NCBI GenBank assembly: GCA_963734495.1
Contig: CAVTHK010000009.1
Coordinates: forward strand, 352,001 to 416,000
Direction: 5' to 3'
Length of the DNA stretch: 64,000 nucleotides
Source: an uncultured Spirochaetota bacterium
Lineage (GTDB): Bacteria; Spirochaetota; Spirochaetia; SZUA-6; CAVTHK01
Shown one piece after another: positions 1-64,000 of this stretch. Numbering within the stretch: the stretch's first letter is position 1; the number at the start of each line of letters is the position of its first letter. Made by a program: the position numbers and the translations under genes. The notes beneath the pieces were generated by a model. That model made no database searches. It saw only the letters and a list, made by a program, of their open reading frames with translations, and was not told the origin of the DNA.

Positions 1-1
1 C

Positions 2-370
2 GATCACCTCGGGGCGTTCGTCTTCTCCCCCGAGGTCGGGACGCCGGCCCTCGATCTGCCGCACCGGCCGCGGCCCTCGACGGCCGCGCGGCGGCTCGAC
101 GAGCTGCTGCGCCTGCAGCGGAAGGTCGTGCAGCGGCGCAATGCCTCGCGCGTCGGGCGGGAGGCGACGGTGCTGCTGGAGAGGCGTGCGGGCCGCGGCC
201 GCACCTGGGTGGGCCGCAGCGCCCGGGAGGCGCCCGAGGTGGACGGCGTGATCCGCGTGCACGCCGTTCCGGAAGGCGCGAGGGCAGGCGACTTCGTGCG
301 CGTGCGCATCACCGGCTCGTCGGGCTACGACTTCGCCGCGGCCTGGGTCCCCGCTAGTCCGCCAGCCTGA
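2..370 (+). CDS. rimO: Ribosomal protein S12 methylthiotransferase, C-terminal part (5' truncated by window edge)
   Basis: Frame 2 reads DHLGAFVFSPEVGTPA...GRSAREAPEVDG...GDFVRVRITG: end of a radical-SAM domain plus TRAM domain with the RimO-type APEVDG motif. Confidence 0.85.
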   Translation, partial: DHLGAFVFSPEVGTPALDLPHRPRPSTAARRLDELLRLQRKVVQRRNASRVGREATVLLERRAGRGRTWVGRSAREAPEVDGVIRVHAVPEGARAGDFVRVRITGSSGYDFAAAWVPASPPA

Positions 371-1928
371 GCGTGTCGTAGCTCAAGGCGAGCGTCGGCC
401 CCAACTTGACGTCCTTGACGCCAGGCCGGGCAAAGACGTACAGGCGGCTCTGCAGGAGCGGGATGGTCGGCACCTCGTCCGTCCAGGCCTTCTGGATCGT
501 CTCGAAGATCTGCCGGCGCGCGTCCGGCTGCGCGCTGCCCCGCTCGGCGGCGAGCCACCCGTCCCACGCGGCGCTGGCGAAGTTGATCCCCATCCCGGCG
601 CTTTCCGCGGTCCCGGCGAACGGGGAGGTGTAGTCGTCCGGGTCGACGTAGTCGGGATACCACCCCAGGAGCCAGGCGGCCATCTGCTTGCTCTTCCACT
701 GGTCCCTGAAGGTCGCCCAATCGGCGGTCCTGACCGTGACCCGGATGGCCCCGCTCCTCTCCAGCTGCCCTTTGAGAGCCTCGGCCATGGCGCGCTCGGA
801 GTCGCCGTAGCGGTCCGGTGCGCACCACAGGTCGAATCTCAACGGCCTCGCGGCGCTGTAGCCGGCCGCGGCCAGGAGCAGCTCCGCCCTTACCGGGTCG
901 GGCTTCTCACCGTAGGCATCCTTGAAGGCAGGCACGTGCCAGGGCACGCCGGCGGGGATCATCGAGTACAAGGCGGAGCTCAGGCCGCGGAACGCCTGAT
1001 CGGCAATCTCCTGCCTGTCGACGAGCGCGGCGACTGCCTGGCGAAGCCGCTTGTCGCTGAAGACCAGCGTCGAGGTCTCGAAGCTCAGGGTGCGGATCTG
1101 CGGGCCGTCGAACCGCCAGGTGACGATGTCGGGCTCCTTCGACAGCTCCCCGATGTCCGAAGGGCTGAAGCTCCGGAACGCGAGGTCGACCTCGCCCTTC
1201 TCGAGGGCGGCACGCATCGCGGCGGCATCGGCGAAATACCGGATGACGATGCGCTTCACCCCCGGCTGAGGGCCCCGCCAGGCGGGGCTGGGCTCGAGCA
1301 CGAGCTCGCGGCCGCGCTCGAACGAGACCAGCCGGTACGGACCCAGCCCGGCCGGGCTTCCACCGGCGAGCTCGTCGACGTCGTGGACGAGCCTGTCCGG
1401 CGGGTAGACCTTCGGGGCGACCGGGAAGTAGGGGGGCGTCGCGGCCAGCGCCGGAAAGAAGGCTGCCGGCTCCTTGAGGCTGAACCTGACCGTGTACCGG
1501 TCGACCACGTCGACCTGCCTGACGAAATCGGTGACGAGCCACGACACGTCGCCCTTGAGCCGCGCGACGCGGTCGATGGACCACTTTACCGCTTCGGCGT
1601 CGAACGGGGTGCCGTCGCTGAACCTGAGATTCCTGCGCAGCCTGAACGTGAACTCGTCGCCCTTGTCGTTGGCCGCGTAGCTCTCCGCGAGGCCCGGCGA
1701 CAGGTTCCTCGTGCCTGGCTCGTAGACGACGAGCCCCCGGCAGATGTTCTGGAGGATCTCCCAGGTGTGGAAGTCGTACGCGCTCGCCGGGTCCATATCG
1801 GTCACCCTCTCGGTGGTGCCGTAGACCAGCGTTTTCGCCGCTGAAGCCGGGGCCACGCGGCCACAGCCCGCCAGGACGAGCCCGGAGGCCAGCGCGACGG
1901 GCAGCAAAGCCGATGGGAGCCTGCGCAT
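354..1928 (-). CDS. ABC transporter substrate-binding lipoprotein, family 5 (peptide/nickel)
   Basis: Lipobox VLAGC after MRRLPSALL; motifs DPASAYD, PGLAESY, FSDGTPFDAEAVKWS, GWYPDYVDPD. Confidence 0.9.
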   Translation of the reverse strand: MRRLPSALLPVALASGLVLAGCGRVAPASAAKTLVYGTTERVTDMDPASAYDFHTWEILQNICRGLVVYEPGTRNLSPGLAESYAANDKGDEFTFRLRRNLRFSDGTPFDAEAVKWSIDRVARLKGDVSWLVTDFVRQVDVVDRYTVRFSLKEPAAFFPALAATPPYFPVAPKVYPPDRLVHDVDELAGGSPAGLGPYRLVSFERGRELVLEPSPAWRGPQPGVKRIVIRYFADAAAMRAALEKGEVDLAFRSFSPSDIGELSKEPDIVTWRFDGPQIRTLSFETSTLVFSDKRLRQAVAALVDRQEIADQAFRGLSSALYSMIPAGVPWHVPAFKDAYGEKPDPVRAELLLAAAGYSAARPLRFDLWCAPDRYGDSERAMAEALKGQLERSGAIRVTVRTADWATFRDQWKSKQMAAWLLGWYPDYVDPDDYTSPFAGTAESAGMGINFASAAWDGWLAAERGSAQPDARRQIFETIQKAWTDEVPTIPLLQSRLYVFARPGVKDVKLGPTLALSYDTLRLAD

Positions 1929-2066
1929 GGGCTTGTTCGTTCGAAGTGAACCGTATTCGTTCCCGCCGCCGCGGTCAACTCGCCGGCGGATTGCGAATTT
2001 TGCATCCGGCCGCAGGCGCGGCGGGCCGGAGCGGCCGGGCGGCGACGAGCCCGGCGCTTGTACGCC

Positions 2067-2095
2067 TTGACTGCGGCGGGGTGCGGAGTTACTGT
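2067..2095 (+). promoter_or_regulatory. Putative sigma70 promoter of the Rrf2 gene
   Basis: TTGACT-17 nt-TACTGT upstream of RBS AAGGAG. Confidence 0.45.
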
Positions 2096-2130
2096 CTTTC
2101 TCAAGCATCTCAGTTGACAAGGAGAAGTGA

Positions 2131-2544
2131 CTGTTCACACTGTCCGCCCGTGCCGTGTATGGCCTCACCGCCGTGGTAGAGCTGGCCCGGCGCCACGATC
2201 GGGGGCCGGTCCAGATCCGCGACATCGCGGACACGCACGGCATTCCGCAGCACTATCTGGAGCAGATCCTCGTCGCCTTGAAGAAATCCGGGATCGTCGA
2301 AAGCGTTCGGGGCGCGCAGGGGGGCTATTCGCTGGCGCGCCCACCTGCGGCGATCCCCGTGGAGGAGGTGCTCGCGGTCCTCGACGGCAAGCTCGAGCTC
2401 GTGGCCGAGGGATGGCGCGAAGGCGCGCTCTCCTTCTACTGGAAGCAGGTCGAAGAGGGGCTCCGGCGGGCCATCACCGGCAACGTCCAGGAGCTCCTGC
2501 TGCGTCTCGAGCACGCCGATGGACAACTTCACTATAGCATTTGA
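2131..2544 (+). CDS. Rrf2-family transcriptional regulator (CymR-like, no Fe-S cysteines)
   Basis: FTLSARAVYGL...IPQHYLEQILVALKKSGIVESVRGAQGGYSLARP; start codon uncertain (in-frame CTG at 2131 or GTG at 2155). Confidence 0.9.
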   Translation: MFTLSARAVYGLTAVVELARRHDRGPVQIRDIADTHGIPQHYLEQILVALKKSGIVESVRGAQGGYSLARPPAAIPVEEVLAVLDGKLELVAEGWREGALSFYWKQVEEGLRRAITGNVQELLLRLEHADGQLHYSI

Positions 2545-2568
2545 CCTGTCCGGTGCCCTTTCTCTTAC

Positions 2569-2597
2569 TTGACCATTCTTATTTGCTTTGGTAGTTT
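2569..2597 (+). promoter_or_regulatory. Putative sigma70 promoter of the sulfur-relay operon
   Basis: TTGACC-17 nt-TAGTTT in an AT-rich gap before RBS GAAGGAG and ATG 2637. Confidence 0.55.
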
Positions 2598-2636
2598 AAT
2601 GTTGACTTTCAAGAGTGACAAACTGAAGGAGCCCAC

Positions 2637-2846
2637 ATGACGCTGACGATCAACGGCAAACGCGAAGAGCTCGCCGCAGATCGACTGACGGTCGTCGAGC
2701 TGCTCAAGCTCAGGGACGTTTCCATGCCCAACATGGTCTCGGTACAGCTCAACGGCGACATCCTGAGCCGTCCCGACTACGCCGCGACGATCGTCAAGGA
2801 CAACGACCAGGTCGAGTTCCTCTATTTCATGGGGGGCGGTTGCTGA
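2637..2846 (+). CDS. thiS: ThiS/HcyS-like sulfur carrier protein with short C-terminal extension
   Basis: 69 aa beta-grasp-like protein MTLTINGK...DQVEFLYFMGGGC. Confidence 0.9.
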   Translation: MTLTINGKREELAADRLTVVELLKLRDVSMPNMVSVQLNGDILSRPDYAATIVKDNDQVEFLYFMGGGC

Positions 2847-2847
2847 C

Positions 2848-4098
2848 GTGACTGACTGGGGGTTCGAGACCAGGGCGATCCACGTCGGCGCGGAGATCTC
2901 GAAAGAGTGGGGGGCGACCCAGACGCCGCTCTACCAGTCGGCAGCGTTTGCCCATCCGGGCCTCGAAGAGGTCGAGGACGTCTTCGCGGGCAGGCGCGGG
3001 GGGTTCCTCTATTCGCGCATCGGCAATCCGACCGTCAGCGTGTTCGAGCAGCGGATGGCGGCTCTCGAGGGCGGCGTGGGGGCGCTGGCCGCGGCCTCGG
3101 GCATGGCCGCGATCGCGACCGTGGCCTTCGCGCTCACGCGGCAGGGTGACCGGATCGTGGCGAGCTCCAGCCTCTTCGGCGGGACGCTCGGGCTCTTCGA
3201 CCGCGTGTTCGGCCGCTACGGGGTGGAGACCCGCTACGTCAGCCCGACCGACCTCGACGCGGTCCGCGCCGCGATCACGGGCCGCACCCGCCTGCTCTTC
3301 GTGGAGACGATCGGGAACCCCAGGGTCGACGTCCCCGACGTGCAGGCCCTCGCCGCCGTCGCGTCCGAGCGGGGCGTGCCCCTGGTCGTCGACGGCACGC
3401 TGTCCACGCCGTACCTGTTCCGGGCCAAGGAACACGGAGCGGCGATCGTCGTGCACTCGGCCACCAAGTACATCACGGGCAACGGCAGCGCGGTGGGCGG
3501 CGTCCTCGTGGACCTGGGCACGTTCGACTGGTCGACCCACCCCGACCCCGACCTCCGCGACGCCTCGCGCAAGGTGGGGCGCGAGCTTGCGTTCCTCAGC
3601 ACGGCGCGCCGCGTCGTGCACGCGAACGTCGGCGGCTCGCAGTCGCCGATGAACGCGTGGCTCCACGCGATCGGCCTGGAGACGCTCGCCCTCCGCATGG
3701 AGCGCCACTGCAGCAACGCCCTCGCGCTGGCGCGGGCGCTCGCGGCCCACCGGGGCGTCGAAGCCGTGGGCTACCCCGGGCTCGACGACAGCCCGTGGCA
3801 CGCCACCGCGGAGCGGCAGTTCGGCGGCCGCTACGGGGCGCTGCTCACGGTGCGGCTGGGCAGCCGCGAGCGCTGCTTCCGGGCGAGCCGGGCGCTGCGG
3901 CTCGCGCGCATCACCCCGAACCTCGGGGACGCGCGCACGCTGGTCATCCACCCGGCATCGTCGATCTACCGGGATGCCGACGAAAAGGCGAGGCTCGCCG
4001 CGGGGGCGCCCGACGACCTGCTGCGGGTGAGCGTCGGGATCGAGACGCCGGCGGACATCGTGGCCGATTTCGAGCAGGCCATATCGGCCGCGGGCTGA
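2848..4098 (+). CDS. O-acetylhomoserine aminocarboxypropyltransferase/sulfhydrylase (Cys/Met PLP family, MetY-like)
   Basis: YSRIGNPT, AASGMAAI, ETIGNP, PLP lysine in HSATKY, LLRVSVGIE. Confidence 0.9.
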   Translation: MTDWGFETRAIHVGAEISKEWGATQTPLYQSAAFAHPGLEEVEDVFAGRRGGFLYSRIGNPTVSVFEQRMAALEGGVGALAAASGMAAIATVAFALTRQGDRIVASSSLFGGTLGLFDRVFGRYGVETRYVSPTDLDAVRAAITGRTRLLFVETIGNPRVDVPDVQALAAVASERGVPLVVDGTLSTPYLFRAKEHGAAIVVHSATKYITGNGSAVGGVLVDLGTFDWSTHPDPDLRDASRKVGRELAFLSTARRVVHANVGGSQSPMNAWLHAIGLETLALRMERHCSNALALARALAAHRGVEAVGYPGLDDSPWHATAERQFGGRYGALLTVRLGSRERCFRASRALRLARITPNLGDARTLVIHPASSIYRDADEKARLAAGAPDDLLRVSVGIETPADIVADFEQAISAAG

Positions 4099-4112
4099 AA
4101 GGGGGAGGACGC

Positions 4113-4946
4113 ATGGGACTGCGGGAAGACCAGATCGTCCGTTACAGCCGCCACATCCTGCTCCAGGGCGTGGGCGGCACAGGCCAGGAGAAGCTCCTCA
4201 GCTCGAAAGTCCTGGTGGTCGGCGCCGGCGGGCTCGGGTCCCCGATCGCGCTCTACCTGGCCGCCGCGGGGGTCGGGACGCTCGGGATCGTGGACTTCGA
4301 CCGCGTGGACCTGAGCAACCTGCAGAGGCAGATCCTGCACGGGACGGCCGACGTGGGCCGCGAGAAGGTCCTCTCGGCGCGGGAGAGCATCGAGCGGATC
4401 AACCCGGACGTCAAGGTCGTCGCGATCGCGGAGCGGCTCGGCGCGGACAACATCCGCGACGTGATCCGCGAGTACGACTTTGTCGTGGAGGGCACGGACA
4501 ACTTTCCCACCAAGTTCCTCGTCAACGACGCCTGCGTGTTCGAGGGCAAGGCCTTCAACCAGGGCGGCATGCTCCGCTTCCAGGGCCAGACCATGACCTA
4601 CGAGCCGGGCCACGCCTGCTACCGCTGCGTCTACGTCGAGCCGCCGCCCAGGGGCGCCGTGCCCACGTGCAGCGAGGCCGGCGTCCTCGGCGCGATCTCG
4701 GGGATGCTCGGCACGATGCAGGCGGCCGAGGCGCTGAAGTACCTGCTGGGGATCGGCGAGACGCTCACCGACCGCGTGCTGATGTTCGACGCGCTCACGA
4801 TGGACTATCGCACCGTGCGCGTGAGGCGCAACCCCCGCTGCCCGGTCTGCGGCGAGCACCCGACCATCACTGAGCTCAGGGAGTACGAGCAGCCGGCGTG
4901 CGACCTGGATCCGGCCGCGTCCGTCCCCAAGGAAGGATCGGTATGA
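4113..4946 (+). CDS. MoeB/ThiF/HesA-family adenylyltransferase (HcyF-like)
   Basis: RYSRHILL, GAGGLGS, SNLQRQ, CYRC and CPVC zinc motifs, catalytic PTCSEAG. Confidence 0.92.
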   Translation: MGLREDQIVRYSRHILLQGVGGTGQEKLLSSKVLVVGAGGLGSPIALYLAAAGVGTLGIVDFDRVDLSNLQRQILHGTADVGREKVLSARESIERINPDVKVVAIAERLGADNIRDVIREYDFVVEGTDNFPTKFLVNDACVFEGKAFNQGGMLRFQGQTMTYEPGHACYRCVYVEPPPRGAVPTCSEAGVLGAISGMLGTMQAAEALKYLLGIGETLTDRVLMFDALTMDYRTVRVRRNPRCPVCGEHPTITELREYEQPACDLDPAASVPKEGSV

Positions 4947-5482
4947 GCACCGAAGTCATCGACAGGCCGCGCGCCGAAACGCAGCCCGAGAAGGCCGCGA
5001 CTCCCGCGGCGAAGAAGAAGCTTTCCATCGTCTGCTTCAGCGGCGACTTCGACCATGCCGTCGCGGTCTTCACGCTCGCCTCGGGGGCGGCGGCCGTCAA
5101 CTACGAGGTGAACCTGTTCTTCACCTTCTGGGGGCTGAATCTGGTCAAGAACAAGAGGGGAAGGAAGTTCTCGGGCAAGGGACTGCCCGCCCGTGCCTTC
5201 AACTGGCTCCAGGGCGGCCTGGCGAACGCGCCCATGAGCCGGCTCAACTTCGGAGGCTTCAGCCCGTGGCTCATGCGGCGGCTGATGCGCAAGCGCAACG
5301 TCGCCACGCTCGAGGAGCTCCTCGAGGCGAGCCGGGCGCTCGGCGTCGGGCTCTATGCCTGCGAGATGTCGATGAACATCCTCGGCATCGGGAAAGAGGA
5401 CTTCATCCCCGAGATCAGGGACGTGATCGGCGTCCCGAAGTTCCTGCAGCTCGCGCAGGGCGGGGAGACGCTGTTCATATGA
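4943..5482 (+). CDS. DsrE/DsrF/DrsH-like (DrsE2) sulfur-transfer protein
   Basis: LFFTFWGL and YACEMSM motifs, TLFI C-terminus. Confidence 0.85.
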   Translation: MSTEVIDRPRAETQPEKAATPAAKKKLSIVCFSGDFDHAVAVFTLASGAAAVNYEVNLFFTFWGLNLVKNKRGRKFSGKGLPARAFNWLQGGLANAPMSRLNFGGFSPWLMRRLMRKRNVATLEELLEASRALGVGLYACEMSMNILGIGKEDFIPEIRDVIGVPKFLQLAQGGETLFI

Positions 5483-5703
5483 AGAAGACGCTCGACATCA
5501 CGCGCGATCACTGCCCGATGACCTTCGTCAGGACGAAGCTGGAGCTCGAGAAGCTCGCGTCCGGCGACCTGCTCGAGGTCCTGCTCTCCGGCCGCGAGCC
5601 CCTGGAGAACGTGCCGCGCTCCGCCGCGGAGGCGGGCTATCGCGTGCTCTCGGTGACGCCCGCCGGCGCGGACCGCGCCACGGTCGTGATCGAGAAGCCA
5701 TGA
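5479..5703 (+). CDS. TusA/SirA-family sulfurtransferase
   Basis: LDITRDHCPMTFVRTKL (CP motif); ATGA overlap with the upstream gene. Confidence 0.88.
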   Translation: MKKTLDITRDHCPMTFVRTKLELEKLASGDLLEVLLSGREPLENVPRSAAEAGYRVLSVTPAGADRATVVIEKP

Positions 5704-6114
5704 CGCTCGAGTCCCGGATCGTCGCGCGCATCGCGGAGCAGGCGCGCGCCGAGGCTCCGAACGAGGCCTGCGGCTACCTCGCGGGGACGGGCGACCGCGC
5801 GAAGGTCGCGATCCCGATGCGGAACGTCGACGCCAGCCCGGAGCATTACTCGTTCGATCCCAGGCAGCAGTTCGCCGCGGTCAAAGAGGCCCGCGCCGTC
5901 GGGTCTCGACCTGATCGCGGTTTACCACAGCCACCCCGCGACCCCGGCGCGCATGAGCGCGGAGGACATCCGGCTCGCCAACGACACGGGCGTGGTCTAC
6001 ATCATCTACTCGCTGGCGGAGGAGACGCTCAAGGGGTTCCGCGTGAGCCGCGACAAGGTCGTGAGCGAGGTCCCCGTGGAGGTGGTCTCCGACGCCAGCG
6101 AAGCCGGTCATTGA
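5700..6114 (+). CDS. JAB/MPN (Mov34, M67) metallopeptidase, HcyD/Mec-like; apparent frameshift near 5900
   Basis: PNEACGYL in one frame, continuing as YHSHPATPARMSAEDI (JAMM HxH...S..D) in another. Confidence 0.85.
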
Positions 6115-6139
6115 TAGCCGGCTGTCAAGGAGAACCCTC

Positions 6140-7055
6140 ATGGAGACGAAGCGCTCCCGCGTTCCCTTCATATTGACCGGCATTGACGACGGCCCTCGGC
6201 GCGGCCTTCGCGGACAACAGCGCGACCGGCGCGGCGCCGCCGATCGTGGACGCGGCGTGGCTCGCCGCACGGCTCGGCCGCCCGGGCGTGGTGGTCGTCG
6301 AAGTCGGGACGAAGGCGGAGGACTACGCAGCCGACCACATCCCGGGAGCGGTCTACCTCGAGCTCAAGTCGATCTACGACACCGTCAACGGCGTCCCCGG
6401 GATGTTCCCGGGCGTGAAGACGGCCGTCGACGCGCTCGAGCGGATCGGCGTCGGCGACGACGCCAGCGTGGTGTTCTACGACGGCGCCGAGAGCCTGTGG
6501 TCCGCCCGCGCGTTCTGGGCCCTGGAGTACCTCGGCCACGAGAACGTGCACGTCCTGAACGGCGGCCTCGCCAGGTGGGAGGAAGAAGGGCGGCCGTTGA
6601 GCCGCGCGGTGCCGAAACCGGCCCGTGCGGGCTTCACGGCTCGCGTCGTCCCGGACCGCCTGGCGAGCAGGGACACGGTGCTCGCGTGCATCGCCAGGCC
6701 CGACACGCAGATCATCGACGCCCGCTCGCACGACGAGTACGTCGGCACGGACGCGCGGGCGCGCCGCGCGGGACACATCCCCGGGGCCGTCAACATCGAC
6801 TGGATGGAGAACACGGTGGGCGACGCCGGCAAGCAGATCCTCGACGACCAGGCCCTCGCGGCGGTGTACAAGGACGCGGGCATCACGAAGGACAAGAACG
6901 TCATCACTCACTGCCAGACGGGCGTGCGCGCGGCCAACACGTACCTCGCGCTTCGCAACCTCGGCTACACCAACGTGGCCCTCTACGACGGCTCGTGGGC
7001 GGAGTGGGGCAACGAGAGCGACACTCCCGTCGTGAGCGGCGCCGCGTCGAAATAG
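6140..7055 (+). CDS. Tandem-domain rhodanese/thiosulfate sulfurtransferase with probable signal peptide; frameshift near 6180
   Basis: HIPGAV twice, HCQTGVR active site, YDGSWAEW; leader METKRSRVPFIL..ALGAAFA after RBS AAGGAG. Confidence 0.85.
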
Positions 7056-7077
7056 GGGGGTGCCGGCTGCGTCCGCA

Positions 7078-7977
7078 TCACTGGATCTGCGCGAGCAGTG
7101 CGGCGGCCTTCTGCGCCAGGTCCGACCCCGGCGCCAGGTCGCGCGCCTGCTGCAGGCGGGCCGTCGCGTTGCGCGTGTCGCCGAGAGCGCGGCAGGCGAA
7201 GGACGCGAGGATCTGCGCCGCCTGGGCGCCGCCGCCATTCGGATGGACCGCGAGATAGCCGTCCAGGAGCGGGAGAGCGTCGACCGCGTCCGCGCTCTCT
7301 ATCAGCAGGCGGCCCTTGAGCAGCACGAAGTCTCCGTAGTAGTCCGCCTTCCGCGGCGGCGCCATCTTCGCGAGGAGCCGCAGCGCCTGGGCCCGCTGCC
7401 CGAGCAGATCGCTGGCATAGGCCTGGTAGAACAGCGCTGCCTGCTCGGTATCGCCGTCCGTTGCGCTCTCCGACGCCTTCTGGAACGCGGCAAGCGCATC
7501 CTTGTGGTTGCCCTGCTCCAGGAGCGCGAGACCCTGCTTGACCGTCTCGCTGGCCTCGTCCTCGACCCAGGTGACCGCCCCGCCCCCCTGGGCCTTGCCC
7601 CGCACGCCCATCTGCGCGGCCTGCGTCTCGGAGCCGCGGGTCCCCGAGGCCAGCGCGCCGAGCTTCGAGCCCATGACTGAAGAGATGCCCCAGGAAGAGG
7701 CGGTGCCCGCTGCCTGCAGGAGGTCCGGCAGCCGATAGGTTCCCGCCCGGCTGAGCGTGACGACGCGATCGCCGCGTGCGATCTCCGCGTACCCTCCCGC
7801 GGACAGGCGCACCGTGGCATCGGCGGGAAGATCGTCGCCGGCGTCCACGTCGAGCCACGCGGAGCCGCGCTGGACTTCGAGCCCGTCCGCAAACTGGACC
7901 GTCACGGCCTGTCCCGAGACCGGGCGAGCCGCGACCAGGGCAGCAGCCAGGAAAATGACGAACCTGCTCATCGGCAT
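7078..7977 (-). CDS. Exported protein with C-terminal TPR-like repeats
   Basis: Signal peptide, beta-rich N-terminal region, TPR-like helices (GLALLEQGNHKDALAAFQKA). Confidence 0.65.
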   Translation of the reverse strand: MPMSRFVIFLAAALVAARPVSGQAVTVQFADGLEVQRGSAWLDVDAGDDLPADATVRLSAGGYAEIARGDRVVTLSRAGTYRLPDLLQAAGTASSWGISSVMGSKLGALASGTRGSETQAAQMGVRGKAQGGGAVTWVEDEASETVKQGLALLEQGNHKDALAAFQKASESATDGDTEQAALFYQAYASDLLGQRAQALRLLAKMAPPRKADYYGDFVLLKGRLLIESADAVDALPLLDGYLAVHPNGGGAQAAQILASFACRALGDTRNATARLQQARDLAPGSDLAQKAAALLAQIQ

Positions 7978-8036
7978 CCCCTCACCCGCCAAAGAGTATA
8001 TGGTCGCGATCCCCCGTTTCCAATGAGCAGGGTCGC

Positions 8037-9947
8037 TCAGTGCGCGTCCGCAACCAGGCGGGCGAACTCCGGCGCATCGATCGTCTCGATCTCGAGCAGC
8101 CGCTCGGCCACCCGCTTGAGCGCCGGCTCGTCCTTCCTGAGCCGCTCCAGCACGACCTTGTAGCGCTCGTCGATGATGCGGGCGGTCTCCTCGTCTATGT
8201 ACTTCTGGGTGCTTTCGGAGTACTCCCGCTGGATGGTGTACGCCTGCTCGCCGAGGAAGACGCTGGACTTGCGGTAGGGCAGGTGCACGTTGCGGAACTG
8301 CTCGCTCATGCCGTACTCGGTGATCATCCGGTTGGCGATGTCGGTCGCGCGCGAGAGGTCGTTGGCCGCCCCGGTCGAGACCGTGCCGAAGGTGATCTCC
8401 TCGGCCGCGCGGCCGCCGAGCAGGACGTCGATGCGGCCGAGGAGCTCCTCGCGCGTCATGAGGTAGCGTTCCTCCGTCGGGAGCTGGATGGTGAAGCCGA
8501 GGGCGCCCATGCCGCGCGGCACGATCGAGATCTTCTGCACGGGGTCGGCGCCCGGCGTCCCCTGGGCGACCAGCGCGTGGCCGGATTCGTGGAAGGCCAC
8601 GATCCGCTTCTCGTCGGGCGAGATGAGCTTGTTGGTCTTCTTGAGCCCGGCGACCACCTTTTCGACCGCCTCGGCAAAGTCGGCCTGCACGACCTTGTCG
8701 CGACCCTCCCGCACCGCCAGCAGGGCCGCCTCGTTGACGAGGTTGGCGAGGTCTGCGCCGACGAATCCCGGCGTCGCCCGCGCTACGATCTTCAAGTCAA
8801 CGGAGGGATCCAGCTTGACCTCGCGGGAGTGGATGCGGAGGATCGCCTCCCGGCCGGCGAGGTCGGGCTTGTCGATCAGCACCTGCCGGTCGAAGCGGCC
8901 GGGCCTCATGAGCGCCGGGTCCAGGATCTCGGGGCGGTTGGTCGCCGCGAGGATGATCACGCCCGCGCGCGCGTCGAACCCGTCCATCTCCACGAGGAGC
9001 TGGTTCAGTGTCTGCTCGCGCTCGTCGTTGGTGCTGAGCCCGGCCGCGCGGCTCTTGCCGATCGCGTCCAGCTCGTCGATGAAGATGATGCACGGCGCCT
9101 TCTGGCGCGCCTGCTTGAACAGGTCGCGGACGCGCGCGGCGCCGACGCCCACGAACATCTCGACAAAGTCCGCGCCGCTCATGCGGAAGAACGGCACCCC
9201 TGCCTCGCCCGCGACCGCCTTGGCCATCATGGTCTTGCCGGTCCCGGGCGCGCCGACGAGCAGGACGCCCTTGGGGATCTTGCCGCCGATGGCCGTGTAC
9301 TTCTGCGGCGTCTTGAGGAAGTCGACCACCTCCACGAGCTCGGCCTTGGCCTCGTCCGCGCCCGCCACGTCGGCGAATCGGACGCCCGTTTCCCCCTCGG
9401 AGACGATCTGGGCTTTACTGCGGCCAAAGGAGAGCACGTCCGTCCCGGAGGCTCCCATGCGCTTGAACAGCATGCGCCAGACGACCCAGAACAGCAGGAT
9501 CGGCACGACCCAGCTCATGATCATGGCGAGGAACGGGCGATTCTGCGCCGGCACGGCGTAGTACTCGACGTTCTTCTCGTCCATCAGCGGGACAAAGGTC
9601 GGGTCGGTGACGCTCGCGGTCTTGTATTCCTTGGCGCTCTTGGCCTGCCCGCCCGCGATCTCCTCGCGGGTGGCCGACAGGCCCACGTAGTACGTGTCCG
9701 TGATCTCGACCCGCTTGATCTGCCCCGAGCGTATCAGCTCCTTGAACGTGCTGTAGTCCACGAGCTCCTCGCGGGGCTGCATGAGGACCTGGTTGAGGAC
9801 CACCATCGCGACGAGGACGGCGAGGAAGTACCAGAGCGAAAAGCGGAACTGGTTCTTGTGGATCGGTCCGATCAGGGGCTCGCGTTCCCCGGGCCCAGCG
9901 TTCTTGTCAGGTTTTTTCCACGGTTTTTCTTCTCTGCCGTTTGTCAT
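8037..9947 (-). CDS. ftsH: ATP-dependent zinc metalloprotease FtsH
   Basis: Two TM segments, Walker [31 protein letters not shown] zinc motif. Confidence 0.97.
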
Positions 9948-10021
9948 GAAATTCATAGTAATACTCGCGGGCAACGGGATCAATGCAGGGTGAAGGCCTT
10001 CGCGGGTCCCGCTGAGCGTGC

Positions 10022-10990
10022 CTACGCCGGCGTCGAGAGCCCGGCGAAGAACGCGGCGAGGTCGACGTTGCCGCCGCTCAGGATCACGCCCACGCGCGCC
10101 CCCGCGAGCTCCAGCTTGCCGGCGAGCAGCGCGGCCAGCGGCACCGCCCCCGACGGCTCGACCACGAGCTTGGCGCGCTCCCAGAGGAAGCGCATCGCTT
10201 CGACGATCTCGCTCTCGCTCACGGTGACGATGCCCTCGAGGTGGCCGCGCAGCAGGGCGAACGTGCGCTCGCTCAGGTTGGTGCGCAGCCCGTCGGCGAT
10301 CGTGTCGGCGCGCGCATTCGCGACGATGCGGCCGGCCTCGAGCGAGCGGCGCGCGTCGTCGGCGCGCTCGGGCTCCACGCCGAAGACCCTGACCGCGGGC
10401 GCGAACCCGTGCGCGGCGACGCAGGTGCCGCTCATGAGGCCGCCGCCGCCGATGGGCGCGAGCACGGCGTCGAGCCCGCCGGTCTCCTCGAGCAGCTCGA
10501 GCGCCGCCGTCCCCGCCCCCGCGATGATCCGGTCGTCGTCGTAGGGGTGCACGAGCGCGAGGCCGCGCTCCGCGATGAGGCGGCTCGTGGCCTGCTCGCG
10601 CGCGGCGAGGGTGTCGTCGCAGAGCACCACCTCGGCGCCGTAGGTGTCGCGGGTGGCCGCCAGCTTGGGCGGCGAGGAGCCGCGCGGCATCACGACGACG
10701 GCGCGCACGCCGGCGAGGCGCGCGGCGAGCGCGAGCGCCTGCGCGTGGTTGCCGCTGGAGTGCGCCACCACGCCGCGGCCGCGCTCGGCGGGCGAGAGCT
10801 GCGCGACGGCGTTGTACGCGCCGCGGAACTTGAACGCGCCCATCCTCTGGAAGCTCTCGCACTTGAGGAAGACGGAGCAGCCGAGGCGGGCGTCGAGCGT
10901 GCGCGAGGTCATCACGGGGGTGCGGCGGGCGACGCCCGCCAGCCGCGCTGCCGCGGCGCGGACGTCAGCGAAGCCCGGGAATTCGAGCAT
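10022..10990 (-). CDS. PLP-dependent threonine/serine dehydratase or serine racemase family
   Basis: LKCESFQRMGAFKFRGA, SSGNHAQ, PIGGGGL, ILSGGNVD. Confidence 0.9.
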   Translation of the reverse strand: MLEFPGFADVRAAAARLAGVARRTPVMTSRTLDARLGCSVFLKCESFQRMGAFKFRGAYNAVAQLSPAERGRGVVAHSSGNHAQALALAARLAGVRAVVVMPRGSSPPKLAATRDTYGAEVVLCDDTLAAREQATSRLIAERGLALVHPYDDDRIIAGAGTAALELLEETGGLDAVLAPIGGGGLMSGTCVAAHGFAPAVRVFGVEPERADDARRSLEAGRIVANARADTIADGLRTNLSERTFALLRGHLEGIVTVSESEIVEAMRFLWERAKLVVEPSGAVPLAALLAGKLELAGARVGVILSGGNVDLAAFFAGLSTPA

Positions 10991-11061
10991 GGCCGCATCG
11001 TACACAACCGACCCTTCCCCTGTCACGCGATGACGGCTATAGTGCCGTCGGAGGTCGTCCG

Positions 11062-12108
11062 ATGGGACTGGGCTTCGGGATCGTCGGGGTGGGAATGATC
11101 GCCGGCTTTCACGCGCGGGCGATCGCCGAATCGGGCTGCGGCCGGCTCGTCGCCTGCTGCGACATCGACGCCGGCCGCGTGCAGGGCTTTGCCGCCGCGC
11201 ACGGGTGCAAAGGCTATACGGAAGTCGGCGCCTTCCTGCGGCACCCGGGGCTGGACATCGTGAACATCTGCACGCCCTCCGGCCTGCACCTCGAGCCCGC
11301 ACTCGCGGCCATTGAAGCCGGGAAGCACCTGCTGATCGAAAAGCCCATCGAGATCTCCCTCGAGCGCATCGACCGGATCATCGAGGCGGCCGACCGGCGG
11401 CGCGTCACGGTGGCGGGGATCTTCCAGTCGCGTTTCAGGGAGGGCGCCCGGGCGGTCAAGAAGGCCGTCGAATCGGGACGCCTCGGCCGGCTCGTTCTCG
11501 GCGACGCGTACGTCAAGTGGTTCCGGTCGCAGGAGTACTACGACAGGGGCGGCTGGAAAGGCAAGATCCGCATCGACGGCGGCGGCGCGCTGATGAACCA
11601 GTCGATCCACGCGATCGACCTGCTGCAGTGGTTCATGGGCCCGGTGGCGGCGGTCGAGGCGTACAAGACGACCCTCGCTCACCAGCGGATCGAGGTCGAG
11701 GACGTGGCCGTGGCCGCCCTGCGGTTCGCCAACGGGGCGCTCGGGGTGATCGAAGGATCCACGGCTGTCTGGCCCGGATTCCTCAAGCGGATCGAGCTCT
11801 CCGGCACGGCGGGCAGCGTGACGCTGGAAGAGGACACGGTGCGCACCTGGAGCTTCGCCGAGGAGCGCGACGAGGATCGGGAAATCCGCCGGAGGCTCGG
11901 CGCCGCGGACACGGCGGGAGGCGGCGCGTCCGACCCGGCCGCCATCGACCACACCGGCCACATGCTGGAGTTCCGGGAGATCGTCGCCTCGATCGAAGCC
12001 GGCACGCCGCCGCTGCTCGACGCCCGGGAGGCGCGCAAGTCGGTGGAGATCATCCTCGCGATCTACCGGAGCGCCGAGACCGCGAGGGAGGTCGTCCTTC
12101 CTCTCTAA
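11062..12108 (+). CDS. Gfo/Idh/MocA family oxidoreductase
   Basis: GIVGVGMIA, ICTPSGLH, IEKP, GGGALMNQSIHAID. Confidence 0.92.
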   Translation: MGLGFGIVGVGMIAGFHARAIAESGCGRLVACCDIDAGRVQGFAAAHGCKGYTEVGAFLRHPGLDIVNICTPSGLHLEPALAAIEAGKHLLIEKPIEISLERIDRIIEAADRRRVTVAGIFQSRFREGARAVKKAVESGRLGRLVLGDAYVKWFRSQEYYDRGGWKGKIRIDGGGALMNQSIHAIDLLQWFMGPVAAVEAYKTTLAHQRIEVEDVAVAALRFANGALGVIEGSTAVWPGFLKRIELSGTAGSVTLEEDTVRTWSFAEERDEDREIRRRLGAADTAGGGASDPAAIDHTGHMLEFREIVASIEAGTPPLLDAREARKSVEIILAIYRSAETAREVVLPL

Positions 12109-12269
12109 AGAGCGGCGCGCCGTTTCCTCTCGACACAGCAGGGCACCTGACGCGCCCCCCCGGGTCGAAACGACTCAGGGCGGCCATGGGGTGGACGCGG
12201 GGACCGGCGCGTTATCGCCCGGAGACGCCGAGGGGCGCCGCAGCCGCCTTCATTTATATCTTTTTTTCA

Positions 12270-12500
12270 TAGATAGATATCCGGCGCAGGGCCTCGACAG
12301 GCTGCAGCGGGAGATCAATCGTCTGTTCGAGCTCCCGCGCTCGGTCGAAGCCCATGGGCTCTTCGACCGCACCGTTTCTCGCTCCCGGCCACCGTCGACC
12401 CGGACAAGGTGACCGCGGTTTTCAGAGACGGCGTCCTGGAGATCACCATCGGAAAGCGCGAAGAGGCGCGGCCCAGGCGGATCGCCGTACCCGGCAGGTC
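12270..12500 (+). pseudogene. Hsp20/alpha-crystallin remnant with internal deletion
   Basis: N-terminal [18 protein letters not shown] joined out of frame to C-terminal [35 protein letters not shown]; core missing, no clear start. Confidence 0.7.
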
Positions 12501-12582
12501 GACGGCGCCTGCCGGCGCCGAGTACACTGTAGATGGAATGCGCGGGGCGCGGCCCGCCCCGCCCCGCGCGATGGGAGCTCAT

Positions 12583-13597
12583 GTGGCCGTCAAGTTCCGT
12601 GATTACTACGAGACTCTCGGAGTCGCGCGCAGCGCCTCGCAGCCGGAGATCCAGCAGGCGTACCGCAAGCTCGCGCGCCAGTATCACCCCGACGTGAACA
12701 AGAGCGGCGGCGCCGAGGAAAGGTTCAAGCAGATCAACGAGGCGTACGAGGTGCTCCGCGACCCGGAGAAGCGCAGGCGCTACGACGCCCTGGGCGACGG
12801 GTGGCGCACGGGCGAGGACTTCACGCCGCCCCCGGGCTGGGACTTCGGCTTTGGAGGCGCGGGCGGGTCCGGTTCGAACGGGGGCTTCAGCTTCGACTTC
12901 GGCGACCTCGGCCGCGGGTTCAGCGACTTCTTCGACCAGCTCTTCGGGGGCGGCGCGGGCAGCGCCGGCGGCGGCCGCGCACCGGGCGGCGGCGGGTTCC
13001 GGGGCTTCGGCGGGTTCGGCCGCGACCGCGAAACCGAGGCGGCGCCTCGGCCAGGACACGCAGGCGGAGCTCACGATCCCGCTCGAGGACGCCTATCACG
13101 GCGGCCGGCGGACCGTCACGCTCGAGAGCCGCGAGCAGGGACCTAACGGGTCCGTCCGGCGGGGGAGCCGCACCTTCGAGGTGACCATCCCCGCCGGGGT
13201 CACCGACGGCCGGAAGCTGCGCCTGAAGGGCCAGGGGGAGGCGGGATCCGGCGGCCGCGGCGACCTCTACATAACGGTCCACCTCGCTCCGCACGCGACC
13301 TTCCGGGTCAAGGACAAGGACCTCGAGGTGGACGTCCCGGTCACGCCGTGGGAGGCCGCCCTCGGCGCCGAGGTGGAGGTGCCGACGCTCGAGGGGCGCG
13401 CCCGCGTGCGGATCCCCCCGGGGATCCGCTCGAGCCAGCGCATCCGCATCAAGGGCCGCGGCCTCGGCGCCGCCGACGAGCGCGGCGACGTCTACGCGGC
13501 CATCCGCATCGAGGTGCCGCGGCGGCTCTCGCCGAAGGAGCGGCAGCTCTTCGAGGACCTCGCCGGCGCTTCGCAGTTCAACCCCCGCAAGGAGTAG
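12583..13597 (+). CDS. DnaJ-class chaperone (CbpA-like); frameshift near 13040
   Basis: J domain DYYETLGV...YHPDVN, G/F-rich region, C-terminal domain PWEAALG; no zinc finger. Confidence 0.9.
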
Positions 13598-13689
13598 GGG
13601 GGAGGGCAAGGTGAAGGCGGGTGCGCTGCGCTCTCGCGGTTGCGGGGGCCTGTTGACTGCGGCCGCGAGGGCGTGATAGACCCCTCGAC

Positions 13690-13764
13690 ATGAGCAGCGT
13701 CGCTGCGTTCGTGATCTTCGTCTATCCCTATCCTCTCTCGCGAAGCGGGGCGAGGTCGGGGTAG
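13690..13764 (+). CDS. Putative tyrS leader peptide MSSVAAFVIFVYPYPLSRSGARSG
   Basis: 24-codon ORF with two TAT Tyr codons between a putative promoter (TTGACT at 13653) and a terminator upstream of tyrS. Confidence 0.55.
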   Translation: MSSVAAFVIFVYPYPLSRSGARSG

Positions 13765-13787
13765 GCGCGCACGGTGTGAACGTGAGG

Positions 13788-13819
13788 GCCCCCGGGCTTC
13801 GGCCCGGGGGCTTTTTTTT
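13788..13819 (+). terminator. Intrinsic terminator/attenuator hairpin upstream of tyrS
   Basis: GCCCCCGGGC-TTCG-GCCCGGGGGC followed by T8. Confidence 0.9.
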
Positions 13820-13873
13820 GCCGGCGCCGGCCGGCCCCCCGGACCGGACGCCGCGGCGGGCGAGGGGGACGAC

Positions 13874-15146
13874 ATGACGATCGAAGAGCAGGTGCGGTTC
13901 CTGATGCAGGGGACCGAGTACGGCGACGCCGCCCTGGCGGCGAGCATGGAGCGCGAGCTGCGCGAGCGCCTGGTGGAGGCCGGCCGGGAGGGCCGCCGCC
14001 TGCGGGTCTACTGCGGCTTCGACCCGCGCACGACCGACCTGCACATCGGGCACACGGTCCCCATCCGCAAGCTTCGCCAGTTCCAGGAGCTGGGCCACCA
14101 CGTCATGTTCGTGGTCGGGACCTTGACTTCGACGATCGGGGACCCTTCGGACCAGGACCGGCTGCGGGCGACGCTGACCGCGGAGCAGGCGGAGGAGAAC
14201 GGCCGGACCTACGCGGAGCAGGCGTTCCGCATCCTCGATCCCGTGAAGACCGAGGTGCTCTTCAACCACGAGTGGCTCGCGGGGCTTCCGTTCGCGGAGC
14301 TCATCCGGATGGCGTCGCAGTTCTCGCTCCAGCAGATCCTCGCGCGCGAGACCTTCCGCCGGCGCTTCGAGTCGGGCGACGCGATCTGGCTGCACGAGAC
14401 GTTCTACTCCCTCATGCAGGCGCACGACGCGAGCCACCTCGCGGCCGACGTCCAGATCGGCGGGAGCGACCAGCTCTTCAACATCGTCACCGCGGGCCGC
14501 AGGCTGATGGAGGCCCGCGGGCAGAGACCCAACATCGCGGTGATCCTCGGGATCCTCCCGGGCACGGACGGCAGGACCAAGATGAGCAAGTCCCTCGGCA
14601 ACCACATCCCGATCCTGGCGCCGGCCGCGGACATGTACGGGAAGGTGATGAGCGTTCCCGACGAGGCGATGGCCGCGTACTTCTCGCTCGTGACGCCGCT
14701 CGCGCCCGACGAGATCGCGGACGCGATGCGCGGCCACCCGCGGGACGCGAAGATGCGCCTGGCACGGGAGATCGCGGCCGTGTTCCACGGCGGCGAGGCG
14801 GCGGCCGCCGCCGAGCGCGAGTTCGTCGCGGTCTTCCGGGAACGCGAGGCGCCCGGCGACGCCCCGCGGCACGCGCTCGCCGCCGGCGCCCCGCTGCTGG
14901 AGGTGCTGGTGGCCGCGGGGCTCGCGGCGAGCCGCAGCGAGGCGCGGCGGCTGGTCGCGCAGGGCGCGGTGAGCCTCGACGGCAGGACGCTGGCGGACGC
15001 GGCCGAGGCGCGTGGCGGCGGGCGGGCTGCTGCGGGTGGGGCGCCGGCGGTTCGTCCGCCTGGTGGCCGCGCCCGCGGCGCCGGCCGCGCCCGCCGCTCC
15101 GAGCGTGACGCCGCCGCCCGGTTCTGGTAGCATGGAGCGCGCATGA
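13874..15146 (+). CDS. tyrS: Tyrosine--tRNA ligase; frameshift near 15010 in the S4 domain
   Basis: GFDP..LHIGH, GGSDQLFN, KMSKS; alternate frame gives LLRVGRRRFVRL ending at TGA 15146. Confidence 0.93.
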
Positions 15147-16396
15147 GCACCGCCTTTGCCGATCGCATCGCGGGCGTGCCGCGTTCGTTCATCCGCGAGA
15201 TCCTCAAGGTGGCGGCGGACCGCTCCGTCATCTCCTTCGCCGGCGGCCTGCCGAACCGCGACCTCTTCCCGGTCGAGGAGATACGGGCCGCCGCGGACAA
15301 GGTCCTCCGCGACGACGGCGCCGACGCCCTGCAGTACGCCACCTCCGAAGGCTACCCTCCGCTGCGCGAGCTCATCGCCGAGCGCTACGCGAGGCGCGGG
15401 GTCGCCGTCGATCCCGCGGACATCCTGATCACCAGCGGCTCCCAGCAGGGGCTCGACCTCCTCGGCAAGACCCTGCTCAACGAAGGCGACCACCTCGTGA
15501 TCGAGGAGCCGGGCTATCTCGGCGCGATCCAGGCCTTTGCCGTCTACCGGGCGACGTTTCACCCCGTGCCGCTTCGAGGCCACGGCATCGACACCGCCCG
15601 CCTCGAGCGCGAGCTGGCGAGCGCTCCGGTCCGCCTCTACTACGCGGTGCCGAACTTCCAGAACCCTTCGGGGATCACCTACGACGGCGCGACGCGGCGC
15701 GCGGTGGCCGACATCCTGCGGCGCACGAGCACCGTTTTCGTGGAGGACGACCCGTACGGCGAGCTGCGTTTCCGCGGCGAGAGCCAGCCTTCATTCTCCA
15801 CTCTCCTCGAGGAGCGCTGCGTTCTTCTCGGGAGCTTCTCCAAGATCGTGGCCCCGGCGTTCCGCATCGGCTGGCTCGTGGCGAAGGGCGAGCTCATGGA
15901 GAAGCTCCTGATCGCGAAGCAGGCCTCGGACCTTCACACCAACTCTCTCGGGCAGCGGATCATCCATCGCTATCTCCTCGACAACCGCGTCGAGGAGCAC
16001 ATCGCGCGCATCCGGGCCGCCTACGGACGGCAGCGCGACGCGATGGTCGCCGCGATCCGGGCGACGTTCCCCGCCGGCGTTCGCTGCACCGAGCCCGAAG
16101 GCGGCATGTTCCTCTGGGTCACGCTCCCCGAAGGCGCGTCGTCGATGCGCCTCTTCGAGCGGGCCATCGCGCGCAAGGTGGCGTTCGTCCCGGGGGCGCC
16201 CTTCTACGTGGGCCGGGCCGACACCAACACGATGCGGCTGAACTTTTCCAGCGTCGACGAAAAGACGATAGAAGAAGGGATTGGGCGGCTGGCCGCGGCG
16301 CTGCGCGAGGGTCCGCCGGGTACGGCGGACTTGGGACTTCGCGACCCCACGAGTACATGGGGCAAATGGGACGCGAAGTCATGGGAGACGCGATGA
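15143..16396 (+). CDS. PLP-dependent class I/II aminotransferase (LysN/2-aminoadipate transaminase-like)
   Basis: SFAGGLP, PNFQNPSG, EDDPY, GSFSKIVAP, EGGMFLW. Confidence 0.9.
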   Translation: MSTAFADRIAGVPRSFIREILKVAADRSVISFAGGLPNRDLFPVEEIRAAADKVLRDDGADALQYATSEGYPPLRELIAERYARRGVAVDPADILITSGSQQGLDLLGKTLLNEGDHLVIEEPGYLGAIQAFAVYRATFHPVPLRGHGIDTARLERELASAPVRLYYAVPNFQNPSGITYDGATRRAVADILRRTSTVFVEDDPYGELRFRGESQPSFSTLLEERCVLLGSFSKIVAPAFRIGWLVAKGELMEKLLIAKQASDLHTNSLGQRIIHRYLLDNRVEEHIARIRAAYGRQRDAMVAAIRATFPAGVRCTEPEGGMFLWVTLPEGASSMRLFERAIARKVAFVPGAPFYVGRADTNTMRLNFSSVDEKTIEEGIGRLAAALREGPPGTADLGLRDPTSTWGKWDAKSWETR

Positions 16397-17514
16397 AGGT
16401 CGGGACCGTGCGCGAGATCAAGGCGCAGGAGTACCGGGTCGGGCTCATCCCCTCGGCCGTGCGCTCGTTCGTGAGCCGCGGGCACGCGGTCTTCGTCGAG
16501 CGCGGCGCGGGAGAGGCCGCGGGCTTTCCCGACGAGGAGTACGAGGCCGCGGGCGCGCGGGTGGTCGCGAGCCGCGACAAGATCTACGCCGAGGCGGACA
16601 TGATCGTGAAGGTCAAGGAGCCGCTCCCCGACGAGCTTCCGCTCCTGCGCCGGGGCCAGATCCTCTTTACGTACCTGCACCTCGCCGCCGCCCCCGACGT
16701 GGCGCGTGCCCTCGTGGAGCGGGGCGTCACGGGCGTCGCGTACGAAACGATCGAGACGGCGGACGGCGACCTCCCGTGCCTCAGGCCGATGAGCCAGATC
16801 GCCGGACGGCTCGCGGTGCAGGAGGGCGCGAAGTACCTCGAGAAGACTTTCGGCGGCCGAGGCGTCCTGCTCGGCGGCGTGCCCGGGGTGGCGCGCGGCA
16901 GGCTTGGCATCCTCGGAGGCGGCGTCGTGGGCATCAATGCCTGCAAGGTGGCCGTCGGGCTCGGCGCCGAGGTCACGATCCTCGACGTGAGCGCCAACCG
17001 TCTCGCGTACCTGGACGACATCTTCAGCACGCACATCACCACGCTCTACAGCACCGACGACAACATCGAGCGCGTCCTCGCCGAGAGCGACCTGGTCATC
17101 GGCGCGGTCCTGCTGCACGGCGCGCGCACGCCGCGCCTCATCCGGCGCGAGCACCTCGCCCTGATGAAGAGAGGCGCGGTGATCGTCGACGTGGCCGTGG
17201 ACCAGGGCGGGATCGCCGAGACCTCCCGGCCGACCACGCACGAGGACCCGGTCTTCGTGGTCGGCGGCATCGTGCACTACTGCGTGGCCAACATGCCGGG
17301 CGCGGTGGCGCTCTCCTCGACCCAGGCGCTCACCAGCACGACGCTCCCGTACGGGCTCGCGATCGCGCAGGAGGGGCTCGAGGCCGCCTGCCGCGGCCTG
17401 CCCGCGCTCCGCAAAGGGCTGAACACGTACGACGGCCACTGCGTCTACCCCAGCGTCGCCGAGGCGTGCGGCCTCGACTACACCCCCGTGGAGCAGGTGC
17501 TCGGGGTCAAATGA
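16393..17514 (+). CDS. ald: Alanine dehydrogenase
   Basis: EIKAQEYRVG, VKVKEP, TYLHLAA, GGGVVG, DVAVDQGG, HYCVANMPGAV. Confidence 0.96.
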   Translation: MKVGTVREIKAQEYRVGLIPSAVRSFVSRGHAVFVERGAGEAAGFPDEEYEAAGARVVASRDKIYAEADMIVKVKEPLPDELPLLRRGQILFTYLHLAAAPDVARALVERGVTGVAYETIETADGDLPCLRPMSQIAGRLAVQEGAKYLEKTFGGRGVLLGGVPGVARGRLGILGGGVVGINACKVAVGLGAEVTILDVSANRLAYLDDIFSTHITTLYSTDDNIERVLAESDLVIGAVLLHGARTPRLIRREHLALMKRGAVIVDVAVDQGGIAETSRPTTHEDPVFVVGGIVHYCVANMPGAVALSSTQALTSTTLPYGLAIAQEGLEAACRGLPALRKGLNTYDGHCVYPSVAEACGLDYTPVEQVLGVK

Positions 17515-19895
17515 GCTCGGAAGCTTCCGCGGCGGCGCCCGCGCGGGCGGTGAGCGGCGCGCGCCTCTCGCGCGCCATGAGCTTCAACATCGCGGGCGGC
17601 GTGATGGCGCAGGCCTGGTTCGCCGTCTGCGGGCCCCAGCAGATCTTCAACGTCTTCTTCAAGAACCACCTGCACGCCTCCGCGTTCACGCTCGGCCTCC
17701 TGGTGGCGCTGCTGTCCTTTTCCTCCGCCTTCAGCCTCCTCGCGGTGCTCATGTTCACCAGGCCCCGCCGGCGCAAGCCCATCTGGATCGCGGCCCACCT
17801 CGCCGCCCGCTCGATCGGCTTCGTGCTGGCGGCGGCTTCGCTTCTGGAGATGCGCACCGGCGACAAGCCTCTCGCGATCCGCGTGATCCTGCTCTCGATG
17901 TCCGTGGCGTGGTCGCTCATGAACGCGGCCGGCCCCGGCTGGTGGGCCTGGATCGCCGACCTGATCCCGGAATCCAAGCGCGCGACGTTCTTCGGCCGCC
18001 GCTCGGCGATCATCTTCGCCCTGAACATGTCCTGGATCTTCCTCGTCACCGTCTTCCTCGACGGAGCCCGGCGGCCCGCGCTCGCCTACGCGGCCGCGTT
18101 CGCGGTCTCGGGCGTGTTCGGGGTCGGAGACATCCTGCTGCACATCTGGATTCCCGACCCGGCGCGGCTCGGCCCCCGGCCCGGCGCGCCGGGAGGGCCC
18201 GCGCCCGACAGGCCCGCCCGCATGTCGCTCGCCGTCTTCTTCGAGCCGCTGCGCAGCCCGCAGTTCGTGCGCTTCTCCCTGGCGGTGGGCCTCGCGATGC
18301 TGTCGATCAACGTGCTCGCCCCGTTCATCCCGCCGTACATCACGGACCCCGCGACGGTCGGGGCGCCCTACACCTGGCTGGGCATCATGACCGTCATCTC
18401 GCAGCTCGCGTGGGTCGGCTCCGTGCGGACGTGGGGCGTCCTCATGGACCGGTTCGGCCGCAAGCCCGTGGTGGCCCTCTGCAGCCTCTTCCCCATCGCC
18501 TGGTTCGCGTACCTGGCCGTGGGCCCGCGCACGTACGTCGTGCTGCTGCCTCTGATCTCGCTCGCCGGCGGCGTGCTCGCCCCCGGCTTCTACGAGGGGG
18601 TCAACCAGCTCATGCTGAGCCTGACCCCCAACGAGAACCGCACGACGTACGTGGCGTGGTACGTTGCGATCATCGGCGTCATAGGCGCGCTCGGCTCGCT
18701 GCTCGGAGGCGCGCTCGCGTCCAACACGGTGATGCTCGACCCGCTGCCCGGTGAGCCGTTCCACGCGGTCGTGGTGGTGGCCGAGGTGCTCACGGTCCTG
18801 AGCTTCCTCGTGCTCACCCGCATCGACGAGGGGCGGAAGACTTCGACCTTCGACATCGTCACGCGCCTCGCGACGCCGAACGTGGTGCGCAACCTCGTGA
18901 ACATGAGCATCATCGGAGGCGCCGAGGAGGCGGGGCGGGCGGCGCGGGCGCTGCGCACCGTCGAGGGGGCGGAGAGCGACGTCGCCATCGACGACATCGT
19001 CGGGCGGCTCTCGGACCCCGACCGGGAGGTGCGCGAGGAGGCGGCGCGCGCCCTCGGCCGCATCGGCAGCGGGGAGTCTTTCGACGCCCTGGTCGCGCAG
19101 CTGCGCGACGGGGAGTCCTCGATCAGGCCGGAGGCGGCGCACGCCCTCGGCCATGTCGGCGACCCGCGCGCGGTCACCTGGCTCCTGCAGGCGCTTCAGG
19201 ATCCGTCGGTGGAGCTGCAGGAGGCGGCCGCCGAAGCGCTCGGCGACCTGGGCAGCCGCGAGTCGGCGCAGACGCTGCTCGCGATGCTCCGCGGCAACCA
19301 GGCCACGGAACGGGTCAAGGCGCAGGGCGCCGAGGCGCTGTCGCAGCTCGGCGCGGTGGAGGCCGTCTGGGAGATCGTCCCCCTGCTGCACCGCACGTCC
19401 AACGCGGTGCTCAGACGGCAGCTCGCCATCGCGCTCGCCAACCTCTTCGGCCGCACGGGAGAGTTCTACCGTTACGTGACGGGGGAATCCGCGCGCGCCG
19501 AGGCGCGCGGCGAGCGCCTCGCGGGCGAGGCCGAGCGGTCACTCCGCCGGCTGGTGCGCGACGTCTCGCCGGACGCGAAGTCGCAGATCCTGCGGCGCTT
19601 CGCGGAAGCGCGCGAGGCCTTCGACGCGGGAGACAGCCTGCGGGCCCTCGGCTGCGTCCGCGACCTGCTGTTCGTGCTCGCGCTGTTCCGGCACGAGATC
19701 GCGCCTCCGGCGGGCGAGGGTGCTGCCGCCTGGGCGGTCGGGCGCGATCAGCGCCTGGCCGTCGCGCTCTGGGTGCTCGGCGAGGCGCTCGCGGCGCAGG
19801 GCAGCGCCGTGCAGAAGATCGACGCGCTGCTCGCGTTCTACCTGCTGAGGTACCTCCCGGGGCCGGCCCGCGCTCAGAGCCGGCCGCAGGCGTGA
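17511..19895 (+). CDS. MFS transporter fused to C-terminal HEAT repeats
   Basis: About 12 hydrophobic segments with WGVLMDRFGRK motif, then repeats such as VREEAARALGRIG and AAHALGHVGDPRA. Confidence 0.8.
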   Translation: MSSEASAAAPARAVSGARLSRAMSFNIAGGVMAQAWFAVCGPQQIFNVFFKNHLHASAFTLGLLVALLSFSSAFSLLAVLMFTRPRRRKPIWIAAHLAARSIGFVLAAASLLEMRTGDKPLAIRVILLSMSVAWSLMNAAGPGWWAWIADLIPESKRATFFGRRSAIIFALNMSWIFLVTVFLDGARRPALAYAAAFAVSGVFGVGDILLHIWIPDPARLGPRPGAPGGPAPDRPARMSLAVFFEPLRSPQFVRFSLAVGLAMLSINVLAPFIPPYITDPATVGAPYTWLGIMTVISQLAWVGSVRTWGVLMDRFGRKPVVALCSLFPIAWFAYLAVGPRTYVVLLPLISLAGGVLAPGFYEGVNQLMLSLTPNENRTTYVAWYVAIIGVIGALGSLLGGALASNTVMLDPLPGEPFHAVVVVAEVLTVLSFLVLTRIDEGRKTSTFDIVTRLATPNVVRNLVNMSIIGGAEEAGRAARALRTVEGAESDVAIDDIVGRLSDPDREVREEAARALGRIGSGESFDALVAQLRDGESSIRPEAAHALGHVGDPRAVTWLLQALQDPSVELQEAAAEALGDLGSRESAQTLLAMLRGNQATERVKAQGAEALSQLGAVEAVWEIVPLLHRTSNAVLRRQLAIALANLFGRTGEFYRYVTGESARAEARGERLAGEAERSLRRLVRDVSPDAKSQILRRFAEAREAFDAGDSLRALGCVRDLLFVLALFRHEIAPPAGEGAAAWAVGRDQRLAVALWVLGEALAAQGSAVQKIDALLAFYLLRYLPGPARAQSRPQA

Positions 19896-19970
19896 GCGGG
19901 CGCAGCCGCGGGCGGGCGCCGGGAGCGGGCGGGCAGCTTCGCGCGGGGCTCCGTGACGGGGGCGCAGGTC

Positions 19971-21456
19971 TCAGGTGACCAGCGTCAGGGCGGCGAGCCC
20001 GACGAACACGACGGCGAGAGCGAGCTTCACGGTCCCGATGTGCGCCTGCGCGGCCCGCGTGAGCGTCCGCGAGCTCACGCCGCGCCAGGCGAGGACGAAC
20101 ACGACGGCAAGCGGCAGCACGAAGGCCACGTTGTAGATCGCGAGCAGCAGGTAGGCGGCGAGCCCGCCTTCGGTGCGCACCAGCCAGGCCACTGCGGGGA
20201 AGTAGACCTGGCCCGTGCAGGCCAGCTCGAACAGCGACACCACGGCGCCGAGGACGAGCGAGCCCCCGACGATCGCGCCCGAGCGCGCGTTGTCGAGGAT
20301 CGTGCGCTGCATCCTGCGCTTGATCGGCTCGGGCAGTCGCAGCGCCATCTCGGCCGCGCGGCCGCTGCGCGCGAGCGCGAAGTCGCGCAGGCTCAGGGCC
20401 GCGAGCGCGAGCAGCACGGCGACCAGTACCCACCGCAGGGCGACCGCGACTCTCGGGAACGACGCCGCGGCGCGCAGCGAATGGAACAGGCCGAGGCCCA
20501 CGGCAAAGTACGCGGCGAAGACGGCAAAGGTGAAGGCCGACCCCGCGAGCAGGATCTCCGCGCGGCGGCGGCCCGCGAGCACGAGCGAGGTGAGCAGGAA
20601 GATGATGGTCGTAAAGGCGCACGGGTTCACGCCGTCGACCAGGCCCGCGGCGAACAGCGCCGCCGGCGCGAGCCGCCGCGCGATCCCCGGCAGCCGGGGC
20701 AGGGGCGGGGGCGACGGCGCCCGCCGCCGCGCCGCCGCGCGCGGCCAGCGCCGCCTCCATCCCGCTTTCGATCTCCGCCTCGCCCGAGAGCACGCGGCCG
20801 CCGACGATTGCGGCGGGCAGGGCCGGCGGGCCGGACGAGCCCGCCGCGGCCGAGAGCTCCTCGAAGACCGCGGGCTCCAGCACGTTCCTGCGGGCGATGG
20901 CGACCGGCCCGCCGGGCCGGCCCGAGAGGCGCGCCTCGAGCCGCGCGATCATCCGCTCGCAGCTGCGGCATCCCGGGGCGTAGTAGAGGAGGACCGCGCC
21001 GCCCGCCCCGGCGTCGGAGAGGCCGGCGTTGGGCGAAGGCGGGGCGGCCGGGGCGGGCTGCGGGCTCGCAGGCGGGTTCACCATGCCCGTGACCCGGTAG
21101 AGCCAGCTCGTCCCGCCGCCCGGCGCGGGCGAGGACGGCGCCGAGCGCACCACGAAGTAGACGTCGACCTTGCCGGGCTCTTCGGGCGTGTAGCGAAGCT
21201 CGACCGCCTCCTCGGCCCCGGCCGCGAGCTCGAAGCGCGACGGGACCGCCTCCAGGCAGCCGCAGGTGCTCACGAGCGAGACGGCGATCGTCGTGCTCTC
21301 CGGGTTGGCCGCCCTGATGATGCGCGTGACCATGCCGCCGATCTCGATCCGGCCGAGGTTCCAGTCGGCCGGCGTGAGCGTCGCCTGGGCCGCGGACGGC
21401 CGGGCCGCGAGCAGGGCGAGAGCCGCGGCTGCGATCGTTACGACGGGGGAGCGCAT
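19971..21456 (-). CDS. Exported Ig-like/thioredoxin-like protein fused to a CcdA/DsbD-type membrane domain; frameshift near 20690
   Basis: Signal peptide, STCGC, PGCRSC, then VDGVNPCAF and ELACTGQVY in TM domain. Confidence 0.75.
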
Positions 21457-21462
21457 GAGGCT

Positions 21463-22074
21463 TCAGTTCAGCGAGGGCTTGAAGCCGGTCTCGGCCACGA
21501 TCTTGTGGATGCCGCCCAGCTCGCCGAGCGCCTCTTTCCATCCTTCCTCGGGGTTGGGGTGGAAGATGTGCTTGGCCGCCGCGGGCCGCACCACCCAGGA
21601 GTTGCGCTCGAGCTCCGACTCGAGCTGGCCCGGCGCCCATCCCGAGTAGCCGGCGTAGAGCCGTATCGGAGGACGGGAGCGCTCCTCGAGAGCGGACCAC
21701 GTGTCCACGAGGAAGCCGGTCAGCGAAGAGACCAGCGGCTCGAAGAGCACGTTCTCCACGGGCGCGGAGGCATGCGGGCTGCGCACGTCCTCGGGCAGTC
21801 CCGAGTGCAGGCAGAAGAGGAACTGCGGCTGGACCGGGCCGCCGTAGAACAGAGGCACGCTCGCGGCCGCCGTCGAGGCGAGATCGGGCACGGCTTCGCC
21901 GAGAGTCACGGGCAGCTTCCGGTTGACCACGAGCCCGAAGGCGCCGTCGGCGTTGTGATTGATGATCAGCACCACGGTCCTGTGGAAGTTGGGGTCCGCC
22001 AGATCAGCTTCGGAGATCAGGAAGTGGCCTTCGAGCCACCTCGGGCTTTTGTCGCCCGCTTCCTTGCGAGCCAT
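21463..22074 (-). CDS. YqgE/AlgH family protein
   Basis: DPNFHRTVVL, GAFGLVVNR, YGGPV, AGYSGWAPGQLESE, PSLN C-terminus. Confidence 0.93.
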   Translation of the reverse strand: MARKEAGDKSPRWLEGHFLISEADLADPNFHRTVVLIINHNADGAFGLVVNRKLPVTLGEAVPDLASTAAASVPLFYGGPVQPQFLFCLHSGLPEDVRSPHASAPVENVLFEPLVSSLTGFLVDTWSALEERSRPPIRLYAGYSGWAPGQLESELERNSWVVRPAAAKHIFHPNPEEGWKEALGELGGIHKIVAETGFKPSLN

Positions 22075-22259
22075 GGGTCCAGTGTATTGAGGCCGCGAAC
22101 GAGGGGCAAGCGGGGCGGCCGCGAACGGGCTCGGGGTCGCGTGCCTCGGGGTTCCGTCCTCGGCGCCGCCTTTCGCCGACCGCGATCGGCTTCGCACGCC
22201 CCGCCTCGGACTCTCAGACTGCGGCCGTTCACCTGGGTGAGACCGGGCACAGCCACCAC

Positions 22260-23858
22260 TCACAACACATCATCCTTGCCGCGGAACGCCTTTCTTGCGA
22301 AGCCCAAGAGGCGGCCGATTATCCCCTTCTTCCGATACAGAGCCGCGTAGTACGCCAGCCTGTTGGCTTCCTCCGCTCTACGGCCGGCCTCGATCTGTTG
22401 CGGTGACCATTTGAGCGACCACACGACCGCTCCTCGACGAATGAGGTAGTGTGACTTGCACGCCAGCTGCCAGTTGCCTATGGACGGCCGCACTGTAGGC
22501 CCCTCAACCGTTTCCTCAATAGACCATTCTGTCGGCCCCATAGGCGTCTTGACCTTGCATCCGCATCCGCAGGGACAAAGATGCATGGCGATGTCGAACT
22601 CCTCGGCGACGTACAGTACCCTGGGTTCGAGCACCGCCGGCATGTATTGGACGCGCTGCAAACGGAATCTGATCGGATCTTGAGGGGAGCCGACGGTCCT
22701 CATGTCGCCGATGTCGAACAGGACGTTGAAATACGGGACCTCCTCCAGGTAGAACCCGCGTGCCTGCTTGAACCTCATCACCGCTAGGCAAGCGTTGAGC
22801 GCGTTGAGCTCGCTGATTTGAATATTGCTTCGATATAGGTCGTCTGGGCTGTCGGAGAGCTCCGCGAGTTTCATGTCTCTCACGTTTCGACCGTCCGGCG
22901 ATGAATAGTATGTGGTCCGCAACATACCAGCGAGAGCCGCGCCCTGGCGCCTCAGACCCATTCCGACGTCTACAAAGGGTATTCCCTGCGAAAGCAGCAA
23001 GTCGAACACGGCGGCCCTCGAGGAGCCCTTGTCCACGCACACGAACGCGAACGTTACACCTGCGACATCCTCAGCGGAGGAGGCATCGATCAACCGCGGC
23101 ACAGCAATCAACCCGTTTCGGAAGTTGTCGTAGCGACGTCGGTAGACCTCCGCCTTCGGTTTGCCAAGTTCCCTTGCATCAAGCCTTCCGGGCGAGCGAA
23201 AGGCGTTGTGAACGTGATAGGCATCCAGATCGAATACGCGTATTTCTCGCACCGGCGTCTTCACGAGGAAGTCCAGAACATAAGAGCCCGTACCGCCGAG
23301 TCCGATCACTGCGATCACGTCGTCTTTGAAGAGCGCCGACAGATCCGATATTCCTGCTCTGCTGGTGAGAGTGTCCTGGAACTTGAACACGGAATCCGCT
23401 GCATGGTCGCCGAACGCTCGGTACGTGTAGGGAGTCGCGGCATACCGTTCCATCGCTGGGCCACAGATGATTGCGACGTAGCTTTCTATCTTCTCAAAGA
23501 AGTCCGCGAACTTCCCTTCGGTCCTCGGCTTGTTGGAGAACGATCTCTGGACCACAACGTCGGCGCTTGCGCCGCTCATGGGAAGTTGAGTGGCACCGCC
23601 CCCGAGGTTCGGGATGGGCTTGCCGTCGAGGCCGAAGGGAACCGATCCCGCGAAGTAAACTTGATGGTCGTCCTGGGCAACGTGCACTTGGTCTACGAAA
23701 ACGAGTTTCGCGACAAGCGCCCCGGTCTGCAGCTCGCCCTTTTCGTTCAGGTACGGGATGTCACGAACGACAAGGTATCCGGCGTCGATCGACACCGCAT
23801 ACCCCTTCTCCACCATGCGCCTAATGTCATCGTTATGACTGACCAGTCGCTGAAACAC
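22260..23858 (-). CDS. E2-like (DUF6791-type) domain + ThiF/E1 adenylation domain + DUF6527-like C-terminal domain
   Basis: Probable GTG start 23858 (MFQRLVSHNDDIRR); GLGGTGS, DLDAYHVHNAFRSPG, CVD, DVGMG; C-terminal HLCPCGCG...PSIGNW..CKSHY. Confidence 0.8.
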   Translation of the reverse strand: MFQRLVSHNDDIRRMVEKGYAVSIDAGYLVVRDIPYLNEKGELQTGALVAKLVFVDQVHVAQDDHQVYFAGSVPFGLDGKPIPNLGGGATQLPMSGASADVVVQRSFSNKPRTEGKFADFFEKIESYVAIICGPAMERYAATPYTYRAFGDHAADSVFKFQDTLTSRAGISDLSALFKDDVIAVIGLGGTGSYVLDFLVKTPVREIRVFDLDAYHVHNAFRSPGRLDARELGKPKAEVYRRRYDNFRNGLIAVPRLIDASSAEDVAGVTFAFVCVDKGSSRAAVFDLLLSQGIPFVDVGMGLRRQGAALAGMLRTTYYSSPDGRNVRDMKLAELSDSPDDLYRSNIQISELNALNACLAVMRFKQARGFYLEEVPYFNVLFDIGDMRTVGSPQDPIRFRLQRVQYMPAVLEPRVLYVAEEFDIAMHLCPCGCGCKVKTPMGPTEWSIEETVEGPTVRPSIGNWQLACKSHYLIRRGAVVWSLKWSPQQIEAGRRAEEANRLAYYAALYRKKGIIGRLLGFARKAFRGKDDVL

Positions 23859-24090
23859 TGAACACCATTCCATCCTTGACCCTGACCGATCCATCCGGAG
23901 GGAGGATCCCTTCAGGCCTGTGCCCATGGCCCTTTTTGTACTTCACTGAGTAGGTGATCTCGGGGTGTTGCGCGTAGTCTGGCACGTCAAGGGTCAGTAC
24001 CTCGGCGTAGGTGATTTCGCCCTTCGTCCACTCGTGCGGAGTCCCATTGACGATGATCGTTATTGCTTTGATCACATGAACCATTTGCAT
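23833..24090 (-). CDS. Multi-ubiquitin-domain (beta-grasp) ubiquitin-like protein
   Basis: TIIVNGTPHEW..EITYAEV..TYSVKY..G.L..SVRVKDGMVFSVSATGQS; overlaps the start of the E1 gene. Confidence 0.8.
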   Translation of the reverse strand: MQMVHVIKAITIIVNGTPHEWTKGEITYAEVLTLDVPDYAQHPEITYSVKYKKGHGHRPEGILPPDGSVRVKDGMVFSVSATGQS

Positions 24091-24109
24091 TCCCCCTTCT
24101 CTCGTAGCG

Positions 24110-24352
24110 CTACCGCTTGTCTCGCGGCGGAAACGGGTCGTTGCCTGGGGCTACGGTGTTCTTGTCCCTGAACCGACCGTCACGCCCCTGGATGGTGAGC
24201 TCGCCTCCGCCGGCGGTCTTCAGATTCTCGCGAGCGGCTCGAATAGCCGCACCCTGCGTCGGGTAGATGCGCTCGGCCCTCTCCGCGCCCACGCGTGCGT
24301 TCGCCCATCCCGTTCCCGACTTGTACACCAGTCGATCCTGCGGTTTGCTCAT
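24110..24352 (-). CDS. DUF2188 domain protein
   Basis: W.N..VGAERA..YPTQGAAI.AAR...GGELTIQGRDGRFRDKNT..GNDPFPP; RBS GGAGG. Confidence 0.85.
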   Translation of the reverse strand: MSKPQDRLVYKSGTGWANARVGAERAERIYPTQGAAIRAARENLKTAGGGELTIQGRDGRFRDKNTVAPGNDPFPPRDKR

Positions 24353-24399
24353 CCCGCCTCCTTTCAGGCCGTTGCCTGCGGAATCTCCAGCATGGGACC

Positions 24400-24428
24400 A
24401 ATATATAGCTGTTAGGTAATAGAGTCAA
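24400..24428 (-). promoter_or_regulatory. Near-consensus sigma70 promoter for the DUF2188-Ubl-E1 operon
   Basis: Minus strand TTGACT-17 nt-TATATT. Confidence 0.7.
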
Positions 24429-24447
24429 GAAACAAATCGTTTACTAT

Positions 24448-24489
24448 TTGTATTTCTCTATTGCACAATACAAGCTGGTGTAGTACGTT
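24448..24489 (+). promoter_or_regulatory. Promoter of the XRE-IrrE gene with overlapping inverted repeat (candidate operator)
   Basis: TTGCAC(24461)-17 nt-TACGTT; TTGTATT-N12-AATACAA spans the -35 box. Confidence 0.5.
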
Positions 24490-24532
24490 ATATCCATAGA
24501 GCGCAAGAATCATTCAGGGAGGGAGAGCACCA

Positions 24533-25665
24533 ATGGCCGCAACCGACATTGGCAATAACACTCGGCGCCATATGAAGATACGTGGCTTTACTGTCCCTGC
24601 GTTGGCGAAGAAGTCTGGCATCGGCACCGCGACTCTGTCGAACATCCTGAACGGCAAATCGGAACCCAAGTCCTCTACCCTCATCGGTATAGCAGCGGCA
24701 CTTAGTGTGCCCGTCGTGGAGCTGGTCGCCGACTCGCCTGTCCTCAAGTCACTTCGCTTCAGAACTGCGAAGACTCTGAGCGGTAGGGAGAAAGCGGAAC
24801 GAGAACAACTCAAGCATGACACCGCGCTATGGTTGGCCAACTACAGCTTCCTGAGAGGCAATTGGGCGTGTATCAGGAATTCCGCCTCGGTGAAATCGGC
24901 GGAAAGGACCCAGAGCAGGCGGCAATCTCCGTCAGGCAAGCGCTGGACGTTCGGTCACCGGCAATTGCTGATCTCCCGCAACTAATGGAACAAGCCGGCA
25001 TCAAACTGAGAATCCGGAGGTTTGGCTTCAGGAAGACCTTCGGCATATCGGTGGGCGAGAACGATGGCGGACCCGCAATCGTGGTGAACTCGGAGCAAGG
25101 GATTCCGGTCGAACGGCAGCTGTTCAGCGTCGCGCATGAGCTCGGCCACCTTGTTCTTCACAAGAGCTCTTACGACCAGAGCAAGGTCGATGAGAACGAT
25201 GAAGAAGAGCGTGCAGCGAACCTCTTTGCGGGCCAGTTCTTGATACCCGACGAAGGCCTAGACAAATCGTGGGAGGATTCCAGAGGACTCCACTGGGTGG
25301 ACAGCGTCCTGGTCATAAAGAAGCATTTCAAAGTGAGCTACATGACCGTGCTCGTACGGCTCGCCCAGCGCTTGGCGAGGCCGGACCTTGACCTGGGAAC
25401 CCTGATCGCTCGATTCAGAATGGAATATGCGGATCGCCACGGCCATCAGCTGAAGGGCCACTACGAACCGGATCCCATTACCGGTCCAGTCGCGGATGAT
25501 GATCCCAGACACCTCGACGAGACCGATTTCGTAGAGGACCGGTTTGCCAGGCTCGTGCGGCAGGCGTTCGAGAAGGAGATCATTTCAATTGGACGAGCCG
25601 GCGAAATGCTGGGACACTCACTCGAAGAGATGCGCGCCTTGGCAAGGGCTTGGCAGGAGGTATAG
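24533..25665 (+). CDS. XRE HTH fused to ImmA/IrrE (M78) zinc metallopeptidase; frameshift near 24850
   Basis: LAKKSGIGTATLSNILNGKSEP; FSVAHELGHL, EERAANLFAG; LANYSFL continues as RQLGVYQEF in the next frame. Confidence 0.88.
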
Positions 25666-25670
25666 CTGCT

Positions 25671-25780
25671 TTGTCTGCCATCGCGCGAAAGGCGGCGATA
25701 TGCGACGCAAATGTGCTCATCGATTTCGTCAAGGCGGACGAAGGTATCTTGGCGATGCTCGCCGGCTATTCCGAGATACT
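25671..25780 (+). CDS. PIN-domain protein N-terminus, truncated at the junction
   Basis: RBS AGGAGG, TTG start, ICDANVLIDF PIN-type motif directly after the XRE-M78 gene. Confidence 0.65.
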
Positions 25781-26812
25781 ACCATCTACCTGGGTAAATT
25801 GGCCGCCTGCAACTAAGTTGTTGCCATTCAACGCCAAAGACAGGACCACTCCATTTGTGCCGCCCATACTTGACCAGGAAACGCCATCCCAACGGGCAAT
25901 ATAGCTGTCAGGGTTCGTAAAAGAGCCACCTGCAAATACCTCTGTGCCACTGACCGCCAGGGCAAGGACGACTTCGCTGCCGCCGATACCCAACCCACCC
26001 CCCAATGCAGACCAGGAAGATCCGGTCCATTTGGCTATGTTCTGCGCGAACACGCTGCCGGCATGATCAAACGTACCGGCAACAAAAAGATTACCACTGC
26101 CGTCCATGGCAAGCGCCTGTACCACGCCGACGAATTTTCCACTGCTTGACAGGCCTGGAGTACCGCCAACCAATGACCAGGTTTGGGCAACCAAATCCCA
26201 GCGGCCCAGGCTCCAGGCACTCTGACCATTCAGATCGTTGAAGCTGCCGCCGACATAAACCGACGTTCCACTGACCAGGATGGCGTAAACTTGCCCAAGG
26301 GCACCGCCTCCGAGGGCATACCACAGATGGGTAATCATGCTCCAGCGAGCGATATTATTTGCGGCGACACCGCCAGCCTGGCTGAACGATCCGCCGACAT
26401 AAATATCGCTGCCACTCACTGCCATGGCATAAACCTGGCTGGCAGCCCCACCATTGGTCACGCCATTGAGAAATCGTTTATCCCAATATTGATCCCCGAC
26501 CTGCTGAGGCGCCAGCGGAGCGGTAAGCATGGCGTCGGGGGAAGGTTCAAAACGCGGACTACCATCCGCGCCTGTATGCATCAACCAACCGCTGGCGTTA
26601 AAACTTCCTTGGGTGCCCATTTTTAATGAACCATCCGGGTTTAGTACGCCTGCAATAGTCGTTACAGGTGTTGCGGGGTTTCCATTTTGCCAATTTGCTG
26701 AGCTTTTTTGGAAAAGAAAAGATTGGACGGGATTGCCTGAAACAGGCTGGGTTAATGAAAAAAATAAGCTAATTACCATAACAATATTGAAGCGGAGGGT
26801 AGGATTCTTCAT
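25766..26812 (-). CDS. Secreted beta-propeller repeat protein, probably truncated at its C-terminus by the junction
   Basis: Signal peptide, repeats V.ALAVSG..YVGGSF..AG...NIARW.G..WSALG; ends mid-repeat. Confidence 0.75.
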   Translation of the reverse strand: MKNPTLRFNIVMVISLFFSLTQPVSGNPVQSFLFQKSSANWQNGNPATPVTTIAGVLNPDGSLKMGTQGSFNASGWLMHTGADGSPRFEPSPDAMLTAPLAPQQVGDQYWDKRFLNGVTNGGAASQVYAMAVSGSDIYVGGSFSQAGGVAANNIARWSMITHLWYALGGGALGQVYAILVSGTSVYVGGSFNDLNGQSAWSLGRWDLVAQTWSLVGGTPGLSSSGKFVGVVQALAMDGSGNLFVAGTFDHAGSVFAQNIAKWTGSSWSALGGGLGIGGSEVVLALAVSGTEVFAGGSFTNPDSYIARWDGVSWSSMGGTNGVVLSLALNGNNLVAGGQFTQVDGSISE

Positions 26813-26915
26813 GTGTGATTCCCCTTTGGCAAAGATATCGATGCATGCAATATTACTATTTTAAACATAAAAAATATCAATTTTATTCCATTTTTCTCCA
26901 ATTGATTTTAAATAA

Positions 26916-26967
26916 AAACCTTGTCCAGAATGACTTCTAAAAATAATGCCATCCCTGGACAAGGTTT
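26916..26967 (-). terminator. Inverted repeat, probable terminator after the VOC gene
   Basis: AAACCTTGTCCAG ... CTGGACAAGGTTT with a T-run on the minus strand. Confidence 0.5.
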
Positions 26968-27066
26968 GTCGTAACCAGTCATATGAAATCTTTAAGTGAT
27001 CGGTTTTAGCCGCTGTTGATCTCTTAAAAGATCATTTCACCAGATAATTGTATTTTGGGAAGACGA

Positions 27067-27525
27067 TTAAAAATTCTCGAGTAATTCCAAAACCAAGTTC
27101 AATTTTTGGCTGGCGTCCATATAGGTATACATTCCACCGGTGTACTGACCTTGCTGGACCATGGGAATGCCTTTCGACTCCAGAACCTGAACCACTTTGC
27201 CGGTATCTTTTATCTGGAAAGCAATATGGTGAAATCCATCCCCATGATTGATCAACGCTTCTTTCCAGGTACTTGGCTCGCCAATCGGTTCAATCAGCTC
27301 CAGATCTACCTGACCGAGGTGAAAAAATGCCAGTTTTGCGCGGGCATAACTGGGTTGTCCGCAGGTACTCGGTCTTGGCGGCCTCATATTCATCTGTAAT
27401 GATGACTTCGGGTCGCGGTAGTCCGAATACTTCGCAGTAGGCATCGATCGATTTTTCGATATCTTTTACAACCAGGCCAATCTGGGTCACGATGTTTGTC
27501 CCAATCCTATCGGCTGTTCAGACAT
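27067..27525 (-). CDS. VOC family protein (methylmalonyl-CoA epimerase/glyoxalase-like); frameshifted
   Basis: TQIGLVVKDIE, LELIEP, GDGFHHIAF across frames. Confidence 0.8.
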
Positions 27526-27554
27526 AGCTAAATCTCCTTTATTCTTACATGATC

Positions 27555-27604
27555 TTGGTGTGTTTTTTTTGTTTTTGCTTCGCAAAAACAAAAAAACACA
27601 CCAA
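27555..27604. repeat. Near-perfect ~23-bp AT-rich inverted repeat
   Basis: TTGGTGTGTTTTTTTTGTTTTTGC-TTC-GCAAAAACAAAAAAACACACCAA. Confidence 0.85.
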
Positions 27605-27654
27605 TTCGTTTTGCGTGGCCTACGTAAGTGCGGACGGCTTTTCTTGTTTTCCGA

Positions 27655-28248
27655 TCAATCGCGATTTACCCAACGGTCCAGGTTTTCAGGAAAATCATAG
27701 CTGCACAGGCGCTCTAAAAGTGATTCCGCGTTCTGGTCATGGATGAATAACATTTTATGTTCGGCGTAGATAAAGCCTTCTTCATGCGCGCGTTGAATCA
27801 TCGCCAGGAGGGGATCGAAGTAATTGCGCACATTCAGCAGGCCCACCGGTTTGTGGTGAAGGCCAATTTGGGCCCAGGTCAAGCGTCTCAAATAATTCGT
27901 CGAATGTGCCATATCCTCCCGGCAGGGCGATAAATGCATCCGCCATGGCAGACATGCGCGCCTTACGGATCTGGATATCCGGTACGATTTCCAGCGAGGT
28001 CAATCCCGCATGGATCAGCTGAGGTGTATTGAGGTTTTCAGAGACAATTCCGATCACCTGACCACCTGACTCCAGGACACCATCGGCGAGGGCGCCCATT
28101 AAGCCTGTTTTTCCCGCTCCGTAGACCAGATTGAATACCGGCATGGGCAAGCAAGGCGCCCATTTCATAGGCGGCCTTATGATAATCCGGGTGAAGATGG
28201 TCGGCTGAACCACAGTACACGCAGATCGATATGAATAGATGTGCTCAT
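27655..28248 (-). CDS. LOG family (TIGR00730) nucleotide phosphoribohydrolase; frameshifted
   Basis: VYCGSA, LVYGAGKTGLMG, RKARM, ALPGGYGTFDE, TWAQIGLH.KP. Confidence 0.88.
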
Positions 28249-28250
28249 CC

Positions 28251-28783
28251 TTATTTATAAAGCTCCGGATTTTTAAAAGGTACCAATGCCAGAATTACCG
28301 CCATTTCATAAAACTGCGCGCGATCGACGACGTCGCCGGTCAGGAGGCCAATCGCACCGTTTTCCTGTTTGGAGTTCGAGCGGTTGAAAACGATATCATC
28401 CGCCGCACCGAGCTCATGCCCTCGACGCACCAATTGGGCGACCCGGGGGGAAGAAAAAATGTCCCGGTTCGTCCTTTGCCAATCTGGTCTTCTGGATTGG
28501 ATCACTACCCAGGCGAACGCTGCCAGTTCAGCCTGGCTTTCTTCAATGCCACCTTCGATCCCGACCCAGAAATCTGCATCTGGTACGGCTCGAGCTGCAT
28601 TTGAGGCCCGGTTGCCGGCGCCGAGCAGGGTTTCATCGGAAGAGAAAGGCTGGTCCGGTACTTCAGATGGAACACTGATCAGTCTGGATTTGAAAGCTGT
28701 TCGACCGGATACATGCGCTGGAAACCAGCAAGCGCGGCCTGAGATTTGACTGGATTACGGGAGGCGATAACAATTTTCTTCAT
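28251..28783 (-). CDS. yjjX: Inosine/xanthosine triphosphatase; frameshifted
   Basis: MKKIVIASRNPVK start, VPDQP, WVGIEGG, NSKQENGAIGLLT..VDR. Confidence 0.8.
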
Positions 28784-30075
28784 GCAAGCCAATTATATCT
28801 GGATTCGTCTGGATCAAGGCTTCCAGGTAATGGGATTTCATCTGGCGAGAAGCCATGACTTGCTTGATGGGGGGCAGGCGCAGGATAACCCCCAGGATAG
28901 CCGCCATGGCGCGGTGATTCCACATGGCGTGCTGATCGAAAATCAGGTTCTGCAGATCGCCGCGTTCGACTGCCATGACAACTACCCGGTGGACAGAGTT
29001 GAGCGGAGTAAGCACTCTTTCAGGTCGTGGATTTCAAACTGATGCCGTGCGATGGACAGCTGCGTACACAAACACCGCATCCCAGGCACATTTCTTCATC
29101 AAGTTTGGCTTTTTTCCGGTTGGGATGGTGGGCATCATTGGCCGAGACCAGGGTCATCGCTTCGACCGGGCAGGCAGCCGCGCATTTTCCACAGCCATTG
29201 CAATCCGCATCGGAAATTTGCGGGATGAAATTGGTGGTATGGACCGGATGGAGAAGCCCAAAACGGCGTTGGGCGATCATCGCTTCACAGCAGCAACCGC
29301 AGCAGTTACAAATAAAATTGACACCCTGGCGGACATTTTCACCAAACTGCACCAGATTATTCTCAATTGCTTGCTGCAGCAAATCCAGGCCTTCCTGGAT
29401 ATCGACTGCGCGGGCAAATCCGTGCCGGATTAACGAATCGGCACTGCCATTAAAGGTCATGCAGATGTCCATCGGCGCTTTGCAGGCGCGGTCCATATGT
29501 TCCATTTTGTGGCGGCAGTAGCAGACACCAATGCCGCGATGAGTGGCGGAGCGAATCACTTCGCTGGATCGCTCATAATCTAACACATGCAGACTGTTCT
29601 CGGGAGTGAGCACCTGTTCGTTCACGAAGGTCCGGCCGAGTTGTGTTTCGCCGTTGGTGAACAGGCTGCGGATAAAATCCTCTTCAACATTCATATATTG
29701 ATAGAACAGCTCCCCCAATACTTTCTGATCGATATCACCGCGCAGCCGCATCATGGAAAATTCAAAGAAACCTGCCATGGGCGGGGGAAGGGTATAAGAG
29801 ATCTCGCCGTTTTGTTCGGCGTCCACCAGGATCGCCCGGCTGGCAAGCCCATCCAGCACATTCTGGGCTGCTAACAAATCAACCTGCCAGATCCTGGCTG
29901 CCTCGCGCGCGGTGAAGGGTTTGATCGGCAGCAGCGCCACCAGGCGAGCTTCCTTCTCGCTAAAGAGAATCTGTAAGATCTTATACAGGGTTTCCGATGG
30001 AGGAGCTCCCTGCGGAAAACGGTTCAGGCGGTCGATCAAAGCGGCATAACCGGATTTCATTACCTCGTGAGCCAT
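28755..30075 (-). CDS. 4Fe-4S dicluster domain-containing protein; frameshift near 29030
   Basis: CYCRH, ICNCCGCCC, CNGCGKCAAACP, CLGCGVCVRSCP. Confidence 0.85.
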
Positions 30076-30116
30076 ACAATATTCTCCAATGTAGGGGATT
30101 TAATGAAAATAGCAAT

Positions 30117-30813
30117 TCATGACCTCAGTGAATAATCCACTGCTGCCAGAGCATGAACGCGGGTGGTGTCAAAAACAGGCACCGGAGAGTCAGCCGGGCC
30201 GATTAACATGCCTATTTCTGTGCAACCTAAAATAATCCCTTGCGCGCCTTGATCCACCAGTTTCTGGATGATGTCGATGTAGACCTGGCGAGATTGAGGT
30301 CGGATGATTCCCTGGACCAATTCGTCATAAATCACCCGGTGGATAATCACGCGGTCCTCCGCAGGTGGAGTGAGGACGGATAAACCATATACATCACGCA
30401 GACGTCCCCTGGTAAAAATCCTGTTCCATGGTAAATCGAGTGCCCAACAAACCGATCTTCGTCAGACCTTGGGCGCAGATCATCTGAGCCGTGGCATCGG
30501 CAATATGTAAAAATGGCAGGGCGACTTCCTGCTGGATCGTGTCAGCAACGATGTGCATGGTATTTGTGCATAAAACGAGGCATTCAGCGCCTGCCCGTTG
30601 GCATTGCCGTCCGGCTGCGACCATCACCTTGCCGGCTTCTTGCCAACGATCTTCATGCTGCAGGGTCTCAATTTCGCTAAAATCGACGGATACCAGCACG
30701 CATTTTGCTGAATGGAAGCCCCCCAATCGCCGGTGGACTTCCTCGTTGATCAGTCGGTAATACTCAACCGTGGATTCCCAGCTCATTCCGCCAATCAGGC
30801 CAATCGTTTTCAT
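30117..30813 (-). CDS. Aspartate/glutamate racemase family protein; frameshifted
   Basis: GLIGGMSWEST, LCTNTMH, LLGTRFTM, ILGCTEI. Confidence 0.9.
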
Positions 30814-31446
30814 CCATCACTCCTTTCAACAGGTTTTTTCTCCAGGGGAGAAATAATGAACCGGCAGGCTGTTACCGGTGAATTCCGGATCAATGTGCTG
30901 GGTTGAATGCTGGCGTTCAAATTTGACTCAAGGATCGACGCGTCCATCGCACACAGTTCGGGATGGATTTGTATGATTTGACCATAAGGGCAATTGCGAA
31001 AGACTACTTGCGGCCCTTCGGCGTGAGCCTCCCAACGAGCCTGGTATTTTCTGGCCGATAATTCTTTCACCAAACGGTTCAGGCGCGCCGTGAGCGAGGA
31101 TGCGCCCGGCTGGATGAAGAGAATATGCCGACCGAGATCAACGAGTTCTTTCTATCGAAAGCGCGGATCCCGACGCCTCATTGACGAACAAGCGCAGCAT
31201 CGCATCTGCCAGCAGGGCCAGATTTTCAGGTTTTTCTTGGGTGGCAAGTGCGTAATAGGTTCTTGGCCTGCCGCGGTCGTGTTTATTTTTAGGGACACTC
31301 ACGGGTGTGATCACCCCAGCCAGCTCCATCCGTTTCAGATGGTATTGGATATTGGCGCGCGTGGTGGAAAGAAGCTGGCTCAGCTCTTCGGCGCTGGTAT
31401 AAGGATGATTTTCGAGGTAATCCAGAATTTCCTGGCGGGTGTTCAT
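30810..31446 (-). CDS. Winged-HTH transcriptional regulator with C-terminal cysteines (SufR-like); frameshifted
   Basis: NIQYHLKRME..GRPRTYY; C-terminal RNCPY..HPELCAMD...CRF. Confidence 0.7.
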
Positions 31447-31472
31447 TTAACTATTATATTCCGTAAGGCAGA

Positions 31473-31531
31473 TTTAGCAAGGAAAAATTTGCTAAAAGCG
31501 AACTTGACACCTGGTGGAGCGGTGCTACAAT
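31473..31531 (+). promoter_or_regulatory. Palindromic operator and nuoB promoter
   Basis: TTTAGCAA-N8-TTGCTAAA (31473-31496), then TTGACA-16 nt-TACAAT with TG extension. Confidence 0.6.
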
Positions 31532-31573
31532 TGGATCAACCCTACCGATCTAGACAAGAAAGGCGGTGCGACT

Positions 31574-32230
31574 GTGACCCCAGATGATTTGAACCTGCCA
31601 GGGGTTGATGTATCCCCAGAATTACGTCAACAAGTAACCCTCACCACACTGGACCGGATCTATAACTGGAGCCGGCGAAATTCTGTCTGGCCGATGATGT
31701 TCGGCCTGGCCTGCTGCGCGATCGAAATGATCTGCACGGCTGCCAGCCGCTATGATTTTTCTCGGTTTGGCATGGAAGTGATGCGACCCAGCCCGCGCCA
31801 GGCAGATGTGATGATCGTCTCTGGCACGGTGACCAAAGAAGATGATGCCGCAAATTGTGCGGCTTGTACAACCAGATGCGCGAGCCAAAATATGTGGTGG
31901 CGATGGGCGCCTGCGCTTCAGGCGGTGGACCATTTAAAGAAGGATATAACGTGGTTTCCGGGGTGGATAAATATATCCCGGTGGATGTTTATATACCGGG
32001 CTGCCCACCTACCCCCCAGTCGTTGCTCAACGGTTTGATTACCTTACAAAAGAAAATCGACACAGAAACGATTAAAAAGGTACGCTGGTATCAAAAGGGA
32101 CCTACTGGCGGATATTCCGGTTCCCGTATTAGGTCCCGATTTGATGGACCCAGCCAAATATGCCTTGATCAAGCAGGCTTCGGCAGCGAAAACCGAAGCT
32201 GTCATGACGATGAGACCGGAAAGGAATAGG
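31574..32230 (+). CDS. nuoB: NADH-quinone oxidoreductase subunit B; frameshifted
   Basis: [34 protein letters not shown]. Confidence 0.92.
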
Positions 32231-32233
32231 GCC

Positions 32234-33972
32234 ATGAGCGAGCAAACGATCTCTCCAGCGGTTGCGACCTGGTTACTCGATTCCCGGATTGGGTGCTGCC
32301 TGATAGCCGCCCGGTTATCAGGGCTATCTCGTGAAACCGCGAGCACCTGATAGAAGTTGCCCAGGCTGTGCGGGATGAATTGGGCTACGATTACCTTTCT
32401 TCCGTCACCGGGGTGGATTTCTTCCCGGCAGATCTGATGGAAGTGGTTTATCATGTCTATAAAACAACCGGTGGTCCGGCGCTGGTATTCAAAGCGCAAA
32501 CGAACCGCGCAAAGTCGTCAGTCCCATCCTTGGTATCGGTTTAGCCGGGGGCAGAATTCCAGGAGCGAGAAGCCTGGGATTTGCTGGGAATACACTTCGA
32601 TGGCCATCCTGACTTACGCCGGATCTTGATGTGGGAAGGCTTTGCCGGACATCCGCTGCGCAAGGATTGGAAAGAACCCTATTTTGAAGAGGAAGTCAAG
32701 CCTTTCAAAAGCCGCTGGCCGGATGGGCACGTTTCTCGCGTGGAAGACAAAAATCCATTTGGCGACAATATCCAATATCCGAGGATTTCGATCCGCAGGA
32801 TTGGGTGACCGATCCGGACCAATCTCTGTATGACCTGCTCAAGAAATACCTAGCAGACAGAAGGAGATATTAAAACCGACCGGATAATTGTCAATCTGGG
32901 CCCACAGCATCCATCGACCCACGGTGTCTTCCGCATGGTGGTGGTGATGGAAGGGGAGACGATCGTCGAGCTCAAGCCGGTGATGGGATATCTGCACCGC
33001 AACCATGAAAAGATCGGCGAACGCAATACCTTATCTGCAGAATATGCCCTTTACCGACCGCCTGGATTACATCTCTTCGATGAGCAATAACTTCGGTTAT
33101 GTGCTGGCGGTTGAAAAACTGATGAATATCAAACCGCCAGAACGGGCGGAATATATTCGGGTGATGATGGCAGAGTTTACCCGGATCAGCAGCCATATCA
33201 TGTCGATCGGTTTCTTGCTGAATGATCTGGGCGCTTTCTTTACCCCGGTCTTGTATGCACTCGAAGAACGGGAATTGATCCTGGATATCTTCGAAGCCGT
33301 CTCCGGTTCGCGGATGATGTGCAATTATTTCCGCTTTGGTGGGGTGGCCCGTGATCTGCCGAAGGGGTTCTCGCCAAGGCGAAAGAACTGGTCTTCGATC
33401 GACTGCCGCGCAAGATCGATGAGCTGGATACCTACCTGACCGAGAATGAAATTGTGCGCACTCGCTGTGAGGATGTGGGTATTTTGACCGCTGAGCAGGC
33501 AATTGCCTTTTCCTGCGCCGGGCCCATGCTGCGCGCATCGGGCGTGCCTTACGATGTACGCCGGGCAGATCCATACAGTATTTATGACCGGCTGGATTTT
33601 GATGTGATCACCGGCACCAAGGCGATGTTTACGACCGGTACCTGGTGCGGATGGAGGAAATCCGCCAAAGTATCGAAGATTCTGAAACAAGTGCGTGCGC
33701 GATATTCCGGACGGCCCGATTCTGACCGGAAAACCGCCTTACCAGGTGCGTGTCCCGGCAGGCGAATCCTATGGACGGGTGGAAGGACCAAAAGGCGAAT
33801 TGGGCTTTTATGTGATTTCCAACGGAAAACCCAATCCGGTACGCTACCATGTGCGCGCGCCTTCGTTTATCAACCTGACCAGCCTGGCCGAATGTGCCGC
33901 GGTGGTAAGGTCGCGGATGTGGTGGTTGTCCTGGGTTCGATCGATATCGTCCTGGGCGAAGTCGACCGGTAA
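32234..33972 (+). CDS. nuoCD: NADH-quinone oxidoreductase subunit C/D (probably fused); multiple frameshifts
   Basis: [56 protein letters not shown]; no separate start seen between C and D parts. Confidence 0.85.
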
Positions 33973-33993
33973 GCGGCGGAAGGGAGCACAAGA

Positions 33994-34616
33994 ATGGACG
34001 GTTTTGGGATCATCAAAGGTCTGGGTGTTACGTTACGCACTTTCTCAACACCTATCTGGAAGATCTGCGCATGGGCAGAAAGCGTTACAATACCCGCAAG
34101 GGATCGATTTTCGCAGCAGCGTGAGACGTGACAAGGGATTTTCACCATCCAATATCCGGAAGAAAAGATGCCCATCCCGGAGGAATTTCGTTTTATCCCA
34201 TTCCTGGTGTATGAACGAGGGCCAAATGGAGAGAAGAACCAACGCTGCACCTCCTGCGGGATTTGCGCCAAGGTTTGCCCGCCGCAGTGCATCTGGATTT
34301 TCCGAGCCAACGATCCGGTGACCGGGCGGCCGGTTCCATCGCCGGCGGAGTTCTACATCGATATGGATATCTGCATGAACTGCGGCATGTGCGCGGAATA
34401 CTGTCCTTTGATGCGATCAAGATGGATCACGATTATGAGATCGCTTCTTACGACCGGCTGACTCACAATATTTATGATATGGATAAGTTATCCAAACCCG
34501 TTTCTTATTACGCCCAGATCCGGCCGGTGAATTATAAACGGGAAGAAACCGCCCGAGCCGAAAAAGAAGCGGCCAAAGCGGCTGGCAAGCGGGCCGGTTC
34601 AGAAACAGCGGTATAG
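33994..34616 (+). CDS. nuoI: NADH-quinone oxidoreductase subunit I; frameshifted
   Basis: [31 protein letters not shown]. Confidence 0.85.
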
Positions 34617-34627
34617 CAGGAAAATCG

Positions 34628-34965
34628 ATGTATAATTCGGACACTGAATTGTTGTTTCCACTACGGGTTGTTCCAGCCCTGGCAGCCATGCGCGGACGCT
34701 GAATTTCAAAGTGCTGTTGGACCAGGTGTCCGCGCACCTCAGGCTGGGCTAGCTGACCAGATGGCTTTTGTGTTGATGATGGTTCGACTGGATGGCTGCG
34801 TGGGCTGCAATGCGGATTCGTTCCGCGCGATGAAAGGATGCACGCAGTGCGCCCGGCAGAATATCAAACGTTTCCGCGGCAGCGATGCGGAACTGGTTGA
34901 ACTGTACCAACAGACCCGTAAGGAAGTTGGAACTGTACCTGGAAAAGAAAAACCAGGCCATTTAA
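34628..34965 (+). CDS. Hypothetical protein with two CxxC motifs; frameshifted
   Basis: MYNSDTELLFP...AFVLMMVRLDGCVGCNADSFRAMKGCTQCA. Confidence 0.55.
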
Positions 34966-34990
34966 TGTTATTGGGTAAGAAAGGGTTGTA

Positions 34991-36066
34991 ATGGGTAATT
35001 TAATCAATCAGCCGGGAATCCATCCTGGCAGCCCTATCCAAAGTGCAGGAACCTGAATTACATCAAGATCTCGTCACCTTGAACATGATCCAGAATCTTG
35101 AAATCCAGGGCGGAAATGTCAGTTTTACGATCCAGCTGACCACCCCGGCCTGTCCGCTGCGCGGCAGGATCGAAAAAGAAGCCCGGCAGGCGGTTATGGC
35201 TGTGCCGGGTGTCGAAAATGTCGGGTCAAAATGGATGCTAACGTGCGCTCAGATGGCCGCCCGCGCGGATTGTTGAAACTGCCGGTGCGCAACGCCGTCG
35301 CGATTGCATCCGGTAAAGGCGGGGTGGGAAAAGCACCGTCGCGGTCAACGTGGCGGTCGCCCTGGCGCAGAGCGGCGCCACGGTGGGGCTACTGGACGCC
35401 GATATCTACGGGCCCAATGTGCCGACGATGATGGGCGTCGAGCCGTCTGCCTTGCCTGAAGATAATAAGCTGATCCCAGCCGAAGCCTTATGGCGTGAAG
35501 TTGATGTCGATCGGTTTTCTGGTGAAACCCGGACAGCCGTTGATCTGGCGCGGACCGATGCTGCATTCAGCCATCCGCCAGTTCCTGGCAGATGTGCGCT
35601 GGGGCGAGCTGGATTACCTGATCATCGACCTGCCGCCGGGTACCGGCGATGCCCAGCTCAGCCTGGCGCAGTCGGTCCCATTCAGCGGCGGGGTGATCGT
35701 CACCTTGCCCCAGCAGGTTTCGCTGGAAGATGCCACCCGCGGGCTGGAAATGTTCCGCCAGCTGAACGTGCCGATCCTGGGGGTGGTTGAAAACATGAGC
35801 TATCTCGAACTGCCGGACGGCACCCGCATGGATGTGTTTGGCAACGGCGGCGGTGAACGCATGGCGCTGAAGCGGGCGTGCCCTTTATCGGGGCAATCCC
35901 GATGGATCCAGCCGTGCGGGTCGGCGGAGATGAGGGCGTCCCGATCGTGGTCAGCGCAGCCCGACTCTGCCGCCGCCAGGGCACTGGTTGCTGTGCACAA
36001 GATATCGCTGCAAAGCTGAGCGTGGCCGCTTTCAAGGCAGCTCAGGCATACCGATTAATATCATAG
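34991..36066 (+). CDS. mrp: Mrp/NBP35 iron-sulfur cluster carrier ATPase; frameshifted
   Basis: [43 protein letters not shown]. Confidence 0.9.
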
Positions 36067-36067
36067 G

Positions 36068-36955
36068 ATGAATGTGATGATACCTGGAGACTCAACCCAA
36101 TGTCGTAGGGGTTCGGTTCTCGAAGATTGGCAAGGTCTATCATTTTGACGCGGGCAAGCTGCGCGATCTGCGAACATGGCGATTCGGTCATCGTGGAAAC
36201 CAGCCGCGGCTGGCAGTTGGGCCAGGTGGCCCAGGTGGTTGAACACCCAACGCCGCCTCCGGAAGGAGCTGGAAACCGATCGACCGGCGCGCAACCCCGC
36301 GCGACCTGCTGCTGCGCCAGATCTGGCAGCGCCGGGAAGCGGACGTGGTGATTATCTGCAAACAGCAAGCCAACCAAATCGGGCTGGTCGGGGATCAAAA
36401 TCATCGCGGCTGAATACAGCTTTGACGGTTCGCGGCTGGCGATCATGTTCAGCAGCGAGAACCGAGGATAAGGTCGATCTAAAATCGCTGCGTTCCGACA
36501 TGCAGAAGCAATTTGCCCCATCCCAGGTCGAAATGCGCCAGATCGGCCCGCGCGATGTGGCCAAAATGATGGGCGGGATGGGCGCCTGCGGCCTGGAAAT
36601 GCGCTGCTGTTCGCAATTCCTGACCGATTTCAGCTCGATCTCGATCAACATGGCCAAAGAGCAGGGCATTTCTCTGACCCCGACCGAAATCACCGGGATG
36701 TGCGGACGGCTGCGCTGCTGCCTGATTTATGAATACGATCAATACGTCGAGGCGCGCCAGCAACTGCCCAAGCGGAACAAGCGGGTGAAGACACCCCAGG
36801 GTGAAGGCAAAGTCGTGGATGTATTCCCTTTACGCCAGGGGGTGCTGGTTGATCTGCCTGAAATTGGCTACCGTGAATTTACCAAGGAAGAGATTGAACC
36901 GGCCGATGAACTGGATAACCTGATGAAAAAAGCCCAGGCGCCATGCGGCAGATGA
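36068..36955 (+). CDS. PSP1/RicT (YaaT) family protein; frameshifted
   Basis: VIVETSRG, MRQIGPRDVAK..GGMGACG..CC, MAKEQ, ITGMCGRLRCCL.YE. Confidence 0.85.
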
Positions 36956-37012
36956 TCCTAACTGCGCAGGATGCAACGATTCAGAGAAGAAAGGGAACGG
37001 AATAATATTCGT

Positions 37013-37738
37013 ATGGCTGAGACGATTGAAAATTGGGAAGGGAAGAAGAAGATCCTGGTCATCCTGGCTCATCCGGATGACCCGGAATTTTTTTGTGGAG
37101 CGACCATCCGGCGTTGGACCCAGCAGGGCCACGAGGTGCGCTACTGCCTGCTGACCCGCGGCGATAAAGGCTCGAATGACCGAAATGTGCGCTCGTTTGA
37201 CCTGGCGCTGCAGCGCGAAGGAGAACAAGAAGCGGCTGCCAGGGAAGTCGGGGTGAAATCGGTGCGCTTTCTTGATTATGAAGATGGCTGCCTGGTTCCA
37301 ACCATGGAAACGCGCAAACGGGTTACCCGGATTATCCGCGAGGAACGTCCGGATATCGTGGTATCTTGCGATCCGACGAACATCTTCCCAAATGAGGCTT
37401 CGATCAACCATCCGGATCACCGGGCAGCCGGACAGATCGTGGTGGATGCGATTTTCCCGGCGACCGGAAATCCGCTTTATTTTCCGGAGCTTCTATTGGA
37501 AGGCCTGGAACCGCATTCGGTGAAGGAAGTCTGGTTGTCGGTTACCTCGCAGCCCAACGTGGTGATCGATGTCACCACGACCTGGGAGGACAAAATCCGG
37601 GCACTGAAGCAGCACCACAGCCAGATCGGCGAGCCGGCGAAATTGGAAGAACGGATGCGCGGTCGATGGGCGCCCGACAGCACCCCTGAAGCCCCGCGTT
37701 ACGAAGAAAAATTCAGACGGTTCGTTTTCGGACGGTAG
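37013..37738 (+). CDS. PIG-L family deacetylase
   Basis: AHPDD, TRGDKG, NHPDH. Confidence 0.9.
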   Translation: MAETIENWEGKKKILVILAHPDDPEFFCGATIRRWTQQGHEVRYCLLTRGDKGSNDRNVRSFDLALQREGEQEAAAREVGVKSVRFLDYEDGCLVPTMETRKRVTRIIREERPDIVVSCDPTNIFPNEASINHPDHRAAGQIVVDAIFPATGNPLYFPELLLEGLEPHSVKEVWLSVTSQPNVVIDVTTTWEDKIRALKQHHSQIGEPAKLEERMRGRWAPDSTPEAPRYEEKFRRFVFGR

Positions 37739-37740
37739 GA

Positions 37741-38927
37741 ATGGCTGATTTTCTGGCTAGAAGCCAGGAATCTTTTCGACTACAGCCAGGCCATGCGGCG
37801 AGATTTGCACCGCCATCCGGAACTGGGTTTCCAGGAAATTCGCACGGCTGGAATCATCGCGCGCGAGCTGAAGGAATTGGGCCTGGAAGTGACCACCGGG
37901 GTGGCAGAAACAGGGGTGGTGGCTATATTGGAAGGGGATGCCACCGGTCCCACCCTTTTACTCCGTTTTGATATGGATGCCCTGCCGGTTCAGGAAGAAA
38001 CCGGGAAAGATTATGCTTCTACCGAAGCAGGACGGATGCACGCCTGTGGTCATGACGGTCATGTAGCCGTTGGCTTGACAGCAGCACGCCTGCTAAATGC
38101 GCAGCGCAGAGGACTTCACGGGCGGGTCAAGCTGGTATTTCAACCGGCGGAGGAAGGTCTGGGCGGTGCGGAAAGAATGATCGCGGCCGGTGTTTTGACA
38201 GAATCCCACCCCGGTGCATACCCTGGCACTGCACATCTGGAATGACCTGCCGATCGGAACGATCGCGATTGTCCCCGGTCCCTTTATGGCAGGATGCGAG
38301 AGATTTGTAATCAAGCTGACCGGACGCGGTGGGCATGGCGCTCTGCCCCACCAGACGATCGATCCGGTTGCAGCCGCGGCCCAGGTCATCAGCGCCCTGC
38401 AGACGGTGGTATCGCGTAATGTATCTCCACTGCAGGCGCAGTGATCAGCGTTACCCAGGTCAAGGCCGGTGAAGCACACAATGTCATCCCTCAAACCGCG
38501 GAACTGCCGGAACGATTCGCACTTTCGAACCGGAAGTGCGCGAAACTGGTGCTCAAACGCTTTCGCCAGGTGGTGATGGGAGTGTCAGACGCGATGGGCT
38601 GCCAGGTCGAAATTCGACTTGCGCCGGCTGACCCCGCCGGTGATCAACGACCCGCAGTTTGCGCGACAGCTGGGGGAAAACGTGCGCCAGGCACTGCCTG
38701 AGATCCGGCTGGATACCACCTTCCGGACCATGGTTTCGGAAGATATGGCATTTATGATGGAACAGGTGCCGGGCTGTTACATGCTGGTGGGTGGCGCCAA
38801 CCCGGCGCGACCAGTCTGGATTTTCCCCATCATCATCCGAAATTTGATTTTGATGAACAGGCCCTGATCTGGGCTTCGGCGTTGATGGCGATCCTGACTG
38901 CTGAAATCTTGACTGAATATTGTTTTA
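37741..38927 (+). CDS. M20 family amidohydrolase; frameshifted
   Basis: LHRHPELGFQE, RFDMDALP, MHACGHDGH, FQPAEE, SEDM. Confidence 0.9.
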
Positions 38928-38988
38928 GAGGCCGTGAAGGTGATGGGGTATCCCCCGGCTTTATTCCGTTCTTGGAGAATTCACAAAA

Positions 38989-39017
38989 TTGACAGACCCG
39001 CTGGAAAGTGATATACT
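38989..39017 (+). promoter_or_regulatory. Consensus-like sigma70 promoter for the GntR-korAB operon
   Basis: TTGACA-17 nt-TATACT with TG extension. Confidence 0.75.
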
Positions 39018-39066
39018 CTTATTATCCGAATAATCTGATTAATAGTATTTATTCAGTCGGTCAGCC

Positions 39067-39765
39067 ATGCAAATCAAACATCTTCCCGACCAACTCTCCA
39101 ACTTCTTACGCTTTCTCGCCACGCAATTCCTGTGACAGCGAGCGGGTGCCGCCGTTGACCGAGCTCTCGCCAGACGTTAGGCGTCAGCGTCGCCAGCCTG
39201 CGGGAGCAGCTGGAGGTGGCCCGGGCGCTCGGCTGGGTGGAGGTGACGTCCAAAAACAGGAATTCGCCGGCTGCCATTTTCTTTCCGACCGGCGGTTGAA
39301 CAAGGCCTGGCTTACGCGATCGCGGTCGATCCGAAGTATTTCACCCTGTATTCCGATTTTCGCCGGCATGTCGAGACCGCTTATTGGTTCGATGCCGTGG
39401 TCTTATTAGAAGAAATTGACCGGCAGGAATTGAAGACTCTGGTGGCTCGCGCACTGCAAAAGCTGCAGCGAACACCGGTTCAAATTCCACACCAGGAACA
39501 CCGCGATCTTCACCTGATCATTTACCGCCGGCTGGATAATCCCTTTGTGATGGGCGTCATGGAAGCCTACTGGGATTTATACGAAGCCGTCGGGCTGGAT
39601 GTGTACACTGACCTGGATTACCTGCAGCGGGTGTGGGCCTATCACGAGAAAATGGTCAATGAAATTTGTGAAGGCAGCTATGAAGCCGGATACCAGTCTC
39701 TGATTGAGCATATGGATTTATTGAACCAGCGATCCAGGATTTCGCAAACGCAATTATTTGAATAA
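39067..39765 (+). CDS. GntR/FadR-family regulator (FCD domain); frameshifted
   Basis: PPLTELS..GVSVASLREQLEVARALG, EHRDLH, HEKMV..I. Confidence 0.7.
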
Positions 39766-39806
39766 GCCTCAACATCTTTCGTAAACGCTACTGCAAAGGA
39801 GTATCT

Positions 39807-41666
39807 ATGTTTCCTTCCAATGCCACCCTTTCATTGGGCGAAGAAGTAAGCCAGGATCGCAGTCGTCAACGATTTTGTGCTCACCTGCAGTACGATCAAC
39901 GGCTCAGGCAGCGCCACAGCCAATACGACCTTGCTGCGAGCCCTTTTTCGCATGGGCATCCCGGTCTCGGGAAAAAACATCTTCCCATCCAATATCCAGG
40001 GGCTGCCTACCTGGTATTCCATCCGGCTGAGTAAAGATGGTTATCTGGCTCGCAAGGAAAAAGATGACATCGTGGTCGCGATGAACCCTGCCACGTTCCT
40101 CAAAGAACAGGAGTATCCTGGTTCCAGGCGGGGTATTGTTCTACGCAGACGATCTCAAAGGGACGATCACGCGCGAAGATATTATTACTTATCCGATGCC
40201 GGTCAAACGACTGGTGAAAGAAGCGGATGCCCCCGCCAAATCTGCGCGATTACCTGGCCAATATGGTGTATGTGGGGGTGGTATCGCCAAATGATTGGGG
40301 TGAAGCTGGAGACGATTTACGAGGCTTTGGATTTCCACTTCAAGGGAAAGAAGAAAGCGATCGATTCCAACTTTGGCGTGGTCAAAGCCGCCGCGGATTG
40401 GGCAGCCGCCAACCTGGTGAAGAAAGATCCTTACTGGGCCGAACCGATGCACGGCACCGAAGGCTTTATCATGGCGGATGGCAACACTGCCGGGGCCTTG
40501 GGCGCGATTTATGGCGGCGTGCAATTTGCTGCCTGGTATCCGATCACGCCCGCCTCCAGCCTGGCGGAATCGCTGCATGAGTATATCTCCGATCTGCGCA
40601 CAGGATCCTCAAACCGGCAAAGAGACCTACGCGATCGTCCAGGCCGAAGATGAGCTGGCCGCGGTCGGTATGGCGGTGGGCGCGGGTTGGAGCGGGCTGC
40701 GCTCGATGACCTCCACTTCCGGGCCGGGGATCAGCCTGATGTCGGAATACCTGGGCCTGGCTTATTTTGCCGAGGTACCGGTGGTGGTCTGGGATGTGCA
40801 GCGGGTTGGGCCAAGCACCGGCCTGCCGACCCGCACATCGCAGGGCGACCTGACCCAGGCCTATTTCCAGAGCCATGGCGACATTAATTTCATCATTCTG
40901 CTGCCGGGTTCGGTAACGAATGTTTTGAATTCGGCTGGAAAGCACTTGACATTGCGGAGCGTTACCAGACCCCGGTGATGGTATTGAGCGATCTGGATCT
41001 GGGGATGAACCAGTGGATGACGCAGAAAGTTTGAATATCCGGACACACCGATCGATCGCGGAAAAATTCTTTGGGAAGAAGATCTGGAAAAACTGCTCGC
41101 GGAGCGAAATGGCGATTGGGGCCGTTACCTGGATATCGATGGCGACGGCATTCCTTACCGCACCGTGCCGGGGAACCAGCATCCACGCAGCGCTTATTTC
41201 ACCCGCGGCACCGGACACGATGAATACGCACGCTACACCGAAGAACCTGATGTCTGGGAGAAATTCTTAACCCGGCTGGCAAAGAAAGTGACCCTGTTCG
41301 AAGAATGCTCTACCCAAACCGGTAATCCAACGCATGGACGGGGCCAAGTTTGGGATTATCTCGATGGGATCGGCGGATCCCGCGGTCGTCGAAGCGCGCG
41401 ACCAGCTGAAAGCCCAGGGCATTCCGACCGATTACATGCGGATGCGGGCGATCCCCTTCTCGGACGAGGTGGTCGATTTCATTCGCGCACACGACCAGTC
41501 TTATGTGGTCGAACTCAATCGCGATGGACAGCTGCGCCAACTGCTGACGCTTGAGACGCCTGAACTGGCTACCCGCCTGCGCAAGGCATCCCACCTGGAT
41601 GGATTGGCCCTTTCTGCAAAATGGGTCCGGGAATGCATCCTGGCCCAGGAGGTAAAGGAAAAATGA
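39807..41666 (+). CDS. korA: 2-oxoacid:ferredoxin oxidoreductase subunit alpha; frameshifted
   Basis: NGSGSATAN, FPSNIQG, WYPITPASS, QAEDELAA, TSGPG, RVGPSTGLPT, VELNRDGQL. Confidence 0.9.
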
Positions 41667-42730
41667 CCGCACCTACCACAGTAACCCCAGAACGACCAGC
41701 CGGGACCAACCTGGCTGGATTGACCCGCACCGATTACCGCGGCGCGCAATCGACGCTGTGCGCTGGCTGCGGGCATAATTCGATCGCCAGCCAGATCGTC
41801 GCGGCCTGTTACGAGATTGACCTGTGTCCCCGAAAAAGTGGTGAAATTCAGCGGGATTGGCTGCACCAGCAAGAGCCCGACCTATTTCCTGAGCCGTTCC
41901 TTCGGCTTCAACGGCCTGCATGGACGGATGCCTTCTCTGGCGCTGGGCGCGATGTTCGGCGACCACACCATGCGCGGGATCGGCATCAGCGGCGATGGCG
42001 ATACCGCCAGCATTGGCATGGGGCAGTTCAAGCACCTGGTCCGACGCAACCTGCCGATGGTTTATATCGTCGAGAACAACGGCGTGTACGGCCTGACCAA
42101 AGGCCAGTTTTCGGCCACGGCTGAACGCGGTTGCGCTGAAGAAACAAGGCACCAATCCTTACCTGCCGGTCGATATCTGTATGGAAGCGCTGGCTGCCAA
42201 TGCGACCTTTGTGGCGCGCTCCTTCGCCGGCGATCCCAAACAGGTCAAAGAGCTGATCAAGGCGGCCTTCAGCCACAAGGGGATCGCCGTGTTGGATATC
42301 ATCAGCCCCTGCGTGACTTTCCACAACCAGGATGATTCGATCCACTCCTATGCTTTTGGCAAGGATCACGAAGCGCCGCTGCATGAGATTTCCTTTGTTC
42401 CCGCGCGGGATGAAATCACTGATCGAGGATTATGAAGAAGGCACCCAGCGCGAAGTGGAGCTGCACGACGGTTCGACGATCGTTTTGAAGAAATTGGAAA
42501 AAGACTACGATCCGACCAAGCGCTCGGAAGCCTACCGCGTGCTGGAAGAGGCCCAGGCAGAAAACTGGCTGGTAACCGGGCTCATTTATATCGCCCCCCA
42601 GGTGCCCTCCATTTTCGAAGCGTATAATCTTCCCGACAAACCGCTCAACCGGCTGACTGAAGATGAGATCCGGCCTTCGAAAGAAAGCCTGGATGAGCTC
42701 AACAAGATGTTTCGTAAAAGCAGCGTATAG
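41663..42730 (+). CDS. korB: 2-oxoacid:ferredoxin oxidoreductase subunit beta; frameshifted
   Basis: LCAGCGH, SGIGC, LHGR, SGDGD, NNGVYGLTKGQ, SPCVTF. Confidence 0.9.
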
Positions 42731-42819
42731 GCGTGGACAACGAAGAACTGTGTGGGTATGTCTTTGCCATCCGACGCAGTCTCAAAAAATATCCTCTAAT
42801 CATTATTCTGTACCAGTGG

Positions 42820-43667
42820 CTATCGGACGATGGGGTCGCGGATCCAATCACTCCACGAACCGACATACAATCGTGCCCCGGGTAGCCCCGCGATTGGAGC
42901 GCGATCAGATGGTGGCAGGAGGTGACCCCCGAACCGCAGTAGACGATGGCGTTCGCGGCAAGTGGTCGCCCAGGATGTCGCTCGAATTCCTGGCGCAGCT
43001 GCTCCGGAGGATTTAAAAACTCCATGGTCGGCGGTGAGGTTCATCCCGTGGAAGCGATTGAGTGCGCCGGGAATGTGCCCGGCGATCGGATCGATCGGTT
43101 CTTGAATTCCCTGAAATCGTTCAGGAGCGCGGGCATCGATCAAGAAGGTGAGTGGGATCACTGCAAAATGGCCTTCACCTCCGTTGCGGTGACGAACATC
43201 TTCCGGATCAAAGCGGGGCGGATAGAGAAAGCTGGTCGGGACAGGCACTTCTTCACCGGTGCGCGATGGCCGGTTTTCGGCTATCCACTTCGCATAGCCA
43301 CCATCCAGCAACCGGACCCCTGGATGCCCGATCGCATGCAGCATCCACCATAGACGCCCGGCGATACCCACCGCCCACCGTGTCGTAAACGACGACCCGG
43401 GTTAGGGGGTGATTCCCCAATGCGCCAGGGTTTCTGAAAAGCGGATAGCATCCGGCAGCGGATGGCGTCCAGTGTGTGGGGTGCCGGAGACAGCCAGATC
43501 GTGGTTCAGATCGACATGAAATGGCGCCAGGAATATGTCCTTCCAGGTAGTTCAGTCTGCCCCAGGCCGGGTCGGACAGGCTGAAACCGGCAGTCAAAAA
43601 CCAACACATCCGGTTGGTAGAGGATTTCGGCGAGTTCTTGGGTGGTGATCAAAGGGGATTGGGTCAT
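42820..43667 (-). CDS. Sulfurtransferase (rhodanese, SseA-like); frameshifted
   Basis: YLEGHIPGA, DARAPERF, GHIPGA, YCGSGVTSC, YVGSWSDW. Confidence 0.88.
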
Positions 43668-43681
43668 GGGAAATCCTTTTT

Positions 43682-45140
43682 TTATACCTTCACCGATCGT
43701 ATGCAGTAAGGCGAAATTTGGCTGGCGCAGTGCGCCAACGGGGTAACCGGTTACCACCACGACCTGCTGTCCGGCTTCGATCGGCGTGGATGATAGAATT
43801 GCATTTTCGACGATCGAGATCATCCCTTCAACGGAATTAGCAAACGGGACCAGAAACGGGCAGACCCCCCAAATCAATCCCAGGCGGCGATAGGTAGATA
43901 CTTCCGGCGTAAATGCCAGAATGGGAACCTGCGGCCTGGTTTTAGACATCAGCAGGGCCGATTTACCACTTTGGGTGAAGACCGCGACTGCCGCGACGTT
44001 GCGGTCGTGAGCCAGCTCGCGAGCAGCGCGCGTGGTCGAAATGGCATCGTCACGGGTGGGTTCATCCGGGATGGCACTGGGCACTGCCCCATGCGGAATA
44101 ATGATCCTCCGCTTCGCGCACAATCGCATCCATCATCTGGATACTTTCCAGTGGATATTCTCCGCTGGCAGTCTCTCCGGAAAGCATGACTGCATCTGTG
44201 CCATCGAATATCGCGTTCGCCACATCGGATGCTTCAGCCCGGGTGGGACGCGGATTGTGGATCATCGAATCCAGCATCTGGGTGGCAGTGATCACGATCT
44301 TCGTATGACGGTTGGCTGCCTGGATGATCTCTTTTTGCAGAATGGGCACGCGCGCCGCGCTGGTTTCCACTCCCAGGTCGCCGCGTGCAACCATGACCCC
44401 GTCGGCAGCGTGGATGATTTCATGCAGGTTTTCGATAGCCTCGGGCAGCTCCAGCTTGGCGATGATGGGCGTGTTCGCTTTCTTTGGATTCAGTTTCTTG
44501 ATGGTTTCGCGCACGTTTTCAACATCTTGCGCAGTGCGGACAAAAGAAATTGCCAGAGCATCAATGTCTTGCTCCAGACCGAAGGCCAGATCCTCGTTGT
44601 CTTTCACTGTGAAACCCGGGATATCCAGTCGGGCGCCGGGAAAATTGACCCCTTTATGTGAGCTGAGGATCCCGCCCAGGATGACTTTAGCCTGGATGGC
44701 GCCGTGGTCGATCGCCTGAATTTCAAGTTCCAGGTTGCCATCGTCCAGCAAAATGCGCTTACCCGGCGACAGGCTGTGGGTCAGATCAGGGATGTCGATC
44801 GGTATATCGAGTGACCCCTGCGATTGGAGGCAATATTCCGACGGGATTATAAATTGGCGTCAGGCGGATGATCTGACCGGCGGTAAGGTGGATGCCTTCG
44901 TCAGGCAGCCAACCGACGCGCAATTTGGGTCCCTGTAAATCTTGCAGGATGGTGATCGGGCGGTTAAGTTCCTGAGAGAGCTGGCGAAGCGATATTATCC
45001 TCTGGGCATGTTCTTCATGAGTGCCATGAGAGAAGTTCAACCGGGCGACATCCAGGCCCGCTAGGATCATCTTACGCAGCATCGACTTCTTCTTTACTGC
45101 TTGGGCCAATTGTGGCGACAATTTTTGCTCTTCGATCCAT
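43682..45140 (-). CDS. pyk: Pyruvate kinase; frameshifted
   Basis: [41 protein letters not shown]. Confidence 0.95.
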
Positions 45141-45152
45141 CTGGTTCTCCGA

Positions 45153-46357
45153 TTAATTCATTAACAAGACTTCACGGATCGCCGGCAGCGCCCAGTCGAT
45201 AGTCTCCTGATCGATGATCAGCGGTGGGGCAAATCGGATGGTGTTAAGATGGGTTTCTTTCGCCAGGATACCGCGATCACGAAGTGCTTCACAAAAACGG
45301 CGGGCGCCGCGTGCTTCGGGTTTTAACTCAACGCCGATCAATAATCCTTTGCCGCGAACTTCTTTGACGTGGGGGCTGGGAATTTCGGCCAGCTGGTCCT
45401 GTAGATATTCACCCATCCTGGCGGCGTTTTCGACCATATTTTCCTCGACGATTACGCGCAGCGCAGCGCGGGCGATGGCGGCCGCCAGGGGATTCCCGCC
45501 GAAGGTCGAACCGTGATCGCCGGGAACGAACAGGTCCATCAATCGGGCATCGGTCAGAATTGCAGAAATCGGGTAGAAACCACCCGATAAGGCTTTTCCG
45601 ATCACCATGATATCCGGGTGAACCTGCTCGAAATCGCAGGCAAACATTTTTCCGGTCCGGCCCAGACCCGTTTGAATTTCATCGGCGATCAACAGGATAT
45701 TATGCGCTTTGCAGATGGCGCTGACCTGTTTTAGATAACCATCTGGGGGCATGACAACCCCGACTTCACCCTGGATTGGCTCAATCAGTACCGCCGCCGT
45801 ATTGGGGATTAATCGCTTTTTCAATGGCCTTCGCGTCTCCAAACGGCACGGGGACAAATCCGGGGGTGAACGGTCCAAACTCATCGCGATAGCGCGGTTC
45901 GGTGGAAATAGAAATCATGGTGATGGTGCGGCCATGGAAATTGCCCTCGGCGGTGATCACTTCAGCTTGATGGTGCGGAATGCCTTTAACTGTATAGCCC
46001 CATTTGCGGGCCAGTTTAATTGCGATCTCAACAGCCTCCGCGCCGCTGTTCATGGGTAATGATTTTTCATAGCCGGTGAGGTTTGCCAGTTCCTGATAGA
46101 AAAGAGAGAGCTGCTTTACTCCGAAATGCCCGAGAGGTCAGGGTGACTTTTGAGGCCTGTTCGATCAACGCCTGTAAGATCTTAGGGTGGACATGCCCTT
46201 GGTTAAGGGCCGAATACGCGCTTAAGCAGTCCAGGTAACGGTTTCCTTCGACATCTGTGACCCAAACACCTTCGGCATGGTCAATGACTACATCTAACGG
46301 ATGGTAAATATTCGCTCCATATTTCTCTTCAAGTTCGACATACTCTCGGCTGTTCAT
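45153..46357 (-). CDS. rocD: Ornithine--oxo-acid transaminase; frameshifted
   Basis: [49 protein letters not shown]. Confidence 0.9.
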
Positions 46358-46369
46358 AGGTTCCTCGAT

Positions 46370-47294
46370 TTAGTCTGCAAGTAGCTTAACTAGAATGGCT
46401 TTTTGGGCATGCAAGCGATTGTGAGCTTGCGGAAAGATAACCGAATGCGGGCCATCAGCAACTTCATCGGTCAGCTCGTGATTGCGATGAGCTGGCAGGC
46501 AGTGCATGACGATGACGTCGGGGCGGGCTTCGGCGACCAAAGCTGCATTCACCTGGTAAGGCGGGAAGACCAGCTCGCGTTTCTTGGTTTCCGCTTCCTG
46601 TCCCATACTGGTCCAGGTATCGGTGTAAATGACATCTGCACCCCGCACGGCTATGTGCGGATCCCGCAAATGGGTCACTTTGCTGCCACTTTCCGCGGCG
46701 AACTTCTTGCCAACCTCGACGGCCTGCGGGTTCATATCATACCCTTCGGGGCAGGCGATGGTGAAGTTTGCGCCCAGTTTGGCGCAGATATGCAGCAAAG
46801 AAACGGCGACATTGTTGCCATCGCCAACGTAGGTTACATTCAAACCTTTCAACTGGCCAAATTTCTCGATGATGGTGAGGGCATCGGCCATTCCCTGGCA
46901 GGGATGGTTGTAATCGCTCAGGCCGTTGACCACCGGGATCGATGACCATTTGGCCAGTTCGAGGACATGGGCATGTTCGAAAACGCGCGCCATGATGTGC
47001 ATCGACATAGCCGGAAAGAACCCGAGCTACATCTGCAATCGACTCGCGCTGCCCCAGTCCGATTTCATTAGGAGAAAGATATAAGGCATCGCCGCCCAGG
47101 TGACGCATGGCCATATCGAAACTGACCCGGGTGCGCAGGCTGGGTTTCTGAAAAATCATCCCCAAGACTTTGCCCTTGAATAGAGGAGGGTTATCGCCTT
47201 TAAAATGACGGGTTTTTAATTCGATAGCCAGATTTAATAATTCCTGTAATTCCGCGGCGGAATAATCCGAGATGGCAATGAAATCTTTTTTCAT
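46370..47294 (-). CDS. argF: Ornithine carbamoyltransferase; frameshift near 47010
   Basis: KPSLRTR, HPCQ, TWTSMG, HCLP. Confidence 0.93.
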
Positions 47295-47410
47295 TGTGAA
47301 ACCTTTCAAATGAAGAGAGATGGTATCAACAATAAAAGTATAACATAGGCAAATAAACAGCCTCTACAGGAAATGGGATGAAGATCGCCGTAGGATGTCA
47401 TTGGTTATAT

Positions 47411-47458
47411 AAATACATAGATATTCCGGCTCACAAGAGCCGGAATATCTATGTATTT
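47411..47458. terminator. Perfect 22-bp hairpin, probable terminator after the LysM gene
   Basis: AAATACATAGATATTCCGGCTC-ACAA-GAGCCGGAATATCTATGTATTT. Confidence 0.75.
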
Positions 47459-47492
47459 TATTCTACCCTGAAGGATAGAAGGTGCGAATTGG

Positions 47493-48417
47493 CTAATTGA
47501 TGATGTATATGGTGTGAGAGGTAACCTGGGTTATGTCCTTCAAGCCGGTAGTTACCACTTTGACAACCCAATATTCGCCCACCGCCGCGCCAGAGGGAAT
47601 GGTGATTGTTTGACTGGAGGCGCCGCTCTGCGTTTGTGGTGCCATCATAGACGACACTGAAGTCCTGTCCCTGTTCACCGAGGCGATAGTCGATCTCTGT
47701 ATTGGCGGGGAAACCACTGACCGATACGGTTACAGACCCCCCAACAGCGGCCTGGGTGGCGGAAACGCTTACCCGGGCGTAGTAGCTAGTGTATGTTGTG
47801 GTAGAGGTATCGGAGATGTAAATCGTGTGGGAATTAACCGCGGTCACGTTCGCCAGGCTGGTGGTGATCACCTGGACTACCCAATACTCACCATTGGCCG
47901 CATCGGATGGGATGGTGATCGTCTGGTTGGTGGAACCATCCGAACCGACGGTCCCGTCGTAGACGACGCTGAAATCTTCTCCCGACTGGCCAACCCGGTA
48001 GTCAATTTCCGAATTCGCCGGGAATCCGGCGACATAAACGGTCACGGTACCTCCGACCGGGGCACGAGTTGTAGATAGCGTGACACGTGCAGACCCGTTG
48101 TAGGTGGTGTACCCGGGGTAGTAGTAATTGTTGTAAACAGGTGCGGAAGGCACAGGTGCGTTACCGGTCATGCGGAGTACCTGACCGGTGTAGATAAGGT
48201 TTGGATTGACGATCTGCGGGTTGAGCGCGAGGATTTCGGCGACTGTTGTCCCACAATACCTGGCAATCTTGGCCAGCCAATCCAGGGGCTCAACAGTGTA
48301 AGTATCACCACAGGTCCCTGATGCCAGTGCGGATGCAGAAGGTGCAGCCGCGACTGGAGTGAATAACTGACCGGCGACAAGAATAGCTGCCACCAGCGCA
48401 AATAAAACTGTTTTCAT
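47493..48417 (-). CDS. Secreted LysM protein with two tandem ~100-aa beta-rich repeats; frameshift near 47630
   Basis: Signal peptide, YTVE..WLAKIA..NPQIVNPNLIYTGQVL; repeated GFPAN.EIDYR.G..G.DFSVVYDG..TITIPS..GEYWVV. Confidence 0.85.
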
Positions 48418-48577
48418 TGGTTCCTCCGAGAACAAAAAAGGTGAATGCGATTTCGATCTACAAATAATAGTTTAAATGAACTGCCAATAAGAAATTACCA
48501 GATCCGTATCTATATTATATTGGCGTACCTTAAATATTCTATCCACAATTTGTTAATTTCTTGCATAGATATTTCAT

Positions 48578-49352
48578 TTAATGGTCGGTGTAGCGAGAAT
48601 TATCGATCAATTCTTTCAAGCGATCGTCTTCCGTCTTGGTGGCGATGGTTGGGCCAGCCTGAACCAGCTGCAATTCGGCTGCTTCGGCGGCAGTTAATTC
48701 TGCTGGAGATAAACGTCGGATCAGGCCCCATTTACCACAGTACACGCAGCGGTCAAATTTTGTGCGTAGTCCAGCATTTATGGCCCACCAATGCAAACTG
48801 AACGGACGGTGGCAGTGCGGACAGACGCCGCCGCCCGCCATGCCGTAGGCTCGGGAAGCGCCCATGGGGAGCGAATTGGCCGGCTTATTTCTTCTGGAAG
48901 AACATTTGCACACCAATGACGATGGCCATCACCAAAAGGATCCCGCCCAGTAGGGGTACGATAAATGAGACCATGAAACTGGATTCCTGCTCTGCAGATG
49001 CAAATTCGTACCGGCGTGAAGCAGTGGTCATTTTATTGCCATCCAGGGTTTCAACCACCGCACTAAGGTCATGCCACCCGAGGGCATATGTAGAAGTCTG
49101 AAAAGTTAAACTGAATGGGGCAGTTGAAACTGAAGATATTACCTGCCCATCGATCAGGTAGGTGACTGATTTAATATTTCCGGGACCAATAATATCCAGG
49201 TTAAAACTTCCCCGGATCTGGCTGCCGGAGCTGAAGCCAAAATTTCGGTGGACATTCAGGCGATAATCTTCTTGCTGGGCCTGAACCGAGAAAATGGTGC
49301 AGATCAGCAAGAACAATGTGATTAATATTGAGACCTTTACTTTGTGCGACAT
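48578..49352 (-). CDS. Membrane protein with extracellular Ig-like domain and C-terminal zinc ribbon; frameshifted
   Basis: Signal peptide, V.Y.IDG..APF, TM segment, CPHC...CVYC. Confidence 0.65.
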
Positions 49353-49374
49353 AGATCCCTCCAACCTCATTCCC

Positions 49375-50173
49375 TTACTTCCAACGGGTCAGGATAGTCT
49401 CTCTTTGGAAGAGGGAGACACCCAGGTACAATGAACCGATATCCAAGAAAAGCAGGACAACAATTGAAATCAGGATCAGTTGCAGATTGATCAGGACCAA
49501 CCCTGCGATCTGGCCAAACATAACTGCCAGCAGCGGGACGATCAGCACGGCCGAAATTTGCTCCGCGACCCGCGGGTCGTTCACCCGCGAGGAAACAATC
49601 ACCGCAAAGTTGACCGCCACAATTGCCATCAAAGGTCCAATTACCAGGATCGCGAGCAGCCAGGTGGGACCGAGAATACTGGCCTGAACCGCAGCACCGG
49701 CCCCGACCAGCGGCATTAGCGAGCAGGAATATGCCGAAACAACCATACGTTGCCAGGATAGCCGGGATAACAGCAGCCAGGATTTTGCCAGCCAGCAGTT
49801 CAGCGGTGGTGATCGGGGTTGCCAGCAGGGGCTCCAGGCTGTGGGTTGCCTTTTCTCCAACAATGCTGTACGCCGCGATGGTAATGGGAATCATCAGTGG
49901 CATAATCATGTATAACAGGAGAAACTGGTTGACCATATAGATCTGAAGGCAGTCTTGCGACGAAATTGGACCGCATAAAGCGGCAAATTGGGCTGGCATA
50001 TCCGACAGATCTCCCCCGGACCCACCAGTACCTGTTGAGCGGGTGAGGTAGAGGATTACCAGGGGCATTAAGGTAAACAGCAGCGGCAGCAGGGTGATGG
50101 TAAACAAAACCATCCGGTTTTTGAAAACTTCAGCCCATTCTTTTTCGACTATTGTGCGTATTCGTTCGACCAT
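49375..50173 (-). CDS. ABC-2 type transporter permease; frameshifted
   Basis: KEWAE, SIVGEKATHSLEPLLATP, RETILTRWK. Confidence 0.88.
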
Positions 50174-50198
50174 GATGGCATTCCGATCCTTTACCGAT

Positions 50199-51126
50199 TT
50201 ATGAATGGATCATTTCCAGGTAGATATCTTCCAGGCTGTGGCGCAGCTCACCCACGAATTGAATATCCGCGCCCAACTCGACCAGGCGGCGGATGATCGC
50301 CGGGTTTTGTGCTTCCGGGATTTCCAATACCCACCACCAGGCGATTTTCATCCGGTTGAATTTCACGTACACCGGGTATAGCGGCCAGAACCTGGACCCA
50401 TAGGGGATCCAGCAAGCGCAGGTGAAAGACGACTTTGCGACCGAACAACTTCGTGCGCAGCCCCTGCGGGGTATCGACGGTGATCAAATGGGATTTGAAG
50501 ATCGCAATCCGCTGGCACAGGCGGTCGGCTTCATCCAGGTTGTGCGTGCACAGAAAGATGGTGGTGCCTTCAGTTTTCAATTCTTCGATGAAATCACGTA
50601 CCAGGTGGGCTGCTTCAGGGTCCAGACCGCTGGTGGGCTCATCCAGAAAGAGAACTTTGGGTTGATGGAGAAGGGAACGAGCAATGGCTAACTTCTGGCG
50701 CATCCCCTTTGAAAAACCGCCCACTTCATCCATGCGGCGATCCCACAAGCCCAGCAGCCGCAGGAATTTCTCTACCTGACCGTTGACATCTTTCACCCCG
50801 TAGAGGCGGCCAAAAATGCGCAGGTTCATCTCCGCACTTAACCGGTCGTACATACCGGGGGTCTCGGTCAAAATCCCCACAATTTGGCGGATCTGATTGT
50901 CTTGCTTACCAATCTGCATACCGTCGATTACCGCCAATCCAGATGTGGGGGCGATCAGACTGGTGAGCATACGGACCGTTGTCGTTTTTCCTGCGCCGTT
51001 AGGGCCCAGGAAACCGAATACCTCTCCTTCATCGATATCGATGGACAGGTCATTTACCGCATTGACCGAGGTTTGGCCACGCCCTTTCGAAAACTGCTTG
51101 CATAGTTGCTCAGTATGAATCATCAT
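50199..51126 (-). CDS. ABC transporter ATP-binding protein; C-terminal frameshift
   Basis: GPNGAGKT, FSKGMRQ, LDEPT, THNL. Confidence 0.93.
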
Positions 51127-51296
51127 AGCACGTCACCAAAGGTAGGTTTGAGGAAGGATAAATTGAAATAATTAACCGATAAACAAAACGGTTTTAGAAT
51201 TCATTGAAACTGATAGTTTGATTTTACATGAATTTGAGGAATTGAAAGGTCAAAAAAGGGTCGAAATCTGTCAAGAAACGGTCAATTAGTGGACTG

Positions 51297-52169
51297 TTAA
51301 TCCCCAGTCAATTGACGTTTGGTTTCTTTTAGGCGAGAGAAAATTTTTTGATGTACGATCGCTGCCAGCGGAAGGATCCGGATCAGGATGATTTGCTTGA
51401 TAATCATACCCACCCGCCAGAACGCAAAACCAGCCAGGCCATGGGCGAGCACTGCAAAAAAAGGCGGAGTTTGAAACGTGTAATAGGTCCAACAGAAGCG
51501 GGTAGTCCCCCATATTTCCAGAAATAGACCCAGGGCAGAACCTGCCAGAAAGGTCAATGTAGCCAGGCGATAATCTCCAGGGGTCAGGATCAACAAGCCA
51601 CAGGAGAGTAAGGCCAGGATGGTAAGCGATTTATCGAGGAAGGGCCAGGTAAAAAAGCACATCAAAACAAAGAACCCCAGGAAGATAGGCACATAAATCA
51701 GGCGAAAAACAGGCGTCATCGTGGCAGGTATGCGCCGATTGACAAAACGGACCATGCGATCGATGGTTAAACTGGCAATCGGCCAGGCAGGAATTATCCA
51801 CAGCGGCGGTCGTTCTTGAGTGAAGTAAGTCCAAATCCGGGTTTGCGTCCCCCAGCCTTCGATCACCAGCCCGCCGCACATGCCAATCAAAACGATCCAG
51901 GCATCGCGACGAAAATCAGCACCAGCCATGATCGCCAGCGACATAAAAGCGAATATACCCAGCAGCAACCAATCCAACTGGTCCCAAATCGGAATATCCG
52001 GTGAGATCTGAGAGAAATATTCGACCACCAGCGGCCACCAGACGACGATAATCAGCAGGATGATCGCGACAAACGCGCTGAATAAATAATAAGAGGCCCG
52101 CGTCCAACCCAATGCGGCTGTCAGACGCTGGATTAGGCCGGGCTGTCTTTTCTGCGGGTCGTTTGACAT
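51297..52169 (-). CDS. Hypothetical polytopic membrane protein
   Basis: Many TM segments with repeated EGWGT..WTY / EIWGT..WTY motifs. Confidence 0.7.
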   Translation of the reverse strand: MSNDPQKRQPGLIQRLTAALGWTRASYYLFSAFVAIILLIIVVWWPLVVEYFSQISPDIPIWDQLDWLLLGIFAFMSLAIMAGADFRRDAWIVLIGMCGGLVIEGWGTQTRIWTYFTQERPPLWIIPAWPIASLTIDRMVRFVNRRIPATMTPVFRLIYVPIFLGFFVLMCFFTWPFLDKSLTILALLSCGLLILTPGDYRLATLTFLAGSALGLFLEIWGTTRFCWTYYTFQTPPFFAVLAHGLAGFAFWRVGMIIKQIILIRILPLAAIVHQKIFSRLKETKRQLTGD

Positions 52170-52184
52170 GGCGGACATTTTACC

Positions 52185-52573
52185 CTATCTTGCTCCGATC
52201 CGACCGACAAGTTTAACCTTGAACAGTGCTTCCATAAAGCGGTAGGGCGGCAGTGAGGCGAGTATAGCCAGGTCGTTGGGCCAGTTACCATCTTCATCCA
52301 GAAAACGAAAGATGTGTTGGATCGGATTGGCTTGAAAAAGGTGGGCGAACAGGCGGGCGCAATCCTCAGGATGGCGGTAAATAATCTGAAGCAAGAGGGT
52401 ATCGAATAACCGGTAACGCGAAGACGAACGGGGGATCGAAAACGGATGGCTGAGGTGAGATAATTCTTAAACGCAAACTCGTATTCTTCGTTGGTCAGTA
52501 GGTCAGCGGAGAATAATGTATATTCGACCAACGCCCGATTGGCGCTGAAAGGAAGGATATACTATTTTTTCAT
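52185..52573 (-). pseudogene. Lycopene cyclase-family remnant (two fragments; most of the gene missing)
   Basis: YILPFSANRALVEYTLFS...KNYL, then YRLFDTLLLQI...LF..NP...FRFLDE; no N-terminal FAD-binding domain. Confidence 0.55.
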
Positions 52574-54262
52574 TTCCCAACTTTGTCGAGAATCACCTCA
52601 GCTTTCAACGCTTTCAAGCGTTTCATCACGTCGTTGGCGCCGCGGCCAAAAGTATCATGCAGCTGCATATATTCGGCGAACAGGCGGTTGTAAATGGCAT
52701 GTGCCAGCAGGATCGGGGCGATATATCTCGTCGCGCAGACGAGCCATGGCGCCGGCAGCCGAGTAGATACTGTCATATCCGCCGGCTGCACTGCCAGCAG
52801 CTACTGCACCGAACATGGCGGAGCCGACGGCAGGGGTCTGCTTGGCGGCGCCGACTTTCACTTCCATGCCGGTGACATCGGCATAAATCTGCATCAACAG
52901 GTGGTTGCGATCCGGCAGACCGCCACAGCCGATGATTTCTTTCACCGGGACGCCGTGTTGGTTGAAGGCATCCACGATCACCCGCGTGCCGTAGGCGGTA
53001 GCCTCGATCAATGCGCGGTACATTTCCTCGGGTTTGGTCAATAGAGTCATACCCAGCATCAGACCGGTTAGATCAACATCGACCAGCACGCTGCGATTTC
53101 CATTCCACCAATCCAGGGCGACCAGGCCACTCTCGCCCGGTTTTAGCAAGGCTGCCTTGCGTTCGAGCAAAGTGTGAATATCCACACCTTGCTGTGCGGC
53201 TTCTTGCTGGTAAGCGGCGGGAACGCAGTTCTCGACAAACCAGGCAAAATGGTCGCCAACGCAGGATTGGCCGGCCTCGTAGCCGAAAAACCCAGGGATG
53301 ATGCCATCTTCCACGTAACCACACATGCCGGGAACGATTTGTTCTTTATCTCCGAGCACCATGTGGCAGTTGGAGGTACCCATAATAATCACCATTCGGC
53401 CCGTCTCAACGACGGTTGTGGCTGGGACGGAGACGTGCGCATCCACGTTGGCTACCGCAACCGCGGTGCCGGGTTTCAAGCCGGTCCAACGGGCGGCTTC
53501 GGCTGAAAGACCACCGGCTTTATCTCCCAGGGAAACGATATTCCGGCTTAATTTTTCATCAACAAAGTGCTCGAGACGGGGGTCGAGCGCCTTATAAAAT
53601 TCATTGGAAGGGAAACCCTCCCGTTTGGACCAGATGGCCTTATAACCGGCGGTGCAGCTGTTGCGTGTTTCGACGCCGGTCAGCTGCCAGATCACCCAAT
53701 CCGCCGCTTCAATAAACCGGTCAGCCGCGGTATAAACCTCGGGTGCTTCATTGAGAATTTGCCAGACCTTGGGGACAAACCATTCCGAACTGATTTTGCC
53801 GCCGTAGCGGTTGAGGAAACTGAACCCTTTTTCACGAGCGATTTCATTTAAGCGGTTGGCTTCCGGCTGGGCGGCATGATGTTTCCATAATTTTATCCAG
53901 GCATGTGGATTGGCGCGCCACTGCGGAAGGAAGCACAGCGGGGTGCCATCGGCTTTGGTAGGCAGCATGGTGCAGGCTGTGAAATCGACACCAATCCCGA
54001 TCACATCTTGCGGGCTTACGCGGCTTTCCTTCAGCACTGCCGGGATGGTACGCTTGAACACTTCGAGATAATCGTTGGGGTCCTGGAGTGCCCAATCGGG
54101 TTCAAGCCTGATATTGGTCTCAGGAAGACGCTCGTCAATCACGCCATTGGCGTAACGATGGACCGCGGTGGCGATTTCTTCTCCAGTGCCCACGTCAACC
54201 AGGACAGCCCGACCGGACTCGGTGCCGAAATCCACTCCAATAGCATATTTTTTTTCAGCCAT
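52570..54262 (-). CDS. araB: Ribulokinase; C-terminal frameshift
   Basis: [41 protein letters not shown]. Confidence 0.95.
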
Positions 54263-54321
54263 CTTATTCCTCCTCAGATTGATGAAAACAATTCTGGTTA
54301 ACCCTCAAAGGTTATAGATCA

Positions 54322-55352
54322 TTATCCCCGGTTTGTACTGTTGCGAATTACCAGGCGGGGCTGGAGCAGGATGGTTTTAGGTTCGGATGATTCCTTTGTT
54401 TCACGCAGCGAGCGGATCATTTGCACGACTTCCCGAACCGCTGATGCTCCTAATTCGCGCAGCGGCTGGCGGACAGTGGTGAGGGAGGGAATGAAGTACG
54501 CGGAATCGGGATAATCGTCGAAACCCACCACGCGCAATTGATCGGGTATGCTGATACCCAGAGATTGGGCTGCTTTTAATACACCCAGGGCCATCTGGTC
54601 ATTCGCCGCGAAGATCCCATCCAGATCGGAATGGGAGCTCTGCAATGCACGAAAAGCCTGTTCACCACTGGCGGCGCTCCAATTGCCTTCTACGCAAAGC
54701 GAATTGGAAGGTTCCACCCCGGCGCGGGCCAGGGCCTGGCGCCAACCTGCACAGCGCTCACTGGATTCCCACCATTGGGATGGTCCGCCTGACAAAGCCA
54801 ATCTTGCGGCAGCCGCGTTCGACCAGGTGGCTGACCGCCAGGTCGGCTCCATGACGGTTGTCGATCGCCACCACACTGACGGCTGGGTCGGGTTGATTCA
54901 GGAAGATCACCGGTGATGTGCGGGTCAGGAGAGGCGCGATGAAGCGTGAACGGTTCTGACCAACCGGAGGGGTGGCCCAAATAATTCCATCCACCTGGCG
55001 GCTGTCCAACTCATACAGAATCTGGCTGAGATCTTCTTTTTCCGGTTCGTGGGTCAGGATCAAGGTGAGAGAAAATCCCAAGGGATTCGGCTTCTTGCTG
55101 GATGCCGATTAACATGGTGGATGGACCGTAATATTCCAGCCCGGTCGCCACCACTCCCAGCGTGCGCGAATGACGGGTGATCAGCGAACGAGCAATGGTA
55201 TTCGGCTGGTACCCCAATTCAAAGATGAACTGTTGTACACGCAGGCGGGTATCCTCAGCTACATCCGGGCGCTGATTAACCACGCGGGATACAGTTTGAG
55301 CCGAAACGCCGGCAGCCCGGGCGACTTCCTTTAAGGTAGCTTTCTTGATCAT
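54322..55352 (-). CDS. LacI-family transcriptional regulator; frameshifted
   Basis: TLKEVARAAGVSAQTVSRVVN, ANDQMALG, VGFDD, LTTVRQ. Confidence 0.92.
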
Positions 55353-55375
55353 GAGTGATTTACTTCTTGAATTCC

Positions 55376-55417
55376 CGTGAACGATAACAATATAGCATAG
55401 CGGTTTCCAGAAGTCAA
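55376..55417 (-). promoter_or_regulatory. Promoter with adjacent LacI-type operator
   Basis: Minus strand TTGACT-17 nt-TATATT (TG extended), overlapping TGTTATCGTTCACG (central CG palindrome). Confidence 0.6.
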
Positions 55418-55518
55418 TCAAAATAATAGATAAGCCTATGATGGCGATCAGACCTGGGGTATGATTACCGCATTAAAAAATTATCCCAACTACAGGTAAT
55501 CAGGTAACAGGAGACCGT

Positions 55519-55875
55519 ATGGTAAGTCGCTTAGATGAATTTCGAAATTACCGCACCCGGATGAATGCACGCATTGCCGAGATCGATCACCTGGGGATAA
55601 AAAGGTTTTTCAATCTGGACAACAGCGCCTATAAAAATGACGCGCTGGATGGGAAAACGAAGGAATTATTGGGATTGGTGGCTTCGATGGTATTGCGCTG
55701 CAATGACTGCATCGATTATCACATACTCGAGTGTGTGGATGCAGGTTGGACAGACGCAGAACTATATGATGCATTTAATGTTGCTCTGGTGGTAGGGGGC
55801 AGTATCGTGATCCCTCACTTACGCCATGCGGTCGAGAGCCTGGACCTCTACCGGCAAGAGGCCTTGCATGCCTGA
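55519..55875 (+). CDS. Carboxymuconolactone decarboxylase/AhpD family protein
   Basis: LDGKTKELLGL, LRCNDCIDYH, GGSIVIPH. Confidence 0.88.
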   Translation: MVSRLDEFRNYRTRMNARIAEIDHLGIKRFFNLDNSAYKNDALDGKTKELLGLVASMVLRCNDCIDYHILECVDAGWTDAELYDAFNVALVVGGSIVIPHLRHAVESLDLYRQEALHA

Positions 55876-56839
55876 CCAAATCAGCCCTGCTTTTTGGGTG
55901 GGCCCGATCCCAGTTTTTGGCAACCTGATCCTTTCACCGATGGATGGGGTGACCGACCTGCCTTTTCGGATCATCACGCGGCGATTGGGATCAGCGATGA
56001 GCTACACCGAGTTCATCAATGCGATGGACGTGGTGAACGGAAATCCCCACCTGCCGGAACGGCTGCGTTTCTTGGAAGAAGAACGGCCGGTGGTCATCCA
56101 GATTTATGATGACCAACCTGGGCGGATGGTTGAAGCTGCCCAAGTGCTGGAGATGTTACATCCGGATATTATCGATGTCAATATGGGCTGTCCGGCGAAA
56201 ACGGTGTCTTGCCGTGGGGCAGGAGCGGGTTTGCTGAAGGAACCGAAAAAGGTCGCCGAAATCATCTCCAGCCTGACTGCCAATCTTACCGTACCGGTGA
56301 CCGCTAAGATCCGCCTGGGTTGGGATGACCAGAGCCGGAATTACCTCGAAATTGCCAAGATTGTCGAAGGGTCAGGCGGAAAATTGCTGGCAGTGCACGG
56401 ACGGACGCGCATGCAGAATTACGGCGGGAAGGCCGATTGGGATGCGATTGCCGAAATCAAACAGGCGGTGCGCATCCCGGTCATCGGGAATGGCGATGTA
56501 AACAAAGTTGCCGATATTCAACGCCTCATCCAACACACAGGTTGTGATGGGGTGATGATTGGACGGGCAGCCATCGAGAATCCCTGGATCTTTTCCGGAA
56601 AAGATCGTAACCAGGTGGACCCGGCCCTGGTTTACATGACGTTGATGGATCATCTCAAAGCAAACTTAGATTACTACGGGGAAAAAGGGCTGGTATTTTT
56701 ACGAAAATACGTAAAACGATATCTCAGGCTGTATTCCATCGATCCAGAGCAAATGTATGCGCTAATGACCTGTGAGCAGCCAGGGCATTTTATCGAGTTG
56801 GTGGATGAGGTGTTTCAGGCAATCCGTTCGCCGGTCTAA
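55868..56839 (+). CDS. dusB: tRNA dihydrouridine synthase (DusB-like)
   Basis: SPMDGVTD, DVNMGCP, TAKIRLG, VHGRT, NGDV, MIGRAA..NPW. Confidence 0.9.
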   Translation: MPDQISPAFWVGPIPVFGNLILSPMDGVTDLPFRIITRRLGSAMSYTEFINAMDVVNGNPHLPERLRFLEEERPVVIQIYDDQPGRMVEAAQVLEMLHPDIIDVNMGCPAKTVSCRGAGAGLLKEPKKVAEIISSLTANLTVPVTAKIRLGWDDQSRNYLEIAKIVEGSGGKLLAVHGRTRMQNYGGKADWDAIAEIKQAVRIPVIGNGDVNKVADIQRLIQHTGCDGVMIGRAAIENPWIFSGKDRNQVDPALVYMTLMDHLKANLDYYGEKGLVFLRKYVKRYLRLYSIDPEQMYALMTCEQPGHFIELVDEVFQAIRSPV

Positions 56840-56967
56840 ACTTCGAGGAAGGGCGATGGATTTCTAATAGTAAGTCAGATGATTCTAATCATCCCGTGAT
56901 TCCACTTCCCAATCGATGCAGTAAAGGGTAAACTTTATCCATCATTATTTGGAGGTTGGAGGGCACT

Positions 56968-57405
56968 ATGACCCAGGTTAAAGATTTGTTAGCCAAAAAA
57001 GGGGAGGCGCTGTGGACCATTTCTTGCCATTCAACGGTCAAAGAATCTCTGCAAATGATGGCGGATAAGAAAATTGGAGCGCTGGTGGTTATAGACGCAG
57101 GATACATGGTTGGGGTGTTTTCGGAACGAGATTATGCCCGCAAGGTGGTCTCGGTGCCAGATTTTTCACTGGAGACGCCGGTCGACCAATTAATGACCCG
57201 CCGAGTTTTTTATGTCTCCCCTGAGGATACGCTTGACGAGTGCATGGCGCTGATGACCAATCAAAATATCCGCCATTTACCGGTGATGGATGAGGGTATC
57301 CTGGTTGGGATGATTTCCGTCGGCGATGTGGTGAAAGAAACCTTATTTGAGATGGATTCCAGGATCAAAGACCTGGAAAATTATCTCTGGATCCATCTGA
57401 TTTAG
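56968..57405 (+). CDS. CBS domain protein
   Basis: IGALVV, GVFSERDYARK, ECMALMT..IRHLPV. Confidence 0.9.
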   Translation: MTQVKDLLAKKGEALWTISCHSTVKESLQMMADKKIGALVVIDAGYMVGVFSERDYARKVVSVPDFSLETPVDQLMTRRVFYVSPEDTLDECMALMTNQNIRHLPVMDEGILVGMISVGDVVKETLFEMDSRIKDLENYLWIHLI

Positions 57406-57414
57406 GGAGGGCGA

Positions 57415-57862
57415 ATGACAACCGTTAACGATATTCTGGAATCCAAGGGAAAAGCCATTTATTCGGTAGAACCCGATACATCGATCGAGGCCGCGCTGGA
57501 ATATTATGGCTGAAAAGGGAATTGGGGCGTTGATTGTGGTCACTGGATGGAGTCATTTCGGGGATGTTCTCCGAGCGGGATTTTGCTCGAAAAACATTGA
57601 CCATCGATGGGTTCAATCTGAAGACTGCCGGTGCGCAGCCTGATGACTACCCCGGTTTATTTTGTTAAACCAGAGCAATCGCTGGAAGAATGCATGGCTT
57701 TGATGACAAAGATGCGACATTCGCCATATTCCAGTGATGAAAAACGAGGAATTGGTCGGCCTGGTTTCCATCCGGGATGTGGTTAAATGGCTGATCGATG
57801 ATAAATCTTACGTGATCCACGAATTGGAAAGATTCGTCTATTCTCCTCCGGAAGAAGATTAA
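57415..57862 (+). CDS. Second CBS domain protein (tandem paralog); frameshifted
   Basis: MTTVNDILESKG, GMFSERDFARK, ECMALMT, RHIPV. Confidence 0.75.
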
Positions 57863-57881
57863 GAGTCAGATATCTTTAAAG

Positions 57882-57920
57882 AGTTGCAGGAGCGACAGCG
57901 CCGCTCCTGCAACTTTTTTT
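57882..57920 (+). terminator. Intrinsic terminator between convergent CBS and fba genes
   Basis: AGTTGCAGGAGCG-loop-CGCTCCTGCAACT followed by a T-run. Confidence 0.8.
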
Positions 57921-57932
57921 AGAGATAACCGA

Positions 57933-58883
57933 TTAACTTACCAGCTTGCGAACCGCTTCAAGCTGCCCATTGCTGCCAAGGTAACCATTTTTCTGCGGCG
58001 ATGAATTTGGCATATTCGCCCATGAAGACTTTACCGACCGGGCGCAGGTCAAAGTTCTCAGGGTACTGCAGGAAATACTCGCGGTGCACGCGCGTCCATA
58101 CCAGGCGGCCATCGGTGTCGATATTGACTTTGGTGACGCCGAGTTCGGCTGCGCGTTTGAATTGGGTCGGATCGACGCCCTTTGCATCCTTCATCTTCCC
58201 GCCAGCGGCATTGATCCGCGCGACTTCATCCTGCGGGACCGAGCTTGAGCCGTGCATCACCAGGGGGAAACCCGGCAGGCATTTCTGAATTTCTGCCAGC
58301 ACATCCAGGCGTAAAGCCTGGCTGCCGCTGAATTTATAAGCGCCGTGGCTGGTGCCGATGGCAACCGCCAGGGAATCGCAGCCGCTTTTTTCGACAAATT
58401 CTTTAGCCTGGGCTGGGATCGGTCAACATGGCATTTGCTTCACTGACCGCGACGTGCTCTTCCACACCACCCAGCATACCTAACTCGGCTTCAACAACGA
58501 TGCCGCGGGCATGAGCTGCTTCGACGATCCGGTGGGTAGTCTCGATATTGCCTTCGAAAGGTTGGCTGCTGGCGTCAATCATGACCGAGCTGTAAAAACC
58601 GCTCTTGATGCAGTCGTAGCAGGTTTCTTCATCGCCGTGATCCAGGTGAACCGCAAAAATGGCATTAGGAAATACTTCATCCGCGCTGCGGATCAGAGCC
58701 TTCCAGCATGATTTTGTGGGTGTAAGAGCGTGCACCTTTGCTAATCTGGATAATAAAGGGCGCCTGGCTGTCCAGACAGCCGCGGAAGAGACCCATGGTC
58801 TGCTCGAGGTTGTTGATATTATATGCGCCGATCGCATATTTCCCGTAAGCAGCCTGGAATAACTTCTTGGTAGTAACGATCAT
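57933..58883 (-). CDS. fba: Class II fructose-bisphosphate aldolase; frameshifted
   Basis: GAYNINN, VHLDHG, SVMIDAS, EAELG, GTSHGAYK, VMHGSS, KVNIDTD. Confidence 0.92.
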
Positions 58884-58951
58884 TTCTCACTCCTTAAGTT
58901 TGTTTAGTTCTCGGATTGGACGTATTATAGTCCCAATTTAATCGTACCCGC

Positions 58952-60229
58952 TCATTTCTTCAGCCGGTAGAGCGTTTCACCGGCGTGGGGCACCAGCAGA
59001 ATGCCTTCATTTTCCCGGTTGGCCCAATCCTCCGGGTGAATGGTGGCGGGATCGCGGTAACCCAGGTTCACTTTCGCACAGCGTTCCGCTGAAATACCGG
59101 TGGCCAGGGTCACCTGGATGCGCGGATTTTCGATGCCATTTTCAAAAGTCCCAAGACCTTTCAGGTGGGTGGAATGGGCGATGACGCCCCAGGGGAATCC
59201 CTTAAAACGGTCCCACTGCTTGACAAAATAATCCCGGCAGTGGTACCCGATCTCGTCAAGGACTTTGCCATGGGTATAAGAAATTTCGGTGATGTGCGGG
59301 GCATAGATGATCACTTCGCCACCGTCTGCGATGACCGGTTCCATTTTGTACATCCCTTTGGCGCCGGTCCAGATATCATCGTACAGGTGCGGCATCACCG
59401 ATAACACCTGGCGGTATGGACGGTCGACATACTTCACGTGGACCTGTGAGGAAAGGTCAGCGGCTGCCGACCAGGTGGCGTCAGCTTCACCGGCGAAAAC
59501 GCCGCAGATACCCTCGCTTTTCACCACCGGGCAGACGAACAGGCGCGGGGTGGGGATCAGGCCGGCTGCTTTGGTGATGACCGCCCGGATGGGAGTATTT
59601 TTGGTGCCGATCACCTCGAAGTTGGTCAGCAATGCGCCCAACCAGTGGGTGAAATTGATCACTTCCGGGCCGCTGATGCCAGGGAAGAAGTATTTGTTCC
59701 CGCCAGAAAAACCGACGACTTCATGCGGGAAAACCGGTCCGCAAACCAGGATCATGTCGTAATCCAGGACCATTTTATTGATGCGGACTGGAAGCTCCAT
59801 GCTGAGCATGCCCTTGCTCAATTCCATGGTTTCTTCTTTACTGATCTTGCCCAGGGTGACCAGGGTCTCAGGCAGATCCCAGCGGTGATTGAAAATGCCA
59901 ATATTGGCGAATTTTCCCTGGCGTTCTTCTGGAAGAATGCCAAGGTGCTGGTTCAGCGCCGCTTCGCTCATGGGCGTGTGCGTACCCAGGGCGATCAGGT
60001 AATCCAACCTGGCTGTTTTTCCCAAAAGGGCTTCGGCGAACAGGCGGAAGAACAGCTTGAGGGGCATGGTGCGAGTGCCATCGGGCACGATGACCAGCAC
60101 ACGCATTCCGGTAAAGTCATAGGTCTTGAAGAACTGGTCGGTAACCGCACGAACTTCATCTTCGCTGATGAAGCGGTCATTGAAACCTATCCCGAAGGAT
60201 TTCTGGGTTGTGCTGACTGCCATTTGCAT
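58952..60229 (-). CDS. LarA-family nickel-pincer-dependent racemase/epimerase domain protein
   Basis: PDGTR, ALGTH, PHEVVGFSGGNK, KGMYK, DGGEVII. Confidence 0.85.
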   Translation of the reverse strand: MQMAVSTTQKSFGIGFNDRFISEDEVRAVTDQFFKTYDFTGMRVLVIVPDGTRTMPLKLFFRLFAEALLGKTARLDYLIALGTHTPMSEAALNQHLGILPEERQGKFANIGIFNHRWDLPETLVTLGKISKEETMELSKGMLSMELPVRINKMVLDYDMILVCGPVFPHEVVGFSGGNKYFFPGISGPEVINFTHWLGALLTNFEVIGTKNTPIRAVITKAAGLIPTPRLFVCPVVKSEGICGVFAGEADATWSAAADLSSQVHVKYVDRPYRQVLSVMPHLYDDIWTGAKGMYKMEPVIADGGEVIIYAPHITEISYTHGKVLDEIGYHCRDYFVKQWDRFKGFPWGVIAHSTHLKGLGTFENGIENPRIQVTLATGISAERCAKVNLGYRDPATIHPEDWANRENEGILLVPHAGETLYRLKK

Positions 60230-60243
60230 TTTTATCTCCTGGG

Positions 60244-61077
60244 TCATACACCGCTAAAGGCAGAGAAACCGCCGTCGATCGGTACCACGATCCCGGTGAC
60301 GAAACTGGACGCCGGCGAAAGCAGCCAGATCACCGGGCCAGCCAGATCATGGGGTCTCCAAAGCGGTTCATCGGAGTATGGCCGATGACTGCTTTGCCGC
60401 GCGGGGTTAATTCACCGGTTTTTTCTTCGGTCATCAGGAACCTGTTTTGCTCGGTCAGGAAGAAACCGGGTGCGATCGCATTGACGCGAATATTGGGGGA
60501 ATATTCCTGATTGATATGGACTGCCAACCATTGGGTAAAGTTGCTGATCGCGGCTTTGGCAGCGGAATAAGCCGGGAACGCGGGTTAATGGGCGGAAAGA
60601 ATTCATCGAAGAGATGTTGATGATATTGCCCGATTTCTGCGCGGCCATTAACTTGCCAAAGACCTGGCTCGGGAGCAGGGTTCCGATAAAGTTGAGGTTG
60701 AAGACCCACTGCACCGCATCGGTGGGCAGGTCAAAGAAGGGCTGGTCGGCACTGGTCGATGCCTGTTTCTTGTTGCCACCTGCGCCGTTGATCAGGATAT
60801 CTACCTGGTGATATTCTTTCAGAATTACGGATGCCGCATCCTCGATGCTCTTCTTATCCAGCACATCACAGCCCACGGCGATCGCCTCGCCGCCTTCGGC
60901 TTTGATTTCATCGACTACTTTCTGGGCAGCCTGCGGAAAAAGGTCCAGCACAGCCACTCTCGCGCCGCATTTCGCCAGCGATTTACTGATGGCGCTGCAC
61001 AGTACCCCACCGCCGCCGGTGACCACCGCGACTTTTCCGGATATGTCAAAAAGTTTTAGAAGGTAATTGGTATCCAT
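60244..61077 (-). CDS. SDR oxidoreductase (D-mannonate oxidoreductase-like); frameshifted
   Basis: TGGGGVL, INGAGGN, NISSMNSFRPLT, YSAAK, NAIAPGFFLTEQNR, VDGGFSAFSGV. Confidence 0.85.
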
Positions 61078-61150
61078 CAATTCTCCTTTAAGTAAATATC
61101 CTACATATTGTACGGCAACTCGATGAGAAAATAACAGGTTTTAAGGAAGA

Positions 61151-61777
61151 TCAAAACAGAAACCGGCTGAACAAGATGGTGATGGTGGTCAGGTACCAGT
61201 GGATCAGGAATGGATAGTAAAACGACTTTGTGCGCCAGGCGATATAACCGAATACCGTCCCGCCAAAAATGCAGCTGATGGTTTCCAACTCCGGTTTGCC
61301 GAAATGAGCAATGGTGAACGGGACAGCCTGCAGGATGATGGCATACGGGCCGCAGACCGGGAAGAGAGCAAAAACCAGCAAACCGCGAAAGACGAATTCC
61401 CATCCGAAGAGATCGGCGGCATTGGTGAAGATCAATTGGACCAGGTTTTCCTGGTTGCCGGCGTAATATGCGCGAAAATCCGGGGTGCGCGCCACGAAAA
61501 CCATCACCACGGTCATCAATAACCAGCCGCCGATGGTGAAAACAAGGCCGGCTTTCCAGTCCCCGATTTGAAAACCGTACATCGCCAGAGGCTGACGAAA
61601 AATCACGACCACCAGGAGCAATGGCAAGATCAGGTATAGGAAGGTATGGTCCATCCATTTTTCGATGAAGATAGCATGGTAATGATCGATCACGATCAGC
61701 AGGGTGGTTGCAAAGATGGTCGTCACCAGACGCCGATCCATTTTCAGCTCGGCAAACATGAATTTTCGCATAGTCAA
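61151..61777 (-). CDS. CPBP (CAAX/Abi) intramembrane glutamic endopeptidase
   Basis: WEFVFRG, AHFGKPELE, FLIHW. Confidence 0.85.
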   Translation of the reverse strand: MTMRKFMFAELKMDRRLVTTIFATTLLIVIDHYHAIFIEKWMDHTFLYLILPLLLVVVIFRQPLAMYGFQIGDWKAGLVFTIGGWLLMTVVMVFVARTPDFRAYYAGNQENLVQLIFTNAADLFGWEFVFRGLLVFALFPVCGPYAIILQAVPFTIAHFGKPELETISCIFGGTVFGYIAWRTKSFYYPFLIHWYLTTITILFSRFLF

Positions 61778-64000
61778 TTAGGGGCATTTATCCTGGTAGA
61801 GGTAAGTTTTACATTCAAAGGGGGTCAGGGTTCTTCCCACCCGGCGGACGGCTTCGGCTGCCATGTCCGAAATATTCGCATAGCCATACCATGTTCTGGC
61901 GGTTCCATCCCAACTGGTAGTCAGAATCCTGGAGCCATCTGGATTAAACTCGGCCGAATTCACCCAGCTAATATGACCTTCCAATGCGGCGATAAAATCG
62001 CCGTTGGCATCCCACAGCCGGGCGGTCCCGTCCCAGCTGGAGGTCACAATCTGCTTTCCATCCGGACTGTACTCTGCGCTGATCACCGGTCCGGTGTGGC
62101 CCTGGATCCTGGCCTTCAGGGTGCCGTCTACAAGATAAATATAGGCGCTGTTATCCCAACATGATACCAGGATACGGGTGCCATCCGGGGAGAAGCTGGC
62201 CGAGCTGACCAATTCGGGCAGGGTCAGGGTGAGCGGCAGCGGAGTGCCATCGATTTTCCACAGGCGGACTGTTTTATCATCCCCCGCGGTAATGATCGTT
62301 TTCCCATCCAGGCTGAAGCGGGCTGACGCCAGCGGACCCTGATGGCCTTTCAGGGTGGCGATCAACTGACCATCGGTGCGCCACAGAATGGCAGTGCCAT
62401 CTTTGCTGGCGGTGACGATCATAGATCCGTCCGGGGAATAATGGGCATCGACCAATCCGGCGGTATGGCCGTTCAATTCGGTTACGACTTCACCCAGCAG
62501 GTTGAAAACCAATCCCCGGGTCTTGGTCGTGGCGACCAGGATTTGTTTCCCATCCGGGCTGAAGGAGGCCCGGTTAATCGGTCCATTGGTATAAAACTCG
62601 AAGACCTTGACCCCGTCCTTGCGCCGGATGCGAATATTACCGTCCGTGCTGCCGGTGATGAACCACCTGCCGTCCGGTGAAAAACTGCCCGTGATCGCGG
62701 CGCCAAAATGATCCTGGTAAACCTGGACCTGATGATCGGTCTGCCATAGACGAGCAGTAGTATCTGACCCCGCGCTGACCAGCCAGGTTCCGTCCGGGCT
62801 GAAATTGACGCTGTAGACAAACCCGGCATGCCCGTGCAATATAGCCAGCGGCGTGCCATCGGATTGCCACAGGCGGACGGTATTGTCCAGGCTGGAGGTT
62901 GCGATCAATTCTCCATCCGGACTGAAGACCGCCATGTTGACCTGCTGGGTATGGCCTTTCAGATCTGCCAGCCATTTGCCATCCACCGACCAGATCTTGG
63001 CGGTATTATCGCTGGCGCCAGTGACCACCAGGGACCCATCCGGACTGAAAGAAGCAACATTCAGGGTTGACAGGTGCCCTTCCAGGGTTGCTAACAGCAC
63101 ACCGGCGGCCGACCAGATTTTTGCGGTGTCGTCCCAGCTGGCAGATACCAGCTTTTTTCCATCCCGGCTGAATTGAACGGATACCACCCAGGAAGTATGG
63201 CCTTCCAGCGTTTTGATCAATTTCCCGGTCAAATCCCACAGCCGGACCGTTTGATCCGCACCGGCAGTCGCGATCAGGCTGCCATCCGGGCTGAAGACCC
63301 CGGCCAGCACGGCGTCGGTATGGCCTTTCAGAAGGACCGGGTTGGCGCCGTTGCCATCCCAGATGCGGCCGGAGCCGTCTTTGGAAACCGTGAGGATATG
63401 GTTCCCGTCACTGCTGAAGACTGCCTGGCTGACGTCATCGCTGTGTCCCTCCAGAATTTGCAGCGGCTTTCCATCGGACTGCCACAGGCGCGCAGTCTGG
63501 TCCTGGCTGAAGGACAAAATTTTGGAACCGTCCGGGCTGAATATGGCGCCGTTGAGGGCTGCTTTGTGGCCGGAGAGAACGGCCAGCCTGCGGCCATCCA
63601 ATCCCCAGACCATGGCCACGGCATCCTGACCGGAAGTGACGATTTTCTTCCCATCCGGGCTGAAACTGGCAGAATAGAGCGTGTCGGTGTGACCGCGCAG
63701 AGTGAGCGCATAATTGGCCGCACTTAAGGCTTGAAAGAGGGAAGTCTGGACTTCCGGGATCGATGCGCTGCCATAGATTTGCTCCAGCCTGATCCCTTCG
63801 GCTGCCAGTAGCAGCGATAGATCCTGATTCCGTTCCACCAGGCTGCGGGCTCGCGCCGCGATTTCACGAATTTGCGAGGTGCGGCTCTGGTTAATGCGGT
63901 GATCTCGGCCGTCGCGCGGGTGTACGATTCCGCCACGGCCCGGGTACTGGCGATCTGCGCGGATTGGGCGCTGGAATTGGCCTGTTGGCTCGAGTTGAGC
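61778..64000 (-). CDS. WD40 repeat protein (5' part beyond window)
   Basis: Over a dozen GH...V....FSPDG..I.T.S.D.TARLW repeats. Confidence 0.95.
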   Translation of the reverse strand, partial: AQLEPTGQFQRPIRADRQYPGRGGIVHPRDGRDHRINQSRTSQIREIAARARSLVERNQDLSLLLAAEGIRLEQIYGSASIPEVQTSLFQALSAANYALTLRGHTDTLYSASFSPDGKKIVTSGQDAVAMVWGLDGRRLAVLSGHKAALNGAIFSPDGSKILSFSQDQTARLWQSDGKPLQILEGHSDDVSQAVFSSDGNHILTVSKDGSGRIWDGNGANPVLLKGHTDAVLAGVFSPDGSLIATAGADQTVRLWDLTGKLIKTLEGHTSWVVSVQFSRDGKKLVSASWDDTAKIWSAAGVLLATLEGHLSTLNVASFSPDGSLVVTGASDNTAKIWSVDGKWLADLKGHTQQVNMAVFSPDGELIATSSLDNTVRLWQSDGTPLAILHGHAGFVYSVNFSPDGTWLVSAGSDTTARLWQTDHQVQVYQDHFGAAITGSFSPDGRWFITGSTDGNIRIRRKDGVKVFEFYTNGPINRASFSPDGKQILVATTKTRGLVFNLLGEVVTELNGHTAGLVDAHYSPDGSMIVTASKDGTAILWRTDGQLIATLKGHQGPLASARFSLDGKTIITAGDDKTVRLWKIDGTPLPLTLTLPELVSSASFSPDGTRILVSCWDNSAYIYLVDGTLKARIQGHTGPVISAEYSPDGKQIVTSSWDGTARLWDANGDFIAALEGHISWVNSAEFNPDGSRILTTSWDGTARTWYGYANISDMAAEAVRRVGRTLTPFECKTYLYQDKCP

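Follow-up and report, generated by a model that had tools for sequence, protein, structure and literature searches.

The window, a 64,000-nucleotide stretch of a contig from an uncultured Spirochaetota bacterium, contains three packed genes on the minus strand at 22260-24352. They sequentially encode a DUF2188 protein, a ubiquitin-like protein (Ubl, BubA), and a single polypeptide composed of E2-like, E1, and peptidase domains (BubBDE). A gene for an XRE-HTH and M78 metallopeptidase diverges from this operon on the plus strand and is followed by the remnant of a PIN-like gene. A sequence-only reading had proposed three tight minus-strand genes for DUF2188, a Ubl, and a ThiF/E1 protein, an arrangement borne out by gene coordinates and Pfam. 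HMM and PADLOC checks of its domain calls were run; Pfam, NCBIfam, and PADLOC agree with them and support its interpretation as a Ubl/E2-E1/DUF6527 conjugation operon with an HTH-metallopeptidase switch.

The bubA gene (23833..24090, minus strand) encodes 85 residues, or 83 from the second ATG at 24084. As initially read, the product is an 85-residue β-grasp multi-ubiquitin protein, matching Pfam Multi_ubiq with an E value of 4.9e-17. A profile built from 72 relatives matches the solved structure of E. coli BubA (9cd2) with an E value of 1.5e-15, and both proteins end in the same serine. The C-terminal TGQS is present in 77 of 78 sequences, the window copy counted in. BubA proteins possess one to three β-grasp domains; the window protein contains one and is encoded directly upstream of the E2-E1 gene. 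The two genes overlap by 26 nt, as originally noted, if bubBDE starts at GTG 23858, the start that fits the relatives, and by 41 nt if it starts at ATG 23873.

The first gene of the operon (24110..24352, minus strand) encodes an 80-residue DUF2188 protein (Pfam PF09954, E 1.1e-16), and its stop codon lies 19 nt from the Ubl ATG. The protein also matches the PADLOC candidate PDC-S16 (E 5.6e-18). Of 80 related genome loci, 13 have DUF2188, and in 12 of them it immediately precedes bubA in the same orientation; it is also found in two metagenome contigs with copies of the module (L089 and L090). It is a recurrent accessory first gene. An identity as a YegP/DUF1508-like Bub accessory was considered and rejected, as there was no DUF1508 match at E values up to 10. 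The DUF2188 profile has no sequence match in the PDB, and its predicted structure (mean pLDDT 82) gives no Foldseek match below an E value of 0.08.

The fused bubBD-bubE gene (22260..23858, minus strand) joins Pfam domains DUF6791, ThiF, and DUF6527 in one polypeptide. The protein is 532 residues long from GTG 23858, which fits relatives of 397 and 531 residues, and 555 residues long from the first ATG at 23927 (frame 22260-23927). NCBIfam NF004803 matches residues 25-413 only, with an E value of 3.8e-184.

The E2-like domain (23370..23831, minus strand) spans residues 33-186 of the 555-residue frame (Pfam DUF6791, E 1.2e-41). It carries the motif RSFSNKP and lacks the catalytic cysteine motif. 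Residues H88 (44/44), S129 (44/46), S131 (46/46), and K133 (46/46) are kept in aligned relatives. Type II BubBD proteins contain an invariant serine, lysine, and histidine in E2, the serine being S106 in E. coli numbering (Ye et al., bioRxiv 10.1101/2024.11.21.623953). Subtracting 23 from S129 gives 106, the number of the published serine, while S131 is conserved in more of the relatives; on alignment, the catalytic serine may be either residue. BubBDE thus has the hallmarks of BubBD, with DUF6791 N-terminal to a ThiF-type E1 and Ser, Lys, and His kept without a catalytic Cys.

The E1 adenylation domain (22689..23318, minus strand) adopts a ThiF fold and covers residues ~204-413, with the Pfam ThiF match at 204-323 (E 3e-12). 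Its adenylation residues are intact. G209, G211, G212, G214, R244, D299, and the crossover-loop Tyr365 are each present in 46/46 aligned relatives, as are the motifs GLGGTGS and D.D..HN.FR, both of which had been singled out as signs of a ThiF/E1 core. Applying the offset of 23 that relates S129 to S106, Y365 corresponds to Y342, the catalytic tyrosine of E. coli BubBD (Ye et al.). R244 does not align with the published R219 under this offset, which fits S106 and Y342.

The BubE domain (22263..22667, minus strand) comprises residues ~421-555, with the Pfam DUF6527 match at 446-503 (E 2.5e-21). It is predicted to contain a C4 zinc site, a Ser-His dyad, and an amphipathic helical C-terminal tail. 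C451, C453, C455, C490, S482, and H493 are each present in 48/48 aligned relatives and match C57, C59, C61, C99, S92, and H102 of Citrobacter BubE. The defining features of BubE are therefore all found, here in a domain of the BubBD chain and not in a separate protein. In a model of the 532-residue protein, residues 401-460 have a mean pLDDT of 83-95 in 10-residue blocks, and helices run over residues 486-526. The monomer model as a whole has a pTM of 0.48 and a mean pLDDT of 72.9, and its domain arrangement is unreliable. Its best Foldseek matches are to Citrobacter BubCD (9ea4, E 4.8e-8).

The divergent gene (24533..25665, plus strand) encodes an XRE-HTH and an M78 (ImmA/IrrE) domain in a single chain and resembles CapH-CapP fusions. 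It matches Pfam HTH_3 (E 3.3e-9) and Peptidase_M78 (E 3.2e-19), and PADLOC RmrA (E 2e-23), capP (E 1.1e-15), and capH (E 1.5e-4). As in CapH/CapP arrangements, it lies upstream of the operon and diverges from it across a 180-nt gap. The reading frame is broken at 24853 in the assembly. In a tblastn search with P0122, the alignment of residues 1-107 stops at 24853, and that of residues 108-375 resumes there in the following frame. Close homologues are single 375-residue proteins with HTH and M78 domains (74-81% identity), and the L089 copy is intact. The XRE-IrrE module of the sequence-only reading is thus correct in its domains and divergence, but it is one frameshifted 375-residue gene instead of a pair.

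The conserved module stops within a PIN-like gene (25650..25768, plus strand), of which a 5' stump of ~40 codons is left; nucleotide homology to L089 ends at window 25768. The L089 homologue is a full gene of 175 residues that matches Pfam PIN with an E value of 8.6e-4, below the cut-off. The PIN gene had been called from the letters, and the homology holds, but only for a truncated stump that has no Pfam or PADLOC match. A full PIN/VapC-like toxin with acidic active-site residues was sought in the window and rejected, with ~40 residues of homology left. Because the regulator is frameshifted and the PIN gene truncated, decay or mis-assembly of the cassette is possible, and so is an error in the consensus at the frameshift.

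A sigma-70-like promoter of DUF2188-bubA-bubBDE is predicted at 24400..24428 (24428-24400, minus strand), with the sequence TTGACT-17-TATATT matching at 10/12 positions. The site falls between the two divergent genes, and L089 and L090 retain most of both hexamers. These features favor the near-consensus promoter proposed earlier, but the number of promoter-like sites does not exceed chance: the 4.2-kb region has one, and shuffled versions of it average 1.5. An imperfect palindrome (24432..24451, no strand assigned), with 9-nt arms that are 89% complementary, lies immediately upstream of the −35 hexamer. Its conservation in L089 and L090 is only partial, and it is a candidate operator only.

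A Type II Bub operon is composed of BubA, BubBD, and BubE and uses oxyester chemistry with an E1 tyrosine and an E2 serine, BubE being a Ser-His peptidase with a C4 zinc site (Ye et al., bioRxiv 10.1101/2024.11.21.623953). The published catalytic residues are all present in the window proteins, as judged by alignment to relatives. JAB/JAMM peptidases are absent from Type II operons, and Pfam finds no JAB match in the eight frames over 21463-26812. The order bubA-bubBD-bubE occurs in 77 of the 80 related genome loci, and the other three have no detectable bubA. The locus is very probably a fused-variant Type II Bub (6E.2/DUF6527) operon of BubA, BubBD, and BubE on a mobile 3.5-kb cassette. The analysis directly shows the domain content, the conserved residues, and the gene order, as well as that the fusion exists and is rare and that the cassette is mobile. 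The class, initially taken as poorly characterised, has published E1 tyrosine and E2 serine chemistry and a published BubE peptidase. This kind of operon is already described, and attachment of BubE to BubBD is a minor architectural variant.

The closest described system is the Type II operon of E. coli ZDHYS365 (Ye, Gong, Chambers, Corbett; 9cd2). The two share the order of Ubl, E2-E1, and DUF6527, the cysteine-free set of E2 Ser, Lys, and His, crossover Tyr, and adenylation Arg, the C4 zinc site and Ser-His dyad of BubE, the lack of a JAB peptidase, an upstream HTH/M78 regulator, and a Ubl ending in serine. They differ in four respects. In the window, BubE is fused in frame at the C terminus of BubBD, the Ubl contains one β-grasp domain compared with three in E. 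coli, the operon is led by an extra DUF2188 gene, and the regulator combines XRE and M78 in a single chain and has a PIN-like partner, both genes being damaged.

Type I Bub of Citrobacter (BubAB, BubCD, and BubE; 9ea4, 9ea8, and 9eav) provides the best structural matches and shares the E1 fold, the oxyester logic, a BubE peptidase, and a peptidase fused to the E1 polypeptide. However, its fused peptidase is an N-terminal JAB domain cutting a Ubl-E2 pre-protein, while that of the window is a C-terminal DUF6527 domain. The Type I E2 is fused to the Ubl, whereas the window E2 is fused to E1, and sequence similarity is low (BubCD against BubBDE, E 0.0029). Type II CBASS Cap2, also an E2-E1 fusion, and Bil have E1/E2-type conjugation machinery in mobile defence-associated operons. 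In contrast to the window, which has no CD-NTase or JAB gene, they use catalytic cysteines and JAB peptidases, and Cap2 conjugates a CD-NTase, not a Ubl. PADLOC 'E1-E2' models match the Rossmann region of BubBDE weakly (best E 4.3e-7). The CapH and CapP switch (Lau et al., bioRxiv 10.1101/2022.04.27.489752) likewise consists of an upstream, divergent HTH repressor and M78 peptidase, with a DUF2188 client gene and, in one described case, a vapC-like neighbour. CapH-CapP fusion proteins and DUF2188-bearing client operons are described in the same study. The predicted regulator of the window differs in having both functions in one frameshifted 375-residue chain.

GC content is 0.70-0.76 in the left flank, 0.57 in the module, and 0.43-0.57 on the right through to the contig end. 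The lower GC ascribed to the module is thus real relative to the left flank only, since the right side falls further. Instead of a 3.5-kb island between host genes, as first described, the module forms the margin of a block of foreign-composition DNA that measures at least 106 kb. In G001, a genome of the same genus, the site occupied by this DNA is uninterrupted, and synteny with G001 stops at window 22111. A GC-rich repeat of the host genome marks the left junction (22110..22211, no strand assigned), between an AlgH-like gene and the Bub stop codon. Seven further copies occur in the assembly (76-93% identity), one of them an inverted copy at C3:~56049-56095 (45/47 identical). The 3.5-kb module shares 82% nucleotide identity with L089 and L090, where its flanks are unrelated, and DUF6527 occurs in just 2 of 40 relatives searched. 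These copies, the sparse distribution, and the absence of the module from the syntenic site uphold the horizontal origin already proposed. A single public run was located, and it yields nothing beyond fragments of relatives.

The change in composition could alternatively reflect a chimeric join, in which the cassette, or everything right of it, comes from another organism in the sample. This is possible, though unlikely. GC drops from ~0.72 to 0.57 within ~150 nt (22.1-22.3 kb), remaining at 0.43-0.57 over the last 50 kb of C9, and foreign GC appears at further contig ends, such as the first 50 kb of C3 (0.40-0.45). However, integrase genes occur at several other contig ends, a pattern to be anticipated if the breaks lie within genuine mobile elements. 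At third codon positions, GC is 0.63-0.77 for the Bub genes and 0.53-0.69 for the genes on the right versus 0.88-0.95 for those on the left, and the right block contains ordinary chromosomal genes (Dus, FGGY kinase, POR, ABC transporter); yet L090 bears the same fused cassette beside DNA of 0.65-0.74 GC. At least three right-block genes and one in the cassette are frameshift-split, as expected of a low-coverage consensus, and completeness of the assembly is 83%, with contamination at 4.7%. The host flanks in G001 lie ~34 nt apart (the AlgH side to window 22111, and the homologue of C3:56227 onward), placing foreign DNA on both contig ends at the exact site that is contiguous there. Inverted copies of the host-type repeat bracket the foreign DNA, and a single genuine insertion at which the assembly broke is likelier than two separate misjoins at the same place.

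The remaining alternatives concern function. The XRE-M78 and PIN-like genes may constitute an independent toxin-antitoxin or defence pair, resembling RmrA or the spr1629 type of repressor/antitoxin, that neighbours Bub without being its switch, which we consider rather improbable. RmrA outscores capP in PADLOC, and NCBIfam 'spr1629 family repressor/antitoxin' matches with an E value of 2.3e-17, below its cut-off. The L089 copies of the PIN-like and XRE-M78 genes overlap by 16 nt, at the 3' end of the latter. A vapC-like gene has been noted beside a CapH-CapP fusion adjoining a DISARM system, and VapC modules under DNA-damage control are described (EMBO J 2026). However, head-to-head divergence with a shared 180-nt control region is the layout reported for CapH/CapP and their client operons. 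Using a purpose-built M78 profile, an M78-like frame was counted within 3.5 kb upstream of Bub in 52/80 related loci, 38 of them divergent, so the M78-Bub link is not a one-off. CapH and CapP accompany 168 of 544 Bub operons (bioRxiv 10.1101/2024.11.21.623953). Roles as switch and as toxin-antitoxin are, moreover, not mutually exclusive. It is far less probable, indeed highly implausible, that the operon encodes a ThiF/MoeB-type adenylyltransferase and a ThiS/MoaD-like sulfur carrier for cofactor or thio-modification chemistry with no protein conjugation. The ThiF, MoeB, and TcdA families match only the Rossmann part, at NCBIfam E values of 1.4e-7 to 4.5e-3 that are far below the cut-offs, and TcdA (E 6.7e-5) and MoeB (E 1.2e-3) are matched in the PDB. 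The cassette, by contrast, lacks thiamine or molybdopterin genes, the Ubl ends in Ser instead of Gly-Gly, the accompanying domains are an E2-like domain and a Ubl peptidase, the distribution is patchy (2/40 relatives), and conjugation by the family is published (Ye et al.).

For the Type II Bub operon, we infer every chemical step, the regulation, and any defence role by analogy with characterized systems. ATP-dependent Ubl conjugation via oxyester intermediates is known for E. coli and Citrobacter proteins only (Ye et al.). By homology to these, the E1 domain would adenylate the C-terminal carboxylate of the 83-85-residue Ubl, which would need no processing because the carboxylate belongs to the encoded terminal Ser. 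The Ubl would then be taken up by the crossover-loop Tyr365 as a tyrosine oxyester, pass to the E2-like serine of RSFSNKP (S129 or S131) aided by K133 and H88, and probably end on a lysine of a target. The zinc-binding Ser482-His493 peptidase of the DUF6527 domain would take it off again. By analogy with the behaviour shown for CapH/CapP, the divergent single-chain XRE-M78 protein would normally keep the operon repressed until DNA damage relieves the block. In the present assembly, the XRE-M78 gene is frameshifted. The available parts of bioRxiv 10.1101/2024.11.21.623953 and EMBO J 2026 demonstrate phage protection for no Bub operon, and the label 'defence' is therefore unproven. If the scheme holds, the invariant terminal Ser implies that the family activates a non-glycine C terminus without processing.

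The BubBD-BubE fusion is real and recurs in relatives. BubE is a separate gene in all 80 related genome loci, most commonly with an 11-nt overlap (39/80). An in-frame fusion occurs in none of these loci, in 3/74 metagenome loci, and in 7 of the best 120 protein matches. The fused relatives have 530-532 residues and form seven protein clusters of 74-92% identity from several sources. L089 and L090, both retrieved contigs, carry the fusion as well, and the linker and BubE residues are retained in the fused copies. In the fused lineage, conjugation and deconjugation would be tethered, because the peptidase shares a polypeptide with the E2-E1 enzyme. Provided that the fusion works and is under selection, the peptidase would operate in cis and could strip self- or off-target conjugates off the enzyme, a built-in proofreading or reset step. 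Speculatively, a small Type II Bub lineage fused its Ser-His peptidase to E2-E1 and travels as a self-contained 4-kb cassette, a doubtful reading at present. The content of such a cassette would be a PIN-like gene, the single-chain XRE-M78 switch, DUF2188, the Ubl, and the fused E2-E1-peptidase.

The region from 22260 to 24352 contains three closely packed genes arranged head to tail on the minus strand. The first gene (24110–24352) encodes an 80-aa DUF2188 protein. The second (23833–24090) encodes a ubiquitin-like protein (Ubl) of the multi-ubiquitin type, which is 85 aa long (83 aa if translation begins at the second ATG). The third is a long frame (22260–23927) that matches DUF6791 (E 1.2e-41), ThiF (E 3e-12), and DUF6527 (E 2.5e-21). 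The NCBIfam model NF004803 covers residues 25–413 of this frame (E 3.8e-184), and its match ends before the DUF6527 part. The start codon of relatives corresponds to GTG 23858. Translation from this codon yields a protein of 532 aa, and the frame then overlaps the Ubl gene by 26 nt, as noted in the sequence-only reading. Residue numbers below refer to the 555-aa frame. A promoter-like TTGACT-17-TATATT site is located at 24428–24400, inside the 180-nt divergent gap. The count of such sites is not above chance, and this one is largely conserved on two related contigs.

The gene set is that of a Bub operon, in which BubA is the Ubl, BubBD the E2–E1 protein, and BubE the DUF6527 peptidase. To our knowledge, Bub pathways are the sole ubiquitin-like pathways with oxyester instead of thioester intermediates. 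In the literature searched, DUF6527 appears only in two Corbett-laboratory preprints of November 2024 (Ye et al. bioRxiv 10.1101/2024.11.21.623953; Gong et al.), whose available text names the '6E/DUF6527' operons Bub. [quoted passage not shown]

An alignment covering 46 BubBD-type and 48 BubE-type sequences served to check these residues. In the window protein, the E2-like domain has the expected H88, S129/S131, and K133, and the E1 domain has the expected glycine loop, R244, D299, and Y365. The BubE domain likewise has the expected C451/C453/C455/C490, S482, and H493. With an offset of 23, S129 and Y365 correspond to S106 and Y342 of E. coli BubBD; R244 does not correspond to the published R219 under this offset. 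An AlphaFold model of the large protein (mean pLDDT 72.9, pTM 0.48) has Citrobacter BubCD as its best PDB matches. On every feature that sequence can test, the locus belongs to Type II Bub.

The core of the sequence-only reading, a Ubl/E2–E1/DUF6527 conjugation operon, is borne out by domains, residues, and gene order. Its description of the class as poorly characterised is out of date, since the family has been described and its chemistry published. Apart from a fused E2–E1–peptidase, a DUF2188 leader gene, and a terminal serine on the Ubl, which are modest, testable variations, the locus is typical of this family. The available text of the sources (10.1101/2024.11.21.623953; EMBO J 2026) reports no phage protection by Bub.

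BubBD and BubE are joined in one chain in the window. Among the best 120 database proteins, DUF6527 is on the same chain in seven (P0001–P0007; 429–532 aa, 74–92% identical), and one more, P0008, is a truncated form. The remaining 112 have 390–404 aa and are without DUF6527. In species-representative genomes, bubBD and bubE are separate frames at 80/80 loci, most commonly with an 11-nt overlap (39/80). Both parts are present in 74 of the 80 metagenome loci and form a single frame in three of these. The fusions on the metagenome contigs L089 and L090 belong to the same type as that of the window. The contig L158 was considered as a second fused lineage and rejected: an in-frame internal deletion takes out the end of the E1 domain, and its fused form is probably defective or an artefact.

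A sequencing error as the origin of the fusion is ruled out, the fusion being common to 7 protein clusters and two fetched contigs at 74–92% identity. The window junction continues, in the bubE frame, through the former bubE start, which suggests that a small indel in the last bubBD codons made the fusion. All BubE residues are kept in the fused copies, arguing that the fusion is real and would be functional. Type I Bub, with its E1 joined to a JAB peptidase, offers an architectural parallel. The fusion hints at conjugation and deconjugation on one complex, and a natural single-chain E2–E1–peptidase would serve biochemical and structural work as a compact construct. Fused BubBD–BubE is not mentioned in the available main texts of the Bub preprints; supplementary Table S1 of both may list such operons.

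The Ubl ends in T-G-Q-S in 77 of 78 sequences. The feature in common with E. coli BubA is a terminal Ser, not a Gly. Maturation by loss of the last two residues, exposing Gly83, was considered and ruled out, because E. coli BubA, in its solved structure, ends in T-D-K-S, with only the terminal Ser in common, and is conjugated in vitro without BubE according to the available preprint text (10.1101/2024.11.21.623953). The available main texts of the Bub preprints do not comment on the terminal Ser, whose strict conservation makes it a small testable lead.

Among the 80 genome loci, DUF2188 is the first operon gene in 12 and lies 4 kb away in one more; it also heads the operon in L089 and L090. 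Its recurrence at this position is another small testable lead. DUF2188 is found in other CapH/CapP-controlled operons (Lau et al. bioRxiv 10.1101/2022.04.27.489752) and is the candidate PDC-S16 in PADLOC. The term has 0 occurrences in the available main text of either Bub preprint, and supplementary Table S1 may differ. A model of the protein (mean pLDDT 82) has no fold match in the PDB. DUF1508–Ubl fusions are reported in the available part of a bacterial Ubl preprint; a relationship of DUF2188 to YegP/DUF1508 was considered, and neither sequence nor fold comparison supports it. Complex prediction for DUF2188, the Ubl, and the fused enzyme, made without control runs, gave a score of 0.00 and bears on binding neither way. 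An M78 frame accompanies 11 of 12 loci with DUF2188 versus 41 of 68 without it (Fisher p = 0.048, related loci not being independent). Given this dependence, the short upstream sequence of 11 loci (<2.5 kb), and the match of only 8 of 19 seeds of the home-made profile to Pfam M78, the DUF2188–M78 link is weak.

In 14 of 80 related loci, the M78-type match (E 1e-5 to 1e-20) is a same-strand frame of ~200–270 aa directly upstream of bubA (e.g. L003, L004, L008, L014, L021, L025, L026, L041, and L046). These frames may represent a different metallopeptidase built into the Bub operon. The match is a divergent frame in the other 38 loci that have one.

In the window, the divergent HTH frame (from 24533) and M78 frame (24829–25665) are halves of one gene. 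Homologues of this putative XRE–M78 switch (74–81% identity) are single 375-aa proteins whose alignment to the window changes frame at 24853, and the gene is intact in L089. The 'PIN' frame matches a 175-aa PIN-like protein of L089 over ~40 residues. As read from this assembly, the split alignment and the short match indicate a broken regulator gene and a PIN gene reduced to a stump. The frameshift at 24853 may be a consensus error. The XRE-IrrE part of the sequence-only reading is one frameshifted gene, and its PIN gene is only a stump.

Three genes to the right of the cassette are each split between frames, namely a glyoxalase-type gene (27067–27490), a LOG/lysine-decarboxylase-type gene (27655–28220), and an Asp/Glu racemase gene (30117–30813). 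In each, successive parts of a single Pfam model fall in two or three different frames, reflecting indel errors or pseudogenes. Nucleotide homology to L089 stops at 25768, where the convergent beta-propeller gene (25766–26812, minus) also ends. Its product, a secreted 348-aa protein with Rax2/Kelch/DUF5122-like repeats, appears to end mid-repeat exactly at this position and may be truncated at the breakpoint.

The cassette (22271–25768) shows 82.4% identity to L089, which has flanks of about 0.55 GC, and to L090, where DNA of 0.65–0.74 GC comes next. Its presence beside such unlike flanks marks the cassette as a mobile unit, which retains its own base composition as it passes between hosts that differ greatly in theirs. 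A search of 40 relatives detected DUF6527 in 2 of them and not in the same-genus genome G001 (99% complete).

The assembly comprises 18 contigs, with 83% completeness and 4.7% contamination. The window covers 352001–416000 of contig C9. The GC content of C9 is about 0.69 up to 374.2 kb and 0.51–0.57 from there to the end at 424 kb; the first 56 kb of contig C3 are 0.40–0.60 GC. Only ~34 nt separate the AlgH flank from the homologue of C3:56227 onward in G001. A GC-rich host repeat of ~50–100 nt is present in inverted copies at both junctions (window 22110–22211 and C3:~56037–56110), the two edges of the foreign-composition block. At least 8 copies occur in the assembly, including C5:71536–71622, C5:94777–94841, and copies on C11 and C12, and the same-genus genome has one or more. 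The arrangement is most simply read as a real insertion of at least 106 kb of mosaic foreign DNA, within which the assembly is broken, with Bub at the left edge. A double misjoin is the less likely alternative. In one run of public reads, 6% of the sampled words were present, and assembly of these reads yielded only short pieces of relatives, none of which spanned a junction. A search for integrases in the foreign-composition DNA found none in the 50-kb C9 tail and one copy, broken by 5 stops, at C3:37642–38133.

Low-GC tails are found at several contig ends of this 0.68-GC assembly, at C3:1–50000 (0.40–0.45), C9:374260–424061 (0.51–0.57), and the ends of C1, C7, C16, and C18. Integrase genes lie near other contig ends (C11:2778, C7:459996, C13:6–7 kb, and C2:245–247 kb). 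The assembly breaks coincide either with genuine mobile DNA or with chimeric tails. Three adjacent tyrosine-recombinase genes with identical scores at C1:35794–38155 and C9:166820–169181 look like a duplicated mobile element. Beside the intact cassette in L089 (5–4660), a gene whose 1551-aa product has a HerA/TraG-like P-loop region is followed by an HhH-GPD glycosylase-like gene, and this neighbourhood may be a defence-island context.
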